Shown one piece after another: positions 1 to 64,000 of a stretch of DNA of 64,000 nucleotides (position 1 is its first letter; each line of letters opens with the position of its first letter). Below the pieces are notes generated by a model. It made no database searches. It was not told the origin of the DNA and was given only the letters and a program-made list of their open reading frames with translations. Position numbers and translations under genes: made by a program. The stretch covers positions 1,024,001 through 1,088,000 of the forward strand of contig OZ241867.1 in assembly GCA_965203175.1 (NCBI GenBank), written 5' to 3'. The DNA is from Candidatus Latescibacterota bacterium (GTDB taxonomy: Bacteria; Latescibacterota; UBA2968; UBA8231).

Positions 1-48
1 TACGAAGGCAGCCTCCTCCATCCGCCCCATCCTCAACTCTGGGGATAG
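1..48 (+). CDS. 3' end of a gene entering the window, probably L-Ala-D/L-Glu epimerase / N-acetyl-D-Glu racemase (DgcA/YcjG-like)
   Basis: Frame 1 reads YEGSLLHPPHPQLWG*, resembling the Y(D/E)GSxxxPPxxxLWG C-terminus of dipeptide epimerases. Only 15 aa are visible. Confidence 0.45.
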   Translation, partial: YEGSLLHPPHPQLWG

Positions 49-155
49 GGGACTCGCGCGTCGGCAAACCTTGCTGGACGCAGGTGGCGATTGAGTGTAT
101 TCTTCCCCAAGAATCTATAGCACGATTCGAGCTGCGGATCGTCTTGTTCTACCCT

Positions 156-182
156 TCTGCGTCTATCTGCGTCCATCTGCGG
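156..182. repeat. Short 10-bp-period tandem repeat TCTGCGTCTA-TCTGCGTCCA-TCTGCGG
   Basis: Seen directly in the intergenic gap upstream of 213. Confidence 0.6.
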
Positions 183-212
183 ATCACCTTGCAAATCATG
201 TAGGAATGCTAT

Positions 213-1208
213 ATGAGCAACGCACTTCTATTGTTTGCCCAAGGGCTGGACGAGGCCGCGCTGCAACGCGCCGTCCCGCTGCCCATCCGGCCAAAGCAGA
301 TCGAGCCGTTGGCATGGCTTGGCGACGAGTTCTCGTTTGACTTGCCACCCGCAGCGCTAGAAGGTGCCATAGAAATCCTGCCGTGCCTCTCAGTCGTCCA
401 CGACGGCGCGTGGGGCTATCAGTTCGCGATAGAATGCGAAACCAAAGCTGGCGATAGCAGCCGGGCCGTCCTCGACCCGATCGGCTCGTTTGTCGAGGCC
501 GTGCAGTCCGGCTTCAGAACTGGAGCCGAATCAGGTGCGACAAACGAAGTGGTCGCAGCGGAAATCGACCTCTTGCGCATCCACACCCCCTTACAAGCGG
601 CCACCCTACACCTGCGCGTCCAAGGCGTCGGCCCCACGGCCCCGGCCTTGCTCTCGGTCTCGGTGCGCCGCAAGGGCGCAGTACCCGCTCCGACGTTCAC
701 TAGCCGAGATATGGCCCTCTCTGTGCCGTCGCAAAGCCAGATGGTTCTGCGGCCCCAATTGGCTTCCCACGTCTGCTCGCCGACCAGCGTCGCCATGCTC
801 CTCTCCTATTACGGCCATAGCGCGGACATCTACGACGTAATTGCTGAGGCACGCCACCAACCCAGCGGACTATACGGCGTGTGGCCGGCCAACATCCACG
901 CCGCTGCTCGCCGGGGTCTCTTGGGCTATCTACTGCACTTTCCCTCTTGGGAGGCAGCGCGCACGCTGCTCGACGCGGGCTTTCCCATTGTTGCCTCTGT
1001 CCGCTACGAGGTGGGCGAGTTGAGCCGAGCGGCCATTGAGCGTACGTCCGGGCACTTGCTCGTCGTCCGGGGCTGCTCGGGAGATACCGTACTGGTCAAC
1101 GATCCGGCCGCAGATGCCGAGATCGCACGGGCGTACGACCTAGCGGAATTCTGCAAAGTCTGGCTGGAGCGCAGCGCCGTAGGCTACGTGCTCTTTCCTC
1201 CGTCGTAA
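213..1208 (+). CDS. Peptidase C39-like family protein
   Basis: VPSQSQM...VCSPTSVAMLL (catalytic Cys), GHLLVVRG (His) and VNDPA (Asp) motifs. Confidence 0.8.
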   Translation: MSNALLLFAQGLDEAALQRAVPLPIRPKQIEPLAWLGDEFSFDLPPAALEGAIEILPCLSVVHDGAWGYQFAIECETKAGDSSRAVLDPIGSFVEAVQSGFRTGAESGATNEVVAAEIDLLRIHTPLQAATLHLRVQGVGPTAPALLSVSVRRKGAVPAPTFTSRDMALSVPSQSQMVLRPQLASHVCSPTSVAMLLSYYGHSADIYDVIAEARHQPSGLYGVWPANIHAAARRGLLGYLLHFPSWEAARTLLDAGFPIVASVRYEVGELSRAAIERTSGHLLVVRGCSGDTVLVNDPAADAEIARAYDLAEFCKVWLERSAVGYVLFPPS

Positions 1209-1215
1209 CATTACT

Positions 1216-2079
1216 ATGGACAAAGCGAACTTCACTTCCATCGTCTTCGGCGAAATCCTCTACGACTGCTTCCCCGACCGCACCTGCCTGGGAGGTGCTT
1301 CCCTGAACTTCGCTTGGAATCTGCGCCAGCTCGGCTTTCCCGTGGCCATGGTCAGCGCCGTGGGGCGAGACGAACTAGGGCAACAGGCGCGGGGCTTTCT
1401 CCGGCGCGCCGACATTGATCAGCAATGGGTCGCCGATCGGCCCGAGCCTACGGGCACGGTCGATGTATTGCTCGACGATGGCCAGCCTTCCTACACCATC
1501 CGCGCTGGCGTGGCTTGGGACTATATCGAAACTAAGCCGGCGTTAGACCAGCCCCCCGACTTGATCTACTACGGCACGGCCGCGCAACGCAGTCCGGCCA
1601 ATCGTCCGGGACTGGAACACTTGCTGGCCACCAACCCCCGGCATCGGCTTTTCGACGTCAACCTGCGCAAGGACTGCTATACGCCGCAAACCTTGCTCTT
1701 TGGCCTCGAAGCGGCGACTATTGTCAAGCTCAACGACGAGGAATGGGAGGCCGTACGGGACATCGCCGAGGTCGCCGCACCCGCCGACTTAATCGCCCGC
1801 TACGCGCTGGATTGCCTAGCGATTACCTTTGGCGGCGACGGCGCTCAACTCCACATTCCAGGGGCTTCGTTCGCCGCCCGGCCTGTGCCCGCGTCCGTCG
1901 TCGATGCGGTCGGGGCTGGCGATGCCTTTAGCGGGGTTCTGGCCGCCAGCGCTCTGCTCGGCACCGACCCGCAACAAGCCCTAGACTTAGCGTGCGACGC
2001 CGGTGCCAGCGCGGTGCAGCACCCGGGTGCCCATTGTCCGCTGCCTGAATCCGTGAAGGCGGCGTTTGCGTTCGACTGA
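1216..2079 (+). CDS. PfkB-family carbohydrate kinase (fructokinase-like)
   Basis: GEILYD, GGASLN, FDVNLR, VKLNDEE and DAVGAGDAF motifs. Confidence 0.9.
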   Translation: MDKANFTSIVFGEILYDCFPDRTCLGGASLNFAWNLRQLGFPVAMVSAVGRDELGQQARGFLRRADIDQQWVADRPEPTGTVDVLLDDGQPSYTIRAGVAWDYIETKPALDQPPDLIYYGTAAQRSPANRPGLEHLLATNPRHRLFDVNLRKDCYTPQTLLFGLEAATIVKLNDEEWEAVRDIAEVAAPADLIARYALDCLAITFGGDGAQLHIPGASFAARPVPASVVDAVGAGDAFSGVLAASALLGTDPQQALDLACDAGASAVQHPGAHCPLPESVKAAFAFD

Positions 2080-2125
2080 GCTCACGCCGAAGTCTTAACC
2101 ACTTATCACCGAAAGGCTTTTCCCC

Positions 2126-3073
2126 ATGCAGACTCCCATTCCCCTGTGCGACCCCCACTTCCACCTCTGGGACCTAGCCGAGCGGCCCAACCCCAACCTC
2201 GGCGATGTCATGCCGGCGTACCGAGCCGCCAACTACGCCCAAGACATGAGCGAACTGCCCCCTGAGTTGCAGCGGGTCAGCGGCGTCCACGTCGAAACCG
2301 TCGTCGGCCAAGTACCTGGTGGCATCCCCGTCGATACCGTAGAAGAAACCCGCTGGGTGCGCGACCAACTCGAACCAACCTCAGCCGAACAGCCCTTTGG
2401 CATTGTCGCGTACGTGCACCTGGAGCGCGACATCGCCGCAGCCGAGCGCACCATTGAACAACACCTAGCGGCTGCAGGAGGCCGTCTGTGCGGCGTGCGC
2501 ATGATCCTCAATCACCATCCCGACAATCCCGACCTGACTTGGCCGCAGATCGAAGACGGCGTCTTGCAAAGCAGCCGCTTTCGCGACGGCTTGGCGCTCC
2601 TAGAACGCCACAACCTCGCCTTCGACCTCTCCTGCAATCCCCACCAAGTGGCCGATGCGGTCGCAGTTTTCCGCGACTTCCCCAACCTCCGCGTCGTCAC
2701 CAATCACCTCGGCTTCCTCCACGACGGCGAAGATCAAGCGCACGAGGATCTCTGGCGCGAAGGCATGGCTGCGCTGGCCGCATTGCCCAACATCTATATG
2801 AAGCTGTCCATGGCGTGGTTTGCGCGGGACGCCTTCCACGAGGCTACAGCCAAAGAGGCCAAAATCGCCGCGGTCGTCCAAGAGCTTATCGAACGCTTTG
2901 GCTGTGACCGCTGCATGTTTGCCAGCAACTATCCCGTCGATAAACTGCGGGGCATTAGCATCGGCTATCTCTACGCCAAGTTCCTCGAGTGGAGCGCCGG
3001 CTTTTCGGACGACGAGCGCCGGGCGCTCTTCCACGACTCAGCGCTCAGCGCCTATGGGCCGCTTTCGCAATAG
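2126..3073 (+). CDS. Amidohydrolase 2 family protein (sugar-lactonase-like)
   Basis: DPHFHLWD, HLG, YMKLS and FASNYP motifs. Confidence 0.85.
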   Translation: MQTPIPLCDPHFHLWDLAERPNPNLGDVMPAYRAANYAQDMSELPPELQRVSGVHVETVVGQVPGGIPVDTVEETRWVRDQLEPTSAEQPFGIVAYVHLERDIAAAERTIEQHLAAAGGRLCGVRMILNHHPDNPDLTWPQIEDGVLQSSRFRDGLALLERHNLAFDLSCNPHQVADAVAVFRDFPNLRVVTNHLGFLHDGEDQAHEDLWREGMAALAALPNIYMKLSMAWFARDAFHEATAKEAKIAAVVQELIERFGCDRCMFASNYPVDKLRGISIGYLYAKFLEWSAGFSDDERRALFHDSALSAYGPLSQ

Positions 3074-3095
3074 CCATGAGTAAAGGGGAATTCGG

Positions 3096-3506
3096 CTATC
3101 GTTCCCGCTTTCTATATACCTTTTCTATGGCGTCTTGCAACAAGCGGTCGAAGTTGACCAAGCGGTTGTAGCGCCGACGGTAGGCATCAACCCAGTTCAA
3201 CGTCCCTCTGTAATATGTCGGCACTGCGTTCATCCGCACGATCTCAGTAGCCATCTCTTCTACGGTGCAGACTAGCTTTATGGAGCTCATCTGGTCGAAT
3301 TCGGCCAGTTCCCGTATCCCGATCGAATCGAAGGAGATGACCGACTTACCATGATGTATCGCTTTCAAGGCAAAAATGCCAAATGCTTCCACGTCTGTGA
3401 TCGGGATCACGCGAAGGCACGCCGCGAACTGTACCCTCATCTCAGCATTCGACAGAGATATTCGGTTGAGGTTCAGGGGTCGTCCGACCCTTTCATTGGC
3501 TCGCAT
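3096..3506 (-). pseudogene. Degenerate C-terminal fragment of a GT4 (GT-B) glycosyltransferase
   Basis: IPITDVEAFGIFALKAIHHGKSVISFDSIGIREL matches the GT4 pattern E-x-F-G-x4-EA-x3-GxPVI-x4-GG-x2-E with substitutions. The N-terminal domain is absent. Confidence 0.5.
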
Positions 3507-3552
3507 GAGTTTCTTCTTATATGCGGCCTCCGCTGGGTACGCGGATAAAAGC

Positions 3553-3813
3553 TCAATCCGCCCTCCGCTTGTCAGCGACGTACTCAGCCAGCACTTCTAC
3601 TGAGTCAAACAGTTCGGCAGTCAGTTCGTCGTCTTCGACGGTGATGCCGAATGCCTCCTCTATGGCGGCGACGATCTCTAAGGTGGCCACTGAATCAAGA
3701 TCCATGCCCCCGCCGAACAGCGCCTCGTCGTCGGGAATTTCGGCAGGGATCACGTCCAACTCAAGCGCAGTGACTATCAGGCACTTGATCTGCACTCTCA
3801 GGCGTTCTGACAT
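3553..3813 (-). CDS. Acyl carrier protein
   Basis: 86 aa, acidic, GMDLDSVATLEIV phosphopantetheine Ser motif and IEEAFGITV. Start overlaps the stop of the S8 fusion. Confidence 0.9.
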   Translation of the reverse strand: MSERLRVQIKCLIVTALELDVIPAEIPDDEALFGGGMDLDSVATLEIVAAIEEAFGITVEDDELTAELFDSVEVLAEYVADKRRAD

Positions 3814-5696
3814 GATTCAGGCTCCTCGGCAAAGTAGTTAACCACCGTATCTACCATCCGCTGCTGGCCTTCCTCTGAGAGAATGGACACCGCCGGTAAG
3901 CTGAAGCGATCCTCGAACCGATGCAGGATACGTACGATCTCTTCCGTAGTCATCGGACGCGGCTTGACGAAGGTTCGCCCGTAAGCAGCGCGGATGTGTT
4001 TTTCTTGGTTGCTCATCGCCAATAGCAGGGTCGGTGCCTTGGCGAAAGCGCGCAGGCAGTCGATGGTGTCTTGGATATACTCGTCGTCATCGATGCTGTT
4101 GACCGTGAGGATACATGCATCCGGCTTAGTGCCCAGCAGAAAGGCCATAGAGGTCAAAGAATGGGTGCGGTGTTCATGCACATCGTAGGGAATGGTGCCT
4201 GACTGCGAGCCAACCAAGATAATATCGGGCCGCTTCTGCTGGCTGAGTTGCCGCAGTTTGTAGTCCAGATAGGGGATGTAGTATTGCAACGGCAGCGACA
4301 CATTAGAGGCGTATCCCATGGGAAAGGCTAGGTCCATGCCAAACAAGGCCGCATGATGCTCGGTGCCGATCTGACCGACCGTGTAGCCGAGGTGCAAAAG
4401 GTGGCGGCGCAGGATCAGTTGTAAGGTGAACTTGCCCTGTTGGGCACTGGTGCCAAACACTCCGAGCACCGGCACGTCGACCGGACCATAGGCAGGCTCG
4501 GCTTGGAGTGCTTGCTCGATGTCGTTGGACGCGACCGAGGGATACGTCAGATGCAGCCCCTTTTTGCGGGCAAGATCATACAGGTCGCCGTATGTGTCTT
4601 GGGGCACGACGAGAAAACTGAAGACGTGGCAGTCGTGCTCCAGTGCGGTCTCAATGGCCGTACGTAACACGTCTTGCTTGCCGATCCGTCCTAACTGATC
4701 GACATAGCCGAGGATTAGTGTATCCGCCTCTCCAAGGATCGAAGCAAGCCGGGGCCGGATATGCACACCCATGTCGGGCAAACCCAGCACCTTACCCGCA
4801 TCCTGGCCCACTAGCCCCTTGCCCACCGGGTCAGCGATACCCGTAATCTCAAAGGCGAGCAAGTCTTGCGCCCGAACCAAGGCGTGCATTTCCTTATTGA
4901 ACGGGTAGAGCGCCGCCTTCTGAATCCAAGTAAAATTTGAGGTGTTGGTTGGAGGCTTCGACACGGCCACCGCGCATGGACGCGTACCTAGGAGTAACTC
5001 CGGCGGCTCTTTCAACCCATTGGCCTGTAATATCTTACGCACTTGTTCCAGTGGTGCCCTTGGATGCGCTTGGCGAATCAAGGCGACGACGCCGGTGATA
5101 TGAGGTGCGGCAAAGCTGGTACCAGATACCATCAGATGTGATGGATCGTTCCAGCAGACCCGCTGGGTATCCCCCCGGGCGACACATTCGATTGTGTGTC
5201 TTGGACGGTAATAATACCCATAGCGTCCGCGCACCTTTCCTCCAGTAACGCCGATGACGTCTGGAAAGACCGCCGGATAGCTCTCGCGCCCGTCGTTGTG
5301 CTCAGCAGCGACAAGGATAACTCCGGCTTCGCGGGCTTGGCGGCAGACTTTAGCAAGTGCATTGCGGAAGGAGACATCGGTGGTGCCCAAGCTGAGGTTG
5401 ACCACATCCATTCGGTGCTCAATAGTCCAGCGAATCGCCGAGAGTAGGGCAGTACCATCGGTTCTCAGAGAACCGTCGAAGATGCGGACATCGTAGAGGG
5501 CCACTGTTGGCGCGATCTGACTGATGATGCCCGCGCAAGCCGTGCCGTGACCAGCGTCAAAATCAGCTTGCGGAAGTACCGAATCCAAGATTACCTCATG
5601 AATCGCGCCGATTTTTTCGTGTGTCGGGTCAATACCTGAGTCGATGATGGCAACACGTACTGGATGATCCGTTTTCGGTGGGTTCGTCAAGAGCAT
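3798..5696 (-). CDS. S8 subtilase fused to a TIGR04066/DUF1611-like domain
   Basis: Intact triad IIDSG / HGTACAG / GTSFAAP in the first ~225 aa. Then KAALYPF...GKGLVGQDAG, VPVLGVFGTSAQQGKFTLQL, GQIGT and PDIILVGSQSG, which are DUF1611/TIGR04066-like. Confidence 0.8.
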   Translation of the reverse strand: MLLTNPPKTDHPVRVAIIDSGIDPTHEKIGAIHEVILDSVLPQADFDAGHGTACAGIISQIAPTVALYDVRIFDGSLRTDGTALLSAIRWTIEHRMDVVNLSLGTTDVSFRNALAKVCRQAREAGVILVAAEHNDGRESYPAVFPDVIGVTGGKVRGRYGYYYRPRHTIECVARGDTQRVCWNDPSHLMVSGTSFAAPHITGVVALIRQAHPRAPLEQVRKILQANGLKEPPELLLGTRPCAVAVSKPPTNTSNFTWIQKAALYPFNKEMHALVRAQDLLAFEITGIADPVGKGLVGQDAGKVLGLPDMGVHIRPRLASILGEADTLILGYVDQLGRIGKQDVLRTAIETALEHDCHVFSFLVVPQDTYGDLYDLARKKGLHLTYPSVASNDIEQALQAEPAYGPVDVPVLGVFGTSAQQGKFTLQLILRRHLLHLGYTVGQIGTEHHAALFGMDLAFPMGYASNVSLPLQYYIPYLDYKLRQLSQQKRPDIILVGSQSGTIPYDVHEHRTHSLTSMAFLLGTKPDACILTVNSIDDDEYIQDTIDCLRAFAKAPTLLLAMSNQEKHIRAAYGRTFVKPRPMTTEEIVRILHRFEDRFSLPAVSILSEEGQQRMVDTVVNYFAEEPESCQNA

Positions 5697-6763
5697 CGTT
5701 TTTTTAATCTGGTTTCACACTGCAAGAGAACCTTTTCTAATATACTTTTCTCTTCAAGGGCTAGTTCTTCTAATTCCTTTTTTACATATTTTATAGATGT
5801 ATCTACTTCATTCTTTTTTTTATATCCTAAGAAAATCCTGAGCATTATCAAACGTAGGTTCGCAACTTTCTTTTCTATTTCAGCATACTTAATTGACAAC
5901 TTTTCAGATGGATCAATATAATCTTTATTTTCCATGTATATAAGTCTGTTCAACATACATTTTTTATGTTCCCATAGTATGTGAATCAATCGAATATCAT
6001 ATCTATGTTTTTTATGTAACAAACAATAAATAAGATAAGAGTATGTTTTCATACCATATATACCATCTTCTGGTGTATCTAATATACGAAATTTTTCAGA
6101 AGTATTATTCGATTCTATATAATCTCGAAGTTGCTCCGAGACAAGATATAGATCAAACTCATAGTGTTTGTTATTTTTATATTTTAATAGACCTATTTTA
6201 GCCATATGATTAGGTGAGTAACTAACTTTCATATATGCCTTTTCAAGGTCTGAGTACTCGATTGTTATATACGCCTTTTTAAAATCGGAGAAATTTAATT
6301 TGGAAGAAACATATTGGCCCATTTTGTTGTATCCGGCAGTATCGAATGTTTCATAAGATAAATCATAGCCATGTATCAATGTTTCATGTATGTATTTTCT
6401 TTTTTCATAATTCGACTTATTAGGCATATAAAACTCATTTAAATATAGCTGTATATAGTAGTTATTATCTATACATTTAATGACAAAGTGAACAATATCC
6501 TCATTTACAAGGGAAATTAAATCACGATCTAACCAGCGTGTTTCCAGTAATGGTGCAGGCAAAAGTCTGTTATTAGGAGGTCGATAAAAATCGATTATAG
6601 GAGTTCCTTTTTGAGTGTGTTTTTTAGAAAAATAAATCTGGATATGTTGGCTGTAGAACCAAGGTAAATATACCTCATTTGTCGCCAATATTGATAAAGA
6701 GAATACAAAGCCTTTTATTGGTGAATTGAGTTCAACCGCAAGTATTTTTCTTTTCTTTTTCAT
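5687..6763 (-). CDS. BtrH-like (papain-fold) hypothetical protein of Firmicutes-type natural-product clusters, very AT-rich
   Basis: LPWFYSQHIQI, YYIQLYLNEFYMP, HETLIHGYD and LWEHKKCM motifs. Start chosen at ATG 6763 after AAGGAG. Only 13 of 60 bases are G/C in 5761-5820. Confidence 0.6.
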   Translation of the reverse strand: MKKKRKILAVELNSPIKGFVFSLSILATNEVYLPWFYSQHIQIYFSKKHTQKGTPIIDFYRPPNNRLLPAPLLETRWLDRDLISLVNEDIVHFVIKCIDNNYYIQLYLNEFYMPNKSNYEKRKYIHETLIHGYDLSYETFDTAGYNKMGQYVSSKLNFSDFKKAYITIEYSDLEKAYMKVSYSPNHMAKIGLLKYKNNKHYEFDLYLVSEQLRDYIESNNTSEKFRILDTPEDGIYGMKTYSYLIYCLLHKKHRYDIRLIHILWEHKKCMLNRLIYMENKDYIDPSEKLSIKYAEIEKKVANLRLIMLRIFLGYKKKNEVDTSIKYVKKELEELALEEKSILEKVLLQCETRLKKRCS

Positions 6764-6927
6764 TTCCTGCTCCTTTCGTGCCAGCCTCCTCACCGTCGGT
6801 CTCTTGGCTGATCCACCGGCGTCTGCGTACCAAACGCAATCGGCGAACGACCTCTTCGGGGGGTTATGAGTATAATAGAAGCTCCGGGTGCTTGGGAAGA
6901 TGTATCTGCATCAGTTATCTGGACCGC

Positions 6928-8643
6928 TTAAGAGGTAGCTTTCGATTCTCCGAAAAGTGATACGTAAACGGGACAATTCCTCATCAATTCCTCGTGACGG
7001 CCAACTCCGACGATACTGCCTTCATCTAGCACAATAATGCTATCTGCATCTATAAATGTAGATAGACGGTGAGCAATTGTGATGGTGGTCCGTCCCTGAT
7101 AATAGGAGCGTAGAGCTGAACGTATCTTGGATTCGGTCTCGTTATCGATAGCTGACGTAAACTCGTCGAGAATGAGAATCGATGGATCTAGCAATAGCAC
7201 TCGAGCCAGAGCCAGACGCTGCTTCTGTCCTTGGGACAACTGAGCTCCTTTTTCTCCTATGTCAGTCTCGTACCCCTTGGGTAGTTCCGCGATAAAGTCT
7301 CCGGCTCCAGCAATCTCTGCCGATTGTTCGACTAAGGCATGTGAACATTCAGGTCTGCCGATTGTCAGATTCTCCCATACCGTTCCAGCGAAGAGAAATG
7401 GATCTTGCTGCATGAATCCAATCTGCTGCCTCAACGAATGAAGGTCGGCTCGGGAAGTATCCATCCCGTCGATGTAAACAGACCCCGTCTGTGGGTCGTA
7501 GAAACGAGGTATCAACTGCGCTAGCGTCGTCTTGCCCGCTCCGCTCCTACCGACTAGAGCAGTGTTTGTTCCTCCTTCTATGGTTAGATTGATGTTTTTC
7601 AGTACATAGTTTTTTTCTAGATACCCAAATGAAACGCTCTGGAACATGACTGTGCCTTGCTTAACGCTAAGCATTTCTCCTCTCATTGGAGATCTTATCT
7701 CTGGCACCGTATCAACAACCTCGAAGTAGCGACCTAGATGCACTCGGAGCACCGGAATCTGCATGGCTAAATCCAGTAGTGATGTTACGGGATTCGAGAT
7801 GTATCCTACATAGGCCGTAAACGCCATATAGGTTCCCAAGCTGAGTTCGCCTGCCAGAATCCTCGTCCAACCGTACCAAGTGTACACCAATACTGCCATT
7901 GCACGCAGAACTGTAAGAGCAACTCCGGCTACTGTCTGCCCTAGGTGCATTCGGAGTTTGACCGTGGCCGACTCCAAGGTTAGATCGCGAATTCTTTGAA
8001 GAAAAATGCTTTCTAAACAGAGTGCTTGTACGGTTCTAATACCTGAGAGAAATTCAATCCTGTGTGATGAGGCCCTGGCATCCAGCACGGCAGTCTGGCT
8101 AGTTTTTTTTGCTATAAATCTCGATATACCAACCGCGATTGCTGCATCCAGAGGCAGCGCGGCAATACTTAGCAAGGCCAATTTCCAATTGATCCAAAAT
8201 AGAATAGGCGGGAAGATGAGCAAGTTGACAACATTCAAGGTACCGCTCATGAGTAATTGAGTCATTCCACCAGCACTGCTCAAGCCATCTCTGGATCGAG
8301 CTGTAAGTTCGCCTACTTTTTTCTTATCAAAGTAGCTGAAGCTCAAGCTGCTCAGATGTTGATATAGTCCATAACCAACCCCGATTCCTACACGCATACT
8401 GAGGTTATGGTCAAAATAGCCGCGCAAATGGCTGATCAATCCCGTCATTACTGCCACGCCGACATTGAAAACAAGGACGAATTCCAGCAGGTTGACACTC
8501 TTGGATGGGTAAACATCGTCGATAAGAATCTTCGTGACGTAGGGTGGTATCAAGGCAATCAGTGCTAAAAGGCCACTCACGGCTACAGACCTTATCATTA
8601 GCCCCTTATACGCTTGGATCAGTGTAAATCCTTTACCGATCAT
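6928..8643 (-). CDS. ABC exporter, fused TMD and ATPase, with no N-terminal C39 peptidase
   Basis: Hydrophobic N-terminal half, Walker A GRSGAGKT, LSQGQKQR signature, ILILDE and IAHRLST. Confidence 0.92.
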   Translation of the reverse strand: MIGKGFTLIQAYKGLMIRSVAVSGLLALIALIPPYVTKILIDDVYPSKSVNLLEFVLVFNVGVAVMTGLISHLRGYFDHNLSMRVGIGVGYGLYQHLSSLSFSYFDKKKVGELTARSRDGLSSAGGMTQLLMSGTLNVVNLLIFPPILFWINWKLALLSIAALPLDAAIAVGISRFIAKKTSQTAVLDARASSHRIEFLSGIRTVQALCLESIFLQRIRDLTLESATVKLRMHLGQTVAGVALTVLRAMAVLVYTWYGWTRILAGELSLGTYMAFTAYVGYISNPVTSLLDLAMQIPVLRVHLGRYFEVVDTVPEIRSPMRGEMLSVKQGTVMFQSVSFGYLEKNYVLKNINLTIEGGTNTALVGRSGAGKTTLAQLIPRFYDPQTGSVYIDGMDTSRADLHSLRQQIGFMQQDPFLFAGTVWENLTIGRPECSHALVEQSAEIAGAGDFIAELPKGYETDIGEKGAQLSQGQKQRLALARVLLLDPSILILDEFTSAIDNETESKIRSALRSYYQGRTTITIAHRLSTFIDADSIIVLDEGSIVGVGRHEELMRNCPVYVSLFGESKATS

Positions 8644-9416
8644 GCATGTGCCACCATCGTTACGTATTCGTACCCAATCCTCTCGGCCAAGACGAAAAAG
8701 TTATACGCAGCGTGTATTGCGAAGCATTCGGTAATTGACCCGCGTTTCTCCATGACATAGCACGTAACTAAGCCGAGCAACAACGCACCTGCCATCTGAG
8801 CCGGAGGATCGTGTAGCAGCGCGAAGACGGCTGTGCATAACAGCACACTGAGAACCCAAGAAAGTTTTGTCCGCAAGGTTTGATATAGAACGCCGCGGAA
8901 GAAAACTTCCTCATGTAGCGGTCCAATCAACACAGCGAGCATTATGTTCTGAATCCCACGGAAGAGCGAAATGCTGAATTCTCCATCAACCCAAAAAGGC
9001 ACCACATCTTTGGGCCAGAGCAATGCGCTAGGTATGGCATAGACAGTTGCTATCGAAAAACCGATGAGACAGGCTCTGAAGATTCGAGATACTGATGGCG
9101 GTCCCAAGCCGATAGAAACGAGGGAAAGACCACAGCATCTCTTCAACATCACGCTTATTACCCAAAGCGAAAACACAGATATGGCGACTTCGTCAAGGCT
9201 AAACGAAACATCATCAAGCTGAAAAGATAGGGGCCAAAAGAGATCAATGACCACGAAGAGAGCGATGGGAACACAAAAGGCCAACGAACCACCAACTAGC
9301 ACTATTAATCCACTGGAAAAACTCAATGCAGTAATGCCTCTATTGGCGCACACTCTGGACGACCTTTCGCTAGTGAATAGTCTCATTGTACGTTGTGGAG
9401 TGCTAGAATGAGTCAC
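8640..9416 (-). CDS. CPBP (type II CAAX/Abi) intramembrane metalloprotease
   Basis: EEVFFRG, FALLH and HAAYN motifs, multiple TM segments, ATGA overlap with the ABC gene. Confidence 0.88.
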   Translation of the reverse strand: MTHSSTPQRTMRLFTSERSSRVCANRGITALSFSSGLIVLVGGSLAFCVPIALFVVIDLFWPLSFQLDDVSFSLDEVAISVFSLWVISVMLKRCCGLSLVSIGLGPPSVSRIFRACLIGFSIATVYAIPSALLWPKDVVPFWVDGEFSISLFRGIQNIMLAVLIGPLHEEVFFRGVLYQTLRTKLSWVLSVLLCTAVFALLHDPPAQMAGALLLGLVTCYVMEKRGSITECFAIHAAYNFFVLAERIGYEYVTMVAHA

Positions 9417-9454
9417 CTTACGATATGCGGTTCAGGTTGCCTAGTGTTGACAGC

Positions 9455-9808
9455 TCACTCGTTTTCTCTGTCCTCGTCGTTCCACCATTCTTTTACAGCT
9501 TCTTTCCCCTCATGCTTGGCGATATCTTGGGCTACTGACGTTATACCTTTGACTACTCCTTTTCGTATGGTATTTGCAAGACCGCCTATTGGGCTGAAAC
9601 CTGGGTCAGACTCTATTTGATCCAGAGCACGGATCGAATCTGAGCGTGCCCAGGCTGCCGCAGCCAGCGAATCCGTGTGGGTAGCTGCTACCGAGCCCGG
9701 TACAGCCCCACAGGTAGGGGAATCGTACTCTAACTCACAGTGGTAAGCCAGTATCAGCCCATTTGGCTGTTGGTGTGTCGGCTTGAAAAGCCGCTTTTTT
9801 ATTGTCAT
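9455..9808 (-). CDS. Small hypothetical protein, candidate precursor peptide (117 aa)
   Basis: AAGGAG RBS lies 6 nt before ATG 9808. Sits between HlyD and CPBP. Basic leader ending LAY-HC, internal GG, amphipathic helix and acidic tail. Confidence 0.65.
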   Translation of the reverse strand: MTIKKRLFKPTHQQPNGLILAYHCELEYDSPTCGAVPGSVAATHTDSLAAAAWARSDSIRALDQIESDPGFSPIGGLANTIRKGVVKGITSVAQDIAKHEGKEAVKEWWNDEDRENE

Positions 9809-9879
9809 CAGCATCTCCTTTCAGAGTTGGTTAGACGTCATCCTAGCACTCCACGTTAAAGGATGAACCAGTATTTGAT

Positions 9880-11151
9880 TCACAGATTAATCTCCGCTTG
9901 GGTACTCGCCATCTCCGCTGACTCTCGCAAATAGAAGTCATGTCTCCCCATCGGCTCCGCCGTCTGCAACAGCTTCTTCCACAATAGCTCTACGATCCGT
10001 CCCCTCTCCACCACCACCTTGACTTCGGCATTCATCCCATACGCCAGCGAATACACCTGCTTCCCATCCCACACCTGTGGATCGAGAATCGACACCTTTA
10101 TTGGATAGACTGCGCCCTCTACGGAGTTTCCCACCACCGGTGCAGCCGACGCCTCTTCCACCGTGCCTTCAAAAACCTTGTATTCCGTATGCGGAAAGGC
10201 TTTCACATACAGACGAGCCAGCTGCCCGATCTCGATCTTGGGCAAGTCGATCTCCTTGACCATAATCCGAGCCTGCCACTCCTCGTTTCCAGCCACTTCG
10301 AGCACGGTTTCCCCGCTTTGGAGACGATCTCCCATCCGTTGCTCCAACTGACCCGTCAGCACGATGCCGGTCGCCGGTGCCCAGAGCGTGTTCTTGGCTA
10401 GCTGGTTTTCTAACCGCAGGCGTTCCTGCTCTATTTTCTCGCGCTGTTTTTCCAAGGTGTGGAGTTCGGCTGTTCGCCCTTCTACGGCCTGAAGCCGCTG
10501 CTGGCTCTGCTCCAGTTCGGCTTCAGCGTCCCTCAGCCAAGCATTCCCCAGCCGCACCGGCAGCAATTGATCCAACGGCTGGCGGACCACACTGACGGAC
10601 AACAGACCAGCCGAGTAAATAGTTTGTTCGGCCACGACCTGCTCTAGTTGGATGCGCATCCGCTCTACTACCAGCTTGGCGTGGGAGACCTCGGCTTGCC
10701 GAATGTTCCGCTCTTGCTCCATCTGTTGCTGAATGGCTCGCTGCTGGCTTTGGTTTACTTCGAGGTCCTTTTCGGCTTGCTGGAGTTGGATCCGCCAGTC
10801 GGTATCATCCAGCGTGACCAACGGCTCCCCCTTCTCTACCTGATGTCCCTGTCGGACGTGTATCTGCTGGATAATCCCCGCAATCTCGGCCTTGACTCGA
10901 TACCGATGTCGAGGCTCAATGACCCCTTTGCTTTCCACGGTCATATCCATACTGAAATACCAACTCAGGACGCCAGCGAGCACCAGCAAGCACCCCACCA
11001 ACACCAGAATCATCAAGAGAAAGGAGCGCACGAAACGGAAGCCCGGCCCGTGGAATTCTTCCCCTATACTCAGGACATTACTACGGCCATCCTGCACCGA
11101 GGAACGTTCGTTTTGCACAAATGCTTGGGTTTCAGCAGGCAGAGACGTCAT
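9880..11151 (-). CDS. HlyD-family membrane fusion (secretion adaptor) protein
   Basis: N-terminal TM, VRQGHQVEKGEPL lipoyl half-motif, coiled coil, LWAPATGIV and GMNAEVKVVV. Confidence 0.9.
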   Translation of the reverse strand: MTSLPAETQAFVQNERSSVQDGRSNVLSIGEEFHGPGFRFVRSFLLMILVLVGCLLVLAGVLSWYFSMDMTVESKGVIEPRHRYRVKAEIAGIIQQIHVRQGHQVEKGEPLVTLDDTDWRIQLQQAEKDLEVNQSQQRAIQQQMEQERNIRQAEVSHAKLVVERMRIQLEQVVAEQTIYSAGLLSVSVVRQPLDQLLPVRLGNAWLRDAEAELEQSQQRLQAVEGRTAELHTLEKQREKIEQERLRLENQLAKNTLWAPATGIVLTGQLEQRMGDRLQSGETVLEVAGNEEWQARIMVKEIDLPKIEIGQLARLYVKAFPHTEYKVFEGTVEEASAAPVVGNSVEGAVYPIKVSILDPQVWDGKQVYSLAYGMNAEVKVVVERGRIVELLWKKLLQTAEPMGRHDFYLRESAEMASTQAEINL

Positions 11152-11182
11152 ATTCTAACTCCACACGCTGAAACGCTTCTCT

Positions 11183-11254
11183 CTCCGACTGAATAGTCGG
11201 AGCCAAACGGATCTCCGGCGCACGAACTGCCCAAGGTTCCTTTTATATAAGGAA
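11183..11254. promoter_or_regulatory. Two inverted repeats upstream of the operon, candidate operator or leader hairpin
   Basis: CTCCGACT-gaat-AGTCGGAG (11183-11202) and TTCCTT-ttatat-AAGGAA (11237-11254). Confidence 0.4.
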
Positions 11255-11456
11255 AGTCCACATAGTTGGAGCTTTTGAGCAACCGCGCATACTGGCACAT
11301 ACGCGGACGCAGCGGCTTCCAAGGCATACTGCACGGCGGAAATAGAGCCGTACAGACCCCTGACAATCCGACACCGAATGAATCGCTGCGCTTCAGCGAA
11401 GCAATCATCCGGCCCTTGATGGAGCTTAAGAGAGCGTAGCCTAACGGCCGAAAATG

Positions 11457-11473
11457 AGGGGGGGGGGGGGGGG
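11457..11473. repeat. G17 homopolymer tract
   Basis: 17 consecutive G in the divergent intergenic region between the HlyD and Nudix genes. Confidence 0.9.
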
Positions 11474-11650
11474 CTAAGTCTTTATTTTTCAATCGTTTGC
11501 AACAAATTGCGGAGTCTTGGGACTGGCAGCAGGATGTCGTCATCGCGGCAGGCTTTGCTAGCGGCCACATCTGCGTCCGGTCCACGACGCGGCGATTGCG
11601 GCCTACGGCCCGTTTGCCTAATGTGAGTATCTCTCCGATGTGGAATAGCG

Positions 11651-12148
11651 ATGAACGCAGAGGAATTCGACTATACCCAATGGTGCGACAGTACGGGCGC
11701 GCCGCTGAAGAAAATGCCAGACCGGCTCGGCGTGGCGGCCAATGGCTTTATCCGCGACAAGACCGGCAAAATCCTGCTGCAACAGCGCGCGGACAACGGC
11801 TTTTGGGGCATGCCCGGCGGCCAAGTCGAACTCGGCGAATCCGTCGAACAGACCGTGGTGCGCGAAGTCTATGAGGAAACGGGCTTGGAGGTGCGCGTCG
11901 AGCGGCTGATCGGGATTTACTCCGAACCGGAGAGCTACCCATTCATGCGCTATCCCGACGGCACCATCGTCCACTACGTCACCCACGTCTTTATCTGCGA
12001 ACCCACTGCCGGTGCCTTGCAGATCTCCTCAGAAAGCACGGACATCGGCTATTTTGCCGCCGATGCTCTGCCTGCACAGACCTTGCTCTCGCACCGCATC
12101 CGCATCGCGGACGCACTGACCGGCCTAGTGTACCCATTTATTCGCTGA
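11651..12148 (+). CDS. Nudix hydrolase
   Basis: Nudix box GGQVELGESVEQTVVREVYEETG. Confidence 0.92.
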   Translation: MNAEEFDYTQWCDSTGAPLKKMPDRLGVAANGFIRDKTGKILLQQRADNGFWGMPGGQVELGESVEQTVVREVYEETGLEVRVERLIGIYSEPESYPFMRYPDGTIVHYVTHVFICEPTAGALQISSESTDIGYFAADALPAQTLLSHRIRIADALTGLVYPFIR

Positions 12149-12231
12149 ACTATGTTGACCGCACTCCGCCTAACAGCAAATATTTCTTTTTCGCTCGTCC
12201 CAACCTTCACCTCCCCAAGAAAAGGAACAAC

Positions 12232-13209
12232 ATGATCAAGATTGCCGAAGTCCTGCCCGATCACCCCACGCCGCTGTGGCGGATGGTCAAGCAATGCGGC
12301 GTTGACCACGTGGTCGGCGGCTTTAATACTCCCGGCGATCCCGCCGACATTCACCCCGATCAACGGCCCTGGAGCTTCACCAACCTCGTGCGGATGAAAA
12401 CCGCGTTTAACGACGGTGGCTTCTCCCTCGACGTCATCGAGGCCCGCCCACCGCTCAACAAGGCCAAGCTCGGCCTCTCCGACCGCGACGAGGAGATCGA
12501 ATACGCCTGCGAACTGATTCGCAACATGGGCAAGGTCGGTATTCCGGTCTGGTGCCCCGAGTGGATGCCCGTGCTCAACTGGACCCGCACCTCAATGGCG
12601 GCACCCGGACGCGGCGGCGCCATGGTCACCGGCTTTGACAACGAGTTGATGAAAAACGCGCCGCTGACCGACGCCGGTGTCGTCACCGAAAAGCAGCTTT
12701 GGGACAACCTGAAGTACTTCCTCGAAAAGGTCGTGCCGGTCGCCGAGGAAGCCGGCGTCAAACTCGCCATGCACCCCGATGATCCGCCGCTGTCGCCCCT
12801 GCGCGGCATGGGGCGGATCATGCGCAGCGTCGAAAACTACCAGAAACTCATCGACCTAGTGCCCAGCCCGGCCAACGGCATCTGCCTGTGCCAAGGCAAC
12901 TTCACCCTGATGACCGACGACTTGCCCGAAGTCATCCGCCACTTTGGCGACCGCATCTACTTCGTCCACTTCCGCGACGTGCGCGGCACGCCCGAAAAAT
13001 TCGTCGAGACCTTCCACGACGAAGGCCCGACCGACATGCGCGCCTGCATGGAAGCCTACCGCGACATCGGCTTTGAAGGCGTCCTGCGCCCCGACCACGT
13101 GCCAACGATGGAGGGCGACCGAAACGACCAGCCAGGCTATTCGTCGATTGGGCGCTTGTTTGCCATCGGCTATATCAAGGGGCTGCGCGAGGCCGTGTAC
13201 GCGAGTTAA
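12232..13209 (+). CDS. uxuA: Mannonate dehydratase family protein
   Basis: KLAMHPDDPP, FVHFRDVRG, ETFHDEG and RPDHVP motifs. Confidence 0.85.
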   Translation: MIKIAEVLPDHPTPLWRMVKQCGVDHVVGGFNTPGDPADIHPDQRPWSFTNLVRMKTAFNDGGFSLDVIEARPPLNKAKLGLSDRDEEIEYACELIRNMGKVGIPVWCPEWMPVLNWTRTSMAAPGRGGAMVTGFDNELMKNAPLTDAGVVTEKQLWDNLKYFLEKVVPVAEEAGVKLAMHPDDPPLSPLRGMGRIMRSVENYQKLIDLVPSPANGICLCQGNFTLMTDDLPEVIRHFGDRIYFVHFRDVRGTPEKFVETFHDEGPTDMRACMEAYRDIGFEGVLRPDHVPTMEGDRNDQPGYSSIGRLFAIGYIKGLREAVYAS

Positions 13210-13240
13210 AGCCTACTGCCATATCGGCGCGTTCAACGAG

Positions 13241-15535
13241 ATGTGCAATCGTTTAGCGGCAAAAATCCGCACGTACTTGTCGATACTAGGCGCGCTCCTG
13301 CTCGCCGCCCAGGCCCCCGAAGCCGAAGAACTGCGCCTCGGCGGGCCGGGCGGCTGGAGCGAGTGGACGCTGCCCGGCGACGCGGTCGATGTCGCCGACG
13401 GCGTGCTCAAACCCGCGTTCGTGCGCCAGAATATCGACGCGGTGCAAAACGCCGCGACTTTTGGCGGCGGCATCCGCGCCGCGGGTACAGCGCTGAATCG
13501 TGCAGCCCTGCTGATAGACGGAGATGTAGAGACGGCTTGGACGCCCGCTGCCGAAGCCCCGCTGGAGGACTGGTGGATAGAGGTCAATCTAGGCCGGGTG
13601 GTCTCGGCGCGCACCATACGCCTGTATTTTGCCGAGGGTGGCGAGCCGCTCGAATTTTTCAAGGTTTTCACTTCCGACGGCGAGCCTTTCTTCACCAATG
13701 CCGGCGTGGCCATTGATGGAACCCTCCGCTACAACAAGCGCCGCCTGTACAGCTTTAACCAAGACCGGGTCGTCGAGATCGACTTTGGCCTCAAGCCCCT
13801 GCAGCACATTCGCATCCAAGCCGACAAGAAGACGCTTGGTACCCAGCTCAGCGAGCTATCGGTAGAAAGCGTGGGCGACAATCTGTCCCTGGGTGCGCGC
13901 GAGCGCGGAGGTCAGATCGACGTGCATAGCCTAGTCGGCTCCGGCCGGGACGAGCGCCATGAGAACCCCTTGATCAGTCGCAACCTAATTGACGGGGACA
14001 TCACCTCGTACTGGGGTCGCAAGGAAGGACGCGGAGTGACGCCGATGGGGCTCTTCATCCTCGACTTGGGCGTGCTCTTTTGGGTGGATCGAGTGCGGTT
14101 GTTGGGGGACTTCACCGGGCTGCCGACGACCGGCGAAAGGGCCCGCACCCGCTTTGGATCCATCAATTATTTGTGGTACAAAATGTCGGGGTCGGACGGC
14201 TCGCTGGCCCCAGACGGCTCGTTGCGCTGGATCTCGCTGGGGGAACTGCCCGAATCGCTGCGCAACCGACGCGGTATCGTCCACTTTGAGGAGCGCTTCC
14301 CCTCGACTAAGTTGCGCTACGTCCGGCTTCTCTTTGGCATGACCTCTGGCGCGCTCTCGGGCACGACTGCGGAGTTCCAAGTCTTTGGCGAAGGATTTCC
14401 CGCCGCCTTAACGGCGCTCTCGCCGATTTTCGACCTGGGCGGGAAGAAGACGATCTCGGCGCTCGATTGGCAAGCCCAAGTGCCGCCCGCCACTCGCCTA
14501 GAGATTCGCAGCCGCACCGGCAATTTGCTCGACGAAGAGTACTCTTTCTTCGACAAGAACGGCAAAGAAGTCTCTGCAAGAAAATACGACAAGCTCATTC
14601 CCTCTTTTCGCGGACGGATCGACACGGTGCGGACAATAGGCTCGGACTGGAGCAACTGGAGTCCGGTTTACGAGGTTTCTGGCCAGGGGTTTTTGTCGCC
14701 AGGACCTCGGCAGTTCGCCCAAATCGAGGTGCAGCTTTTGAGCGAAGATCCGCTCAGCGCCCCAGCACTGGAAACGCTGACCTTGCACTTCCACCCGCCG
14801 CTGGTACAACAGACGCTGGCGGAAATCTACCCGGCCGAAGTCGAGCCGGGCGCGCCGCAAAATTTCACCTATTTCCTCCGCACAACCGCGATATCAGCCA
14901 ACCGGGGATTCGACCAAATCCTGCTGAGTTCATCGGCCGCCGTGCGCTTTAGGGCATTGCGCATCAACGGGGAAGAAGCCTCCGTCCAAATCAAGGAGCG
15001 GGCCGACGGGATCTTGCTCGTCCTCGACCGCGCCGTGCGGCGCTCGGGTCTTCTGGAGATCGATTTCGAGAGTACGCTCTACCTCAATCAGACTCGCTTT
15101 GACGCGTTGCTCTTCAACAGCAATCTGGAAGGTCAGGTGCAGCAGGTTGACGCTGGGGATGCCAGCGAGGCCGTGGCGAGCGAGACAGTGTCCGTAGCCT
15201 TGCCCGCGGACCCCGGTCTGCTCGATAATCTGACGATCTCAACCCAAATACTAACTCCCAACGGCGATGGCGTTGGCGACCGGCTCGTCCTCGAATTCAA
15301 TCTGCTCAAAGTGCTGGACCCACGCACCGTTCGAGTAGCTATTTTCGACCTGACCGGGCGGCAGGTGCATCTTTTGAGCGAAGCAGAGCAAGTGGCCGGG
15401 CGAGTGGTCTTGGAATGGGACGGACGCGACCACACTGGCGGTATAGTAGCACCGGGGAACTACGTCCTGCGCGTCGAAGTCAGCGGAGACGCACGCACCG
15501 ATCAGGTCAGCCGAATCGTCTCCGTGGCCTACTAA
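13241..15535 (+). CDS. Large secreted protein with discoidin-like segments and a C-terminal FlgD-Ig domain
   Basis: Signal peptide after ATG 13241. LIDGD..T.W and WWIEVNLG repeats. C-terminal TPNGDGVGD, IFDLTGRQV, WDGRD and GNYVLRV. Confidence 0.75.
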   Translation: MCNRLAAKIRTYLSILGALLLAAQAPEAEELRLGGPGGWSEWTLPGDAVDVADGVLKPAFVRQNIDAVQNAATFGGGIRAAGTALNRAALLIDGDVETAWTPAAEAPLEDWWIEVNLGRVVSARTIRLYFAEGGEPLEFFKVFTSDGEPFFTNAGVAIDGTLRYNKRRLYSFNQDRVVEIDFGLKPLQHIRIQADKKTLGTQLSELSVESVGDNLSLGARERGGQIDVHSLVGSGRDERHENPLISRNLIDGDITSYWGRKEGRGVTPMGLFILDLGVLFWVDRVRLLGDFTGLPTTGERARTRFGSINYLWYKMSGSDGSLAPDGSLRWISLGELPESLRNRRGIVHFEERFPSTKLRYVRLLFGMTSGALSGTTAEFQVFGEGFPAALTALSPIFDLGGKKTISALDWQAQVPPATRLEIRSRTGNLLDEEYSFFDKNGKEVSARKYDKLIPSFRGRIDTVRTIGSDWSNWSPVYEVSGQGFLSPGPRQFAQIEVQLLSEDPLSAPALETLTLHFHPPLVQQTLAEIYPAEVEPGAPQNFTYFLRTTAISANRGFDQILLSSSAAVRFRALRINGEEASVQIKERADGILLVLDRAVRRSGLLEIDFESTLYLNQTRFDALLFNSNLEGQVQQVDAGDASEAVASETVSVALPADPGLLDNLTISTQILTPNGDGVGDRLVLEFNLLKVLDPRTVRVAIFDLTGRQVHLLSEAEQVAGRVVLEWDGRDHTGGIVAPGNYVLRVEVSGDARTDQVSRIVSVAY

Positions 15536-15567
15536 GATCCCATTCACCCTCACTAAATTCCTAATTC

Positions 15568-16443
15568 CTAATTGACAGCGCTTACCTCCATCACCCCCAA
15601 CCCCTCCTCCAGTTCCTCGACGCTGGCAAAAGCCACCAAGGTGCAATGCACCCCCTCGGTCGCCAGTACCCACTGTATCGCCCGTTCAGTGCGCGGCACC
15701 AGTTCGCCCGGCTCGGCTAGCTCGTGCCAAGGGCCTGAGACAATCGGATAGACCAGCGGCAACTCTCCGCGAATGCCTTCCCCCCTCGGCGATAGCTCCT
15801 CGACCTTCGACTCTCCTACTGCCGACCAATCGGTCTGCGCCTTGTCGGCCCAGCTAAGCCACTGGCCGCCCAGGGCCTTCATAATCAGCACGCCCTTCCC
15901 AGCCCGTGCCGACGCCGCAATGCCCGGGGCCTGCCAGCGGCAGACGTAGTTGTAGATGACCAAATCGGCGTCCGCCTCGGGTTCGGGGCCGCGCTCAGCA
16001 TAGGCTTGTTGATCGGCCAGCATGTGCCGAATCAAGCACACGGCGCGCACTTTGCCTTTGGCCTTGCACTCGGCGATGCGTTCGGCCAAGCCTTCGTTTT
16101 GCAGATAGGCATAGTGGTGTACCCGCAAAATATCGATGGCCTCGCGGCGCACATTGGCGAGGTGCTTGTCGATAGTCCCCTCCACCTCAGTAGCTGCCGG
16201 CGCACCCACCTTGAGCGAGAAAAAGCGGTCGTCCCCTGGGCCTTTCAGCTCGTCCGGGATGTGAACCTCGTCGCCGTAGCCCATGTCGAAGAGGTTGACG
16301 CCTAGCTCGGCGGCCCGCAGGTAAATCCGGCGCTTCTCCTCGGGCGGCGGATGGCCATTAATGCCTTCGTAGCGGGCCAACAACCCGCCCAAACCGATAG
16401 TGCTCAACTCCATGTCCGTCTGTCCAAAGCGGCGGTATTCCAC
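15568..16443 (-). CDS. Aldo/keto reductase family protein
   Basis: MEYRRFGQTDMELSTIGLGG, NLFDMGYG and IMKALGG. Confidence 0.8.
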   Translation of the reverse strand: MEYRRFGQTDMELSTIGLGGLLARYEGINGHPPPEEKRRIYLRAAELGVNLFDMGYGDEVHIPDELKGPGDDRFFSLKVGAPAATEVEGTIDKHLANVRREAIDILRVHHYAYLQNEGLAERIAECKAKGKVRAVCLIRHMLADQQAYAERGPEPEADADLVIYNYVCRWQAPGIAASARAGKGVLIMKALGGQWLSWADKAQTDWSAVGESKVEELSPRGEGIRGELPLVYPIVSGPWHELAEPGELVPRTERAIQWVLATEGVHCTLVAFASVEELEEGLGVMEVSAVN

Positions 16444-16561
16444 GATAACCTCCTTGCGTCGTTAAGACGCGCTTACAGCTTGCTGCGCCCAATATGGCAC
16501 ATTAGTTTCTCCGGCGCGAAAAATTTACTCCACCAGACCATACCGTCCAAGGGAGAATGCA

Positions 16562-17158
16562 GTGACTGCCAAAGTCCTCATCATCGTCGGCGACGCCACC
16601 GAAACCGTCGATACGCTCTATCCCTACCTGCGCGTCCAAGAAGAGGGATTCGCGCCCGTGGTGGCCGGGCCGGAAGCCCGCCGCTACAACATGGTCCTGC
16701 ACGAGGTCCCGGCCGAAGGTTGGGACATCACCCGCGAATTCGAGGGCTATACCATCCAAGCGGACATCGCCTTCCGCCACATCGTACCCGAAGAATACGT
16801 GGGAATCTTTTTCTCCGGAGGGCGCGCCCCCGAATACATCCGCGACGACCCGGACCTAATTCGCATTACCCGCTACTTTTTCGACCGCGACAAGCCCGTA
16901 GGCTGCGTCTGCCACGGCGTCGAAATCCCCGCCCGCGCCGGTTGCGTCGAAGGGCGGCGCATGGCCACCGTGCCCAAGTGCCAATTCGACCTCGAAGTCT
17001 GCGGCGGCACCTTTATCGACGCGCCCTGCGTCGTCGATGGCAACCTCATCAGCGGCCGCACTTGGCACGACCACGGGCACTACATGAAACACTGGATCAA
17101 CTTGCTCATCGCCGAGCGCGAGCGCATGGGCGCACAACAGGAGGCCATCCCCGCGTGA
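16562..17158 (+). CDS. DJ-1/PfpI family protein
   Basis: GGRAPEY, CVCHG nucleophile elbow and VVDGNLISGRTW. Confidence 0.9.
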   Translation: MTAKVLIIVGDATETVDTLYPYLRVQEEGFAPVVAGPEARRYNMVLHEVPAEGWDITREFEGYTIQADIAFRHIVPEEYVGIFFSGGRAPEYIRDDPDLIRITRYFFDRDKPVGCVCHGVEIPARAGCVEGRRMATVPKCQFDLEVCGGTFIDAPCVVDGNLISGRTWHDHGHYMKHWINLLIAERERMGAQQEAIPA

Positions 17159-17982
17159 AACTCTACTACAGCACCTATGGCATGAAGCAACTCGACGTCT
17201 TCGAAGCCCTGCCGCGCCTCGCCGACATGGGCTACGAGGGCATGGAAATCGCCGTCACTCCCGGCTGGCCGACTGAACCAGCTAACATGGACGCGGCCGC
17301 ACGCAAAAGACTCGCCGACCTCTTCCGCCAACTCGGCTTCCCCACGCCAGTGCTAATGGCCCTACTCTCGCCCTGCGTCGAAGGCGAGGGACGCGCTGCC
17401 GCACTCGCGCAGTTTAGAGCGACCTTTGAACTGAGCCGCGCACTCCGGCTCGACGACCACCCAATGGTCGTCAGCACCACTCTCGGCGGCAAACCCGCCT
17501 GGGAGACCGGCAAAGAGCGCATCGTCGAGCTGGTACTCGAACTGGGCGACATGGCCGCCGAATACGACGTCATCGTCGCCATCGAGCCACATGCCGGCGA
17601 CGACTTTGAGACGCCGGAAAAGGCCGCTTGGCTCATGCAGCAAACGAATCACCCGCACCTCGGCCTCAACTTCGACTACAGCCACTTCTGGGTTGAAGGC
17701 ATCGACCTACAGCACTCGATTGACCTCAATCTCCAGTACTCAGTCCACAATCACATCAAAGACGGCTATCTCGACGAGGAGGGGCGGGTCCGCTATCTCC
17801 TGCCCGGCAGCGGCAAGCTGGACATGAAGGCTTACTACAAGGCCATACAAGACGCCGGCTGGGACCAGTATATCTGCCCAGAAGTCACCGGCCAGATCTG
17901 GAACGCAGACGGGTACGACGCCTGGAGCACGGCGCAATTTTGCTACGACGTGCTGGCCGCGACGCGGCGAGCATCGAGCTAG
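17155..17982 (+). CDS. Sugar phosphate isomerase/epimerase (xylose-isomerase-like TIM barrel)
   Basis: GTG start overlaps the upstream stop (GTGA). GYEGME, AIEPH, NFDYSH and HIKD motifs. Confidence 0.85.
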   Translation: MKLYYSTYGMKQLDVFEALPRLADMGYEGMEIAVTPGWPTEPANMDAAARKRLADLFRQLGFPTPVLMALLSPCVEGEGRAAALAQFRATFELSRALRLDDHPMVVSTTLGGKPAWETGKERIVELVLELGDMAAEYDVIVAIEPHAGDDFETPEKAAWLMQQTNHPHLGLNFDYSHFWVEGIDLQHSIDLNLQYSVHNHIKDGYLDEEGRVRYLLPGSGKLDMKAYYKAIQDAGWDQYICPEVTGQIWNADGYDAWSTAQFCYDVLAATRRASS

Positions 17983-18001
17983 GAGCTACGGGGAGGAAAT
18001 C

Positions 18002-18547
18002 ATGATCCGAATATTGTCACTTGTCCTAGTTGCGATAGGGCTGCTCGGCGGAGTAGAGAAAGCAGACGCCGCCGCAAGGGATGTAGTAGATCGAGAGACA
18101 CTGAAGAATTTCGTGCTGGAAGCGAAGAGTCTGCTGGAGTCTGCGCAAGACGAGGCGGAACGGACGGCCATTTTGGAGTCCTTCAGGACCGATGAAGAAT
18201 GGCGACATGGGCCGATCTATATCTTCATCGTCGATTTTGAGGGCACCAACTTCTTTCACGCGACCATCCCCTCGCGCGAAGGCACCAATAATATCGACCA
18301 AGAAGACAGCAATGGCGTTAAGATCGTACATCAGGCTGTCGCGGCAGCACAAGCCGGGGGCGGCTTTGTAGAATATCTCTGGGATAATCCAGCGATCGAA
18401 GGCGAAGACGAGTCCCCCAAGGTAAGCTACGTGGCTCCCATCGAGCTTGATGGTGCATCCTATTACATTGGCGCTGGATTGTATCCTACTGCAGAGCAGA
18501 CGAATGTCGCGCCCATTTCGTGGGGTAGCTTGAAAGAGCAGGTGTAA
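18002..18547 (+). CDS. Secreted stand-alone Cache-domain protein with a C-terminal SWGxLK tail
   Basis: Signal peptide, YIFIVD..G...FH, DSNG, GGGFVEYLW.NP and KVSYV. Ends ISWGSLKEQV. Confidence 0.8.
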   Translation: MIRILSLVLVAIGLLGGVEKADAAARDVVDRETLKNFVLEAKSLLESAQDEAERTAILESFRTDEEWRHGPIYIFIVDFEGTNFFHATIPSREGTNNIDQEDSNGVKIVHQAVAAAQAGGGFVEYLWDNPAIEGEDESPKVSYVAPIELDGASYYIGAGLYPTAEQTNVAPISWGSLKEQV

Positions 18548-18768
18548 ACCTTGACGCCCCGCGAGGCGAAGGCCATCTCTTGTTGGTGGTGGCATCCCCG
18601 GTCCGGTCGATACTCCCATAATATTTTTAGTACCTAATAATCGTTTTGACCTCATGGCCTAGCATAGCGATGTGACAGCCTCCTAGCTTATTTAGCACTC
18701 CTTGCGCGAGTTTATCGAACATCGTATACAGATGGTCAAGCACGCGAACTGAGAGGACGAAGGGGTCC

Positions 18769-20490
18769 ATGACGCAGAGCGCACTACAGCAAGTAACTCA
18801 AGCCTCCTTCCCCGGCATGTGCCCGGTCAAAGATGCACTGACCAAGCTGGCGCAAGCTGGAATCGAGGAACGCGGCGCAATCTTTACAAAGCGCGAGGTC
18901 GTCGAGTTCATCCTCGATCTTGTCAACTACACTACAGACCGGCCTTTGCACAAGATTCGCCTTCTGGAGCCTTCTTTTGGCGGTGGCGACTTCCTTCTTA
19001 TTGCGATTGAGCGCTTGCTCAAGGCGTGGAGCAGGCGAAAGAGTAACGCCGACCCAAGAGAAATACTAGCCAATGCCATTCGAGCCGTCGAGTTGCATGA
19101 CGATACATTTCAGACAACGCACGAAAAAATCATCGCCATGCTCAAGGCAAAAGGTTTTGAAACAAAGTCGGCCCTCGCTCTTGCCGACACCTGGCTCATC
19201 AAGGGCGATTTTCTTCTCACGCCGCTGCCATTTGCATTTGATTGCGTAGTTGGCAACCCACCTTATGTGAGGCAAGAGCTGATTCCCGCTGCGCTCATTG
19301 CCGAATACCGCACTCGCTATACGACCATATTTGACCGCGCCGACCTTTACATCCCGTTTATCGAGCGTTCGCTCAACCTGCTGGAGCCGGGCGGTACACT
19401 TGGATTTATCTGCGCCGACCGCTGGATGAAAAACCGTTATGGAGGGCCGCTGCGTAAACTGACTGCTGACAAATTTCATTTGAAAACCTATGTCGATATG
19501 GTCGATACACCTGCCTTCCACGCGGATGTTATTGCCTATCCAGCCATCACTATTATCGCTAATGAAAAGCCGGGCAAAACTCGCGTCGCGCACCGTCCCG
19601 AGATTAAGCCGGCAACGCTCAAGGCTTTAAGCAAGACCCTGCTATCTGAAGAAAAGCCCACCTCAGAGAGTGGGGTCAAGGAAATGACCGGAGTTGCGGC
19701 AGGAGCCGAACCTTGGATATTGGCGTCGTCCGACCAGTTGGCCCTTGTCCGGCGACTAGAGCGAGATTTCCCGCTAATTGAAGAGGTCGGGTGTAAGATC
19801 GGCATCGGTGTCGCTACCGGTGCCGATCAAGCCTTTATCGGTCCCTATGACGAGCTAGATGTAGAGCCGGGTCGCAAATTACCACTGGTGATGACCCGCG
19901 ATATTATCACTGGTACCGTCAAATGGCGCGGCCTTGGCGTCGTCAATCCGTTCGCCGATGAAGGAGGGCTTGTTGACCTAGCAAAATTCCCCAAGCTCAA
20001 AACCTATCTGGAAGCCCGCAAGGACCAGATAGCAAAACGGCATGTCGCAAAGAAATCACCTGCTAATTGGTATCGCACGATCGATCGCATCTATCCGGCC
20101 CTCGCCAGTAAGCCGAAATTGCTAATCCCTGACATCAAGGGCCAAGCCCATATCGTCTATGAAGGCGGCAAGCTGTACCCACACCACAATCTCTACTTTA
20201 TCACGAGCGATGAATGGGATTTGTACGCGCTGCAGGCTGTTCTTCTATCGGGCATCGCCCGCCTGTTTGTCTCGATCTATTCGACCCGGATGCGCGGCGG
20301 CTACTTGCGGTTTCAGGCGCAATATCTGCGCCGTATCCGCTTGCCTTACTGGCAGGACCTAGATGAAACGCTCAAAAATGCTCTGAGGGAAGCTGCTAAT
20401 TGTCGCGACATTGACGCCTGCAACGCGGCTGTATTCGAGTTCTATGGATTATCAAAGGCGGCAGAGGCGGCTCGGGCATCTTCAGGCTAA
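18769..20490 (+). CDS. N6-adenine DNA methyltransferase, gamma class (Eco57I/TaqI-like, PaeR7I/XhoI-type), orphan
   Basis: [11 protein letters not shown] (motif I), VGNPPY (motif IV), [16 protein letters not shown] and [11 protein letters not shown]. No endonuclease downstream. Confidence 0.88.
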
Positions 20491-20575
20491 ATGCAGATCA
20501 GCCCTCAATGAAGTCCAAGTGAAGTCGCCAGCGCACGAGGCCCTAGCCTGTCTCAAGAGACAGCCCAGTTCTCTC

Positions 20576-20604
20576 TTGACTCCGTGAAGGTGCCATCCTA
20601 TCCT
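20576..20604 (+). promoter_or_regulatory. Sigma70-type promoter
   Basis: TTGACT-N17-TATCCT. Confidence 0.6.
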
Positions 20605-20610
20605 AGTCGT

Positions 20611-20738
20611 CAAGGCGTTTTAAGGACGCCTCGATCCGCGGAAAGGGTTGAACCCACCTTAGTCTCTTCGCCTGCTGTTAAAGAACCTTCTTTCGGCTTG
20701 TCTTCGCGGATGACAGGCATTTTGAAAGAGGGTTTTGT
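20611..20738 (+). ncRNA. Structured 5' leader with an anti-Shine-Dalgarno helix (putative cis-regulatory RNA)
   Basis: Stems 20613-18/20626-31, 20634-42/20703-11 and 20684-94/20724-34. The last stem covers the RBS. Confidence 0.5.
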
Positions 20739-22475
20739 ATGGCTACCGTCCTACCTTCCAATCCCCATCTCGATCATCTGAAAAAACAGGCCAAGGACCT
20801 GCTCAAGTCCTTCCAGTCCGGCGATTCTCAAATCTGTGCGTCCGTGCAACAGTACCTGCCCCGGTTTTCCCGATTATCACCTGACGGACTCACTCTGCAC
20901 GACGCCCAGCACGTGATTGCCCGCCAGTACGGCTTCGACAATTGGCCGGCCCTGCGCCAGGCGGTCAAAGAAATAGCTGCGACGAGGCACCGCTCTGTAC
21001 CAATCACGGACAGGCTGGACGAAAAGCTCAAGCGCCACATCGACGCGCTCGGCTTCCACAGCGTCGGTGCTTACCGCATCTGGTGCCACAAGCAGGGGCT
21101 AGACAAGGGGCTAGACAAGAGTGACGAGCAGTTGCAGAAGGAATGCGAGCTGTTCCAGCTTTGGCAAAAGACCCGCCGCCCCGACCCCAAACCAGACTAC
21201 CGCCCGAGCCAGGTCCGCTTCATCACCCTGGCCTACGAGGGCAAGACATCGGGCATCTGGGAGGGCTGGACGCGGCTTTTTGCCAATGTTGAGGACCCGG
21301 CCGAGCGCAAAGCCTTTTATCGCCTCCTAGTCCATTGCGAGAAATACGCCCGCATTGACGGCAAGCTGTTGGCACCACTGGCCCGCTGCCACCGCGACTG
21401 GCTCAGACCAATAGAGGACTGGTATCCACAAAGCCAGAACAAGCGGCGACAATTCGGCGAATTGGTCCGCTACCTTTTAGCCCGCTATGAGGTGCCGTTT
21501 TTCATGGACGGGGTTTGGCGCGAGACCTCCTTTACGGATGGAGCTTGGCACCAAGAGGATCCAGCCGTCATCCGGCGGCAGCAGGCGTGGTTTATGCACG
21601 TCGCCCAAGGCGGCAATATCCGCGCGATGGATACGGAAATCGCCCTCACCAAGCGCATGGCGCATCTGATCTTCGAGGTGCCGGACGTGGAATCAGTATC
21701 GATGGGGTTGCGCTGGGCGCAGTTTCTCGGAATGGGCGGCAGCCTCAACCTAGTTTCAGCCGTAGTGCGCTCGCGTCTGCGCGACTTTATGGAGGACGAG
21801 CCGTTCTGGGCGACCGTGGTGCTCTTTCTGGCCAACCAGCCAATGCTCGAGCCCACTTACGTCGGCCCAATCGTCGACTATATCTACAACCAGAAGTTTG
21901 CGCCCCAGCAGACGCGCGGGCATGACGGGAATCTTACAGAAGGACCGCCGCTGCAACCCCATTTCACCATGAAGGGCCGTAGTATTAACAAGCTGCTGCG
22001 CCAAGTTGAGGCGTGGCACGGCGAATTTGCCCTCGACCAGCACGTGGACTGGGAAGAGTGGTCGAGCTCTGGCCTCCGTGGCTACGAGTGCGAGGAAGAA
22101 GACGGCCACCTCGGCGCGACCCTGCGCTGGAGCGTGCGGGAGTTGTGCGACTCCTGGGCCTTGGCCAAAGAGGGCCAGGCCATGTCTCACTGCGTCAAGT
22201 CGTACGCTAGGCGCTGTGCTGAGGGAAAGTATTCGGTCTGGTCGCTCCAAGCAGAAGGCACCCCACTGGAGCGCCCGAACATGCTGACCATTGCAGTGGA
22301 CAACAGGCAGAGGCGGGTCATCGAATTCCGCGGCAAATACAACATGGTGCCCAACGACAAACAACGCACGGCCAAACAGCGGGACCAGACGAGCAAACCT
22401 TATCTCCACCTCCTGCGCAAATCGCCAGAGATCATGCGCCGATGGATGGAGCGGGAGCAACTGCGGCACGGTTAA
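20739..22475 (+). CDS. PcfJ-like domain protein with an N-terminal 'LPxxPxLxxLKKQAKxLL' helical domain
   Basis: LPSNPHLDHLKKQAKDLLK...AQHVIARQYGFDNWPAL at the N-terminus. MKGRS...WH and LAKEGQAMSHCV..Y...C at the C-terminus. Confidence 0.75.
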   Translation: MATVLPSNPHLDHLKKQAKDLLKSFQSGDSQICASVQQYLPRFSRLSPDGLTLHDAQHVIARQYGFDNWPALRQAVKEIAATRHRSVPITDRLDEKLKRHIDALGFHSVGAYRIWCHKQGLDKGLDKSDEQLQKECELFQLWQKTRRPDPKPDYRPSQVRFITLAYEGKTSGIWEGWTRLFANVEDPAERKAFYRLLVHCEKYARIDGKLLAPLARCHRDWLRPIEDWYPQSQNKRRQFGELVRYLLARYEVPFFMDGVWRETSFTDGAWHQEDPAVIRRQQAWFMHVAQGGNIRAMDTEIALTKRMAHLIFEVPDVESVSMGLRWAQFLGMGGSLNLVSAVVRSRLRDFMEDEPFWATVVLFLANQPMLEPTYVGPIVDYIYNQKFAPQQTRGHDGNLTEGPPLQPHFTMKGRSINKLLRQVEAWHGEFALDQHVDWEEWSSSGLRGYECEEEDGHLGATLRWSVRELCDSWALAKEGQAMSHCVKSYARRCAEGKYSVWSLQAEGTPLERPNMLTIAVDNRQRRVIEFRGKYNMVPNDKQRTAKQRDQTSKPYLHLLRKSPEIMRRWMEREQLRHG

Positions 22476-22484
22476 ATCAGGTTT

Positions 22485-23294
22485 TTACCCGTCGATTACC
22501 TCCACCTCGCTGCCCTTCTCAAACGCCTGCGCCTTAAACTCCGCCAATGCCTTGTCGAGCAGAGCCTGCGCCTCCTCGGCCTCCTTGCCCCAAACGACGA
22601 TATCCACTGGCAGCCGCTGACCGTCGGCCGTGCGCTCCCTCAACGCGACGAAGGCCTTGAGGTAGGTATTGGGATATTGGCTCATCACGCTGTGCAGGAT
22701 CGGACCGCACTGCGATTCGGGTAGGTTGACGGCGACCCGTAGCGAGAGCCGCACATCGTCGTATATCCCAGCCAAGGCATCCTCTACCGACTGGCGGAAT
22801 AACGCCTCAACCTCGCGCGGCGGGCCGGGTAGGCTGTAAATCGTGGTTGCGCCGACCTGCGACTCCACGCAGGGAGCCACACCCGCCGGGTTGGGATGGG
22901 CCACAGAGCCTTCCGGTTTGGTCGCCATCTTGATCAGCCCTTCGCTGACATCAGCGCGCTTTTCAATACCTCGGCTCTCCATATAGCGCTTGACCAAAGT
23001 TTCATCGACTTCCGTGCCCACCCCCGTGATCTTGGCAATGGCCTCAACCGTCATATCGTCGGGCGTCGGCCCAAGTCCTCCGGTGGTGATCACCACCTGG
23101 GTTCCGCGCTGGCAGGCGTCTTTGAGCACGCCGGTCAACTCGTCTATATCGTCGTCGAGAATCGCGATCCGACGCACATAGCCGCCGAGCGCTGCAATCT
23201 GCTGCGCCATCCAGAAGGAATTGGTGTCTTGGATCTGTCCGTTTAAAAGCTCGGTGCCGATTGAGTAAATTTCGATGGCCGGTCGATCGCTCAT
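22485..23294 (-). CDS. CinA N-terminal / molybdopterin-binding domain protein
   Basis: SIGTELLNGQIQDTN, TTGGLGPTPDDMT and LPGPPRE. Confidence 0.88.
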   Translation of the reverse strand: MSDRPAIEIYSIGTELLNGQIQDTNSFWMAQQIAALGGYVRRIAILDDDIDELTGVLKDACQRGTQVVITTGGLGPTPDDMTVEAIAKITGVGTEVDETLVKRYMESRGIEKRADVSEGLIKMATKPEGSVAHPNPAGVAPCVESQVGATTIYSLPGPPREVEALFRQSVEDALAGIYDDVRLSLRVAVNLPESQCGPILHSVMSQYPNTYLKAFVALRERTADGQRLPVDIVVWGKEAEEAQALLDKALAEFKAQAFEKGSEVEVIDG

Positions 23295-23431
23295 AGTCTC
23301 TTTCTCTGCGGTTGTGTTAGAGGGGCTCAAAAGATAGGCAAGATGAACCGGCCGTGCACCGGGCATTGAACACAGCTAGGCGAGTGGCAATATTAGAGTC
23401 TATCCAACCATCGAACTACAAGGAGAAAAAC

Positions 23432-23910
23432 ATGAGCAGCGTCCACGACTTCACCGCCCAAACCATCCACGGCCAAGCCGCAGATCTAGCCGACTACGCC
23501 GGCAAGGCGCTCCTCGTCGTCAACGTGGCCAGCGAGTGCGGCCTAACCCCGCAATACGCCGACCTAGAGGCACTGCATCGCCAATACGCCGCCCAAGGGC
23601 TAGCGGTCCTCGGCTTTCCCTGCAACCAATTCAAGGGGCAAGAGCCTGGCAACGAAGAGCAGATCCTCGACTTCTGCCAGACCCATTACGACGTGAGTTT
23701 CCCGCTCTTTAGCAAGATCGAAGTCAACGGCCCCAACCGTCATCCGCTCTACGCCTATCTCGCCGGCGACGGCGCGGCCTTTCCCGGCGACATCTCCTGG
23801 AACTTCGAGAAATTCCTCATCGACAAGGATGGGCAACCGCTGGCCCGTTTCGCGCCCCGAACCACCCCCAACGATCCGGCAGTAGTCGCCGCCATCGAAG
23901 AGGCCCTCGC

Positions 23911-23914
<4 letters not shown>
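23432..23914 (+). CDS. Glutathione peroxidase (Cys type)
   Basis: VNVASECGLT, GFPCNQF..QEPG and WNFEKFL. AAGGAG RBS present. Confidence 0.95.
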
Positions 23915-26258
<2,344 letters not shown>

Positions 26259-26413
26259 CTAGATTCGTTTGGTTATCACAGTGATAAAGTATAGTCAAGG
26301 TGGACAAGAAAACCATCCGTGGCCCGGTATTCGGTGCGCTTTCTTAGAAGAGTCAACGCACTTGACATCATCAATAGCAAAACAATATCACTCTAGTACA
26401 AGGGGGACATGCA

Positions 26414-26611
26414 ATGAACAACGATAGCTGCGAGAGGATACGCTCGATTTCCGAGGTGTTCCAAGAGCTTGGCTTGGGGACTGCGGAGGAAAGAAATCGC
26501 TTTCAACGGCTAGCCGACTTAGGTACCATCGGCCAAAGCTTGGAACAGGAAACCCACCGACACGAGCCAACGGGCACTCAAAACAACACTGCAAAGGAAG
26601 ACGATGCCTAA
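26414..26611 (+). CDS. Small hypothetical protein coupled to the SDH protease
   Basis: AGGGGG RBS, and its stop overlaps the start of 26604. Confidence 0.5.
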   Translation: MNNDSCERIRSISEVFQELGLGTAEERNRFQRLADLGTIGQSLEQETHRHEPTGTQNNTAKEDDA

Positions 26612-27494
26612 CTGGAACCAACTCCTCGACGAGATCAATGCCGCCGAAGGCATACACGATGTTATTCGTCGTCGCTACCTCAAAGAAGTTTTCGAGATCA
26701 CGGGTCGCAACGTTATCATCTACTATGCTGGCTGGTTTCAGAAGGGAAGCATTGCTGGCATTGAGATAAACGACGAAGACAAGAACGGCTTTATGACCGT
26801 CATTCACGAACTAGATAGAAGCCGTGGTCTAGATTTAATCTTACATACGCCTGGAGGCGATATGGCCGCCACGGAATCTCTCGTGGAATACCTACGGTCC
26901 ATGTTCGACACGGATATTCGGGCAATTGTTCCCCAACTTGCTATGTCAGGTGGTACGATGATGGCTTGTGCCTGCAAAGAAATACTCATGGGCAAGCAAT
27001 CGAGTTTGGGGCCTGTTGATCCACTCTTTGGCGGGATTCCTGCCCACGGGATTGTGGAGGAATTCACGCGGGCGAAGAAGGAAATCAGCGAAGACACCTC
27101 TTCGAGTTCTATCGCCGTATGGCAGCCGATTATCGCGAAGTACAACCCGACGCTCGTCGGCGAGTGCGAAAAGGCAATCGACTGGTCTAACGAGATGACG
27201 AGAGAGTGGCTCCAGACAGGGATGTTCGCTTCAGAGCAAGATTCCGATGATACGATCAACAACATTCTCAAAGAGCTAGGTGACCACGCCCTGACCAAAT
27301 CGCACGCACGGCATTTGTCCATTGAACGATGCCGCGACATAGGTCTAAAAGTCAAAGCGCTGGAAGAGGACGATAAACTCCAGGACGCCGTGCTGTCGTT
27401 ACATCACGCCTGCATGTTGACTTTTTCGGCTACTTCTGCACTCAAGATCGTTGAGAATCATCTTGGTATTGCCTTCATCAAGGTTACTCAGTAG
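26604..27494 (+). CDS. SDH-family ClpP-fold serine protease (S49-like)
   Basis: LDLILHTPGG, AMSGGTMMA, SSLGPVDP and SHARH motifs. Confidence 0.88.
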   Translation: MPNWNQLLDEINAAEGIHDVIRRRYLKEVFEITGRNVIIYYAGWFQKGSIAGIEINDEDKNGFMTVIHELDRSRGLDLILHTPGGDMAATESLVEYLRSMFDTDIRAIVPQLAMSGGTMMACACKEILMGKQSSLGPVDPLFGGIPAHGIVEEFTRAKKEISEDTSSSSIAVWQPIIAKYNPTLVGECEKAIDWSNEMTREWLQTGMFASEQDSDDTINNILKELGDHALTKSHARHLSIERCRDIGLKVKALEEDDKLQDAVLSLHHACMLTFSATSALKIVENHLGIAFIKVTQ

Positions 27495-27503
27495 GCGACC
27501 GCT

Positions 27504-27731
27504 GTGCCGGGACGACTAAGCAGAGCCCAAATCGAAGCACAGTTTGCCTCAGAATGGGTTCTCGTCGAATCCCCACAGACCAATGATGCCTTGGAAGTGC
27601 AAAGCGGCAAAGTCCGCTGGCACAGTAAGGATCGGGAAGAGGTCTATCGCCAAGCTGTGGTGTTGCGCCCTAAACGGTTCGCCATCTTGTACACGGGAAA
27701 GATGCCTGAAGACACGGCGATTGTTCTATGA
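27504..27731 (+). CDS. Small hypothetical protein (DUF5678-like)
   Basis: EWVLVE.P, GKV..HSKDREEVY and YTG..P pattern. Confidence 0.55.
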   Translation: MPGRLSRAQIEAQFASEWVLVESPQTNDALEVQSGKVRWHSKDREEVYRQAVVLRPKRFAILYTGKMPEDTAIVL

Positions 27732-27835
27732 TGGTGGTAGCTTAACTGGTCCCGTTTTAGCGGTCTATATCAGTAGCTATCCGTCTTCTCTCTTCGCCTC
27801 TTGCACATTTTTCTACCCCCTTTCCATCCTTTCAC

Positions 27836-28750
27836 ATGCCCTTCCGTCAATCCACTGCCCCCACGCCAACCCGCTACCGCGACCGCCAAACCAAGGATAT
27901 CGTCGTCGAGCACGTCCCGGGGCAGTCCCTCCTCCGCTGGTTCTACACCACAAGCACGGGGCATCTTGTCTTTCGCGCCGTCTTCAACCGGCCTCTTTTC
28001 TCTCGCCTCTACAGCTGGTGGAAGCAAAGCACTTGGACTCGGCGTCAAATCCGCCCTTTTGTCGAGCGCTACCACATCGACCTCGACGAAATCGAATATC
28101 CCCTCAGCCACTATTCCAGCTTCAACGATTTCTTTATCCGCCGCCTCAAACCCGGAGCCAGACCCTGCGACCCCGACCCCGAGCGCCTCTGTTGCCCCGC
28201 CGACGGCAAAGTTCTCGTCTATCCCCAGATCGCAGCCGAGGATGAGCTACCGGTCAAAAGCAACCAACTCGCAGCCCGCGAGCTCCTAGCCGAAGCAATC
28301 GACCCCACCCCATATCACGGCGGTGCTGCCCTCGTCGTCCGCCTCGCCCCCTACGACTATCACCGCTTCCACTTCCCAGCCGACGGCCAAGTAGGTCAAA
28401 CCCAGTGGATCAACGGCACCTACCACTCGGTCAACCCCATCGCCCTCGCCCGCGTACCCGACGTTTTCCACCGCAACCGGCGCTCCGTCTGCGAACTGAC
28501 GACGCCCACCTTCGGCAGAATTGCCTACATCGAAGTCGGTGCTATCAACGTCGCCAGCATCGTCCAGACGTACTCGCCAGGGCCTTGTGAGCGCGGCCAA
28601 GAAAAGGGCTTTTTCCAATTCGGCGGCTCAACCGTCGTGCTGCTTTTCGAGCCGGGGGCGATAGCCTTTGACAGCGATCTAGTCGCCGACTCTGCGGCCG
28701 GCCTAGAGGTACACGTCCCCACCGGGGCCGGCGTCGGCAGCCGCGCTTGA
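27836..28750 (+). CDS. psd: Phosphatidylserine decarboxylase
   Basis: FNDFFIRRLK, PADGK, RLAPYDYHRFHFP and FGGST autocleavage motif. Confidence 0.93.
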   Translation: MPFRQSTAPTPTRYRDRQTKDIVVEHVPGQSLLRWFYTTSTGHLVFRAVFNRPLFSRLYSWWKQSTWTRRQIRPFVERYHIDLDEIEYPLSHYSSFNDFFIRRLKPGARPCDPDPERLCCPADGKVLVYPQIAAEDELPVKSNQLAARELLAEAIDPTPYHGGAALVVRLAPYDYHRFHFPADGQVGQTQWINGTYHSVNPIALARVPDVFHRNRRSVCELTTPTFGRIAYIEVGAINVASIVQTYSPGPCERGQEKGFFQFGGSTVVLLFEPGAIAFDSDLVADSAAGLEVHVPTGAGVGSRA

Positions 28751-28811
28751 CCCGCTCCGGCGGCTTCGGCAAATTTCCCGCTCTGCAATCCCTTACCTCT
28801 GGAGGCTACAT

Positions 28812-29792
28812 ATGTCCCTGCAAATGCGCGTGGGTCTGGGCCAATTCAACGAACTCACCGACGAAAAGCTCGCCTTTATCAAGCAAATGGGCTGCGACGA
28901 CTTTTTGATGAATACCCCCAAGCTCCCCGGCGACAAGCAGTGGGAATACGACGACTTAGCTGCCCTCAAAAAGCGGGCCGACTACGCCGAACTGCGGCTG
29001 ATGGCGCTGGAAAACGTACCCACATCGTTTTACGACAAGATCATGCTCGGCCAAAGCGGCCGCGAAGAACAACTCCAGCACATGATCACCACCGTGCGCA
29101 ACATGGGCAAGGCCGGCATCCCAATCTTGGGCTATCACTGGATCCCCAACAGCGTCTGGCGCACGCCCGAGCCAGCCACCTTGCGCGGCGGCGCTCGCGC
29201 CACTCGTTTTGCCCTCGCCGAGCACGACCCCGAAGAACTGACCCACGGCCGCGTCTTCACCCACGAGGAGATGTGGGAAAACTACTGCTGGTATTTGGAG
29301 CGCATCCTGCCCGTGGCCGAGGAAGTTGACGTGCGCCTAGCCCTACACCCCGACGACCCGCCCACCGGTACGACCCTCGGCGGCATAGCGCGGATATGCA
29401 GTTCTTTCGACGACTTCAAGCGCAACATGGACACCTTCGACAGCTCGCATCACGGCCTCGACTTCTGCATGGGGTGCTGGTCGGAGATGGGCGGCCACGA
29501 CAGCGTCATCCGCGCCGTCCGCCACTTCGGCGGGCAAAAGAAAATCATCTACATCCACTTCCGCGATGTCATCGGGCCGGTCGAGGACTTCCACGAGACC
29601 TTCATCGACTGCGGCCAAGTCGATACCTTTGAGGTCGTCAAGACGCTCAAGGCGGTCGATTTCGACGGCTTTATGATCACCGATCACGTGCCCCATATCG
29701 TCGATGACTCGCCCTGGGGGCACAGGGGACGCGCCCATTGCGTGGGCTTTATGCAGGCCCTCATTCAAGTGGTCAACAAGCTCAGCGCGTGA
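28812..29792 (+). CDS. uxuA: Mannonate dehydratase family protein, second paralog
   Basis: RLALHPDDPP, IHFRDV and DHVP motifs. Confidence 0.8.
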   Translation: MSLQMRVGLGQFNELTDEKLAFIKQMGCDDFLMNTPKLPGDKQWEYDDLAALKKRADYAELRLMALENVPTSFYDKIMLGQSGREEQLQHMITTVRNMGKAGIPILGYHWIPNSVWRTPEPATLRGGARATRFALAEHDPEELTHGRVFTHEEMWENYCWYLERILPVAEEVDVRLALHPDDPPTGTTLGGIARICSSFDDFKRNMDTFDSSHHGLDFCMGCWSEMGGHDSVIRAVRHFGGQKKIIYIHFRDVIGPVEDFHETFIDCGQVDTFEVVKTLKAVDFDGFMITDHVPHIVDDSPWGHRGRAHCVGFMQALIQVVNKLSA

Positions 29793-29824
29793 CCTGTCAC
29801 CACGGCGCGACCTTGGGATCTAAC

Positions 29825-30643
29825 ATGAACATCATCCACCACTGCACCCGCCGGTCGAGCACAAGCCTCCTTCTTACACTCCTGCTCGCCACCCCAGCCC
29901 TAGCCCAAGACGAGCGTCCCCCTGTATCAATCCCCCAACCCGAACGCCGGCGCGTGACGCCGCCACCGGGCGGCCCCTTGACCATCGTCCAAGTGGACTA
30001 CAACAACGCGGTCAAGGAGCGCGACTACCTCTCGCAGGCCATGCAGGAAGTGGTCGCGTTCACCCACATATCGACCCAACTCGAAGTGCCGCTGCACTCG
30101 CGTTTTCTCACGCTCGACGACCCGAAGATTGCAGATGCGCTGATGCTCTACATGACCGGCTTCGACTGCGTCATGAAGATACGCGACCGCGAAAAGAAAG
30201 GCCTCGCCCACTACCTGCGCAGCGGCGGCCTGCTCTTTGCCGAGGACATCCTGCCCCTAGAGACTAATTTTCGCACATCCGCTGGCGTAGCCGGCACCCC
30301 CTTCGACCGGCAGTTCAAGGCCCTGCTCAAAGATCCGCAAGTCCTCGGCGTCGACGGAGGCCGCTGGCGCAAACTGCCCAATAGCGACCCTCTGTACTCA
30401 GCCTACTTCGACTTCCCCGATGGGCCGCCTTTAAGCGGCACGAACCGGGGCAACGTCTTCGCCTTGGAAGCTATAGAACTCAAAGGTCGGGTCGCCGTTA
30501 TCTTCAGCGACCTCAACATTAGCTGGTTCTGGGGCAACCTCGACGCCGAAGGCCGCAACCGCAGCTTGCAGTTCGGCACCAACCTGTTGGTCTATGCGCT
30601 AGCGCAAAAATACGCAGGCCGACCACTGCCCGTCAGGCGCTGA
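29825..30643 (+). CDS. DUF4159-like secreted protein
   Basis: Signal peptide, LYMTG, YLRSGGLLFAED, GRVAVIFS and FGTNLLVYAL. Confidence 0.7.
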   Translation: MNIIHHCTRRSSTSLLLTLLLATPALAQDERPPVSIPQPERRRVTPPPGGPLTIVQVDYNNAVKERDYLSQAMQEVVAFTHISTQLEVPLHSRFLTLDDPKIADALMLYMTGFDCVMKIRDREKKGLAHYLRSGGLLFAEDILPLETNFRTSAGVAGTPFDRQFKALLKDPQVLGVDGGRWRKLPNSDPLYSAYFDFPDGPPLSGTNRGNVFALEAIELKGRVAVIFSDLNISWFWGNLDAEGRNRSLQFGTNLLVYALAQKYAGRPLPVRR

Positions 30644-30644
30644 G

Positions 30645-31538
30645 ATGGACGCTGCGGCGGCGCGCTCCACCCAAATCCGCGCCGACCTCCTGCTCCTGCT
30701 CACGGCCCTTATCTGGGGCTTTGCCTTCGTCGCCCAACGCGCTGGCATGGAGCACGTCGGCCCCTTCTTCTTCAATGGCGTGCGCTTCGCCCTCGGCTGC
30801 TTGCCGCTTTTGCCTTTCGTCCTGCGCACCACCGCCACACCACTCTCATCCCGTCTCCGCCACACCCTCCCAGGCGGCCTGCTCGCCGGGCTTTTTCTTT
30901 TCACTGCCGCTTCCCTACAACAGGTCGGCATCGTCTACACTACGGCCGGCAAGGCCGGGTTCATCACCGGGCTATACGTAATTCTGGTGCCGATCCTCGG
31001 TCTCTTGCTGCGGCATCGCAGTCGCCGCAGCACTTGGACCGGCGCTCTGGTGGCAACCAGCGGCCTGTACCTGCTGAGCGTGGAGCCGCCACTGGCCATT
31101 GCTCGCGGCGACGCGCTCGTGCTCGTGAGCGCGCTCTTTTGGGCCGGGCACGTGCTGGTCATCGGCAACCTCTCGCGTCAACTCGACTGGGCGATGCTGG
31201 CTTTTTTGCAATTCTTCGTCTGCTCGCTGCTCAGCACAGCCATCGCCGTCGGCACCGAGCCTATCGCCCTGCAACCACTCGTCGATGCGGCCGTACCCGT
31301 GTTTTACGGAGGCGTGCTGTCGGTGGGCGTGGCCTATACCCTGCAGGTGGTGGCTCAGCGGCGAGCGGCCCCCGGCCACGCAGCCATCATCCTCAGTCTG
31401 GAGACGGTTTTTGCCGCGTTGGGGGGGTGGCTTTTGCTGGACGAGGACATGCCCTTACGCGGGCTGGTCGGGTGTGGGCTGATGTTCGCGGGGATGCTGA
31501 TCTCGCAGGTGAGATTGGGGCGGCGATCTAAAACATAG
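30645..31538 (+). CDS. DMT/EamA-family transporter
   Basis: About 10 TM segments, IWGFAFVAQ, AGFITGLYV and LETVFAAL. Confidence 0.92.
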   Translation: MDAAAARSTQIRADLLLLLTALIWGFAFVAQRAGMEHVGPFFFNGVRFALGCLPLLPFVLRTTATPLSSRLRHTLPGGLLAGLFLFTAASLQQVGIVYTTAGKAGFITGLYVILVPILGLLLRHRSRRSTWTGALVATSGLYLLSVEPPLAIARGDALVLVSALFWAGHVLVIGNLSRQLDWAMLAFLQFFVCSLLSTAIAVGTEPIALQPLVDAAVPVFYGGVLSVGVAYTLQVVAQRRAAPGHAAIILSLETVFAALGGWLLLDEDMPLRGLVGCGLMFAGMLISQVRLGRRSKT

Positions 31539-31619
31539 GCCCATTGCTCCCCGAAGAGAGCCGCTCTATACTATGCCTTTAACGCTGACACACGACCCCC
31601 ACCCAGAGAAAGGACCAAA

Positions 31620-32588
31620 ATGTCGGACAACGCACCCAAGGGCGCAGTGACCAACCCATTTGCCCTCAGCACGGACGACGGCTACACCTGGCTCAAGGGC
31701 AACCTCCACTCGCACACGACCAATTCCGACGGCAGGGCCACGCCGCAAGAGCGGCTCGACGGCTATGTCGGCCAGGGCTACGACTTCCTCTGCCTGTCCG
31801 ACCACCACAAACTCACCTTTATCGATACCGTGCAGGCCCCAGGCGACTTCGTGCTCATCCAGGGGGCCGAACTGCATCCGGACAATCCCTTCGGCGGCCA
31901 GCGGCACCACTTCGTCTGTCTCAATTTCCACGAGGACATAAACGCGGAGAAGATGCCGCCCCAGCACGTCATCGACGAGGTCCGCCGCCAAGGCGGTGCT
32001 GTCTGGCTGGCTCACCCCCATTGGAGTTCGATCAATATCCTGCGCGACGCGGTGCCGCTTTCAGGGTTCGCCGGCATTGAGGTCTTCAACACCACCTGTC
32101 GCTGCGCCGGACGCGGCGAGTCGAGCGTGCATTGGGACGACTGGATGGACCTAGAGGATCGCCTCTACCCCGCGCTGGCCAACGACGATTCGCACGCCCT
32201 CGAAGCCGACCAGCGCGACACGTACCAGGGCTGGACTTGGGTCCGAGTCAAAGAGCGCACCGCCGACGCAGTCGTCGCCGCTCTAGTCGCGGGCGCGTCG
32301 TACGCCAGCACCGGTCCCGCAATCCACGACATCCAGCTCCGCCGCACCGACCGCGAGGGTGACGACCGCACCCAAGTCGAAGCCACAGTGTCCTGCTCGC
32401 CGGCGCAGCGCATCGTCGGAGTGTCCGACTCTTTCGGCACCGAGTACCACCAGCACGGTGACCTCTTCGAGACCGCGACCTTTGCGCTCAGGGCCAACGC
32501 CCGCTGGGTGCGCTTCGAGATCGTCGACGAACGCGGCCGCAAGGCGTGGTCCAATCCGTTTGACCTGACCGTACTCGAACGGGCCTAA
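31620..32588 (+). CDS. PHP-domain metallohydrolase (CehA/McbA-like)
   Basis: GNLHSHT..SDG, SDH, AHP, ANDDSH and AWSNP. Confidence 0.85.
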   Translation: MSDNAPKGAVTNPFALSTDDGYTWLKGNLHSHTTNSDGRATPQERLDGYVGQGYDFLCLSDHHKLTFIDTVQAPGDFVLIQGAELHPDNPFGGQRHHFVCLNFHEDINAEKMPPQHVIDEVRRQGGAVWLAHPHWSSINILRDAVPLSGFAGIEVFNTTCRCAGRGESSVHWDDWMDLEDRLYPALANDDSHALEADQRDTYQGWTWVRVKERTADAVVAALVAGASYASTGPAIHDIQLRRTDREGDDRTQVEATVSCSPAQRIVGVSDSFGTEYHQHGDLFETATFALRANARWVRFEIVDERGRKAWSNPFDLTVLERA

Positions 32589-32594
32589 TCGGAT

Positions 32595-33842
32595 CTATTT
32601 CTGCGTCGGCACGCGGCGCGACCAATCTTGCTTGTCAACCCAGCGCTGCTGTTCAAGGGCCATTTGCTGGGCCTTGTCGTAGTAGTGGGGATTGTTCGAC
32701 AAGGGATGGTTGGCGCGGATCGCCCCTTCGGGGAAGAGATACCAGTCCTCGCGGCCCACTACATAGCCGCGAATGTGGGCGCGGGGCGCATCGTCGGTGA
32801 TGTAATTGACTACGTAGAGCGTCCCGTCGGGTAGTTGCACCCAGCCCGAATAGCCGCTGTCGGCCGACAGGGCGCGGTCGTTGTCCAAAAAGGCGAAGCG
32901 GGCCTCAGTGTCGCCCTGGGATTGCTCTGGGTCGGCTGAAGCACTCGCCCGGGCAGGTGAGCCGCGCAAAGCCTCCGCCGCGGTCTCCACGTAGAGTCCC
33001 AAGGAAGTAGCAAGGCCGCAGGCGACCCGATAGGTAATGGCCACCTCCCCCGAGCGCAGGCGACCAACCGAGGGGCGGCCCAGACAGCGCATCATGTGCG
33101 TGCGCACCGGCACCGACCACGTCCGGCCGCCATCGCCGGAAAAGCTCTTCCAGCCGCTCAGGCCCTCGCCGTCCTCGCGCATGTAGAGCACCAAGGTGCC
33201 GTCGCCCATTTCGGCAAAATCCCCCTCGTTCAAGCGCCAAGGCCCCCCGGTGCAGGGCGCACCTTCGGGGTCGGGCACCTTGAAAGGACCTTCCCACATC
33301 TGGCCCCGGTCGGCGGACAGATAGCACGTCTGCACTTCGACGAAATCCTCAGTCCCCCGCTGGCCGGGCCACTGCTCGGTGAGGCCGACGATCAGGTCGC
33401 CGTTGGATAGTTCCTTGATGGAGGGGACGATGCCCTCAGTCATGCCGGTCTCCTCCGGCCCCTCCCACGTGGCTCCGTTGTCGTGGCTGCGCAACAGGAG
33501 GTTCATGCAGATGCCCGGCTCCAAGTATTCTTCAAAGGTATTCTTGAGTAGCAAGTCGACGATGAGCAGCAAAGTCCCGTCGCGGCAGGCGGCGATGCGC
33601 GAGCAATTGAGCCGTCCCAGCCCTTGGGCAGTTTCCCCCTCAGTGCGCTCTACCACCACTTGGCGCGGGCTCCAAGTCAGGCCGCGGTCGAAGCTGCGGC
33701 GCACGATTATGCGCGAAAAGGGACGTGAACTGTGTCCCATGCTCTCGCGATACGTGCATACCAAGGTGCCGTCGGCCGCTTGGGCCACATCGGCGAAGGC
33801 CTCATAGATCTCGTCGTTGCGCGATACAGTGATCGTCTGCAT
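32595..33842 (-). CDS. Sialidase/BNR-repeat family protein
   Basis: Asp boxes SFDRGLTW, SHDNGATW, SADRGQMW and SGDGGRTW, plus DSGYS. Confidence 0.85.
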   Translation of the reverse strand: MQTITVSRNDEIYEAFADVAQAADGTLVCTYRESMGHSSRPFSRIIVRRSFDRGLTWSPRQVVVERTEGETAQGLGRLNCSRIAACRDGTLLLIVDLLLKNTFEEYLEPGICMNLLLRSHDNGATWEGPEETGMTEGIVPSIKELSNGDLIVGLTEQWPGQRGTEDFVEVQTCYLSADRGQMWEGPFKVPDPEGAPCTGGPWRLNEGDFAEMGDGTLVLYMREDGEGLSGWKSFSGDGGRTWSVPVRTHMMRCLGRPSVGRLRSGEVAITYRVACGLATSLGLYVETAAEALRGSPARASASADPEQSQGDTEARFAFLDNDRALSADSGYSGWVQLPDGTLYVVNYITDDAPRAHIRGYVVGREDWYLFPEGAIRANHPLSNNPHYYDKAQQMALEQQRWVDKQDWSRRVPTQK

Positions 33843-33987
33843 GGTTGCCTCTCGGTTTTGGGTGAGTGCATGACAATATACGATACGACTGGATTGCCGC
33901 CGGATGGTGGCTTGCCCCCCCAACCCCCTTCTCCTACCTTCCCTCTCCAAATCCGCTAATACCGCCCCCTGTCGAGAGACCAACATC

Positions 33988-35181
33988 ATGGCCGACCGCC
34001 CCAGAATCGCCGGCATCGTCACCGAGTACCGCAAGTACTCCCACGCCCAGCACATCTGCGACCGCTTCCTCGAAGGCTACGGCTGGAACAGCCGGCACCA
34101 CCGCCCGCCCATGGATCTGGTCTCCCTGTACGTGGATCAGCGTCCCGAAGGCGATCTAAGCCAAGATCGGGCGACCCGCTTTCCCCACATGGTGATCTAT
34201 CCCACCGTCGCCGACGCTCTGACGTTGGGCGGGTCAGATTTGGCCGTTGACGGCGTCCTACTCATCGCCGAGCACGGCACCTACGGGCGCAATGAAAAGG
34301 ACCAACACCTCTACCCGCGCTACGAGCTTTTCAAACAGATCGCCTCAGTCTATCGCACGACCGGCAAGAGCGCGCCCGTGTTCAACGATAAGCATCTCTC
34401 TTGGAATTGGGACTGGTGCCAAGAGATGTACGATGTCTCGCAAGAGCTCGACTTCGCCTTCATGGCTGGCTCGTCGCTGCCCGTTACCTGGCGCACCCCC
34501 TCGCTCGACATGCCCCTTGGTGCCGAGGTCGAAGAAGCAGTCTGCGTCTGCTATGGCGGCGTCGATAGCTACGACTTCCACGGCTTGGAGACCTTGCAGT
34601 GCATGGTCGAGCGCAGAAAGGGCGGCGAGACCGGCGTCAAATGGCTCCGGGCCTACCGCGACGATGCCTTCTGGCAAGCGCACGCCGAGGGTGTGTGGTC
34701 GCGCGAGCTTTTTGAAGCCTGCCTCTGCCGCAGCCACACGCTCACCCCAGCAAGACCCGGGTTCAACAATCCCTTCCCCACCATCGACGAACTCAAGCAC
34801 CTAGTCGAGAGCCCCGTCGCCTACCAGTACGAGCACGCCGACGGCCTCCTCTCAACCATGATGCTAATGAACGGATTAGTCCAAGATTTCAACTTCGCCG
34901 CTCGGCTCACGGGACAGGACGAGCCGCTCTCGACTCAGATGTACTTGCCCATGCCCCCGGCCCGCACCACGCTGGCCAATTTCTTCAGCCCGCTGGCCAA
35001 CAACATCGAGCAGATGTTCCTGACCGGCAAAGCAACCTATCCAGTCGAACGCACCCTGCTCACTTCGGGCTTGGTCATCGCCGGCGTCGATAGCCTTCAG
35101 CAAGATCAGATCCAAGTCGAGACGCCCCACCTAAACATCGCCTACCAAGCCACCGAAGAATCCACTTTTTGGAGGACCTAG
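33988..35181 (+). CDS. Conserved hypothetical oxidoreductase-like protein, paralog 1
   Basis: SHAQHI, SLYVDQ, DGVLLIAEHG, FNDKHLS and AGSSLPVTWR. Confidence 0.7.
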   Translation: MADRPRIAGIVTEYRKYSHAQHICDRFLEGYGWNSRHHRPPMDLVSLYVDQRPEGDLSQDRATRFPHMVIYPTVADALTLGGSDLAVDGVLLIAEHGTYGRNEKDQHLYPRYELFKQIASVYRTTGKSAPVFNDKHLSWNWDWCQEMYDVSQELDFAFMAGSSLPVTWRTPSLDMPLGAEVEEAVCVCYGGVDSYDFHGLETLQCMVERRKGGETGVKWLRAYRDDAFWQAHAEGVWSRELFEACLCRSHTLTPARPGFNNPFPTIDELKHLVESPVAYQYEHADGLLSTMMLMNGLVQDFNFAARLTGQDEPLSTQMYLPMPPARTTLANFFSPLANNIEQMFLTGKATYPVERTLLTSGLVIAGVDSLQQDQIQVETPHLNIAYQATEESTFWRT

Positions 35182-35229
35182 TTTCTCTTAAGGCCCCCCT
35201 CGCCTCTTTCCCTGGAGCTTTCGTCGCCC

Positions 35230-36411
35230 ATGGCCACCAAACGCATCGCCGTCATCGCTACCATCTATCGCTACCTCTCGCACGCCCAGCACTTTGCCGA
35301 CCGCTTCGTAGTCGGCTATCCCCACGGCGGCCGCTGGCACCGTCCCGACTGCAAAATCGTCTCGCTCTACGTCGATCAGCAGCCCGAAGGCGACCAAAGC
35401 CAAGACCGGGCGCGCGAATTCGACTTCTCAGTGTACCCCACTATCGCCGAGGCCCTGCGCTGCGGCGGCGATGAGCTAGCCTGCGACGCAGTGCTGATCA
35501 TCGGCGAGCACGGCGAGTACCCCAGAAACGACAAAGGACAGGTTCTGTACCCGCGCTACGAGTTCTTCAAAGAATGCGTCGAGGTCTTTGAAGAAGACGG
35601 CCGCACCGCGCCCATCTACAACGACAAGCATCTCTCCTACAGCTTTGACAAGGCGCGAGAAATGGTCGACGACGGCCACCGGCTCGACTTTCCGATTCTC
35701 GCCGGTTCCTCGCTGCCGGTCACTTGGCGTCTGCCCGATGTCGAACTGCCCTTGGGCTGCCAAATCGAAGAGGCGCTGATGGTCGGCGTCGGCGGCTCCG
35801 ACCCCATGGATTACCACGCGCTAGAGGCCATGCAGTGCATGATCGAGCGCCGCTCAGGCGGCGAGACCGGAGTCAAATCCGTGCAATTGATCGAAGGAGA
35901 CGATGTGTGGAAGGCGGGTGAGGACGGCCGCTATTCGCTAAGATTGCTCGACTCCGCCCTCTCGCGCAGCGACTCTCCTTGCGGCAAGACCGACGAGGAC
36001 GGCCGCACCCAAGACCTGCTCGGCAACGGCGAGTTGCCCCGGCTCGTCAAAGAGCCAGCCGCGTACTTCATCGAGCACAACGACGGCCTCAAGACGACCC
36101 TCCTGATGCTCAACGGTGCCATCCGCGACTACTGCTTCGCCTGCAAGATAGCTGGCGAAGACGATCCCATCTCGACCCAATTTTTCTTGCCCCCGACGCC
36201 CAACGTCACGTACTCGGCCTGTCTGGTGGCCAAGATCTGGGAAATGATCGAAACCGGCCAAGCGCCCTTTCCCGCCGAGCGCACCCTCATCGTCAGCGGC
36301 GCGCTCGAAAGCTGCCTGACCTCCAAAGTAGAGGGCCACAAACTGCTTGAAACGCCCCACCTCAAGGTGGAGTACCAAGCGCCAGCCGAATCGCATCACG
36401 GCCGCTTCTAA
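35230..36411 (+). CDS. Conserved hypothetical oxidoreductase-like protein, paralog 2
   Basis: Same motif set as the upstream gene: SHAQHF, SLYVDQ, YNDKHLS and AGSSLPVTWR. Confidence 0.7.
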   Translation: MATKRIAVIATIYRYLSHAQHFADRFVVGYPHGGRWHRPDCKIVSLYVDQQPEGDQSQDRAREFDFSVYPTIAEALRCGGDELACDAVLIIGEHGEYPRNDKGQVLYPRYEFFKECVEVFEEDGRTAPIYNDKHLSYSFDKAREMVDDGHRLDFPILAGSSLPVTWRLPDVELPLGCQIEEALMVGVGGSDPMDYHALEAMQCMIERRSGGETGVKSVQLIEGDDVWKAGEDGRYSLRLLDSALSRSDSPCGKTDEDGRTQDLLGNGELPRLVKEPAAYFIEHNDGLKTTLLMLNGAIRDYCFACKIAGEDDPISTQFFLPPTPNVTYSACLVAKIWEMIETGQAPFPAERTLIVSGALESCLTSKVEGHKLLETPHLKVEYQAPAESHHGRF

Positions 36412-36445
36412 CAACTTAGATCAACCTGTAGAAAGGAAGCATCCT

Positions 36446-37465
36446 ATGTCCTCCATCCCCACGCGCGCTTTGCGCACCGGCGTCGAGCTAAGCACGCTCG
36501 GCTTTGGCGGTGCCCCTTTGGGCGAGCTTTTCGACCCGGTCAGCGAAACCCAAGCCCAAGACACCCTGCAAGCGGCCTGGGACGCTGGTATCCGCTACTA
36601 CGACACCGCTCCGTTCTACGGTTACGGCAAAAGCGAACACCGCCTCGGCTACTTTCTCCGCCAGCAGGAGCGCAAGGACTTCGTCCTCTCGACTAAGGTC
36701 GGCCGAGTGCTCACAGCCACCCGCGACCTCGATTCTTTCGAGAAGGGCTTCTGGATCGGCGGCCTGCCCTTTGACTATCGCTTCGACTACGGGTACGACG
36801 GCATCATGCGCTCGTGGGAAGACAGCTTGCAGCGGCTGGGTCTCAATTCCATTGATCTACTCCTAATCCACGACCTCGACAGCTTTTTCCACGACAGCGA
36901 GCAGCGCTTCTCCGCTCACCTCAACCACCTAATCACCAGCGGCTGGCGCGCCCTCGACGAGCTGCGTTCCCAGGGACTGATCAAGGCCGTTGGCGCGGGC
37001 CTCAATCGCATGGGGGCCATGCCGCGCCTGCTCGACGGGGTTGACCTCGACTTCTGCATCGTCGCCATGCCCTATACGCTCTTGGACCAAGACTCCCTCG
37101 ACGAGGAATTCCCCCTCTGCGAGGAGCGCGACGTGCGCATCGTCATCGGCGCGGTCTTTGCTTCCGGCATCCTCGCCTCCGGCCCAGTCGAAGGTGCCCG
37201 CTACGCCTATGACACCGCCTCGCCCGAAATCCTCGCAAAGACCCGCCGCATCCAAGCCGTCTGCCAGCGGCACGACGTGCCCTTGCCCGCCGCCGCCATG
37301 CAGTTCCCGCTCGGAAACCCCCTCGTTGCGGCCATTATCCCCGGCGCGCTCACACCAGAGCATATCGAGACCAACGCACAGCGATTTCAGCACGAAATAC
37401 CAACGGACCTGTGGGCCGAGCTAAAGGCGGAAGGCCTGTTGCGCGAAGATGCGCCGACGCCGTAA
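36446..37465 (+). CDS. Aldo/keto reductase (D-threo-aldose/L-fucose dehydrogenase-like)
   Basis: GIRYYDTAPFYG, LSTKVGR, LLLIHD and FASGIL. AAGGAAG RBS present. Confidence 0.88.
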   Translation: MSSIPTRALRTGVELSTLGFGGAPLGELFDPVSETQAQDTLQAAWDAGIRYYDTAPFYGYGKSEHRLGYFLRQQERKDFVLSTKVGRVLTATRDLDSFEKGFWIGGLPFDYRFDYGYDGIMRSWEDSLQRLGLNSIDLLLIHDLDSFFHDSEQRFSAHLNHLITSGWRALDELRSQGLIKAVGAGLNRMGAMPRLLDGVDLDFCIVAMPYTLLDQDSLDEEFPLCEERDVRIVIGAVFASGILASGPVEGARYAYDTASPEILAKTRRIQAVCQRHDVPLPAAAMQFPLGNPLVAAIIPGALTPEHIETNAQRFQHEIPTDLWAELKAEGLLREDAPTP

Positions 37466-37492
37466 GGAATCCCAAGGCGGACGAGGTCAACG

Positions 37493-40400
37493 ATGAACCA
37501 CGCGCCCCCGAGCCAGAAGGCATTCGGGCACATCCTCGGACAGCAATACACAGTTTTCGACGGGCTGGCTGGGATGTACGTGGAAGACATCTACCAAGAC
37601 CGCCACGGCCTCCTCTGGATCGGCACAACCGACGGCGGCGTAAGCCGGTTTGACGGAGCGCATTTTGACACCTTCGGCCTGTCGGACGGGCTGCCCCATC
37701 TCACCGTAACAACTATTGTCGAAAACGCGGACGGACGGCTGTTATTCGGCACGTTCGGCGGCGGGCTGGCTGCATACGACGGGCGCGGCTTTCAGGTGTA
37801 CACCACCGAACACGGGCTGCCTTCCAACGAAATATTGGGCTTACAAACCCAAGCCGACAGCTCGGTGTGGGTGCTAACCACAGCGGGAGTGGGTCGGTTC
37901 GTCGAAGGACGGTGCGTAAAATGCACGACGGAACTAGCGGGTCAGCCTCTAGGACTGGTGTACGATATGGCGACCGACTCGGCGGGCACGACTTGGCTGG
38001 CGACGCAGGGGCGCGGAGTCCTCAGCATGGATGGCCAGCGCATGAACACAGACTCAGGCGATGATCACGACGCGATGCAATTGCAGTGGCCTTGGAATTT
38101 CGCTCAAGACGCTGCTGGCAACCTGTGGATTGCTTTCCGTTACGTAGGCGCAGAAGTAGTTGTCGGTCGCTACGGTCCCGCGAGCCAACAATTCGAGAGC
38201 ATCCGCGCGGACGATGGGGCTGAGGGGGCGGAAGTCGTCCAGCATGGAACGCGCCATGTGCGCGTGGACGACCGCGATCGGCTCTGGCTGAGCCGCCGGG
38301 GCGTGCTAATGTACGACGGAGAGAAATGGCATCCTTTCTCAGCCGGCTTACCGGATGTTCACTTTTCGGATACGCGCCTGACCTACGAGGATAGCGAGGG
38401 GAATATTTGGGTGGGGCTGTGGGGTGGCGGGCTGATCTTTTGCGATCCAATCAGTATTCAGCTATACGACAAAAAAGACGGCCTACCCGACAACGAGGTT
38501 CGGTGTCTGAGGGAAGACCAAGAGGGCCGGATCTGGATTGGCACGACCGGAGGCTTAGCCTGCTTAGAGGACAGCCGGATCCGTCCGGTGGAGGTCGGTT
38601 ATACCGTCTTATCTATGGCAGTAGATCGACAAGGGCAGGTTTGGAGTGGCGGCCCCGATGGACAAGTATTCAAGTCGGTAGGCAGAGAAACCCAAGCGAT
38701 CGCGGTGATCGCAGGGGGTGTAGAAATCGAGATGTTGTTCCAAGGCCGAGAAGGGGACTTACTCGCCTGCACTTCCAAGGGGCAACTAGGACGGATCGAA
38801 GCGAACCGCTTCATCGAGATTGAGGAGCTGCAATCTCAGGACTGTAGAGTCGTGCTACAGGATCGAGAAGGCTCCTTCTGGATCGGCCTCTATGGAATAA
38901 GGCCGGCTCTATACAATTACAAGGACGGTCATCTTTGCGCGTATGACATGGCCGGCATGGAAGCCGTCGTTTATGTGAATGCTTTGTGCGAGTACCAGGA
39001 CGCGATTTGGGTGGGAACCGTCCATGGCCTTTTCGCCATTGACTACCAAGCCAAAGAGGTGCGCCAGTTTACAGTTGACCAAGGCGATCTGTCCGCCAAT
39101 GGCATTCTGGCCTTGGTGGCCGACCCGCAGCAAGCATGCCTGTGGATTGGGACCAGCGGCGGTGGGGTGCTGAAATACGACGGTCGGACCTTCCAAAGCA
39201 TCCGTCTCGGAAAGTCCGCTCTTGAGAATGTCGTCGAAGCCATTCTGCGCGATAGCCAAGGTCGGCTGTGGTTCGGAACGCGGGCCGGTCTCATTGCGTA
39301 TCAGCCCGGGGAGACGCCGCCTCGCATCCGCATCCGCCAAATCGTGGCCGGGCGCACTTTCGACGAACCCCAAGCCGTGTCCTGCCCGGATAGCACGCCC
39401 GAGATTCAGTTCCACTTCCAAGGCCTCAGCTTCAGGAGCGGGGCCGAGCAGATGCGCTACAGCCATCGGCTCGTCGGCCACGGCCCGGCCGACGAGTGGA
39501 GCGCGTTCGCGCCTGCCAATAGAGTGACGTACCAAGACGTGCCGGCTGGCCTGTTTCACTTTGAAGTGCGGACCGTAGATCGGGATGGCTTGATGTCGGA
39601 CATAGCTCGCCTAGAAGTGCGAGTGGTACCTACCCACCTCCGGCGTCTAGAGCAAATGCTGCGGGTCTCGAATCAGGGTTTTCTCAGCCAGAGCCAAGCC
39701 ATGGCACGGCTCTTCGAACAGGTCGAATCAATGGCCGAGACGGATATGACAGTGCTGGTGCTGGGCGAGACTGGAGTCGGCAAGGGAGTGCTGGCGCGGC
39801 TCCTCCACAACCTCAGTCCGCGCCAAGCGAATCCCTTTATACCGGTCAATTGCGGAGGCCTGTCCGCCGGCCTGATCGAAAGCGAACTGTTCGGCCACGA
39901 AAAGGGAGCCTTTACCAGCGCGGATGCGCAAAAGATCGGCTACTTTGAACGAGCCGATGGCGGCACTTTGTTCCTCGACGAGGTGGGCGATCTGCCCTTA
40001 GACTCCCAACGGGCCTTGCTCCACATCTTGGAGGAGGGCCACCTGACGCGCGTCGGCGGCGAGCAGTCCATCCCGGTAGATGTGCGGGTCGTCGCCGCGA
40101 CCAACAAGGACCTGGAAGAGGCTATTCAGGCGGGGACGTTCCGCGAGGATCTGTTCTATCGGCTGAGCGTACTCTCCTTAGTACTGCCGCCCCTGCGAGA
40201 GCGTCAGGAGGACATCCCGCTCTTGGCAACGCATTTTGCGAGCCGGTGTGCCGAACAGCTCGGGCGGCCAACGCCGGTTTTGGGCGAGGAGGTGGTGGCG
40301 CATTTGCAGCAATATGCGTGGCCGGGGAACGTGCGCGAGTTGGAGCACGTAATCCAGCAGGCAGTCGTGTTGGGCGACAGGGACGTCATTCAGGTGGCGG

Positions 40401-40633
40401 ACGTGCCGTTTCAGGCTGCCGAGGCGGAGCTTGCCCTGCCTGTTGAACAAGGGTTCGACTGGAGTGCTGAAGATGAGGACGAAAAGCAGCGCATTTCGGC
40501 GGCCCTCCAAGCCACCAACTGGCGGATCTATGGCCCCCGAGGGGCGGCTCGATTGTTGGGCATGGGACCGGAGAAGCTGCGGTATCGCATGCGCAAGCAT
40601 GGATTGCAACGACCAGAGAAGCCGTCGCAGTAA
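37493..40633 (+). CDS. Sigma54 enhancer-binding protein with an N-terminal Reg_prop beta-propeller and Y_Y_Y sensor
   Basis: DGL..D..G.LWIGT..G repeats, GETGVGK, ESELFGHEKGAFTSA, LFLDEVG, REDLFYRL, WPGNVREL and a Fis-type HTH. Confidence 0.93.
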   Translation: MNHAPPSQKAFGHILGQQYTVFDGLAGMYVEDIYQDRHGLLWIGTTDGGVSRFDGAHFDTFGLSDGLPHLTVTTIVENADGRLLFGTFGGGLAAYDGRGFQVYTTEHGLPSNEILGLQTQADSSVWVLTTAGVGRFVEGRCVKCTTELAGQPLGLVYDMATDSAGTTWLATQGRGVLSMDGQRMNTDSGDDHDAMQLQWPWNFAQDAAGNLWIAFRYVGAEVVVGRYGPASQQFESIRADDGAEGAEVVQHGTRHVRVDDRDRLWLSRRGVLMYDGEKWHPFSAGLPDVHFSDTRLTYEDSEGNIWVGLWGGGLIFCDPISIQLYDKKDGLPDNEVRCLREDQEGRIWIGTTGGLACLEDSRIRPVEVGYTVLSMAVDRQGQVWSGGPDGQVFKSVGRETQAIAVIAGGVEIEMLFQGREGDLLACTSKGQLGRIEANRFIEIEELQSQDCRVVLQDREGSFWIGLYGIRPALYNYKDGHLCAYDMAGMEAVVYVNALCEYQDAIWVGTVHGLFAIDYQAKEVRQFTVDQGDLSANGILALVADPQQACLWIGTSGGGVLKYDGRTFQSIRLGKSALENVVEAILRDSQGRLWFGTRAGLIAYQPGETPPRIRIRQIVAGRTFDEPQAVSCPDSTPEIQFHFQGLSFRSGAEQMRYSHRLVGHGPADEWSAFAPANRVTYQDVPAGLFHFEVRTVDRDGLMSDIARLEVRVVPTHLRRLEQMLRVSNQGFLSQSQAMARLFEQVESMAETDMTVLVLGETGVGKGVLARLLHNLSPRQANPFIPVNCGGLSAGLIESELFGHEKGAFTSADAQKIGYFERADGGTLFLDEVGDLPLDSQRALLHILEEGHLTRVGGEQSIPVDVRVVAATNKDLEEAIQAGTFREDLFYRLSVLSLVLPPLRERQEDIPLLATHFASRCAEQLGRPTPVLGEEVVAHLQQYAWPGNVRELEHVIQQAVVLGDRDVIQVADVPFQAAEAELALPVEQGFDWSAEDEDEKQRISAALQATNWRIYGPRGAARLLGMGPEKLRYRMRKHGLQRPEKPSQ

Positions 40634-40673
40634 GAGCCTGTCCGAAAATCACGGACTGACGCGTTCCTCCCCT

Positions 40674-40716
40674 TGTCATACTGAGCGCAGCGGAGTCGAA
40701 GCACCCCATACCCAAG
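40674..40716. repeat. REP-like intergenic element, copy 1
   Basis: TGTCATACTGAGCGCAGCGGAGTCGAAGCACCCCATACCCAAG, closely similar to 57584-57631. Confidence 0.6.
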
Positions 40717-40768
40717 GGGTCTAAGCGTAACATCTATTATGGATTAGAGAGGCTGCCGCTAATCTGTA

Positions 40769-40830
40769 AAAAATCGTTCAGAGTCGTTCAAAAATCGTTC
40801 AAAAATCGTTTATTTAAACGAAAAATCGTA
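40769..40830. promoter_or_regulatory. Tandem AAAAATCGTT repeats, candidate upstream activating sequences
   Basis: Five copies at about 10-11 bp phase plus the palindrome TCGTTTA-tt-TAAACGA (40806-40821), 125-190 bp upstream of the -24 box. Confidence 0.6.
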
Positions 40831-40954
40831 GATCAGCTTGCAACGCCATCCAATGTCTACCGCGTAGAGAAACATTTTTTTGCTATTTAAGTTCTATATT
40901 TTTCAATCCTTTAGGGTAACTCCTAAAGGATTTTTTTGTTCTCACCCCTGATAA

Positions 40955-40970
40955 TGGCACGAAATGTGCA
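40955..40970 (+). promoter_or_regulatory. Sigma54 -24/-12 promoter
   Basis: TGGCAC-GAAAT-GTGCA (GG-N10-GC), preceded by an AT-rich tract. Confidence 0.75.
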
Positions 40971-41081
40971 TTACGTCGATTCCAAGAGCCATAAAACAGT
41001 TTACGCAGTTTGGACGAAGACCTCTTATAGAGCAACAAACCGTCCACCAACCGTCCCTAGCCTTAGCAAAGGAGGCTTCAG

Positions 41082-42428
41082 ATGAGTTTCTTTCGTTCGA
41101 TGAAGTACCAAATCTTCGCGGCGGCAGCCCTGCTCCTCAGCGGCCCCTCTATCACCGCAGCCGCAGACCCGACCGCCCAAGCCCAGTGGAGCGAGTCCAT
41201 CCCCCTTCCCGACTTTCCTCTGATCGGTCCGGGCGAGCGCATAGAGGCATATATTGTCGATGGTCTGCTTCACGCCCGCCGCCTCGACCAAAACGACAAC
41301 CTCCTTTGGCACCTCATCCTCGCCGAAGCCGATCCAAACCAACCCCCTACCCTCGAATACGTCGGTGTTGCCGTCGAAGTGCGCCACGCCAACGGCGCGT
41401 ACTTCGTCCGCGACACCTTTCCGGGCAGCACTCTAGCCGCCCATCGGCAAAAATTGACACCGGAGGCATTCGCCAGCCTTGATACCACCGCCCGCCACAA
41501 CGGCATTGACCAAAGCGGGGCACAGAGCGGTCCTCCCACTCTGGCTCAGATTCAAAAACGTTTGCCAGAGATGATCGCCAACCTCGACTCCACCGCTCTG
41601 GATCAACTCCAAAAACTGCCGCCGGAGGCGTTCGCCAGCCTCGACCCCATCACTCTGGTTATACTCCAAAAACTGAGGCCGGAGGCGTTCGCCAACCTCG
41701 ACTCCACCGCTCTGGATCAACTCCAAAAACTGCCGCCGGCAAGTGAGAGTCGCGGCATCTTTAAATGGGAGAAGGACCGGCAGCTCTGGGTGGCCTTAGG
41801 ACCGAATATGAACCATTGGGATGCGCTCATCCGCCTGACTCCGACTGTGTTCGTACCGGAAAAGCCGGCCATTGGCCCTACTTTTTTGCGCTGGGACGAT
41901 GCCCAACTCCATGAGAGTAGCGGAGTGCTGCTCGCCCGCTATGTCTCCCCTGCCGAAGCGGACCGCAAGCAGCAAGGGCACAAATTGGTCCGGGGTGCCG
42001 TACCCTTCAACATCGAGGCCCAGCGCTGGATCAACCCCATCGGGGGCGGTGACCGCATAGGCTGGTTCCTAGGCAAAGCGGTGCTGCTGCATTTTTGGGC
42101 CACTTGGTCTCCCGAATCCATTGAGCAACTCGCCCACCACGACGAGTTATACGAAAAACACAAAGACCAAGGCCTAGTCGTTATCGCCGTCCACAGTTCC
42201 GAAGGAGCCGACGATCTGGATGCCTTCATTGCAGAACGCGGCTACACGTTGCCCATTGCAGTAGATGAAGGCGCGAGCGCACAGCGCTACGGCATCTGGA
42301 ACTTTCCCCAATCCATCCTCCTCGACCGCGACTGCCGGATAGCTTGGATCAGTCAGGAGGGCGAAGCGCCGAGCCCAGCTCAACTGAAGTACTTGCTCGA
42401 CGACATCGACACTTTTCCGGCCCACTAA
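41082..42428 (+). CDS. Secreted TlpA-like protein with a degenerate active site (SxxS), unknown N-domain and 19-aa repeats (type A)
   Basis: Signal peptide, GKAVLLHFWATWSPES, cis-Pro region FPQSILLD and PEAFA(S/N)LD repeats. Confidence 0.8.
   Translation: MSFFRSMKYQIFAAAALLLSGPSITAAADPTAQAQWSESIPLPDFPLIGPGERIEAYIVDGLLHARRLDQNDNLLWHLILAEADPNQPPTLEYVGVAVEVRHANGAYFVRDTFPGSTLAAHRQKLTPEAFASLDTTARHNGIDQSGAQSGPPTLAQIQKRLPEMIANLDSTALDQLQKLPPEAFASLDPITLVILQKLRPEAFANLDSTALDQLQKLPPASESRGIFKWEKDRQLWVALGPNMNHWDALIRLTPTVFVPEKPAIGPTFLRWDDAQLHESSGVLLARYVSPAEADRKQQGHKLVRGAVPFNIEAQRWINPIGGGDRIGWFLGKAVLLHFWATWSPESIEQLAHHDELYEKHKDQGLVVIAVHSSEGADDLDAFIAERGYTLPIAVDEGASAQRYGIWNFPQSILLDRDCRIAWISQEGEAPSPAQLKYLLDDIDTFPAH
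41460..41739 (+). repeat. Intragenic 57-bp (19-aa) tandem repeats
   Basis: A ~50-bp exact copy occurs at 41576 and 41690 (114 = 2 x 57 apart). Related units lie at about 44140-44420. Confidence 0.8.
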
Positions 42429-42450
42429 TCCCTAGCGAGAGGTTTTCACC

Positions 42451-43575
42451 ATGACTTGTGCTAAGATTTTCTGCACCGGCCTCGTAGCCGGACTGATCGT
42501 CGCCGCCTCAGAAGCCGCCGCGACTCCCGCTTGGCGCGATTCGGTCGATTTACCCGCCTCAATCGGCGGTTCCGTGCAGGCGCAACTGCGCCAAGGCTGG
42601 CTGCACGCTTGGCGCGCAGATGCCGATGGCCAAGAACTGTGGCATACCATCCTCGGCCGAGCGGATCAACCGGGCCGGATTGAAAAGGTCAACCCTTTTA
42701 CCGTCGTCGTTCACCACCCAGACGGCCAGTCGCATATTCGGGACGATCTTAATCGGAACCGCCTGTCGGGGCACCGCCAAGCACTGGTGGGCGAGCCTTT
42801 CTCCGGCCTAGAAACCGAGGTCGGCGATCCGCCAGATCCAGCCCAATCCACCTACCGCTCTGCCGAAAAGCCGTCCACCCACTTGACCCGCTGGCAGCGC
42901 GACCACTGGATCTGGGCTGGATCTGGCCCCTCGGACGCCCTGCTACACACCGTCGTCCGCCTCGCCCCCATCCTGACGGTCCCCCAGCGCCAAACTTTGG
43001 AAAAACCCACGGCCAATCAGGCAATCCTCCAGTGGGATCGCGCCGAATTCACCGACGACGGCCAGACCTTTGCCATCCGCTATATCAGCCCCAAGGAAAT
43101 GGAAGTCATGCACAAGCGGCACATTAAGGATCGGGGTGCCGTGCCCTTTGAAATTGACATTGAGCGCTGGCTACAGCCCATCGCCGGCCATGAGGACTTG
43201 AATAGTCTGGCGCAGCTACGGGGTAAGGTGGTGCTGATTGATTTTTGGGCTACGTGGTGTTCGCCCTGTGTAGAAAAACTGCCCTATGTCGCCGAATTGC
43301 ACGAACGCTATCGGGACCAAGGCTTTATCGTCATTGCCCTGCATTCGGCGGATATGGCCAGCAACCTAGATGATTTTGTCGGCGAGCATGACTATCCGTT
43401 CCCCATTGCTCTCGACACGGGCGAGACCGCCCGGCGCTACGGCGTCGAGGGCATCCCCCACTACATCCTAATTGGCCGGGATAACCGCATCGCCCGTGAT
43501 GGAGAGTCATTGGAATCACGACACTCACCGCCTACTGAAGAACAAATCGAGGCACTGCTGCGGGCCGGTAGCTAA
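42451..43575 (+). CDS. Secreted TlpA-family disulfide reductase with unknown N-domain (type B)
   Basis: Signal peptide, GKVVLIDFWATWCSPC and GIPHYILI. Confidence 0.85.
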   Translation: MTCAKIFCTGLVAGLIVAASEAAATPAWRDSVDLPASIGGSVQAQLRQGWLHAWRADADGQELWHTILGRADQPGRIEKVNPFTVVVHHPDGQSHIRDDLNRNRLSGHRQALVGEPFSGLETEVGDPPDPAQSTYRSAEKPSTHLTRWQRDHWIWAGSGPSDALLHTVVRLAPILTVPQRQTLEKPTANQAILQWDRAEFTDDGQTFAIRYISPKEMEVMHKRHIKDRGAVPFEIDIERWLQPIAGHEDLNSLAQLRGKVVLIDFWATWCSPCVEKLPYVAELHERYRDQGFIVIALHSADMASNLDDFVGEHDYPFPIALDTGETARRYGVEGIPHYILIGRDNRIARDGESLESRHSPPTEEQIEALLRAGS

Positions 43576-43636
43576 AGACGAGAACGCGATTCTTGAATGG
43601 TTTAAAGACCTATGCAGACGCTGCAATTGATCGATG

Positions 43637-43652
43637 TGGCCTGAGATGTGCA
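43637..43652 (+). promoter_or_regulatory. Duplicated sigma54 -24/-12 promoter
   Basis: TGGCCT-GAGAT-GTGCA followed by ccACGTCGAT, homologous to 40955. Confidence 0.6.
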
Positions 43653-43784
43653 CCACGTCGATATAGAACACACCTGAATACAAGGAGGCTTGCCGTGAAA
43701 ATGAACCCCAAAAGACCGCCTCACCAACCATCTTCATCCACCAACCGCCCCGACCTGTCGGGGACACCTCACAGGAGGCTTCAG

Positions 43785-45152
43785 ATGCGTTCCTTTCGTT
43801 CGATAAAGTACCAAATCCTCGCAGCGGTAGCCCTGCTCCTCAGCGGCCCCTACATCACCGCAGCCGCAGACCCGGCCGATCAAGTCCAATGGAGCGAGTC
43901 CGTCGACTCCGGTCCGGGCGAGCGTATAGAGGCCTATATTGTCGATGGCTTGCTGCACGCCCGCCGCCTCGACCAAAACGACATCCCCTTTTGGCACCTC
44001 ATCCTCGCCGAAGCTGACCCGCAACAACCCCCTACCCTTGAACACCTAGACGACGGCATCGAAGTGCGCCACGCCAACGGCTCGTACTTCGTCCGCGACG
44101 ACCTTGGCAACGCCTTGACCGCCCACCGGCAACGACTGGCACCAGAAGCGTTCGCCAGCCTCGATACCACCGTCCGCCAGAATGGCATTGACCGAAGCGA
44201 ACGCACTATGACTAGAGGGGGTACGGGGGGTACGAGGCTACCCACTCCGGCTGAGCTCCAGCAAGTGCCGCCGGAAGCATTTGCCAGCGTTGACCCCACC
44301 CTTCTGGCGGATCTGGTCCAAAAATTGGGGCCGGAGGCGTTCGCCAGCCTCGACACGGCCACTTTGGCTCTGATCAAAAAACGGGTGCCAGAGGCGTTCG
44401 CCAATCCCGACACCACCCTCCGCCAGAGCACCATTGACCAGAGCTCGCCCACTCGGGCTTCGCAACGCGGCATCACCAAATGGGAGAAACATGGGCAACT
44501 CTGGGTGGCCTTGGGACCGCATGCGAAAGATCATTGGGATACGCTCATCCGCCTGACTCCAACGGTGTTGGTAGTGGAAAGGCCGCGCTTCGGTATAAGA
44601 GGCAGCACGGGGTTTGTGCGCTGGGACGACGCCCAACTCTTGGATAGCGGCGATGTGCTAATAGCCGACTACATCTCCCCTGCCGATGCGGACCAGACGC
44701 AGAAAAATCACAGACTGGTCCGAGGTGCCGTACCCTTCAATATAGAAGTCCAGCGTTGGCCCAACCCCATCGCTCACGGCGACCGCCTAGGCTGGTTCCT
44801 AGGCCAAGTGGTACTGCTACACTTTTGGGCCACTTGGTCGCCCGAATCCATTGACCAACTCGCCTACTATGACGAGTTGTACAAAAAACACAAAGACGAG
44901 GGCCTCGTCGTCATCGCCATCCACAGCGCCGAAGGAGCCGACGATGTGGACGCCTTCGTCGCCAAACGCGGCTATACGTTGCCCATTGCAGTAGATGAAG
45001 GCGCGAGCGCACAGCGCTATGGCATCTGGAGTTTCCCCCAATCCGTCCTTCTTGACCGCAACTGCCGGATAGCTTGGATCAGTCAGGAGAGCGAAGCACC
45101 AAGTACCACCCAACTGAAGTACTTGCTCGACGACCCGTTCCCAACCCACTAA
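43785..45152 (+). CDS. Type A paralog (SxxS TlpA-like)
   Basis: AGGAGG RBS, near-identical N- and C-termini to 41082, HFWATWSPES. Confidence 0.8.
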   Translation: MRSFRSIKYQILAAVALLLSGPYITAAADPADQVQWSESVDSGPGERIEAYIVDGLLHARRLDQNDIPFWHLILAEADPQQPPTLEHLDDGIEVRHANGSYFVRDDLGNALTAHRQRLAPEAFASLDTTVRQNGIDRSERTMTRGGTGGTRLPTPAELQQVPPEAFASVDPTLLADLVQKLGPEAFASLDTATLALIKKRVPEAFANPDTTLRQSTIDQSSPTRASQRGITKWEKHGQLWVALGPHAKDHWDTLIRLTPTVLVVERPRFGIRGSTGFVRWDDAQLLDSGDVLIADYISPADADQTQKNHRLVRGAVPFNIEVQRWPNPIAHGDRLGWFLGQVVLLHFWATWSPESIDQLAYYDELYKKHKDEGLVVIAIHSAEGADDVDAFVAKRGYTLPIAVDEGASAQRYGIWSFPQSVLLDRNCRIAWISQESEAPSTTQLKYLLDDPFPTH

Positions 45153-45174
45153 CTCCTAGCGAAAGGATTTTACC

Positions 45175-46293
45175 ATGACTTGGGCTAAAACGCTCTGCAC
45201 TGGACTCGTAGCCGGACTAATCGTCGCCGCTGAGGCCACCGCGACTCCTGCTTGGCGCGATTCGGTCGATTTACCCGCCTCAATCGGCGGTTCCGTACAA
45301 GCGCAACTGCGCCAGGGATGGCTGCACGCTTGGCGCGTGGATGCCGATGGCCAAAAACTGTGGCATACTATTCTCGGCCAAGCGGATCAACCGGGCCGAG
45401 TTGAAAAAACCAACCCCTTTACCGTGGTCGTTCACCATCCAGACAGCCAGTCGCACGTTCAGGACGATACTAACCGGAATCGTCTGTCGGGGCACCGCCA
45501 AGCACTAGTGGGCGAGCCTTTCCCCGGCTTAGAAACCGAGGTTGGAGACCCGGCAGTCCAAGCCCAATCCACGTATCAATCTGCCGACGAGCCACCCCGC
45601 ACCCACTTGACCCGCTGGCAACGCGACCACTGGGTCTGGGCCGGGTCTGGACCCTCGGACGCCTTGCTACACACCGTCGTCCGCCTCGCTCCCATCCTGA
45701 CGGTTCCCCAGCGTCAAACCTTGGAAAAGCCCACGGCTGATCAGGCAATCCTCCATTGGGACCGCGCCGAATTCACCGACGACGGCCAGACCTTTGCCGT
45801 CCGCTACATTAGCCCTAGGGAAAAGGAAATCATGCACCAGCGGCACGCTGTGGAGCGGGGTGCCGTGCCCTTTGAAATTGACATTGAGCGCTGGCTACAG
45901 CCCGTCGCCGGTTATGAGGAATCCCCCTTGAACAGTCTAGGGCAATTGCAGGGCAAGGTGGTACTGCTCGACTTTTGGGCGACGTGGTGTCCGCCCTGCG
46001 TGGAAAAACTGCCCTATGTCGCCGAGCTGTACGAGCGCTATCGGGACCAAGGCTTCATCGTCATTTCCCTGCATTCGTCGTGGCGGGCCAGCAATCTAGA
46101 TGACTTTGTCGGCGAGCATGATTATTCGTTCCCCATTGCCCTCGACACGGGCGAGACCTACCGGCGCTATGGTCTCGATCCAGGAGGGCCTATACCCCAC
46201 TACATCCTGATCAACCGGGATAACCGCATCGTCCTTGTGGACGATCTGCCTACTGAAGAGCAAATCAAGGCGCTACTGCAGGCCGGTAGCTAA
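45175..46293 (+). CDS. Type B paralog (TlpA, CxxC)
   Basis: Highly similar to 42451, DFWATWCPPC. Confidence 0.85.
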   Translation: MTWAKTLCTGLVAGLIVAAEATATPAWRDSVDLPASIGGSVQAQLRQGWLHAWRVDADGQKLWHTILGQADQPGRVEKTNPFTVVVHHPDSQSHVQDDTNRNRLSGHRQALVGEPFPGLETEVGDPAVQAQSTYQSADEPPRTHLTRWQRDHWVWAGSGPSDALLHTVVRLAPILTVPQRQTLEKPTADQAILHWDRAEFTDDGQTFAVRYISPREKEIMHQRHAVERGAVPFEIDIERWLQPVAGYEESPLNSLGQLQGKVVLLDFWATWCPPCVEKLPYVAELYERYRDQGFIVISLHSSWRASNLDDFVGEHDYSFPIALDTGETYRRYGLDPGGPIPHYILINRDNRIVLVDDLPTEEQIKALLQAGS

Positions 46294-46346
46294 GTCAGAT
46301 ACAACAGTCCACTGTCTTTACGACGCTTCGCCGAAAGGATTTAGTT

Positions 46347-46523
46347 ATGCCCCTTATGACACTACCGGAGGCCGAAAAGCGGCAAATTTTGGCGGCCCTC
46401 GAAGTCACCAACTGGCGGATCTATGGCCCGAGGGGGGCTGCCCGTTTGTTGGGCATAGGCCCGGAGAAGCTGCGGTATCGCATGCGCAAGTACGGGCTGA
46501 AACGACCCAACGCCACCTCGTAA
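46347..46523 (+). CDS. Stand-alone Fis-type HTH microprotein (58 aa), copy of the EBP DNA-binding domain
   Basis: GAAAGGA RBS then MPLMTLPEAEKRQILAALEVTNWRIYGPRGAARLLGIGPEKLRYRMRKYGLKRPNATS*. Below the ORF-track length cutoff. Confidence 0.7.
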   Translation: MPLMTLPEAEKRQILAALEVTNWRIYGPRGAARLLGIGPEKLRYRMRKYGLKRPNATS

Positions 46524-46539
46524 ATGCCAGCCCGTAGCT

Positions 46540-46568
46540 TGGACAATCACCGAGGGTTTTCCTACAAT
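46540..46568 (+). promoter_or_regulatory. Sigma70-type promoter
   Basis: TGGACA-N17-TACAAT upstream of AAGGAG and ATG 46595. Confidence 0.55.
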
Positions 46569-46594
46569 CAATCACTCTCCCCAAGGAGTAACCA

Positions 46595-48811
46595 ATGTCA
46601 TATCGATTCCCAATCCGTTTAATCGCCGGTTCCTTAGCCGTTCTCGCCGTTTGTGCTAGCTACGGGACCGAGCAGCACTACTCGCTCCAAGACCTAGAAG
46701 CAGCAAAAGCGAAACTGCGCGAACACAATCGACTGTGGACGTTCGAGGCGGGAGCCATACTCGCCCAAGAATGGTTGAACCGCGTGCCTGAAGACGCCGA
46801 GTTACGGGCGCTCTACGCGCGTCAATTACACGGGCAGATCTACGGACCTAAAGAGATCCAAGAGCAAGCCGACGCGATCTTAGAACGGGATCCAGATAAT
46901 CCGTGGGGATTCTACGCGCAGGCGCTCGCGCTTCTGGCAGACTGGAATTATTCCGAGGCGGTCGAGCCCAGCCTGCGCGCTTGGAAGCTACTGCCCCATC
47001 CGGAGTTCGCCGCGACGCATCTTCAGGCGCTTAAGTCTAAAAGCGTGGAAGAGGGGCTGGCATTTCTGGACTTGCTGGATGCGGAAACACTCCAGCATCC
47101 CGAAGTCCTCCATGCCCGCGCGCAATTTGAGGCAAGTCGCGTGAGAGAGAATCCCGCCTATGCGGACACGAGCCTCGCTACCTTGGCCCTGCTGCGAGAG
47201 TGTTGGCCGGATCACGTCAGCGGCTACCGGCGCGCCGCGGAATATTTATGCCTAAAGAAGCCGCAGGAGGCGCTCACTCTGATCAAAACGGCGGTTCGCC
47301 TTGCGCCGGGCTCCGCCGATGTGCGTTACTGGCACTGGTGGATCCTTAACAAGACGGATATACTCCCCGCCGAGGAGCGACGCCCTGCCATTGAGGCCGG
47401 CATTGCCGAGTACCGGCAGGCCGTGCCGGAGGCCTTACACGGCCTAACCATGCTCGCCACGGTCTATAGCGAATTCCTAGAGAACGAAGAGAAGGCGGCA
47501 GAGTTTGAAGCGAAGCTGGTGGCGTTAGCTCCCGAGAGCAGACAGGCGTCGTGGGCCTACCAGCGAGAATACAAACGAATAGAGTCCGAGTTAGAGTCCG
47601 AACGTGACCGCATCGAGCGCGAGCATGGCGCGGACTCACAGAAATACCAAGACCAGCTTCGCCTCATCCGCGATGCAGCCTATCGGTTCGTAGAGAAGCC
47701 CCTCTACAACGACAGCTTCGGCCGCGAACGGGCGTACCGAAATCTATTCGAGGCCCTCGAAGCCATGAAGCCGATTCCGGCCGAGGAACTCGCCAATGCA
47801 GTTCGCGAGATGGTCCAGTGCGAGCAGCTCAACCCGCACTTCAAATACTCCATTGCTCCTATCTCAATGGCCAACCACACGCCATACGCCGAGGAGGCGG
47901 CCGAACTCGCTCGGGGTGGCATACAAGCCATACGCGATAAGGCCGAGGAGGAAGGGTGGGAGGAGAGTCGCCTAAACTACTACTTGACCGATGTCCACGA
48001 CGCCATCGGGTGGGCTAGTTACAAAGCAGGTCATGTCGAGGAAGGCCGCAACGAGCTTGAGCGGGCACTGGAGCTCTCGGAGACAAATACCAGTGCTCAC
48101 TACCACCTAGGCCAAGTATTCGAGCACATGGCGACCGAGGCCGAAGCTCAGGATGCAGCCGAGGCGTTCCGCAATTGGCTCGACAAGGCAGAGGAGTCCT
48201 ACATTGCTGGCCTTGATGCCCTAAGCTGGGGCCAACATCCCTGTCGGGAGGCGCTAGAGGCGCTGTACGAACGCCGGCACGGCTCGCGCGAAGGGCTCGA
48301 CGAGTATCTCGCCGCGTTTGTCGAACGGGAAAGACTCCAAAGACGCCAGCGGATTCTGGAATCACGGCTCGATACGGTCCGTACCTACGAACCGTTCTCC
48401 CTCGCTAAGCTCGACGGAGAGCGCGTCGATTCCGCCGATCTCGATGGCAAGATCGCCGTTCTGCATTTCTGGGGGACTTGGTGTGGCCCCTGCGTGGCAG
48501 AGCTGCCCGAGTATCATAAGTTCCACGCGCGCTATCTGGACGACCCCGCAGTGGAAGTGATCTCCATCAGCAACGACAAGTCGCGCGACGTACTCGATAG
48601 ATTCATGGTGGAGAATGAATACGATTTTACCGTCTTGGTGGACGACGGGTACGTGCAAAAGGCCGGTATCAATGGTTGGCCCACGACTTGGTTTGTCGAT
48701 GGCGACGGCTCGATCCAGTTCGTCAAAAGGGGGGGGAGTAGCGACTCGCATCTGGAGGAGGAGTTCGCATGGATCGTCGAGGCGCTGCGCGGTGCCGAGG
48801 AGAGCCCTTAG
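46595..48811 (+). CDS. Secreted TPR protein with a C-terminal TlpA/redoxin domain
   Basis: Signal peptide, TPR helices (DAIGWASYKAG, AHYHLGQV), HFWGTWCGPC and GWPTTWFVD. Confidence 0.85.
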   Translation: MSYRFPIRLIAGSLAVLAVCASYGTEQHYSLQDLEAAKAKLREHNRLWTFEAGAILAQEWLNRVPEDAELRALYARQLHGQIYGPKEIQEQADAILERDPDNPWGFYAQALALLADWNYSEAVEPSLRAWKLLPHPEFAATHLQALKSKSVEEGLAFLDLLDAETLQHPEVLHARAQFEASRVRENPAYADTSLATLALLRECWPDHVSGYRRAAEYLCLKKPQEALTLIKTAVRLAPGSADVRYWHWWILNKTDILPAEERRPAIEAGIAEYRQAVPEALHGLTMLATVYSEFLENEEKAAEFEAKLVALAPESRQASWAYQREYKRIESELESERDRIEREHGADSQKYQDQLRLIRDAAYRFVEKPLYNDSFGRERAYRNLFEALEAMKPIPAEELANAVREMVQCEQLNPHFKYSIAPISMANHTPYAEEAAELARGGIQAIRDKAEEEGWEESRLNYYLTDVHDAIGWASYKAGHVEEGRNELERALELSETNTSAHYHLGQVFEHMATEAEAQDAAEAFRNWLDKAEESYIAGLDALSWGQHPCREALEALYERRHGSREGLDEYLAAFVERERLQRRQRILESRLDTVRTYEPFSLAKLDGERVDSADLDGKIAVLHFWGTWCGPCVAELPEYHKFHARYLDDPAVEVISISNDKSRDVLDRFMVENEYDFTVLVDDGYVQKAGINGWPTTWFVDGDGSIQFVKRGGSSDSHLEEEFAWIVEALRGAEESP

Positions 48812-48860
48812 TGCCCTGAAGTGCTAGTTAGTTATTACGAGGGCGGCAGAAGGGGTCGAT

Positions 48861-49322
48861 TCAAGGACTCGCGGCTTCTAAACCGATGGCTTCGATCTCT
48901 TCGAAGGAGGCGAAGTCCCCCGCATTCTCGGTGATCAGACGATCGATCCCCTCCGCGAGCATGGTCGCCACGATGTTGCCGTCGTGGACGCGCTTGCCCG
49001 TCAGGCGATGCGTCTGCACGAGATCCCGCAGACGGCGGGCCACCCTCTCTGACTCCTCGCAGAACAGGAAGGGCGGACGGGTGAAGACATCGATGTTCTT
49101 CAACGCATCTTCCGTGGCCAAACCGAGACCATTGACTTCGACAGGACGCGTGGCGACCACGAGGTATTCGCGGATTATCTGACCACTGAGGGCCAGAGTC
49201 GCTTTGCCTTCTCCTGCCGCTTGCAATAGCTCCCGAGCCTCGGCGTGGTGGCTGCGCGAACGATCTGTGGCCGACAGAAACACGTTGGTGTCGGCGAACA
49301 GGATCTCACCTGCCATCGTCAT
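48861..49322 (-). CDS. vapC: PIN-domain toxin (VapC-like)
   Basis: FADTNVFL, IIREY, HDGNIVATM and ITENAGDF. Confidence 0.88.
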   Translation of the reverse strand: MTMAGEILFADTNVFLSATDRSRSHHAEARELLQAAGEGKATLALSGQIIREYLVVATRPVEVNGLGLATEDALKNIDVFTRPPFLFCEESERVARRLRDLVQTHRLTGKRVHDGNIVATMLAEGIDRLITENAGDFASFEEIEAIGLEAASP

Positions 49323-49536
49323 CGTAGATCTCGCTTCGAGACCATGTCGATGTGGCTCGGCCGGTCTCCACCATAATCCAAGCTATCGCCTCTGGCTGTT
49401 CGGGCGGTGCGGTGCGAGCGGCCCGCTCCAGTATTGTATGCAGTTCTCCCTGGAGCGAGCGACGGTGGCTCTTGGCCAGCCGTTTCAGGGCAGCCAGCGT
49501 GTTGGGATCCACATCCCTGATATGTAGTGATTTCAT
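49306..49536 (-). CDS. RHH antitoxin (FitA/VapB-like)
   Basis: LHIRDVD...LKRLAKSHRRSLQGEL, ends SRSEIYDDDGR, overlaps the toxin start. Confidence 0.85.
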   Translation of the reverse strand: MKSLHIRDVDPNTLAALKRLAKSHRRSLQGELHTILERAARTAPPEQPEAIAWIMVETGRATSTWSRSEIYDDDGR

Positions 49537-49541
49537 ACTGT

Positions 49542-49571
49542 TATCAAAATGATACCATCACTCTCTGTCAA
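49542..49571 (-). promoter_or_regulatory. TA promoter with overlapping operator palindrome
   Basis: Minus strand TTGACA-N17-TTTGAT 6 nt before the ATG (possibly leaderless). TATCA-ttt-TGATA inverted repeat overlaps the -10. Confidence 0.55.
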
Positions 49572-49630
49572 GGGCCGCGTAGGTCCGGTAGCGTATTCAT
49601 TTGAGATGCCCAGGTGCAACATCACCAATC

Positions 49631-49672
49631 CCTGCTGTCCGCTCGCGTACACCTGCTGTCCGCTCGCGTACA
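49631..49672. repeat. Perfect 21-bp tandem duplication, candidate UAS
   Basis: CCTGCTGTCCGCTCGCGTACA x2, about 150-190 bp upstream of the sigma54 box at 49820. Confidence 0.75.
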
Positions 49673-49819
49673 GTAGAAAGATCATCAAAACGGCGGATAT
49701 TGCCAGAGTTTGAGAGGCAGATAAAAATTATCTCACTTTTAATAAAGTATTATTTAACAGGAAGTTAGATAAACAAGATAGAGTAATCAGCGCGATTGGC
49801 GACCGCTCGCTCCCTCTAT

Positions 49820-49835
49820 TGGCACGATAGTTGCG
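49820..49835 (+). promoter_or_regulatory. Sigma54 -24/-12 promoter
   Basis: TGGCAC-GATAG-TTGCG, near-consensus, with an AT-rich tract at about 49720-49790. Confidence 0.8.
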
Positions 49836-49885
49836 GTAGTGCTTACCGAAGCAACAACCCGCACTCTTCCACAAAGGAGGGCATC

Positions 49886-50683
49886 ATGCAACCCTTAGCC
49901 ATTCGCATCCTATCTCTCGCGCTGATCGCCATCTCCAGCGCAGCAGCCGTCGAGACCAAGTATCCCCACGGCGGCTTTGAGCCCCGCCTCGACAAACTCC
50001 AGGGCTTGCTTGACTATGTCCACACCGCGAAGAAGATCAAGGTCAAAGCCGGTCCCAAGTTGTGGCAGGCCATCGAGTCTATTCCCGTCGCGACGGGCGT
50101 CCCCATCACCCCCGCGCAAGAAGCCAACCTGCGCGACTGGCTCTACGACTTTCTCGTCGCCTTCTCCGCCTCGGGCAATGACAGCCTCGCCGCCGAGTTT
50201 TATCTCCGCGAGGGCGCCAACAACCCCACGGCCTTGAAGAACATGAAAGAGACTCTAGAGAGCTGGGGCATTCCCAAAGGCGACACGCCCTTTGACCTGT
50301 TCCGTGCCATGCACCGAACCGTACTCGACGATCAAGGCTATGCATACCGCTTTGGCAACGTCTTCTTTCGCCTCAGCACGTTCAAGGTGTTCGAGATGCA
50401 GGGGCAGTACGAGAATTATCGGTCGCACCCGATGAACGTCGTCAAGGCGAGGTTCAAATTGCAAAAAGAGGTTGAATCGGCACTGCGAGCTGGCGAGAAG
50501 CGCGTTTTCACCGACATCGCGTTTGTCACCGAAGAGCCGACCGAGTTCGCCGGGTCTCAAGGGCCAATATGCACCCCCTTCTTCTGTCGGCTAGTCTGGG
50601 ATCCAGAGCGGACAATGTGGCGCTTTGTAGAGGTCTTCTACACCTCCAAACGGCCGAATCCTTTCCTATTCTCGGCCATATAA
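49886..50683 (+). CDS. Secreted hypothetical protein
   Basis: AAGGAGG RBS and signal peptide MQPLAIRILSLALIAISSAAA. No family recognised. Confidence 0.75.
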   Translation: MQPLAIRILSLALIAISSAAAVETKYPHGGFEPRLDKLQGLLDYVHTAKKIKVKAGPKLWQAIESIPVATGVPITPAQEANLRDWLYDFLVAFSASGNDSLAAEFYLREGANNPTALKNMKETLESWGIPKGDTPFDLFRAMHRTVLDDQGYAYRFGNVFFRLSTFKVFEMQGQYENYRSHPMNVVKARFKLQKEVESALRAGEKRVFTDIAFVTEEPTEFAGSQGPICTPFFCRLVWDPERTMWRFVEVFYTSKRPNPFLFSAI

Positions 50684-50699
50684 CCGGCCTTTTCTCGCG

Positions 50700-50937
50700 C
50701 TTTCACACCAACAAGGGCGACACATTAAAGAAAGGGTCGGGAACAGAGCACGCTGGCGGAGCTTGCGGCCTGACCCCGGACGTGCCGCCGGGAGAATACC
50801 GGTTGGTGGCGGAGGTCAAAGTTGACGGCGTAATGGGGAAATACGCGAGTCGGAGTTCCATAGTAATAGCTGGTGCTCTTGGGACAGCGGTCGATGCCGT
50901 CACTTGGGGAGCGCTCAAATCGAGAACGACGCGCTGA
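50700..50937 (+). pseudogene. Orphan 3' remnant of a secreted protein ending in a TWGxLK tail
   Basis: PDVPPGEYRLVAEV...TAVDAVTWGALKSRTTR*, with no credible start or RBS. The 5' limit is approximate. Confidence 0.5.
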
Positions 50938-50991
50938 CCTAGTGGTGACTTCTGGCGAATTTCAAACGGACACGCTATCGCAGGTCCCCCA

Positions 50992-51157
50992 CCATTCGCG
51001 GGTCCTGAGAACCAGCAACGAATGGCAAAAGCAAACGCGACGGACCGGCCGAATTGACCTAATCCCGTCCGTCGCAACCCGGGCCGGGGGAGTGGTGGCC
51101 TCCGGCCCGGTCGGGCAAAAGCGGCGGACGGATTGGCCCAATGCCGTCCGCCGCAAC
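50992..51157. other. Array of four adjacent hairpins containing a duplicated covarying unit (ncRNA or BIME-like)
   Basis: Stems 50992-98/51019-25, 51037-45/51067-75, 51079-90/51099-110 and 51121-31/51144-54. Confidence 0.55.
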
Positions 51158-51306
51158 TCTTTTGCGAGTTTGAATAAAAAAATCCCGTTTCCTTATGTTT
51201 GAATAGCGGGGCCCAAACCACCGGAGTTGCCATGTCTGTCCAGCCTACTCGCGCATCGTCTCTAAGAAGAGCCGTCTCAAAACCCGTTCTAAAGGTGTGT
51301 TGTCTT

Positions 51307-54306
51307 ATGAAGCCTCTGATCGGCAGTCTCATCGGATTGATGCTGAGCGTCAGCATCTGCACCGCGAGCGAAACCGAGCAACACTACTCGCCCCAAGAGC
51401 TAAAAGCAGCGAAATCAAAACTGCGCGAGCACAATCGGTTGTGGACGTTTGAGGAGGGAGCCATCCTCGGCCGTGAATGGACTAGCCGCGCGCCAGAGGA
51501 CGCCGAACTGCGGGCACTCTACGCGCGTCAGCTAGAGGGACAGTTGGACGGACACCGAGAGATCCAAGAGCAAGCCGACGCGATCTTGGAACGGGAGCCG
51601 GACAACCCGTGGGGACTCTACGCGCAAGCACTCGCGTTTCTGACGGACTGGCAGTATTTCGACGAGGCAGCCGAGTCTAGCTTGCGCGCTTGGAGGCTGC
51701 TGCCCCAACCGGAGTTCGCCGCAACATATCTTCAGGCGCTTCGGTTCAGAAACGCGGAAGCGGGGCTGGCATTTTTGGACTCTGTGGATGCGGAGACGCT
51801 CCAGCATCCCGAGGTCCTCCATGCCCGCGCGGAACTCGAGTACCGGGCACAGTACGCGCTGAATGATCCCGCCTATGCGGACACGAGCCTCGCTACCCTG
51901 GCCACGCTGCGAGCGCGTTGGCCCGGCCACGTCAGCGGCTACCTTAGCGCCGCGCAACAGCTACACCGGTCCGACAAGCCGCAGGAGGCACTCCCGCTGA
52001 TCGAAAAGGCTATTCGTCTCTCCCCAAGCTCCGCGGATGTGCGCTACTTGCATTGGCAGATTCTCAACGAGACGGATCAGCTCCCCGCCGACGAGCGACA
52101 CACCGCTATCGAGGCCAGCATCGCCGCCTATCGGCAGGCCGTGCCGGAGACCGTACGCGGCCTCGCCTTGCTCACCACGGCTTATAGGAATGTACTCGAG
52201 GACGAAGAGCAGGCCGCGGCGTTCGAGGCGAAGCTGATGGCGCAAGCTTCCACGAGTTGGCATGCGTCGCGGGTCCACCAAGAGAAGTTCCAACGGGAGT
52301 ACCAACGATTACAGTCCGAGTTGGAGCGCATCGTCCGCAGGGACGCGCCCGAGTACCAAAATCGGCTTCGCCTCATCTGCGACGCGGCCTATCGGTTCCT
52401 CGAAAAACCCCTCTACGACGATAGCTTCCGCGAGGGGCCGTACCGAGCGCTTCTTAGTTCCCTAAGCGCCATGAAGCCGATTCCGGCCGAAGAACTCGCC
52501 GAGGCGGTGCGCGGCTTGGTCCGGTACGAGCAACAGTCCAACCCGTACGTAACGTACGGTGCCCTTATCTTGATGACCGACCGCACGCCGTATGCCGAGG
52601 AGGCCGCCGAACTCGCTCAGGGCGTCATACAAGCCATGCTCGATAGAGCCGAAGAGGATACGTGGGGGGAGGGTCGGCTGAACTTCTACTTGGGCCTCGT
52701 CTACGACGCCCTGGGGTGGGCTCTCTACAAAGCGGGTCGCGTCGAGGAAGGCCGCAACGAGCTTGAGCGGGCACTGAAGTTTTCGCAGAGAAACACCCGT
52801 GCGCACTATCACTTAGGCCAGATGTTCGAGCACATGGCGACCGAGGCCGAGGCTCGGAATTCCGTCGAGGCAGCCGACACTTGGCTCGACAAGGCGGCGG
52901 ACGCCTATCTCGCCGGCCTCAAAGTCCGAAGCTGGGGCCCCAATCCCTGCCAAGCGGCCCTAGCCGCGCTGTACGAGCGCCGACACGGCTCGCGCGAAGG
53001 ATTCGACGAGTATCTCGCCACACTCCGCGGCGAGGACGCTCCCAGTCAGATCCGCTTAACGCCCAAGATCGACCTCCACCTCCAACCAACCCCTGTTGAG
53101 GGACTCCCCGACCGCACGCTCAACCTCCCGCCCGGCTTTAAGGTCAAACTCTTCTCCGACCAGGTAGATAAAGCCCGCTTCATGGCTTGGGACGACCAAG
53201 GCGTCCTACACGTGGCCAACATGAAGCCTCAGAGTACATGGAGCCCGGTCCCCGGCCGCCAAAGCACGGTATTGGCCTTGCCCGACAAAGACGGCGACGG
53301 TCGCGCCGACACCGTGTACATAGCGGTCAATGACCTCAACTGGCCCCACAGCATCGCCTTCTACCAAGGCGCACTCTTCGTCGCCGACGATGATGCGATC
53401 TACCGCCTCGAAGACCGCGACGCGGACGGCTTTTACGAGGAGCGCGCCGTCTTCGCCGAGGTGCCCGGTTTCATGGGTCGTCCCGTTGAGCACGTGACGC
53501 ATACGCTGGTTTTCGACGAGTCCAACGACCGGCTCTACTTCCACATTGGCTCAAGTTGCGACCTATGCCGCGAAGACGACCCGGAACGGTCCACCGTCAT
53601 GCAGATGAACGCCGACGGCACGGGTCGGCGGATCTATGCTTCAGGACTGCGCAATGCCATCGGCCTCGCCTTGCACCCGACCACCGGCGAACTCTGGGCT
53701 GCCAACACTGGGCACGACCGCGAGGGCCCAAACCTGCCGCCAGAGTGGGTCACCCCGCTCCGCGACGGCGGCTTCTATGGCTGGCCGTTGGCGTACGGGG
53801 ACAAAGTCTGGACCGATTTCTCCTCCTACGGAAGGTCCATCTTGCCGCTGACCGCTGCCGATTCGCTGTTAGTTGCCAACATGGATACTCCAGCCGTCCT
53901 CATTCCCGCCCATTTGGCACCCATGGCGCTGCATTTCTACGAGCGCGACCAGTTTCCTCCTCAGTACAAACACGCCGCGTTTGTCGCCTGCCGCGCCGGA
54001 GCTTTGGGCAACGATCCCGGCTACAAGGTCATGGTGCTCTTTGCCGAGCCGGACGGCTCCAATGCCCGCGTCGCCGATTTTCTCACCGGCTTCCGGCTCG
54101 ATTCCGACGAGGACAACGGGGATGCCGGATTGAGTGGATTATTCGGTTTTTTCTCTTTTAATTCCAGTAACGCGTGGGGTAAGCCGGTTGGGCTAACTAC
54201 GGACGAGGCCGGATACCTTTATTTGTCCAGCGACGAAGACACCCAAGCCATCTTCCGCATTGAGGCCAGCCCCGTCGAGGGTACGTGGGAAAATCCTAAA
54301 CCCTGA
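51307..54306 (+). CDS. Secreted TPR protein fused to a PQQ-dependent sugar (sorbosone) dehydrogenase-like propeller
   Basis: N-terminal ~570 aa paralogous to 46595. Then LPPGFKVKLF, IGSSCDLCRE, ASGLRNAIGL, GGFYGWP and HLAPMAL. Confidence 0.85.
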   Translation: MKPLIGSLIGLMLSVSICTASETEQHYSPQELKAAKSKLREHNRLWTFEEGAILGREWTSRAPEDAELRALYARQLEGQLDGHREIQEQADAILEREPDNPWGLYAQALAFLTDWQYFDEAAESSLRAWRLLPQPEFAATYLQALRFRNAEAGLAFLDSVDAETLQHPEVLHARAELEYRAQYALNDPAYADTSLATLATLRARWPGHVSGYLSAAQQLHRSDKPQEALPLIEKAIRLSPSSADVRYLHWQILNETDQLPADERHTAIEASIAAYRQAVPETVRGLALLTTAYRNVLEDEEQAAAFEAKLMAQASTSWHASRVHQEKFQREYQRLQSELERIVRRDAPEYQNRLRLICDAAYRFLEKPLYDDSFREGPYRALLSSLSAMKPIPAEELAEAVRGLVRYEQQSNPYVTYGALILMTDRTPYAEEAAELAQGVIQAMLDRAEEDTWGEGRLNFYLGLVYDALGWALYKAGRVEEGRNELERALKFSQRNTRAHYHLGQMFEHMATEAEARNSVEAADTWLDKAADAYLAGLKVRSWGPNPCQAALAALYERRHGSREGFDEYLATLRGEDAPSQIRLTPKIDLHLQPTPVEGLPDRTLNLPPGFKVKLFSDQVDKARFMAWDDQGVLHVANMKPQSTWSPVPGRQSTVLALPDKDGDGRADTVYIAVNDLNWPHSIAFYQGALFVADDDAIYRLEDRDADGFYEERAVFAEVPGFMGRPVEHVTHTLVFDESNDRLYFHIGSSCDLCREDDPERSTVMQMNADGTGRRIYASGLRNAIGLALHPTTGELWAANTGHDREGPNLPPEWVTPLRDGGFYGWPLAYGDKVWTDFSSYGRSILPLTAADSLLVANMDTPAVLIPAHLAPMALHFYERDQFPPQYKHAAFVACRAGALGNDPGYKVMVLFAEPDGSNARVADFLTGFRLDSDEDNGDAGLSGLFGFFSFNSSNAWGKPVGLTTDEAGYLYLSSDEDTQAIFRIEASPVEGTWENPKP

Positions 54307-54311
54307 ATTAC

Positions 54312-55529
54312 GTGAAACGCCTCCCACTCATCGCCCTCTGCTGTGTGTCGCTGTACTCCTGCGTCAAACGCCTCGTTGACTCGGACATGCAGCCTCTGTC
54401 TGCGACAACTCCTCAAATAATGGTCCACTACATGCCCTGGTACGCGTCAAAACCGATCAGCGGCGAATGGGGCTGGCACTGGACCATGAACCACTTCGAT
54501 CCCGACACCATCGCCGACGACGGCCGCCGCGAAATAGCCTCTCATTACTACCCATTGATCGGGCCGTACGATTCAAACGACCCACACGCATTGGAGTGTC
54601 ACGTCCTGCTTATGAAGTTCGCGGGCATCGACGGCGCAATCATCGACTGGTACGGCATCAAAGACCACCGCGATTACGCCGCGATCCACCGAAATACGAA
54701 TCACCTAATCACATACATCAAAAAGGCCGGATTGAACTTCGCCATTTGTTACGAAGACCAAACGATAAAACACCTCGTCAACGATGGAGTTCTCCGCGAG
54801 AGCGAAGCCCTCAGCCACGGCCAGGAAGTCTTGCGCTGGATGCAAGACCACTGGTTTGTCGCCGACGAATACGCCAAGATCGCCGGCCGGCCTCTGCTCC
54901 TCGTATTCGGCCCGCAGTACTTCAAAGGGGCGGCGTGGAAGGAGCTGTTTTCGGGCTTGTCGCAACCTCCGTACTTCTACACTCTGAATACACTTCAAGA
55001 AGGAGCCGACGGGGTATTCGGGTGGCCTCCAGTACACGGCGGCCGCGTCGTGCCCCCTGCCACTTGGCGCGCCTACCTAAGCCAGCTCTACGAAAAGGAC
55101 GGCGTCGGCACGGCGTTCCCCAAGTTCCACGACATCTACGAGGAAGCCGGTGTGCGCGAAAGCTACGGCTACCTAGATGACCAAGAAGGCGCGGTGTTTG
55201 GGGAGACGCTAGCACGCGCCGGGGAAAGCGCGTCGCTGATCCAGATCGTCACTTGGAACGATTACGGCGAGGGCACCATAATCGAGCCGACGATAGAATA
55301 CGGCTATCGCTATCTCGAAACGTTGCAGAACTACCTCAGAAAGCACGCTGGCAAAACTTTTCCGTACAGCGCAGAAGACCTGCGGCTACCCATCGCGCTA
55401 TACCAGCTTCGCCAGCAAGCAGCAGCGGACGGGCGGGCGTCCACACATCTCGACAGCGCCGCAGCATTTCTGTTCGCGTCTAAGAATGAGGCCGCGAGAA
55501 AAATACTGCTTCGGGACGCCATTGACTAG
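54312..55529 (+). CDS. Glycoside hydrolase family 99/71-like protein, probable lipoprotein
   Basis: LYSC lipobox-like, VHYMPWY, YPLIGPYDS and QIVTWNDYGEGT.IEP. Confidence 0.8.
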   Translation: MKRLPLIALCCVSLYSCVKRLVDSDMQPLSATTPQIMVHYMPWYASKPISGEWGWHWTMNHFDPDTIADDGRREIASHYYPLIGPYDSNDPHALECHVLLMKFAGIDGAIIDWYGIKDHRDYAAIHRNTNHLITYIKKAGLNFAICYEDQTIKHLVNDGVLRESEALSHGQEVLRWMQDHWFVADEYAKIAGRPLLLVFGPQYFKGAAWKELFSGLSQPPYFYTLNTLQEGADGVFGWPPVHGGRVVPPATWRAYLSQLYEKDGVGTAFPKFHDIYEEAGVRESYGYLDDQEGAVFGETLARAGESASLIQIVTWNDYGEGTIIEPTIEYGYRYLETLQNYLRKHAGKTFPYSAEDLRLPIALYQLRQQAAADGRASTHLDSAAAFLFASKNEAARKILLRDAID

Positions 55530-55577
55530 AGCGGAAAGAGGAAATACCCTTTGACGACCTTTCACTAGGAGCATGTC

Positions 55578-56552
55578 ATGGGCCTAACCATTGCCGAACG
55601 CCAGCAATTCCAAAACCTCGGCTACGTAGTCAAAGAAGACATCTACTCCCAAGCCGATCTCCAACCCCTCAAAGACGGCCTCACCGCCGTCATTGACCAG
55701 ACTTGTGCCACTCTGCAAGAAGAAGGGCTACTCGGCGCGGAGACCTTTGCCGCCGAACCCTTTGAAACCCGGCTCGGCACCCTCTTCAAAGCCAATGTCG
55801 AAGTCGGCGAGCGCGTGACCCGAACGATCATGGGGCACGGCGGCGGCGGCTTTAAAGAACAGGCCATTCTCGACTTTTTGCGCCATCCGCCGCTCGTCTC
55901 CTGCATCGAAAGCCTCGTCGGCCCCGACATCATTGGCTCGTCTGTGTACCGCATCCGTCCCAAGGCCCCCGGCTACTCGCGCGGGGCCGTGCCCTGGCAC
56001 CAAGACTCGGGCTACTTCATGCCTCATTGCGACGGAAGTCTGATCGTAACCTGCTGGATTCCCCTCGTCGATGCCACCATTGAAAACGGCTGCCTGTACG
56101 TCCTCCCCAAGACGCACCGCAGCGGCGTCTACCGCCATTACACCGGCGGGCAAGGCGGGTATCTCGAAATCGCCCGCGAAGACCTGCCCACCCCCGAGCC
56201 GGTGGCCTGCCCAATGCGCGCCGGGTCGGTGCTCTTTATGACCAATCTCACCCCGCACGCTTCCTTTGAGAACAACACCGACATCGTCCGCTGGAGCGTC
56301 GATCTCCGCTACCAAGACGCCGAGATTCCGAACAACATCGGCGAAGACCCCGCAGACTTCGACCCGGAACGCGACCCGGTCACCATGGCCTGCTGGCCTG
56401 GGGAGGGCGACTTTGTCATCAAAGACGTGCAAAACCCAGAGCGCGAAGTCACCAACGTCGCCGACTTCAAGGAAATCCGCACCCGCTACGAACAAACCCG
56501 CGTCCACAATCCCGGCCGCGGCTGGACCCCTTTTGCCGAACGCCAAGTCTAA
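55578..56552 (+). CDS. Phytanoyl-CoA dioxygenase family protein
   Basis: PWHQD, WIPLVDA..ENGCL, PHAS..N and R.SVDLRY. Confidence 0.9.
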   Translation: MGLTIAERQQFQNLGYVVKEDIYSQADLQPLKDGLTAVIDQTCATLQEEGLLGAETFAAEPFETRLGTLFKANVEVGERVTRTIMGHGGGGFKEQAILDFLRHPPLVSCIESLVGPDIIGSSVYRIRPKAPGYSRGAVPWHQDSGYFMPHCDGSLIVTCWIPLVDATIENGCLYVLPKTHRSGVYRHYTGGQGGYLEIAREDLPTPEPVACPMRAGSVLFMTNLTPHASFENNTDIVRWSVDLRYQDAEIPNNIGEDPADFDPERDPVTMACWPGEGDFVIKDVQNPEREVTNVADFKEIRTRYEQTRVHNPGRGWTPFAERQV

Positions 56553-56564
56553 AGGAATAACGCG

Positions 56565-57572
56565 ATGAAAACCTATCTCGAAGGTTGCGGCGTCCCTACA
56601 GCCCAGATCGGCCAAGCCGAGATTCCCCGCCTGATTATGGGGATCCATCCCTACGATGGCTGTTCCTATCAGAACAAGGAGCGCGACGCTGAAAATTTTC
56701 GCGCTTTTAGCCGCGTCCAATCCGTCGCCGATGTGCTGCGCTACGCGGTCGAAGAGGGCGGCATCACTGCCGTCCAAGTGGACCACATGCTGCCCGAACT
56801 CGACCGCCTGCACCTGCAGGCGATCTGGGAAACCGAACAACAGACCGACACTCAAATCGGCATGGTGGCCTACATCCTAATCCCGGTAACCTTAGACGGC
56901 GAAATCGTCTCCTATTCCGAGCGCGCCCACTCGACCTTCTACGCCCGCAACGAAGCCCTCGGCGGCGCGGCCTTCCGCGAACACTTCCACCGCGACGACA
57001 TCATCCACTACAACTTAGGCGACACTTTCGACGGCATCGTCACCCCAGAGACTGTGCCACCGTACACAGAAGAAGACGCTGCCCGCTTCGAGATCGACTA
57101 CGGCATCCTCGAACAATATCTGGGCTTCTTCGCCGGCTGCGATATCCTCATCGCCGACCCTGGTGCCGAAATCGACCTGCTGGCGATGACCGGCCGCTTC
57201 GACCTGATCCACGAGTACTTGGGCTTTCTGCGCCAGCGCTTCGACACCGTTATCACCAGCGTCCACCACGCTGGTGTCACCCTACCGCTCCTCGAAACCG
57301 AAAACATCCCCGTCGATGGCTATCTGACCACCGTCAATGCCCCGGGCACCTTCATGTTCCCCAATCGCGATATGGCCATTGACGCGATCAAAAACTCCAG
57401 CAAACCCGTCATCGCCATCAAGCCGTTGGCTGGCGGGCGCTACCTTGGCCACAAGGCATTCGAATATGTCTTCAAAGAGGTAGGCGTCTCGGCCTCGATG
57501 TTTGGGATGGGCACCCTAGGCCAAGTCCGCGAGACTACGCAGGCCGCACGGGAAGTTCTAGGAGTTGCTTAA
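56565..57572 (+). CDS. Hypothetical protein with AKR-like TIM-barrel features
   Basis: IPRLIMG, KPVIAIKPLAGGR and FGMGT. Confidence 0.6.
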   Translation: MKTYLEGCGVPTAQIGQAEIPRLIMGIHPYDGCSYQNKERDAENFRAFSRVQSVADVLRYAVEEGGITAVQVDHMLPELDRLHLQAIWETEQQTDTQIGMVAYILIPVTLDGEIVSYSERAHSTFYARNEALGGAAFREHFHRDDIIHYNLGDTFDGIVTPETVPPYTEEDAARFEIDYGILEQYLGFFAGCDILIADPGAEIDLLAMTGRFDLIHEYLGFLRQRFDTVITSVHHAGVTLPLLETENIPVDGYLTTVNAPGTFMFPNRDMAIDAIKNSSKPVIAIKPLAGGRYLGHKAFEYVFKEVGVSASMFGMGTLGQVRETTQAAREVLGVA

Positions 57573-57583
57573 TCTGCTCAAAC

Positions 57584-57631
57584 TGTCATGCTGAGCGGAG
57601 CGCAGCGAAGTCGAAGCATCTCACACCCAAG
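57584..57631. repeat. REP-like intergenic element, copy 2
   Basis: TGTCATGCTGAGCGGAGCGCAGCGAAGTCGAAGCATCTCACACCCAAG. Confidence 0.6.
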
Positions 57632-57660
57632 AAGCCTGTGCGCAACATCGGCGACATAGT

Positions 57661-58257
57661 ATGAACTTCACCCACTGGATTTTCGATCTCGATAACACTC
57701 TGGCCGATAGCGCCATCGATTTCAATGCTATTCGCCAGGAACTGGGCCTGCCTTTGGGAAAAGGCATGCTAGAAGAAATTGACACCCGCCCCGCTGCCGA
57801 AGCGGCTGCGCTCAGACGCCGCCTTGCCGCGCTCGAACGCGAGTACGCCCTCTGCGCCCAGCCCTTACCCGGCGTCCACGCACTGCTGAGTTCACTGGTC
57901 CAACGCGGTTTTCAGCTCGGCATCCTCACCCGCAACAACCACGCCAATGCATTGCAGACGCTCGCCGTCTGCGACCTCGCCGAATTCTTCGATCCCGCCC
58001 ACGTCTTAGGCCGCGACGAAGCCGCCCCCAAGCCCGATCCCGATGGCATCCGCAAGCTGCTCGACGCTTGGGGTGCAGAGCCAGCAACCGCCGTGATGGT
58101 CGGCGACTTCCGCTACGACCTCGAAGCCGGTCGCCGCGCCGAGGTCACCACCATCTACTACGATGCTGCAGGTCAGGACCTCTGGACGGCTGAAGCCGAC
58201 ATCCGTGTCCAAAGCCACGCCGAGTTGCTCGCGCTGTTGCGTCGGGCACACGACTGA
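57661..58257 (+). CDS. HAD-superfamily hydrolase
   Basis: FDLDNTL, ILTRN, KPDPDG and MVGD...D. Confidence 0.9.
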   Translation: MNFTHWIFDLDNTLADSAIDFNAIRQELGLPLGKGMLEEIDTRPAAEAAALRRRLAALEREYALCAQPLPGVHALLSSLVQRGFQLGILTRNNHANALQTLAVCDLAEFFDPAHVLGRDEAAPKPDPDGIRKLLDAWGAEPATAVMVGDFRYDLEAGRRAEVTTIYYDAAGQDLWTAEADIRVQSHAELLALLRRAHD

Positions 58258-58306
58258 GACCATTCCCGTCCAAGCCCTTGCTTGCCGCCAACAAAGACGG
58301 TTGACC

Positions 58307-60124
58307 ATGTTCGCTATACTCGCCAAGCTTCGCCGATCCGCTCTCTGCGCCTTTCTACTCCAATCTAGCTTTGGTGCCGTAAATGCCGACCGAGTCTTCG
58401 GCACAGACGCGGCAATCGTCGCCAACACCCCGGTACTCAGGATCTGCGAAATCCAAGGGGCTGGCCACACCTCGCCGCACAAGGACGAGCAGGTCTCGAC
58501 GCGGGGCATTGTAACGGCTGTGGCTCGCAATGGCTTCTATTTTCAAGACCCAACCGGAGACGGCGATGAACGCACATCCGACGGGATGTTCGTCTATACC
58601 AAAAAGGCCCCGAGAGTCTCCGCTGGCGACGAGGTACAGGTGACCGGCACCGTGATCGAATACATTCCCGGCGGCGCGGCCACCAACAATCTGTCGACAA
58701 CCGTGTTCTCCCAGCCCAACCGCATTCAGACCGTGTCAACCGGCAACCCCACACCAGCTCCAGTGGTCCTTGGCGCGGCCGGCCGCCAGCCGCCGACAAG
58801 GGTCATCGACGATGACCACTTCGCAGTTTTCGACCCGGCCGAGGACGGCATTGACTTTTACGAGTCGCTAGAAGGAATGCTGGTGGAGGTGCCAGACGCG
58901 GTCGCCATTAGTCCGACCAACCGCTTTGGCGAAATTGTCGTCCTCGCCGATGCTGGGGCCGGGCAGCGGCTCAATTCGCGGGGCGGGTTGAATCTAACGC
59001 CGCATACCCTGCATCCGCAGCGCATCCAGATCGACGACAGCCTGCTATCCGGCGACATGCCGGCCGCGCAGGTCGGCGATGCCCTCGGCAATGTTCGCGG
59101 CCCAGTTAGCTACCGCTTTGGCAACTTTGAGGTGCTAGTTTTGACCGAGCCGGTGGTCGAGAGCGCCGGCTTGGAGCCGGAAACGACCGCCCTCGTCGGC
59201 ACGGGCCAGCATCTGACGGTGGGCAGTTTCAACGTGTTCAACCTCGACCCCAATGACGACGACAAAAGTGCTGACCTAGCGGACGGTCAATTCGCGGCCA
59301 TTGCCGACCAAATCGTCCATCGCCTAGGCGCACCAGATGTGCTGGCTTTGCAGGAAATGCAGGACAACAGCGGCGCGGCCAACGACGGCACCACTTCAGC
59401 GGACCAAACGGCGCAAACGCTCATGGCCGCCATTGCTGCGGCCGGTGGCCCGAAGTATGCGTACGCGGACGTCGCGCCCCCAGATGGGGCCGACGGCGGC
59501 CAGCCGGGCGGCAATATCCGCGTTGCGTACCTCTACCAGCCCGCTCGGGTGGCCCTGATTGGTTCGGTAGAGCGCATTGAAGACGACGCCTTCCGCCACA
59601 GCCGCAAACCGCTCAAGGCCGCGTTCGATTTCAAGGGAACCAAGCTGACGGTGATCAACTGCCACTTCTCGTCCAAGTATGGCAGCCCACCCCTCTTCGG
59701 TCGAATCCAGCCGCCGACCAATGGCGGGCTCGCCCAGCGCCTCGCGCAGGCCGCGTTCATCCACGGCTTCGTCGCCGAGCTGCTAGCCGCCGATCCCAAC
59801 GCCAACATCGTCGTGCTCGGGGATTTAAACGAAAGCCCGTTTCCGCTCGCCCCAGTGCAACCACCGCCGGGCGACGTCCTGCAAACGCTCGCCGGCACGC
59901 CGCCGATCCTCTTCAATCTCAGCGACGCGGTGGATGGGGATTTGACCTATTCCTATAATTTTCAGGGCATTTCCCAGCAACTCGACTACCTGCTGGTCAG
60001 CTCGGCCCTGCTCGCGCTCCAGCCCGAGTTCGACCCTGTCCACGTCAACACCGAGTTCCCCAACCAAGCCAGCGACCACGACCCCATCCTCGCGCGGTTG
60101 CTGCTTTATGATCGCCCAGACTAG
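58307..60124 (+). CDS. Secreted endonuclease/exonuclease/phosphatase with an OB-fold (YhcR/ExeM-like)
   Basis: EIQG..H.SP, GFYFQD, YESLEGM, FNVFN, LQE, GDLN, LDY and SDHDP. Confidence 0.85.
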   Translation: MFAILAKLRRSALCAFLLQSSFGAVNADRVFGTDAAIVANTPVLRICEIQGAGHTSPHKDEQVSTRGIVTAVARNGFYFQDPTGDGDERTSDGMFVYTKKAPRVSAGDEVQVTGTVIEYIPGGAATNNLSTTVFSQPNRIQTVSTGNPTPAPVVLGAAGRQPPTRVIDDDHFAVFDPAEDGIDFYESLEGMLVEVPDAVAISPTNRFGEIVVLADAGAGQRLNSRGGLNLTPHTLHPQRIQIDDSLLSGDMPAAQVGDALGNVRGPVSYRFGNFEVLVLTEPVVESAGLEPETTALVGTGQHLTVGSFNVFNLDPNDDDKSADLADGQFAAIADQIVHRLGAPDVLALQEMQDNSGAANDGTTSADQTAQTLMAAIAAAGGPKYAYADVAPPDGADGGQPGGNIRVAYLYQPARVALIGSVERIEDDAFRHSRKPLKAAFDFKGTKLTVINCHFSSKYGSPPLFGRIQPPTNGGLAQRLAQAAFIHGFVAELLAADPNANIVVLGDLNESPFPLAPVQPPPGDVLQTLAGTPPILFNLSDAVDGDLTYSYNFQGISQQLDYLLVSSALLALQPEFDPVHVNTEFPNQASDHDPILARLLLYDRPD

Positions 60125-60492
60125 GAACCCCGCCTTCCACTCCTCCGCATATTGCCTGCCCCACGCTGGCCGCCTCGGGATGAGTAAAAACTACTGCGCT
60201 GCTGGTCAAAGCGGTCGCCGCCCTTGCCCGACCCGCGCCCGGTCTTATCCTTGCGCTCGTGCGCCTCGCTCAGATGCAGCTTCTGCCCCTCAAATTCCTT
60301 GTCGTTGAGATGGGCAATGGCCTCTTCGCCCTCGTGCCGAGTAGCCATCTCCACGTAGCCGAAGCCACGCGAGGCACCGCTCTTCTTGTCTCGGGCGATG
60401 GTGGCCGCCACAACTTTTCCGTACGGTTGAAAGAGCTGGACCAGCGCCTCCTTTTTGGTCGTCTTCGCCAAATTACCTACGTATATGTTCAC
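60121..60492 (-). CDS. RRM RNA-binding protein with a Gly/Arg-rich tail
   Basis: RNP2 IYVGNL and RNP1 RGFGYVEM. Confidence 0.92.
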   Translation of the reverse strand: MNIYVGNLAKTTKKEALVQLFQPYGKVVAATIARDKKSGASRGFGYVEMATRHEGEEAIAHLNDKEFEGQKLHLSEAHERKDKTGRGSGKGGDRFDQQRSSFYSSRGGQRGAGNMRRSGRRGS

Positions 60493-60686
60493 AGTGTACT
60501 CCTTTCGCTGGCGCGGATTGTTTTCTTTCGCGCGTCTTGTCGTTCATCCCTCCGATTTGGACGCCGGTAACGCTTGGATATCCTCATCGAGTCTCGCAAG
60601 TCGGTTGATTTTCCGCAAATCGGGCCACCCACACCATAACCACGTGATCGTAGAGCACCGCTCTCTAATGGCGTCGGTTTTCCCGG

Positions 60687-62087
60687 CTAGCGCTGCATCC
60701 GCGTCTTTCCGTACCAATCCATCATCCTCTCCACCATCTCTCCCCGCGCTCCCGCATGGGCCGGATCGTCGTACAGGTTGTACAGCTCGTCCGGGTCCTC
60801 TTCTAAATGATACAACTCCCCGTAGGGTTCCCCGGGGTAAAAAACCAATTTCCACGCCTCGGTTCGCGCCATGATGCGCGGGCCGTACTCGGAAAACACA
60901 GTCTCGTGCAATGCGACCTCTTCTCCGCGCAGCAGTGCCCCCAAAGAAAGTCCCGCCGCCCCAACCAACGGCCCCAATCCCGCCATTTCTAACAGGGTCG
61001 GGCCTAGGTCAATCAACTCGACTAACGGATCGCGCACCCCCAGCCGCTCGACTCCAGGGCCGGCAAAAACCAGCGGCACCCGCGCCACTGAGTCGTAGTG
61101 GGACGAGAACTTATAGACTTGGTGATGGTCGCCGAGGCAGTCGCCGTGATCCGAGGTAAACACAAAAACCGTGTTGTCCAGCTCGCCTCGCTCGTCCATG
61201 GCCGCGACCATTGCGCCGACCCAATCGTCAATGGCCGTGATGTTGGCGTAGTAGTGCCGACGCATGCGGCGAATGCGGTCTGGGGTCGCTCGGCTCCACC
61301 AGATCGCGGCGGGCGCGCGTTTGCCGTCCATGCCCTCCATGGCTTGGCGCTGTGGCGGCGGCTTGGTATCCAGTTCGTTGGGGATCCCCACGGGGTCGGG
61401 AATGTCCACGCCCTCGTAGCGCGCCAGCGCGGACGCGGGCGCGTCAAAGGGGTCGTGCGGGCCAGCGAAGCCGCTCCACAGGAAGAGCGGCACGGCAAAG
61501 TCGTGCGTGCGAATGGCCTCCACGCTCCAGCGCCCAACGCAGTTGTCGATAAACAAGTCTTCGTCGTGTGGCCACACGGCCGCGCCCAAGTAATCCGGCC
61601 AATTGGGCACGTCGCGGTAGTAAGTCAGCGCCGGTCGCCTAAGCCCGAACTGCATCAGGTACAAGTCGTAGTCGTCCGGGGCGGGGCCGTGATGGCCCTG
61701 CCGATAGTTCTTGTTTTCGACGACCGTGCGGTGGCGGAAACCGCACGGCAGGCGGATGGGCGCGGTGTGCATCTTGCCGATGTTGACCGTGTGGTAGCCG
61801 CCGTCCCTGAGCTGCTCAATCCAATTGGGCTGTTCGGGCGTCAGCCACGCCTCGTTGCGGTCAATGCCGTGGGTGTGGACGTATTGGCCCGAGACGATGC
61901 TGTTGCGCGACGGGCCGCAGACGGCTCCTTGCACAAAGGCGCGACTGAACGCCACGCCACGGGCGGCCAGCCGGTCAATGTGCGGGGTGATGACGTGATC
62001 GTAGCCCAAGCAGCCGAGCGTGTCCCAGCGCTGCTGGTCGGTGACGATCAGGACGATATTGGGCGCGCTATTCTCTGTCTTGCTCAT
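60687..62087 (-). CDS. Sulfatase (choline-sulfatase-like)
   Basis: PNIVLIVTDQQR, CGPSRNS, GKMH, PHDPF and FTSDHG. Confidence 0.92.
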   Translation of the reverse strand: MSKTENSAPNIVLIVTDQQRWDTLGCLGYDHVITPHIDRLAARGVAFSRAFVQGAVCGPSRNSIVSGQYVHTHGIDRNEAWLTPEQPNWIEQLRDGGYHTVNIGKMHTAPIRLPCGFRHRTVVENKNYRQGHHGPAPDDYDLYLMQFGLRRPALTYYRDVPNWPDYLGAAVWPHDEDLFIDNCVGRWSVEAIRTHDFAVPLFLWSGFAGPHDPFDAPASALARYEGVDIPDPVGIPNELDTKPPPQRQAMEGMDGKRAPAAIWWSRATPDRIRRMRRHYYANITAIDDWVGAMVAAMDERGELDNTVFVFTSDHGDCLGDHHQVYKFSSHYDSVARVPLVFAGPGVERLGVRDPLVELIDLGPTLLEMAGLGPLVGAAGLSLGALLRGEEVALHETVFSEYGPRIMARTEAWKLVFYPGEPYGELYHLEEDPDELYNLYDDPAHAGARGEMVERMMDWYGKTRMQR

Positions 62088-62889
62088 GCTTCTCGACGGC
62101 CTTTTCCAATTCGGGTAGCAGTACGTTTTTGACCCAACTAAAATCTGGATTGATTGCAAGCGCCTTTGCAAAGGCTGCTCGCGCCAGCGCTAGCTCGCCT
62201 CGATCTTGGTAAGCAAGGCCGAGCCAAGCGTAAGTGCGGCTGTGTCCCCATACAGGATGGATGGGATCGGTCGGCTCTTCTCGGGCGAAGAGTTCGGCGG
62301 CGCGCTGGAATCCTTGCAGGCCCTTCTCCTTGCTGCCACCAAACATTCCTGGGGTGTTAAAGTCGCGGATGGCCGTGCACAGCACGACGCGCGGATTGTC
62401 GGGTGCAAGTTGTACCGCTTTTTTCAGAGCCTTCTGTGCCCTGCGCCCCAAGGCCATGCCCTTGATCGGGTTGAGGCCGATCTGTCGTCCGTACGCGCTC
62501 GATAGCAGAGCATAGGCTTCGGCCGCTTGCGGGTCGATCTCAGTAGCCTTTTGCAAATGCTCGACAGTGGTTTTGAGGTGCTCGGAAGCCGCGCTTTTGT
62601 TTTCCTCGCCCGCGGCTAACAGGTAATCGGCGATGCGGTAATCGGCCAAGGCAATGTAGTAGTGGCCCCACGCGGCCAAGGCGGTGTCGGCCAAGGCGCG
62701 CTCAAACGCAGCCCTAGCCGCGAACATCGCGTCGAGGGAACCTCCGTTTTTACCGACTCGCAGCATCTGTTTGCCGCTGACGAGCAGGCTTTCGGCGGAG
62801 CTTCCCGTCGCCAGCATTGGCGACGCTTGTGCGAATGCAGGAGCGGCGAGCGAAAAGGCGAAAGCGAGCGCAGGCAAAAAGCGCGACAT
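62068..62889 (-). CDS. Secreted TPR protein
   Basis: Signal peptide, AEAYALLS, LAPDNPR, TPGMFGG and AWLGLAY. Confidence 0.8.
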   Translation of the reverse strand: MSRFLPALAFAFSLAAPAFAQASPMLATGSSAESLLVSGKQMLRVGKNGGSLDAMFAARAAFERALADTALAAWGHYYIALADYRIADYLLAAGEENKSAASEHLKTTVEHLQKATEIDPQAAEAYALLSSAYGRQIGLNPIKGMALGRRAQKALKKAVQLAPDNPRVVLCTAIRDFNTPGMFGGSKEKGLQGFQRAAELFAREEPTDPIHPVWGHSRTYAWLGLAYQDRGELALARAAFAKALAINPDFSWVKNVLLPELEKAVEKHEQDRE

Positions 62890-62999
62890 ACGTATCCTTC
62901 CGCCGACAGCACAGTCGGTGTTTTTAAGCAAAACTGCATGTCCCATCGGGACCACATCTCGCCGCCATCAATATTTGGAAAGTGATATCGAATTTCCCT

Positions 63000-64000
63000 T
63001 TATTCAAAGAACTGAAGTTCTCCATCCTTGACGACCATTATAATTTGGTCATACAGTGCATCTCCGTTAGGATCGAAAGAGAACGCGCCTGACTTGCCCA
63101 AAATTGTGGGAAAATCCGTCTGTGCGAGTGCGTCCCGAATGGCGGTCGGATGTGTCGATTGTGCTGTCTTAATTGCATTGGCGAGCACATAGAGGGTTGC
63201 ATACGACTGTGCCGCCCACGGTTCAGGTTCAATACCGTATTTCGCCCGATAGTTCCGAACGAAGGTTTGGTTTCCGGGGGCATCAGATATACTCGACCAT
63301 CCGATAAAACCTATTGTTCCTTCGGCACCATCACCCGCCTTTTCGACTTCATCCATGGTTAAATCCGGAGCAATAATCTGAATCGTGTAGGGGAAACCGA
63401 CCTCGGGTGTTTGGGCGAGAATCCCTGCTATTTCTTGTGAAAGCGCGGAGATAAAGAGTGCGTCCGGCACCATCGCCATTATATTGGTTAATTGCTGAGA
63501 AAAATCGGTATCGCCGGTGTGGAAGGTTTCCTCTATCAGAATCTCGACCCCGTTTGCCTCAAGCACTGTTCTTAGCATTTCGTTGCTACTTTTGGCGTAG
63601 ACATCAATCTCATCATATATCGTTGCCACTTTTTTATAGCCGAGTTTCTCCTGAGTCTCCATCACACCACTGGGAACGCTTATATTCACGGCGAGACTGG
63701 TGCGGAAGATAAAATCCCCGATCCCGCTCAAACCTGCAGCGGAGGAGACCGAACTGAAAGCTATGACCTTATTCTCCTGCGCAATTGGAGCAGCCTCTTT
63801 AAGATGCGTCGAGATAGCAAGCCCGACTATGGCAGAAACGCCTTGGTCTACCAAGTGCCGTACAGCTTCTTTCGCCCCGTCCACACTGCTCCGATCGTCC
63901 ACAGTGATAAACGTGAGATTTACATCGCCGCGGTTGTTAATTTCTTCTCGTGCCAATTCAAACCCCCGTTGCATAGGGAAACCATACGGTTCGGCATGTT
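63000..64000 (-). CDS. Branched-chain amino acid ABC substrate-binding protein, 5' end outside the window
   Basis: GFELAREEIN, DDRSS, FIFRT, DTDFSQQLT and FSFDPNGD. The frame stays open to the window edge. Confidence 0.88.
   Translation of the reverse strand, partial: HAEPYGFPMQRGFELAREEINNRGDVNLTFITVDDRSSVDGAKEAVRHLVDQGVSAIVGLAISTHLKEAAPIAQENKVIAFSSVSSAAGLSGIGDFIFRTSLAVNISVPSGVMETQEKLGYKKVATIYDEIDVYAKSSNEMLRTVLEANGVEILIEETFHTGDTDFSQQLTNIMAMVPDALFISALSQEIAGILAQTPEVGFPYTIQIIAPDLTMDEVEKAGDGAEGTIGFIGWSSISDAPGNQTFVRNYRAKYGIEPEPWAAQSYATLYVLANAIKTAQSTHPTAIRDALAQTDFPTILGKSGAFSFDPNGDALYDQIIMVVKDGELQFFE

Follow-up and report, generated by a model that had tools for sequence, protein, structure and literature searches.

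The locus described here raises the question of what is made by a bacterial gene island that encodes a subtilisin-like (S8) protease fused to a DUF1611-like domain together with an acyl carrier protein (ACP), an ABC exporter and a small protein. The island lies at positions 3096-11151 of the window (the whole stretch of 64,000 nucleotides that was analysed) and consists of eight co-oriented ORFs on the minus strand, in the order HlyD, 117-aa small protein, CPBP, ABC exporter, 368-aa protein, S8::DUF1611 fusion, ACP and truncated glycosyltransferase. An earlier, sequence-only reading had reported these genes with three overlaps (8640-8643, 5687-5696 and 3798-3813); the ORF coordinates bear out the overlaps, and the ORF listing together with the domain calls confirms the places and the order of the genes. 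The island is compositionally distinct from its flanks (G+C of 30-57% per gene versus 61-64%). It is a real eight-gene unit, and its most likely role is to trim a small ribosomal protein, cap it chemically and export it. Its features, and one uncertain ORF next to it, are the following:

11148-11585, minus strand: uncertain ORF, 145 aa, with a 4-nt overlap with the HlyD start
9880-11151, minus strand: HlyD-family periplasmic adaptor, 423 aa (PF13437)
9455-9808, minus strand: precursor, 117 aa, a 22-aa conserved leader and a 95-aa core (ORF 9455-9814, 119 aa, if read from the upstream ATG)
8640-9416, minus strand: CPBP (Rce1-like) intramembrane glutamic protease family protein, 258 aa (PF02517)
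6928-8643, minus strand: ABC exporter, fused permease-ATPase, 571 aa (PF00664 and PF00005)
5687-6793, minus strand: divergent BtrH/CtaG-fold protein, 368 aa from a GTG
3798-5696, minus strand: fusion protein, 632 aa, QhpE-like S8 protease (residues ~1-230) and TIGR04066/DUF1611 (DgcN-fold) domain (residues ~255-632)
3553-3813, minus strand: dedicated acyl carrier protein, 86 aa, with Ser41 in a D-L-D-S motif
3096-3506, minus strand: C-terminal remnant of a GT4-type glycosyltransferase, 136 aa

The 145-aa ORF has an odd composition and is listed as a candidate gene only. It matched none of the families searched in Pfam and NCBIfam, and tblastn found 40-58% matches at the same position in five related loci (L004, L006, L007, L008 and L065).

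The Fusion Protein Joins a Predicted Cytoplasmic Protease to a DgcN-Fold Domain

The S8 half of the fusion protein matches PF00082 at 91.9 bits (cut-off 21.8) and the C-terminal half matches PF07755 (DUF1611) at 40.7 bits (cut-off 25). Going by named families, the S8 half is closest to QhpE (NF049966) but is not a member, as it aligns to model positions 1-212 of 219 with 145.2 bits, below the cut-off of 165. The C-terminal half aligns to positions 2-360 of 361 of TIGR04066 with 110.8 bits, below the cut-off of 200, and is by this comparison a distant relative of that family. The S8 triad (Asp19, His50 and Ser194) is invariant in 19 aligned sequences, and a G-T-x-x-x-x-G-K-x-T loop is conserved in the DUF1611-like half. 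In the AF2 model the N-terminal half matches the subtilisin fold (subtilisin BPN'), and Foldseek matched the C-terminal half to 2g0t, 2obn and DgcN (7xrj) with target TM values of 0.69, 0.71 and 0.64, respectively, over 384-397 columns. The sequence of the fusion protein shows no signal peptide, and the protease is predicted to be cytoplasmic.

All 120 matches listed for the full-length protein carry both PF00082 and PF07755 (56-92% identity). At E ≤ 0.001 the DUF1611-like half alone retrieved 1323 cluster representatives, of which 449 remain at E ≤ 1e-30, and the S8 half is also present in 126 of its best 150 cluster representatives (clustered at 50% identity). As judged from these searches, the fusion marks a large and widespread family. 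Of the 151 genomes in the sample of this phylum, about 73 contain it, frequently with more than one copy.

The Small ORF Belongs to a Hypervariable Precursor Family

The 117-aa size given earlier for the small protein is correct: AAAGGAG, a ribosome binding site, precedes the ATG at 9808 by 6 nt (an alternative ATG lies upstream at 9814), and nine database homologues (105-121 aa) are called from the start equivalent to 9808. These homologues, 50-84% identical, have an invariant leader, an invariant Cys24 and Glu25 and a conserved C-terminal helix. The precursor matched no family in Pfam or NCBIfam, and the TIGR04065 (CLI_3235 precursor) model matched 0 of the 10 precursors tested at E ≤ 10, the one of the window included.

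A leader HMM was built from 20 seeds, hand-picked ORFs adjoining fusion genes, and the counts given here are to be read with the reservation that this model, like the family HMMs, was made from the very loci in which it was counted. Of 28,625 stop-to-stop frames, 43 ORFs match it at E ≤ 0.01, 23 of them from outside the seed set; all 43 share the strand of the fusion gene, and reversed sequences gave 0 matches at E ≤ 1. The family consensus is a 19-23-aa leader, M-x-x-L-x-K-(K/P)...(V/I)-x-A-Y-x-x-E, with V or I at position -4 (41 of 43), A at -2 (37 of 43), Y at -1 (39 of 43, with C in the remaining 4) and E or D at +3 (37 of 43), followed by cores that are hypervariable across the 43 ORFs. 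The leader of the window's ORF reads M-T-I-K-K-R-L-F-K-P ... L-I-L-A-Y and matches the model with E = 1.3e-6, as the sole match in the 64-kb window and in the whole 6.58-Mb genome. Across the 151 whole genomes of the phylum sample, 38 leader matches occur in 24 genomes, and by comparison of coordinates 37 of them have a fusion-gene match no more than about 10.2 kb away. Conversely, a leader match at E ≤ 1e-3 lies near only 31 of 62 related fusion copies, and of the ~73 sampled genomes in which the fusion is strongly matched, only 24 have one.

By these comparisons the small ORF genuinely belongs to a family of hypervariable precursors, and its earlier description as a precursor-type gene is borne out by the leader HMM, its genome-wide specificity and the homologues. 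A conserved leader and a variable core are encoded beside processing enzymes, as in a RiPP. The product is no Cys-rich peptide: the 95-aa core is a Cys-poor protein, long for a RiPP, with only one conserved Cys in the window's subfamily.

Contact between the two proteins was addressed by complex prediction. The fusion protein with precursor residues 1-60 scored 0.55 compared to 0.01 for the best control, in a range (0.60 or under) in which only 7 of 80 solved complexes passed and in which both passing mismatches lay. The runs shared at least 58% of contacts, with a partner pLDDT of at least 39. The mark used was reached by 58 of the 80 solved complexes and by 2 of 110 mismatched pairs, counts that hold only roughly as self-made alignments were used. 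The prediction weakly favours a contact between fusion and precursor.

A Carrier Protein and Alternating Transferases Accompany the Fusion Gene

Related loci keep the gene set together, so that what the sequence-only reading named as refuting evidence from homologous loci is not seen. The neighbourhood sample comprised 62 fusion copies whose flanks reach at least 6 kb upstream and at least 4 kb downstream; the window's own locus has a flank just short of this and lies outside the sample. An ACP gene is adjacent or nearby in 58 of the 62, an ABC gene in 58, HlyD in 43 and a gene for a carrier-dependent transferase in 48 (31 divergent BtrH-like, 13 BtrH_N+DUF4872 and 4 PCP-condensation proteins, with none found near the other 14), where loci from related genomes are not independent counts. 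By sequence, this is evidence that three types of carrier-dependent amide-forming enzymes are interchangeable after the ACP.

The ACP matches PF00550 at 33.7 bits (cut-off 20.8). Because its attachment serine is invariant in 55 of 55 homologues adjoining fusion genes, the alignment argues for a genuine phosphopantetheine carrier, and the earlier call of a true ACP stands. TIGR04069 gave no match to it at E ≤ 0.01 and is not among the 14 NCBIfam families matched in the window. The genome contains two PPTase genes, both unlinked to the island. An obvious ACP loader (adenylating enzyme, AT or KS) was found neither in the island nor in the conserved gene set, and of six AMP-binding matches in the genome the nearest lies at a distance of about 420 kb.

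The 368-aa protein, for which the ATG at 6763 is the likely start, matched no Pfam family, BtrH_N (PF14399) included, even at E ≤ 10. In its 30-member family, 20 members match BtrH_N at E ≤ 1 (best 2.8e-6), and hhalign relates this family to the canonical BtrH_N+DUF4872 family with a probability of 61% (E = 8e-5). Its AF2 model (pLDDT 74.6) matched AziU2/U3 (8gs1, E = 1.8e-6), CtaG (9qvq, 2.4e-5) and CcbD (7yn2, 1.2e-3) in a Foldseek search against the PDB, each with probability 1.00 and with TM values of 0.44-0.59, and the modelled protein has the bipartite, papain-like plus helical CtaG/CcbD/AziU fold. The earlier label of BtrH-like thus holds at the level of family and fold, through family HMM, hhalign and Foldseek, but not by HMM on the window protein itself. 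According to PMC12865890, CtaG makes an amide bond with an acyl group that a carrier protein supplies, and PCP-bound donors serve its homologues BtrH and AsbE; the same source describes AziU2/U3, the best structural match, as functionally unrelated to transacylation. CcbD has been deposited together with a PCP domain (PDB 9dkr). The conserved N-terminal Cys of the Cys-His-Asp triad is absent from the 368-aa protein and its 30-member family, in which the nucleophile position aligns, with low confidence, to Gly/Tyr and the Asp position of CtaG/BtrH is apparently also missing. The family instead keeps Ser34 (29 of 30), His136 (28 of 30) and Asp144 (29 of 30). In sister loci the corresponding position is taken by a canonical BtrH_N+DUF4872 protein, in which Cys, His and Asp are all conserved.

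The earlier notion of a glycosyltransferase remnant proved right: the 136-aa ORF, with a weak Glyco_trans_1_4 match, covers only the C-terminal third of a glycosyltransferase, being 71-80% identical to the last ~136 aa of the 366-367-aa enzymes in L005 and L006. In L005, about 2.8 kb with a BtrH-like gene, one further ORF and the glycosyltransferase N-terminus separate the ACP gene from this segment, compared to a gap of only 47 nt in the window, and the remnant is probably not functional but the scar of a deletion. The native BtrH-like gene was seemingly deleted downstream of the ACP gene, and a copy now lies upstream which, because of its G+C content of 30% (0.303), is probably a foreign replacement. 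Loss downstream combined with a foreign copy upstream suggests that the BtrH-like function has been kept under selection.

Export and CPBP Proteins

The adaptor matches HlyD_3 (PF13437) at 49.1 bits (cut-off 22.2) and type_I_hlyD (TIGR01843) at 105.5 bits, below the cut-off of 208.65. The ABC exporter aligns to positions 134-689 of 694 of the HlyB model (TIGR01846) with 401.6 bits, below the cut-off of 725.55, and because the alignment begins at model position 134 the exporter is, as judged from its sequence, without an N-terminal peptidase (C39 or C39-like) domain. In the genome, OEP/TolC domains gave 14 matches, which fall into seven open frames, none of them linked to the island. The CPBP protein (PF02517 at 67.2 bits, cut-off 22.4) is a candidate immunity or processing factor, and CPBP genes lie near 24 of the 62 related fusion genes, chiefly those with long cores.

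Comparison With Known Systems

Leader removal in the cytoplasm followed by ABC export resembles the maturation of quinohemoprotein amine dehydrogenase (Qhp; leader-bearing QhpC, subtilisin QhpE, ABC exporter QhpF and radical SAM enzyme QhpD), in which the cytoplasmic subtilisin QhpE removes a 28-residue leader, according to the sections of PMC7876137 on this protease. Unlike in the Qhp system, the island has no dehydrogenase subunits, QhpD or QhpG, the substrate is hypervariable instead of an enzyme subunit, and the protease, which scores below the QhpE cut-off, is fused to DUF1611 and paired with an ACP.

Kinship with the clostridial Cys-rich peptide loci (TIGR04065/66/68/69) had been proposed as well. 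It is supported by TIGR04066, matched over its full length below the cut-off; the TIGR04065 and TIGR04069 models are unmatched, and TIGR04068 stays below its cut-off in the genome. The related Paenibacillus SacP23 cluster contains TIGR04066 and TIGR04069 (an ACP-related protein), a separate subtilisin, a radical SAM enzyme and an ABC exporter, and the CLI_3235-type precursor printed for it has a leader M-R-K-L-V-K-R ... I-E-A-F (PMC10731318, in the passages on the cluster). The island shares with this system a TIGR04066-type domain, a small carrier-type protein, a subtilisin and an ABC exporter, and, in a comparison by eye with the printed leader, a basic M-x-K-L-x-K-R start and an I/V-x-A-aromatic end; some relatives of the island also have Cys-rich cores. 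It differs in the fusion of the protease to the TIGR04066-like domain, in an ordinary PF00550 ACP without TIGR04069, in precursors without TIGR04065, in the addition of HlyD, CPBP and a BtrH-fold protein and in a 95-aa Cys-poor core. A radical SAM enzyme is also missing: no CcpM (TIGR04068) was found at the cut-off in the 6.58-Mb genome, the best score being 83.4 bits versus 500, about 450 kb away. The description as radical SAM-free is accurate for this locus, where the island has none, but not for the family, as 5 of the 62 related copies have a PapB/CcpM-like enzyme (the L080-type one scores 176.5 versus 500). When the whole eight-gene SacP23 cluster was expressed in B. subtilis, an active 3404-Da product with an N-terminus blocked to Edman degradation was obtained (PMC10731318); the block could have other causes than capping. 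In the parts of that source on the product, the Cys-rich peptide system is characterised only as far as this active, N-terminally blocked product.

The 368-aa protein has the two-domain fold of the CtaG/BtrH/AsbE/CcbD ligases and its gene likewise lies beside an ACP, but its family keeps Ser, His and Asp without a nucleophile Cys, and the presumed acceptor is a ribosomal peptide and not a small molecule or a second carrier. The C-terminal half of the fusion has the whole fold of DgcN, a DUF1611 D-glutamate N-acetyltransferase deposited under that function, with which it shares 14-16% identity; DgcN stands alone with a racemase, whereas the domain described here is protease-fused and ACP-paired. 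PCAT systems export double-glycine-leader bacteriocins with a peptidase-containing ABC transporter, HlyD-type accessory proteins and CPBP/Abi immunity. A hypervariable leader peptide, an HlyB-like ABC protein, an HlyD adaptor and a CPBP neighbour recall these systems, in contrast to which the ABC exporter here has no C39 domain, the leader ends in A-Y-x-x-E and not in G-G, a separate S8 domain in the cytoplasm is the presumed cleaving enzyme and an ACP-dependent module is added.

A Proposed Pathway and Its Alternatives

On balance we favour, with modest confidence, leader-dependent maturation and export of a small protein, in which the leader is cut, an acyl or aminoacyl cap is added in an ACP-dependent way and the product leaves through ABC, HlyD and TolC. 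The 117-aa precursor would be made with its 22-aa N-terminal leader (basic M-x-x-L-x-K-K/P start and V/I-x-A-Y-x-x-E motif), which the QhpE-like S8 domain would cut in the cytoplasm, we infer at or just after the A-Y motif. The DgcN-fold (DUF1611/TIGR04066-like) domain would act with the neighbouring holo-ACP, and in most loci a carrier-dependent transferase (BtrH/CtaG-fold or PCP-condensation) would join them. An acyl or aminoacyl group would pass to a peptide amine, most likely that of the freshly exposed N-terminus. The capped, possibly active product would be exported by the C39-less ABC protein and the HlyD adaptor together with an unlinked TolC, with the CPBP protein serving producer protection or aiding processing.

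The island might, alternatively, only cleave and export: the S8 domain would cut the leader, ABC and HlyD would export an otherwise unmodified bacteriocin-like protein, and the DUF1611-like domain and the ACP would act as a nucleotide-dependent chaperone, gate, regulator or leader-binding adaptor, without acyl transfer. The conserved set without an ACP-loading enzyme, the window's BtrH-like protein without the canonical Cys and the Pfam description of the DUF1611 C-domain as P-loop-like all fit this explanation, and long Gly/Ala/Ser/Thr-rich cores beside CPBP recall unmodified class II bacteriocin loci. We nevertheless consider it unlikely, given that the ACP serine is invariant (55/55), that three amide-forming enzyme types alternate at one position after the ACP, that an N-acetyltransferase is the sole DUF1611 enzyme of solved structure to which a function has been given and that SacP23 is reported with a blocked N-terminus (PMC10731318). 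Rather unlikely, too, is an arm for a thiotemplated small molecule, in which the ACP would work with the DUF1611-like domain and the BtrH/CtaG-fold or condensation protein to build a small non-ribosomal unit (cf. closthioamide, butirosin and petrobactin) that is attached at a side chain or the C-terminus, as in siderophore-microcins, or released alone, and is not an N-terminal cap. CtaG-fold ligases do handle small thiotemplated units in the examples of PMC12865890, four loci have a PCP-condensation protein, and the Glu/Asp at +3 and the Cys at +2, invariant in the window's subfamily, are possible attachment or recognition sites. Yet the conserved genes of the loci include none for adenylation, ATP-grasp or other building-block enzymes, the protease and the DUF1611 domain, because they are physically fused, would act successively on one peptide, and the blocked end of SacP23, in the account of PMC10731318, points to the N-terminus.

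That the small ORF is not the substrate at all, the cluster acting on something else and the leader-like motif being a by-product of shared ancestry of the neighbouring DNA, seems highly improbable to us. The leader model was seeded from ORFs picked beside fusion genes and finds leaders near only half of the related copies, which would agree with such an origin; the motif is nevertheless kept in several phyla in front of cores unrelated in sequence and length, in loci whose fusion proteins are only 38-60% identical. Reversed frames gave no leader matches, just one of the 38 matches across the sampled genomes has no fusion gene nearby, and the ribosome binding site and the nine conserved homologues identify the ORF as a real gene. 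The Firmicute CLI_3235-type precursor moreover shares the leader type, by eye and as printed in PMC10731318.

Implications

With leader removal and carrier-dependent capping as the preferred reading, the locus adds a variant to a family that is known from bioinformatics and has an uncharacterised chemistry. The S8::DUF1611 fusion with its ACP is among the larger peptide-maturation families without assigned chemistry, and the locus and its relatives give a usable definition of the system, namely a leader motif and a core gene set. As a compact eight-gene, radical SAM-free version with a single precursor, it allows a straightforward heterologous test of TIGR04066/ACP function. We tentatively raise the possibility, to which we give less than even weight, of a new ribosomal-thiotemplate hybrid class. 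In such a class a protease-acyltransferase fusion would cut a universal A-Y-x-x-E leader and pass the N-terminus to an acyl-ACP, a Cys-less (possibly Ser-His-Asp) CtaG/BtrH branch or a free-standing condensation domain would take as substrate a ribosomal peptide that may be as long as about 140 residues, and one leader would serve interchangeable cores, either short and Cys/Trp/Tyr-rich or long and Gly/Ala-rich. ACP-dependent capping, if true, would connect ribosomal peptides with DgcN-type acyltransferases and with thiotemplated ligases of the CtaG/BtrH type, and would offer a general leader/protease pair for engineering exported, N-capped peptides.

Organization of the island

Eight co-oriented ORFs span positions 3096-11151 of the window (ORF listing of the window; families from Pfam/NCBIfam):

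9880-11151, minus strand: HlyD-family adaptor
9455-9814, minus strand: small protein, no family match in Pfam/NCBIfam
8640-9416, minus strand: CPBP/Rce1-like intramembrane protease
6928-8643, minus strand: fused ABC permease-ATPase
5687-6793, minus strand: 368-aa protein, no match in Pfam/NCBIfam
3798-5696, minus strand: 632-aa fusion of Peptidase_S8 (residues 13-224) and DUF1611 (residues 406-612)
3553-3813, minus strand: PP-binding carrier protein (ACP), 86 aa
3096-3506, minus strand: 136-aa ORF, weak match to a glycosyltransferase

The G+C content of the individual island genes is 30-57%, compared to 61-64% in the flanks, which encode sugar-metabolism enzymes. The anatomy described in the sequence-only reading is thus confirmed, and the three stop/start overlaps it gave are present. 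The alignment of the ABC exporter to the HlyB model begins at position 134, and the exporter therefore lacks an N-terminal peptidase domain. The glycosyltransferase was set aside as a working part of the system as its ORF is truncated.

At a distance of 2 kb from the island, the plus strand encodes a C39-like protein of 331 aa (213-1208; Peptidase_C39_2, E 2.8e-17), whose domain family shares a clan with BtrH_N. It was set aside as a system component, being on the opposite strand and part of a conserved flank shared with the related locus L005, in which the counterpart is 85% identical and syntenic. A 145-aa ORF (11148-11585, minus strand) with an odd Cys/Pro-rich composition shares 4 nt with the start of the HlyD gene. 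A Pfam search with this ORF gave nothing usable. Five related loci have tblastn matches of 40-58% in the corresponding place; the ORF may be a genuine small gene, or the conserved stretch may be non-coding.

The small gene encodes a precursor with a conserved leader

The small ORF starts with an ATG at 9808, 6 nt downstream of AAAGGAG, and therefore encodes 117 residues, as first read. Nine homologues (105-121 aa, 50-84% identity) are present in other assemblies. In their alignment the N-terminal 22 residues and Cys24-Glu25 are invariant, the middle is variable with D-S-L-A-A-A-like repeats and indels, and the C-terminus is conserved, amphipathic and acidic. Pfam and Protein Atlas searches with the precursor gave no usable match. 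Judged by its conservation, the small ORF is a real gene, and its earlier designation as a precursor holds in view of the ribosome binding site, the nine homologues and the leader family described below.

Reading the ORFs of related loci revealed an N-terminus common to their small ORFs. A leader HMM built from 20 hand-picked seeds was searched against 28,625 stop-to-stop frames of the loci and matched 43 ORFs at E<=0.01 (23 of them non-seeds), all on the strand of the fusion gene; no reversed sequence matched at E<=1. Numbered around the A-Y end of the leader, position -4 is V/I in 41 of the 43 ORFs and position -2 A in 37; position -1 holds Y in 39 and C in four, and position +3 E/D in 37. 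From Met to Tyr the leader measures 19-23 residues in 41/43. The cores fall into two classes. Short cores (46-66 residues, 16 ORFs) are rich in Cys, Trp and Tyr and, according to the locus maps, mostly occur with a 6-bladed beta-propeller, an AhpC/TSA-like protein, a rhodanese and an RND pump. Long cores (95-138 residues, 27 ORFs), including that of the window, are rich in Gly/Ala/Ser/Thr and lie mostly beside CPBP and TPR proteins.

Searched with a profile of 35 leaders, the 6.58-Mb genome as a whole gave a single match, the small ORF itself, and a 151-genome phylum sample gave 38 matches in 24 genomes. A comparison of coordinates placed 37 of these 38 no farther than about 10.2 kb from a fusion-gene match; the remaining one is weak (E 4.5e-4) and lies in a genome without a fusion match; as recovery of leaders is not independent of the training set, the telling point is the near-absence of matches elsewhere. 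Sensitivity is low, with leader matches at E<=1e-3 near 31 of 62 fusion copies.

In two related loci (L071, 7932-9917; L022, 13787-15371) small proteins of 101-125 aa adjoin the precursor gene in up to four tandem copies. They carry an N-terminal zinc-ribbon-like motif (C-P-x-C-G ... C-K-x-C-G) followed by two hydrophobic helices and are candidate immunity or membrane partners.

The S8::DUF1611 fusion enzyme

The best match of the S8 half of the fusion is QhpE (145.2 bits, under the cut-off of 165), and in the C-terminal half the whole length of the TIGR04066 model is aligned (110.8 bits, under the cut-off of 200). Asp19, His50 and Ser194 do not vary among 19 aligned relatives. In the AlphaFold2 model (pLDDT 76.3) the N-terminal half matches subtilisin and the C-terminal half matches the DUF1611 structures 2g0t, 2obn and 7xrj (target TM 0.64-0.71); the function of DgcN is taken from the PDB title of 7xrj ('N-acetyltransferase DgcN') and a secondary mention in PMC12363236. 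A PDB sequence search with the C-terminal half returned 2g0t as the sole match (E 0.068).

The fusion itself is widespread. Among the matches listed in a full-length search, 120/120 carry both Pfam domains (56-92% identity). A search with the C-terminal half alone reached 1323 cluster representatives (clustered at 50% identity) at E<=0.001 and 449 at E<=1e-30; the S8 half is also present in 126 of the best 150 representatives, and fragments make up many of the remaining 24. No longer fusion (1107-3160 aa) of the DUF1611-like half was found, which is weak evidence. In the phylum sample, 92 of 151 genomes have a fusion match at E<=1e-20, about 73 of them strong and 19 S8-only or fragments by our reading of the table, with up to nine matches in some genomes. 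Within the genus of the window, 12 of 21 other genomes have a match and nine have none; given this uneven distribution and the several matches in some genomes, the trait is patchy and multi-copy. Related loci from public genomes are mostly from Latescibacterota, and also from Gemmatimonadota, KSB1, Melioribacteraceae/Rosettibacter and a Bacteroidetes MAG. A single in-frame stop codon (TAG, TGA or TAA) interrupts many of the fusion-gene copies in long-read assemblies of the sample (G018, G023, G033, G037, G039, G041, G053, G065, G071, G087 and others); these copies could be pseudogenes or assembly errors.

Complex prediction for the fusion and the first 60 residues of the precursor scored 0.55 compared to 0.01 for the best control (partner pLDDT at least 39, run agreement at least 58%, with our own alignments). 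Of the solved complexes, 58 of 80 reached that mark, as did 2 of 110 mismatches, but at scores <=0.60 only 7/80 solved complexes passed and both passing mismatches fall in that range; support for a complex of the fusion with this part of the precursor is therefore weak.

Conserved neighbourhood of the fusion gene

ORFs of 77 loci and the window were clustered, family HMMs were built and every frame was rescanned. Neighbours within 9 kb were counted for the 62 fusion copies flanked by 6 kb or more upstream and 4 kb or more downstream; the window, with only 3.8 kb on one side, was left out. The ACP and the ABC exporter are each near 58 of the 62 copies, followed by HlyD (43/62), CPBP (24/62), a TPR protein (21/62) and a radical SAM protein (5/62). 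As the genomes are related and the models were derived from these very loci, the counts are not independent samples. The attachment Ser of the ACP is invariant in 55/55 homologues. Three protein types alternate downstream of the ACP and together account for 48/62 copies: the family of the 368-aa protein (31 copies), a canonical BtrH_N+DUF4872 protein (13 copies; PF14399, E 1.2e-13) and a PCP-condensation protein of about 900 aa (four copies). The last type consists of a 360-aa N-terminal region, for which a Pfam search gave nothing usable, a PCP and a condensation domain. It directly follows the ACP in L023, L056, L058 (12165-14879) and L064, replacing the BtrH-like protein. A Pfam search with ORF cluster c32 likewise gave nothing usable.

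Another variant, found in L075, L077 and L080 (Melioribacteraceae, Rosettibacter, Bacteroidetes), has an 11-Cys core, a PapB/CcpM-like radical SAM protein (209.9 and 176.5 bits, under the cut-offs) and a 521-522-aa protein without a family name preceding the fusion gene. In L080 a streptomycin-adenylyltransferase-like nucleotidyltransferase follows the ACP.

The 368-aa protein has a BtrH-type fold and probably a foreign origin

Searched alone, the 368-aa protein has no match in Pfam, and BtrH_N is touched at E<=1 by 20 of its 30 family members (best 2.8e-6). Profile-profile comparison with the canonical BtrH_N+DUF4872 family (probability 61%, E 8e-5) pairs H-E-x-L-I-x-G-Y-D with H-Q-x-I-x-A-G-Y-D-D, and a PDB sequence search with the BtrH-like profile gave chance-level matches only. 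The AlphaFold2 model (pLDDT 74.6) matches over its whole length AziU2/U3 (E 1.8e-6), CtaG (2.4e-5) and CcbD (1.2e-3), with TM 0.44-0.59. According to PMC12865890, the papain-like ligase CtaG has a Cys11-His128-Asp144 triad and takes its acyl group from a carrier protein, BtrH and AsbE are its structural homologues using PCP-bound donors, and AziU2/U3 are described as functionally unrelated; Table S4 of that paper, on CtaG-like enzymes from genome mining, might include the present family. The canonical family of sister loci keeps Cys46, His157 and Asp175. The 368-aa family has Ser34 (29/30), His136 (28/30) and Asp144 (29/30), and its 30 members share no conserved Cys in the N-terminal domain. 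The label 'BtrH-like' is therefore right for the fold and fails for the defining Cys-His-Asp triad.

The gene for this protein has 30% G+C, compared to 47-57% in its neighbours. Its nearest relative among the loci, in L029 (74% identity), is also below the surrounding G+C. In L005, whose downstream flank is 85-95% identical to that of the window and syntenic, the ACP gene is followed by a BtrH-like gene of native G+C, one more ORF and a full glycosyltransferase. Compared with L005 (3507-3552 vs 7346-10180), the window lacks about 2.8 kb, corresponding to the native BtrH-like gene, the one ORF and the N-terminus of the glycosyltransferase, of which the tail alone is left. We infer that the window lost a native BtrH-like copy and gained a foreign one.

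At this same chromosomal site the flanking genes of L005 and the window are 95% identical and the fusion proteins only 82%. The upstream half of L005 encodes a propeller, a thioredoxin-like protein, a rhodanese and a short Cys-rich precursor, that of the window HlyD, CPBP and a long core. Near-identical flanks around divergent fusion genes and upstream halves suggest cassette exchange at one site.

Relation to known systems and proposed mechanism

The kinship with the clostridial-type maturation system proposed earlier is borne out by the TIGR04066 match over the full model and by the gene content of the SacP23 cluster of Paenibacillus, which according to PMC10731318 comprises a CLI_3235 precursor, TIGR04068 radical SAM, TIGR04066, TIGR04069, a separate subtilisin and an ABC transporter. 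When the whole cluster was expressed in B. subtilis, an active product of 3404 Da was obtained, and Edman degradation showed its N-terminus to be blocked (PMC10731318). Compared by eye, the CLI_3235-type precursor printed there has the same leader plan as the precursors described here; TIGR04065 matched 0 of 10 precursors, that of the window among them. QhpE itself cuts off a 28-residue leader in the cytoplasm before ABC export (PMC7876137). In the literature searched, no paper joins DUF1611 with a RiPP and papers on DUF1611 are unrelated, TIGR04066 and related terms have annotation-level mentions only, CcpM is named only as annotation, BtrH with RiPP and acyl carrier protein returned only unrelated work, and Latescibacter with BGC and RiPP yielded surveys.

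The best-supported scheme has four steps. A leader-bearing precursor would be synthesised, and cytoplasmic cleavage by the S8 domain, at A-Y or close to it, would remove the leader. A peptide amine, most likely that of the new N-terminus, would then receive an acyl or aminoacyl group in an ACP-dependent step that involves the DgcN-fold domain and, in most loci, also a carrier-dependent transferase. The product would leave via the ABC exporter, HlyD and an unlinked TolC. The genome has 14 OEP/TolC domain matches in seven open frames and encodes two PPTases; no adenylating enzyme is linked to the island, the nearest of six AMP-binding matches in the genome being about 420 kb away.

Which protein would load the carrier and which would unload it can be argued both ways. 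That the fusion and the ACP are the universal pair favours the DUF1611 half as transferase onto the peptide, whereas the alternation of BtrH-type and condensation proteins favours these as transferase, with the DUF1611 half as loader. The chemistry of the system is inferred, with one circumstantial experimental hint.

The known kind of this system is represented by curated HMMs and one heterologous expression study only. New here are the fusion of S8 with a TIGR04066-like half, the true ACP, the assistance by BtrH-fold or condensation proteins, the mostly radical SAM-free composition and the new leader and core classes.

Follow-up and report, generated by a model that had tools for sequence, protein, structure and literature searches.

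The window analysed here, a stretch of 64,000 nucleotides, encodes on its plus strand a 1046-aa enhancer-binding protein (EBP; 37493-40633) with a Reg_prop beta-propeller, a Sigma54_activat AAA+ domain, an AAA lid and a terminal HTH_8 domain. The propeller is a cytoplasmic sensor and the AAA+ domain (residues 732-896) contains the loop GAFTSA; rpoN, the gene for sigma-54, is present in the genome. The EBP gene is followed by a putative enhancer (UAS; 40770-40831, plus strand) of four direct 10-11-bp repeats AAAA(A/G)TCGTT(C/T) and an inverted copy, running on into ACGAAAAATCGTAG. Between this enhancer and a sigma-54 promoter, TGGCAC-N5-GTGCA (40955-40970, plus strand; the sole exact match within the window), lies a terminator-like hairpin with a 12-bp stem and a T run (40905-40939, plus strand; -14.6 kcal/mol, z -4.28). 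Two target genes for secreted thioredoxin-like proteins, A (41082-42428) and B (42451-43575), come next, together with their second tandem copies A' (43785-45152) and B' (45175-46293), all on the plus strand. A'-B' and A-B form a 2.72-kb tandem duplication with 81-91% nucleotide identity. The CXXC motif of the thioredoxin fold is retained in the B-type proteins (FWATWCSPC or FWATWCPPC) and has disappeared from the A-type proteins (FWATWSPES). Gene A contains 57-nt tandem repeats encoding ..LQKLPPEAFA(S/N)LD...

B' ends 53 nt before the ATG of a small open reading frame (46347-46523, plus strand; ATG, 58 codons, TAA) that encodes a complete Fis-type HTH_8 domain and that we refer to as the microprotein gene. 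A TPR-thioredoxin gene (46595-48811, plus strand) starts 71 nt downstream of it. Beyond that gene are two overlapping minus-strand ORFs of 153 and 76 aa (48861-49536), toxin-antitoxin-like and of the PIN type as judged from their translations alone, and a sigma-54 unit of a different type (49620-49900). The latter consists of two direct repeats CCTGCTGTCCGCTCGCGTACA, an A/T-rich stretch and the promoter TGGCACGATAGTTGCG at 49820-49835, followed by a gene whose product starts MQPLAIRI. In four relatives (G022, G014, G002 and G013) this MQPLAIRI-type unit lies directly 3' of the microprotein gene, from which it is separated in the window by the TPR-thioredoxin gene and the two minus-strand ORFs.

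As originally predicted, the small frame has its own ribosome-binding site (GAAAGGA; 46333-46339, plus strand, 7 nt before the ATG), start and stop codon. The ribosome-binding site sits inside a conserved leader of about 22 nt (ttcgccgaaaggattt..ATG in the alignment of copies), and its core was present in every copy shown, even behind unrelated upstream sequence (G019, G022, G009 and G045). Residues 5-49 matched Pfam HTH_8 (PF02954) with 40.5 bits (E 2.2e-10; gathering threshold 22 bits), and profile positions 1-42 of 42 were covered, that is, the full domain. A Pfam scan of the 58-aa protein found HTH_8 but no Sigma54_activat AAA+ domain, so it is not an EBP. Neither is it Fis proper: 47 columns align to Fis, and the Fis model was absent among its NCBIfam matches. 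No curated NCBIfam model scored above its cut-off, the matches being C-terminal ends of EBP models far below it. The AlphaFold2 (AF2) model (mean pLDDT 84.5) contains three helices (residues 6-20, 31-35 and 39-49), and the top Foldseek matches were 2m8g, 4l5e, Fis and ZraR (TM 0.64-0.71, probability 0.96-1.00). Their E-values are weak, 0.09 or worse and none reaching 0.001 or below, which reflects the shortness of the domain. In a homodimer prediction with two microprotein copies (alignment A3) the scores, 0.21 and 0.18, stayed below the mark of 0.42.

The parent of the domain is the neighbouring EBP. Positions 46368-46507 of the microprotein gene align without gaps to 40475-40614, the HTH-coding 3' end of the EBP gene (both plus strand), with 86% nucleotide identity over 140 nt, and DNA alignment of the two genes found no convincing similarity beyond this stretch. 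The claim of a core almost identical to the EBP C-terminus, recognition helix included, between diverged flanks thus holds, with three differences (I/M, Y/H and K/Q) in about 37 residues. Since the HTH_8 of the EBP (residues 997-1036) begins about 18 residues after the AAA lid (which ends at 979), the microprotein corresponds to the entire DNA-binding domain and is no mere piece of it. At least 11 EBP-borne matches were found in the genome (E <= 2.9e-11; open frames of 529-1094 aa), the closest being the neighbouring EBP with 78% amino acid identity and the others reaching 50-70%; in this genome-wide search the microprotein ORF was the sole significant match in a short open frame. Judged by these alignments, the similarity between the microprotein and the neighbouring EBP is far beyond chance. 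Domain scan, DNA match and phylogenetic tree agree in identifying a small paralog, one domain in size, of a multi-domain regulator, and the proposed duplicate of the activator's DNA-binding domain is accordingly a separate translatable frame with a complete HTH_8 and the recognition helix of the EBP.

The regulatory region upstream of A is conserved. In an alignment of the EBP-to-A intergenic sequence from 10 genomes and one internal unit, the promoter cores TGGCAC and TGTGC were invariant in all 11 regions. Across the relatives the enhancer comprises two to six direct repeats AAAA(A/G)TCGTTC at 11-bp spacing, then an inverted copy and GAACG(G/A)AAAATCGTAG, and changes in the hairpin arms are compensatory in G009 and at the paralogous loci L003 and L004. 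The genes of the operon, which the EBP likely activates, lie behind a conserved putative enhancer and sigma-54 promoter. At every paralogous locus the hairpin lies some 15 nt ahead of TGGCAC; it may shield the promoter from transcription running on from the EBP gene, or it may serve as a palindrome for protein binding.

The placement of the microprotein gene at the end of this operon, also part of the original prediction, is only approximate: the gene is on the same strand and 53 nt behind B', but the TPR-thioredoxin gene begins 71 nt further on. Within the 53 nt between B' and the ORF there was no terminator-like site and no sigma-70-like match; the region's only sigma-70-like match (46540-46568) falls after the ORF and before the TPR-thioredoxin gene. 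With no promoter of its own detected and no such site after B', transcription by read-through appears most likely. The B-to-A' junction (43576-43784) has a degenerate sigma-54 promoter, TGGCCT-N5-GTGCA, and neither repeats nor a hairpin, so that read-through, or else the enhancer 2.8 kb upstream, may drive A'-B' and the microprotein gene. CGTTC repeats were absent near 46524-46594 and elsewhere in the window apart from the enhancer. The microprotein gene follows a B-type gene in 14 of the 15 genomes compared (a B remnant in G011). An internal microprotein copy in G021 is followed by an enhancer, a terminator hairpin and a promoter, which makes that copy the last gene of a unit. Metagenome contigs from four runs of DNA or unknown type, all short pieces from mixed relatives, include one of 653 nt from another sample that runs from the end of B' through the ORF into the beginning of the following gene, and others that join A/B with A'/B'; neither kind has a bearing on expression.

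The small ORF is widespread within the genus of the window. DNA covering the end of B' and the ORF was detected in 18 of 24 genomes sampled in the genus and in 0 of 16 genomes representing three further families of the class. The 24 sequencing runs listed for the sequence include sponge metagenomes, and no RNA run is among them. Across the 31 genus genomes, 17 have at least one intact copy, two have a copy cut by a contig end (G041 and G003), two have a broken copy only (G044 and G046), and no copy was found in the remaining 10. Comparison of the locus in 15 genomes (14 relatives and one short contig) yielded 19 small-ORF copies, 18 of them intact, with the ATG and the ..cgccgaaagga.. leader conserved; further intact copies are present in G042 and G045. 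Disrupted copies have an in-frame stop and helix substitutions (G044), a frameshift (the second copy of G002) or a disruption after about codon 22 (G046). A full EBP at this position in relatives had been named as the sign of a simple deletion remnant; the relatives carry the same small ORF there and no full EBP, and that reading fails.

The microprotein gene usually travels with an EBP of the same type: among the 19 genomes in which a copy is intact or cut by a contig end, 18 also contain an EBP-type HTH match of 80% or more. G007 has such a match (84%) and no microprotein copy was found in it. In G014 an intact microprotein copy accompanies an EBP reduced to its first 85 residues, in G002 an intact copy accompanies an EBP fragmented into ORFs of 152 and 381 aa, and in G011 a PD40 gene has taken the place of A and B and the microprotein copy is retained. 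All eight other paralogous EBP loci of this genome are without a microprotein copy, which together with the 10 of 31 genomes in which no copy was found indicates that the microprotein module is optional. The locus of G019 (L035, 590-15235) has about 11 kb of same-strand genes after the EBP instead of A-B, namely FG-GAP/T9SS-tail proteins, DUF4159 and TPR, together with a minus-strand transposase gene and an ORF of unknown family; the microprotein gene still closes this array.

Among the relatives' loci the microprotein shares 90-98% identity with the window's copy, more than B (79-91%) or A (70-85%). Nei-Gojobori (NG86) estimates over the 153 pairs of the 18 intact copies, which are non-independent and uniform in direction, gave dS 0.354, dN 0.026 and a ratio of 0.073. 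When the window's copy was compared with each of the other 17, the ratio ranged from 0.014 to 0.108. For the EBP HTH, dN/dS was 0.117 over 66 pairs with dS 0.32. Counting the minimum changes in each codon column, without a tree, gave at least 53 synonymous and 13 non-synonymous changes where neutrality expects 74% non-synonymous (binomial P 5e-20 in a naive test that ignores phylogeny and shared ancestry), and the recognition helix (codons 39-51) had no non-synonymous change. This substitution pattern indicates that the microprotein is under purifying selection, with dN/dS about 0.07. On the evidence of the alignments, 46347-46523 is a real gene under selection across a genus of uncultured sponge-associated bacteria.

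The microprotein has also diverged from the EBP in a consistent manner. Y49 and K52 occur in 18 of 18 microprotein copies, where 12 of 12 EBPs have H and Q/R, and the differences EAEKRQIL versus DEDEKQRIL and I37 versus M hold with few exceptions. Nothing in the EBP corresponds to the leader, the ATG or the first seven codons of the microprotein. In a maximum-likelihood tree the microproteins and neighbouring EBPs split from the eight other paralogs with support 100/98, and within that clade the 18 microproteins (95/89) and 11 of the 12 EBPs (98/91) form separate groups. The exception is G019, where the HTH of the EBP groups with the microprotein of that genome (97/97) and has synonymous variants in common with it, apparently through local gene conversion. 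Given the microprotein-specific fixed residues, the leader and the separate clades, gene conversion does not explain the conservation.

Hybrid copies point to recombination between the two segments. Internal copies in G021 (L030), G012 (L024) and G013 (L031) and the copy in G006 (L032) combine a microprotein-type 5' part with an EBP-type tail, ..EKPSQ, and the G021 hybrid continues into EBP-type downstream sequence; the database protein P0006 likewise has a microprotein head and an EBP-type end. The reciprocal hybrid is found in G044 (L048), where the linker and 5' part of an EBP lead into a microprotein-type end (..KYGLKRPNATS), and a stop codon now interrupts the hybrid. These reciprocal products imply recombination between the two homologous segments of 140 nt, by which the enhancer-promoter-A-B cassette is duplicated or deleted; the number of A-B units per genome varies from 0 to 3 across the genus. 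The first copy may have arisen by a tandem duplication of this kind or by the deletion of another EBP. Two more specific origins were rejected. Descent of the leader and ribosome-binding site from EBP linker codons is unsupported by the alignment upstream of 46368. Nor was the ORF taken as the surviving 3' end of a second EBP, now lost, for the unit at 49620-49835, which has different repeats and is without the family hairpin.

The paralogous loci allow the specificity of the recognition helix to be predicted. All nine propeller/sigma-54 EBP loci examined (L002-L010; L002 is 40634-41081 of the window) present the same order of EBP stop codon, direct-repeat array, hairpin with T run, sigma-54 promoter and secreted-protein gene. 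The helix EKLRYRMRK(H/Y)GL goes with the repeat core CGTTC (the neighbouring EBP and L005), EKLRYR(L/M)(R/Q)KYGL with CGTGG (L003, L004 and L008) and ERLRSRMR.. with CGTAT (L006, L007, L009 and L010); the G019 EBP, with helix EKLRYRMRKHGL, has CGTGC/CGTTC repeats. This covariation over nine loci is our best evidence that the repeats are the predicted binding sites of the HTH domains. The microprotein helix, EKLRYRMRKYGL, belongs to the CGTTC class. The double repeat occurs only once in the 6.58-Mb genome, and paired CGTTC-type repeats occur at two genomic places only, the enhancer of the neighbouring EBP and that of paralog L005 (G000:C1:4984099-4984128), whose adjoining EBP has an identical recognition helix. 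It is therefore likely that the microprotein binds the enhancer repeats of the neighbouring EBP. A 56-aa metagenome protein, P0020, joins a microprotein-type N-terminus (MPMMTLPEAEK) to a CGTGG-class helix, EKLRYRMQKYGL, and may be a second microprotein with another specificity.

The best explanation, to which we give a probability of about 0.45, is that the whole DNA-binding domain of the EBP is made alone, from a read-through transcript, and occupies the enhancer repeats so that activation is lowered. Transcription would start at the EBP-dependent sigma-54 promoter and run through the thioredoxin-like genes into the microprotein gene. With the recognition helix of the EBP, the microprotein should bind the CGTTC-type repeats at 40770-40831, and since it is without an AAA+ domain a site that it occupies cannot help to assemble the activating ring. 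As the microprotein accumulates with the other operon products, fewer AAA+ subunits would be tethered and activation would fall, giving negative feedback or a ceiling on induction. The gene, its origin, its purifying selection and the helix/repeat covariation are the part of this explanation demonstrated by sequence comparison; co-transcription, DNA binding and the negative sign we infer, and competition with the EBP for its sites is probable. The feedback repressor that was originally proposed is thus a reasonable model only. The degenerate sigma-54 promoter of A', which is without repeats, and the further gene 71 nt downstream count against it, as do G007 and the eight other paralogous loci, where no microprotein copy was found. 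We hold somewhat more tentatively the wider proposal that the microprotein is a bacterial counterpart of eukaryotic microProteins, making induction self-limiting, and that the 140-nt segments serve as recombination handles that amplify or delete the cassette.

Seated on the enhancer, a DNA-binding domain might just as well assist the activator, or it might act at other sites; the microprotein helix also matches L005. Such a stand-alone protein might be an architectural or positive enhancer cofactor (bending DNA, holding the sites or nucleating EBP binding) or might regulate other promoters, such as the L005 enhancer or the TPR-thioredoxin gene. The evidence of selection would be identical, and copies that stay intact beside a broken EBP (G002 and G014) or after A and B have gone (G011) fit it and weigh against competition with the EBP. 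The second CGTTC-type enhancer at G000:C1:4984099-4984128, beside the identical-helix paralog, offers a place for action elsewhere, and Fis, a stand-alone relative by fold match, has an architectural role. However, the roughly 86% nucleotide identity is to the neighbouring EBP only, the gene lies behind the target genes of that EBP in most genomes, no CGTTC repeats occur near 46524-46594 or elsewhere in the window, and the microprotein has no domain able to contact RNA polymerase or the AAA+ ring; we regard a role without antagonism as rather unlikely.

Interference could also occur between proteins, helix 1 of the microprotein pairing with the DNA-binding domain of the full EBP so that fewer AAA+ subunits are tethered at the enhancer. 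Helix 1 (..KRQILAAL..) is conserved and close to that of the EBP, several paralog enhancers have inverted half-sites xxACG-N6-CGTxx that suggest dimer binding, and the solved relatives are dimers. The enhancer of the neighbouring EBP, however, consists mostly of direct repeats with 11-bp spacing, which fits one domain per repeat, and we consider this mode distinctly improbable. Least probable is a non-functional by-product of recombination, in which a leftover 3' end of an EBP looks conserved through its youth, through hitch-hiking or through repeated conversion from the EBP. The segments do recombine, as the hybrids in G021, G012, G013, G006 and G044 attest, conversion is apparent in G019, and P0006 has an EBP-type end behind a microprotein head; yet synonymous divergence is ordinary (dS 0.35 versus 0.32 for the EBP HTH) at a dN/dS of 0.07, the microprotein-specific residues, leader, ribosome-binding site and ATG are conserved without an EBP counterpart, and copies that truly decay, with the stop of G044, the frameshift of G002 or the disruption of G046, look unlike the rest. 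Occupation of the enhancer by the microprotein, the reading that we prefer, is a plausible mechanism and directly testable. The nine-locus covariation amounts to a small recognition code (CGTTC, CGTGG and CGTAT), which makes the prediction testable although the phylum is uncultured.

A search for further solo HTH_8 genes, proposed alongside the original prediction, brought no convincing second family. A profile search among proteins of 24-112 aa returned 2131 matches among 8000 scored, many of them on contigs of about 1 kb or starting inside EBP linkers. One candidate from another lineage, P0117, was rejected: its 83 metagenome matches comprised 63 C-termini of long open frames, 17 that were undetermined and three that looked solo, of which two follow immediately on an AAA+ match and are broken EBPs, the third being a fragment.

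Control of sigma-54 activators usually acts on the sensor or the AAA+ domain, and a DNA-binding-domain-only copy encoded behind the activator's targets would, if the preferred reading is true, be a different and very simple limit on an enhancer-dependent promoter. Negative regulators encoded within EBP-controlled operons are familiar from PspA/PspF and HrpV/HrpS, and small antagonists from SinI/SinR and TrlR/TraR. The proposed circuit resembles the PspA and HrpV type in that the activator's own regulon would encode the antagonist. PspA, HrpV, SinI and TrlR act by binding the regulator itself; either they have no relation to it or they contain its oligomerisation part, and none is known to be a copy of the DNA-binding domain. 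Searches of a PMC and bioRxiv library found no EBP-derived protein consisting of the DNA-binding domain only and encoded in the regulon of its EBP. Together with these antagonists, eukaryotic microProteins, the subject of a review (PMC9638782), offer the nearest parallel to the circuit. Examples are LITTLE ZIPPER and Id. The likeness lies in a single-domain paralog of a multi-domain transcription factor, a proposed interference with the parent and a position downstream of the parent's targets that gives feedback. The eukaryotic examples keep the dimerisation domain and are without a DNA-binding domain, whereas the microprotein here keeps the DNA-binding domain only and would thus compete for DNA.

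Among solved sequences and structures, the isolated DNA-binding domains from Aquifex NtrC4 and NtrC1 come closest (PDB 2m8g, 4l5e, 3e7l and 4fth; E 1.3e-4 for 2m8g, TM 0.68-0.69); they show that such a domain folds and, by the entry title of 4fth, that it binds DNA alone. Those domains are laboratory truncations, whereas the microprotein is a natural gene with its own start, and its loop between helices 1 and 2 (..RIYGPRG..) is three residues longer. For the origin, the nearest precedent is Fis, also a free-standing Fis-type HTH that would come from the DNA-binding domain of an enhancer-binding protein; Fis of the gamma-proteobacteria was reportedly proposed by Morett and Bork in 1998 to derive from the C-terminal domain of NtrC. 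Fis chains matched the microprotein model with TM 0.67-0.71 and 30% identity over 47 columns. Fis has 98 aa (3iv5_B) compared with the 58 aa and three helices of the microprotein, and it possesses an N-terminal arm and a long dimerisation helix; it is ancient and acts genome-wide as an architectural protein. In contrast, the microprotein is confined to one genus, retains the recognition helix of its parent and is encoded behind the target genes of that parent. If our reading is true, it would be a recent, traceable repeat of the step that is thought to have yielded Fis from NtrC.
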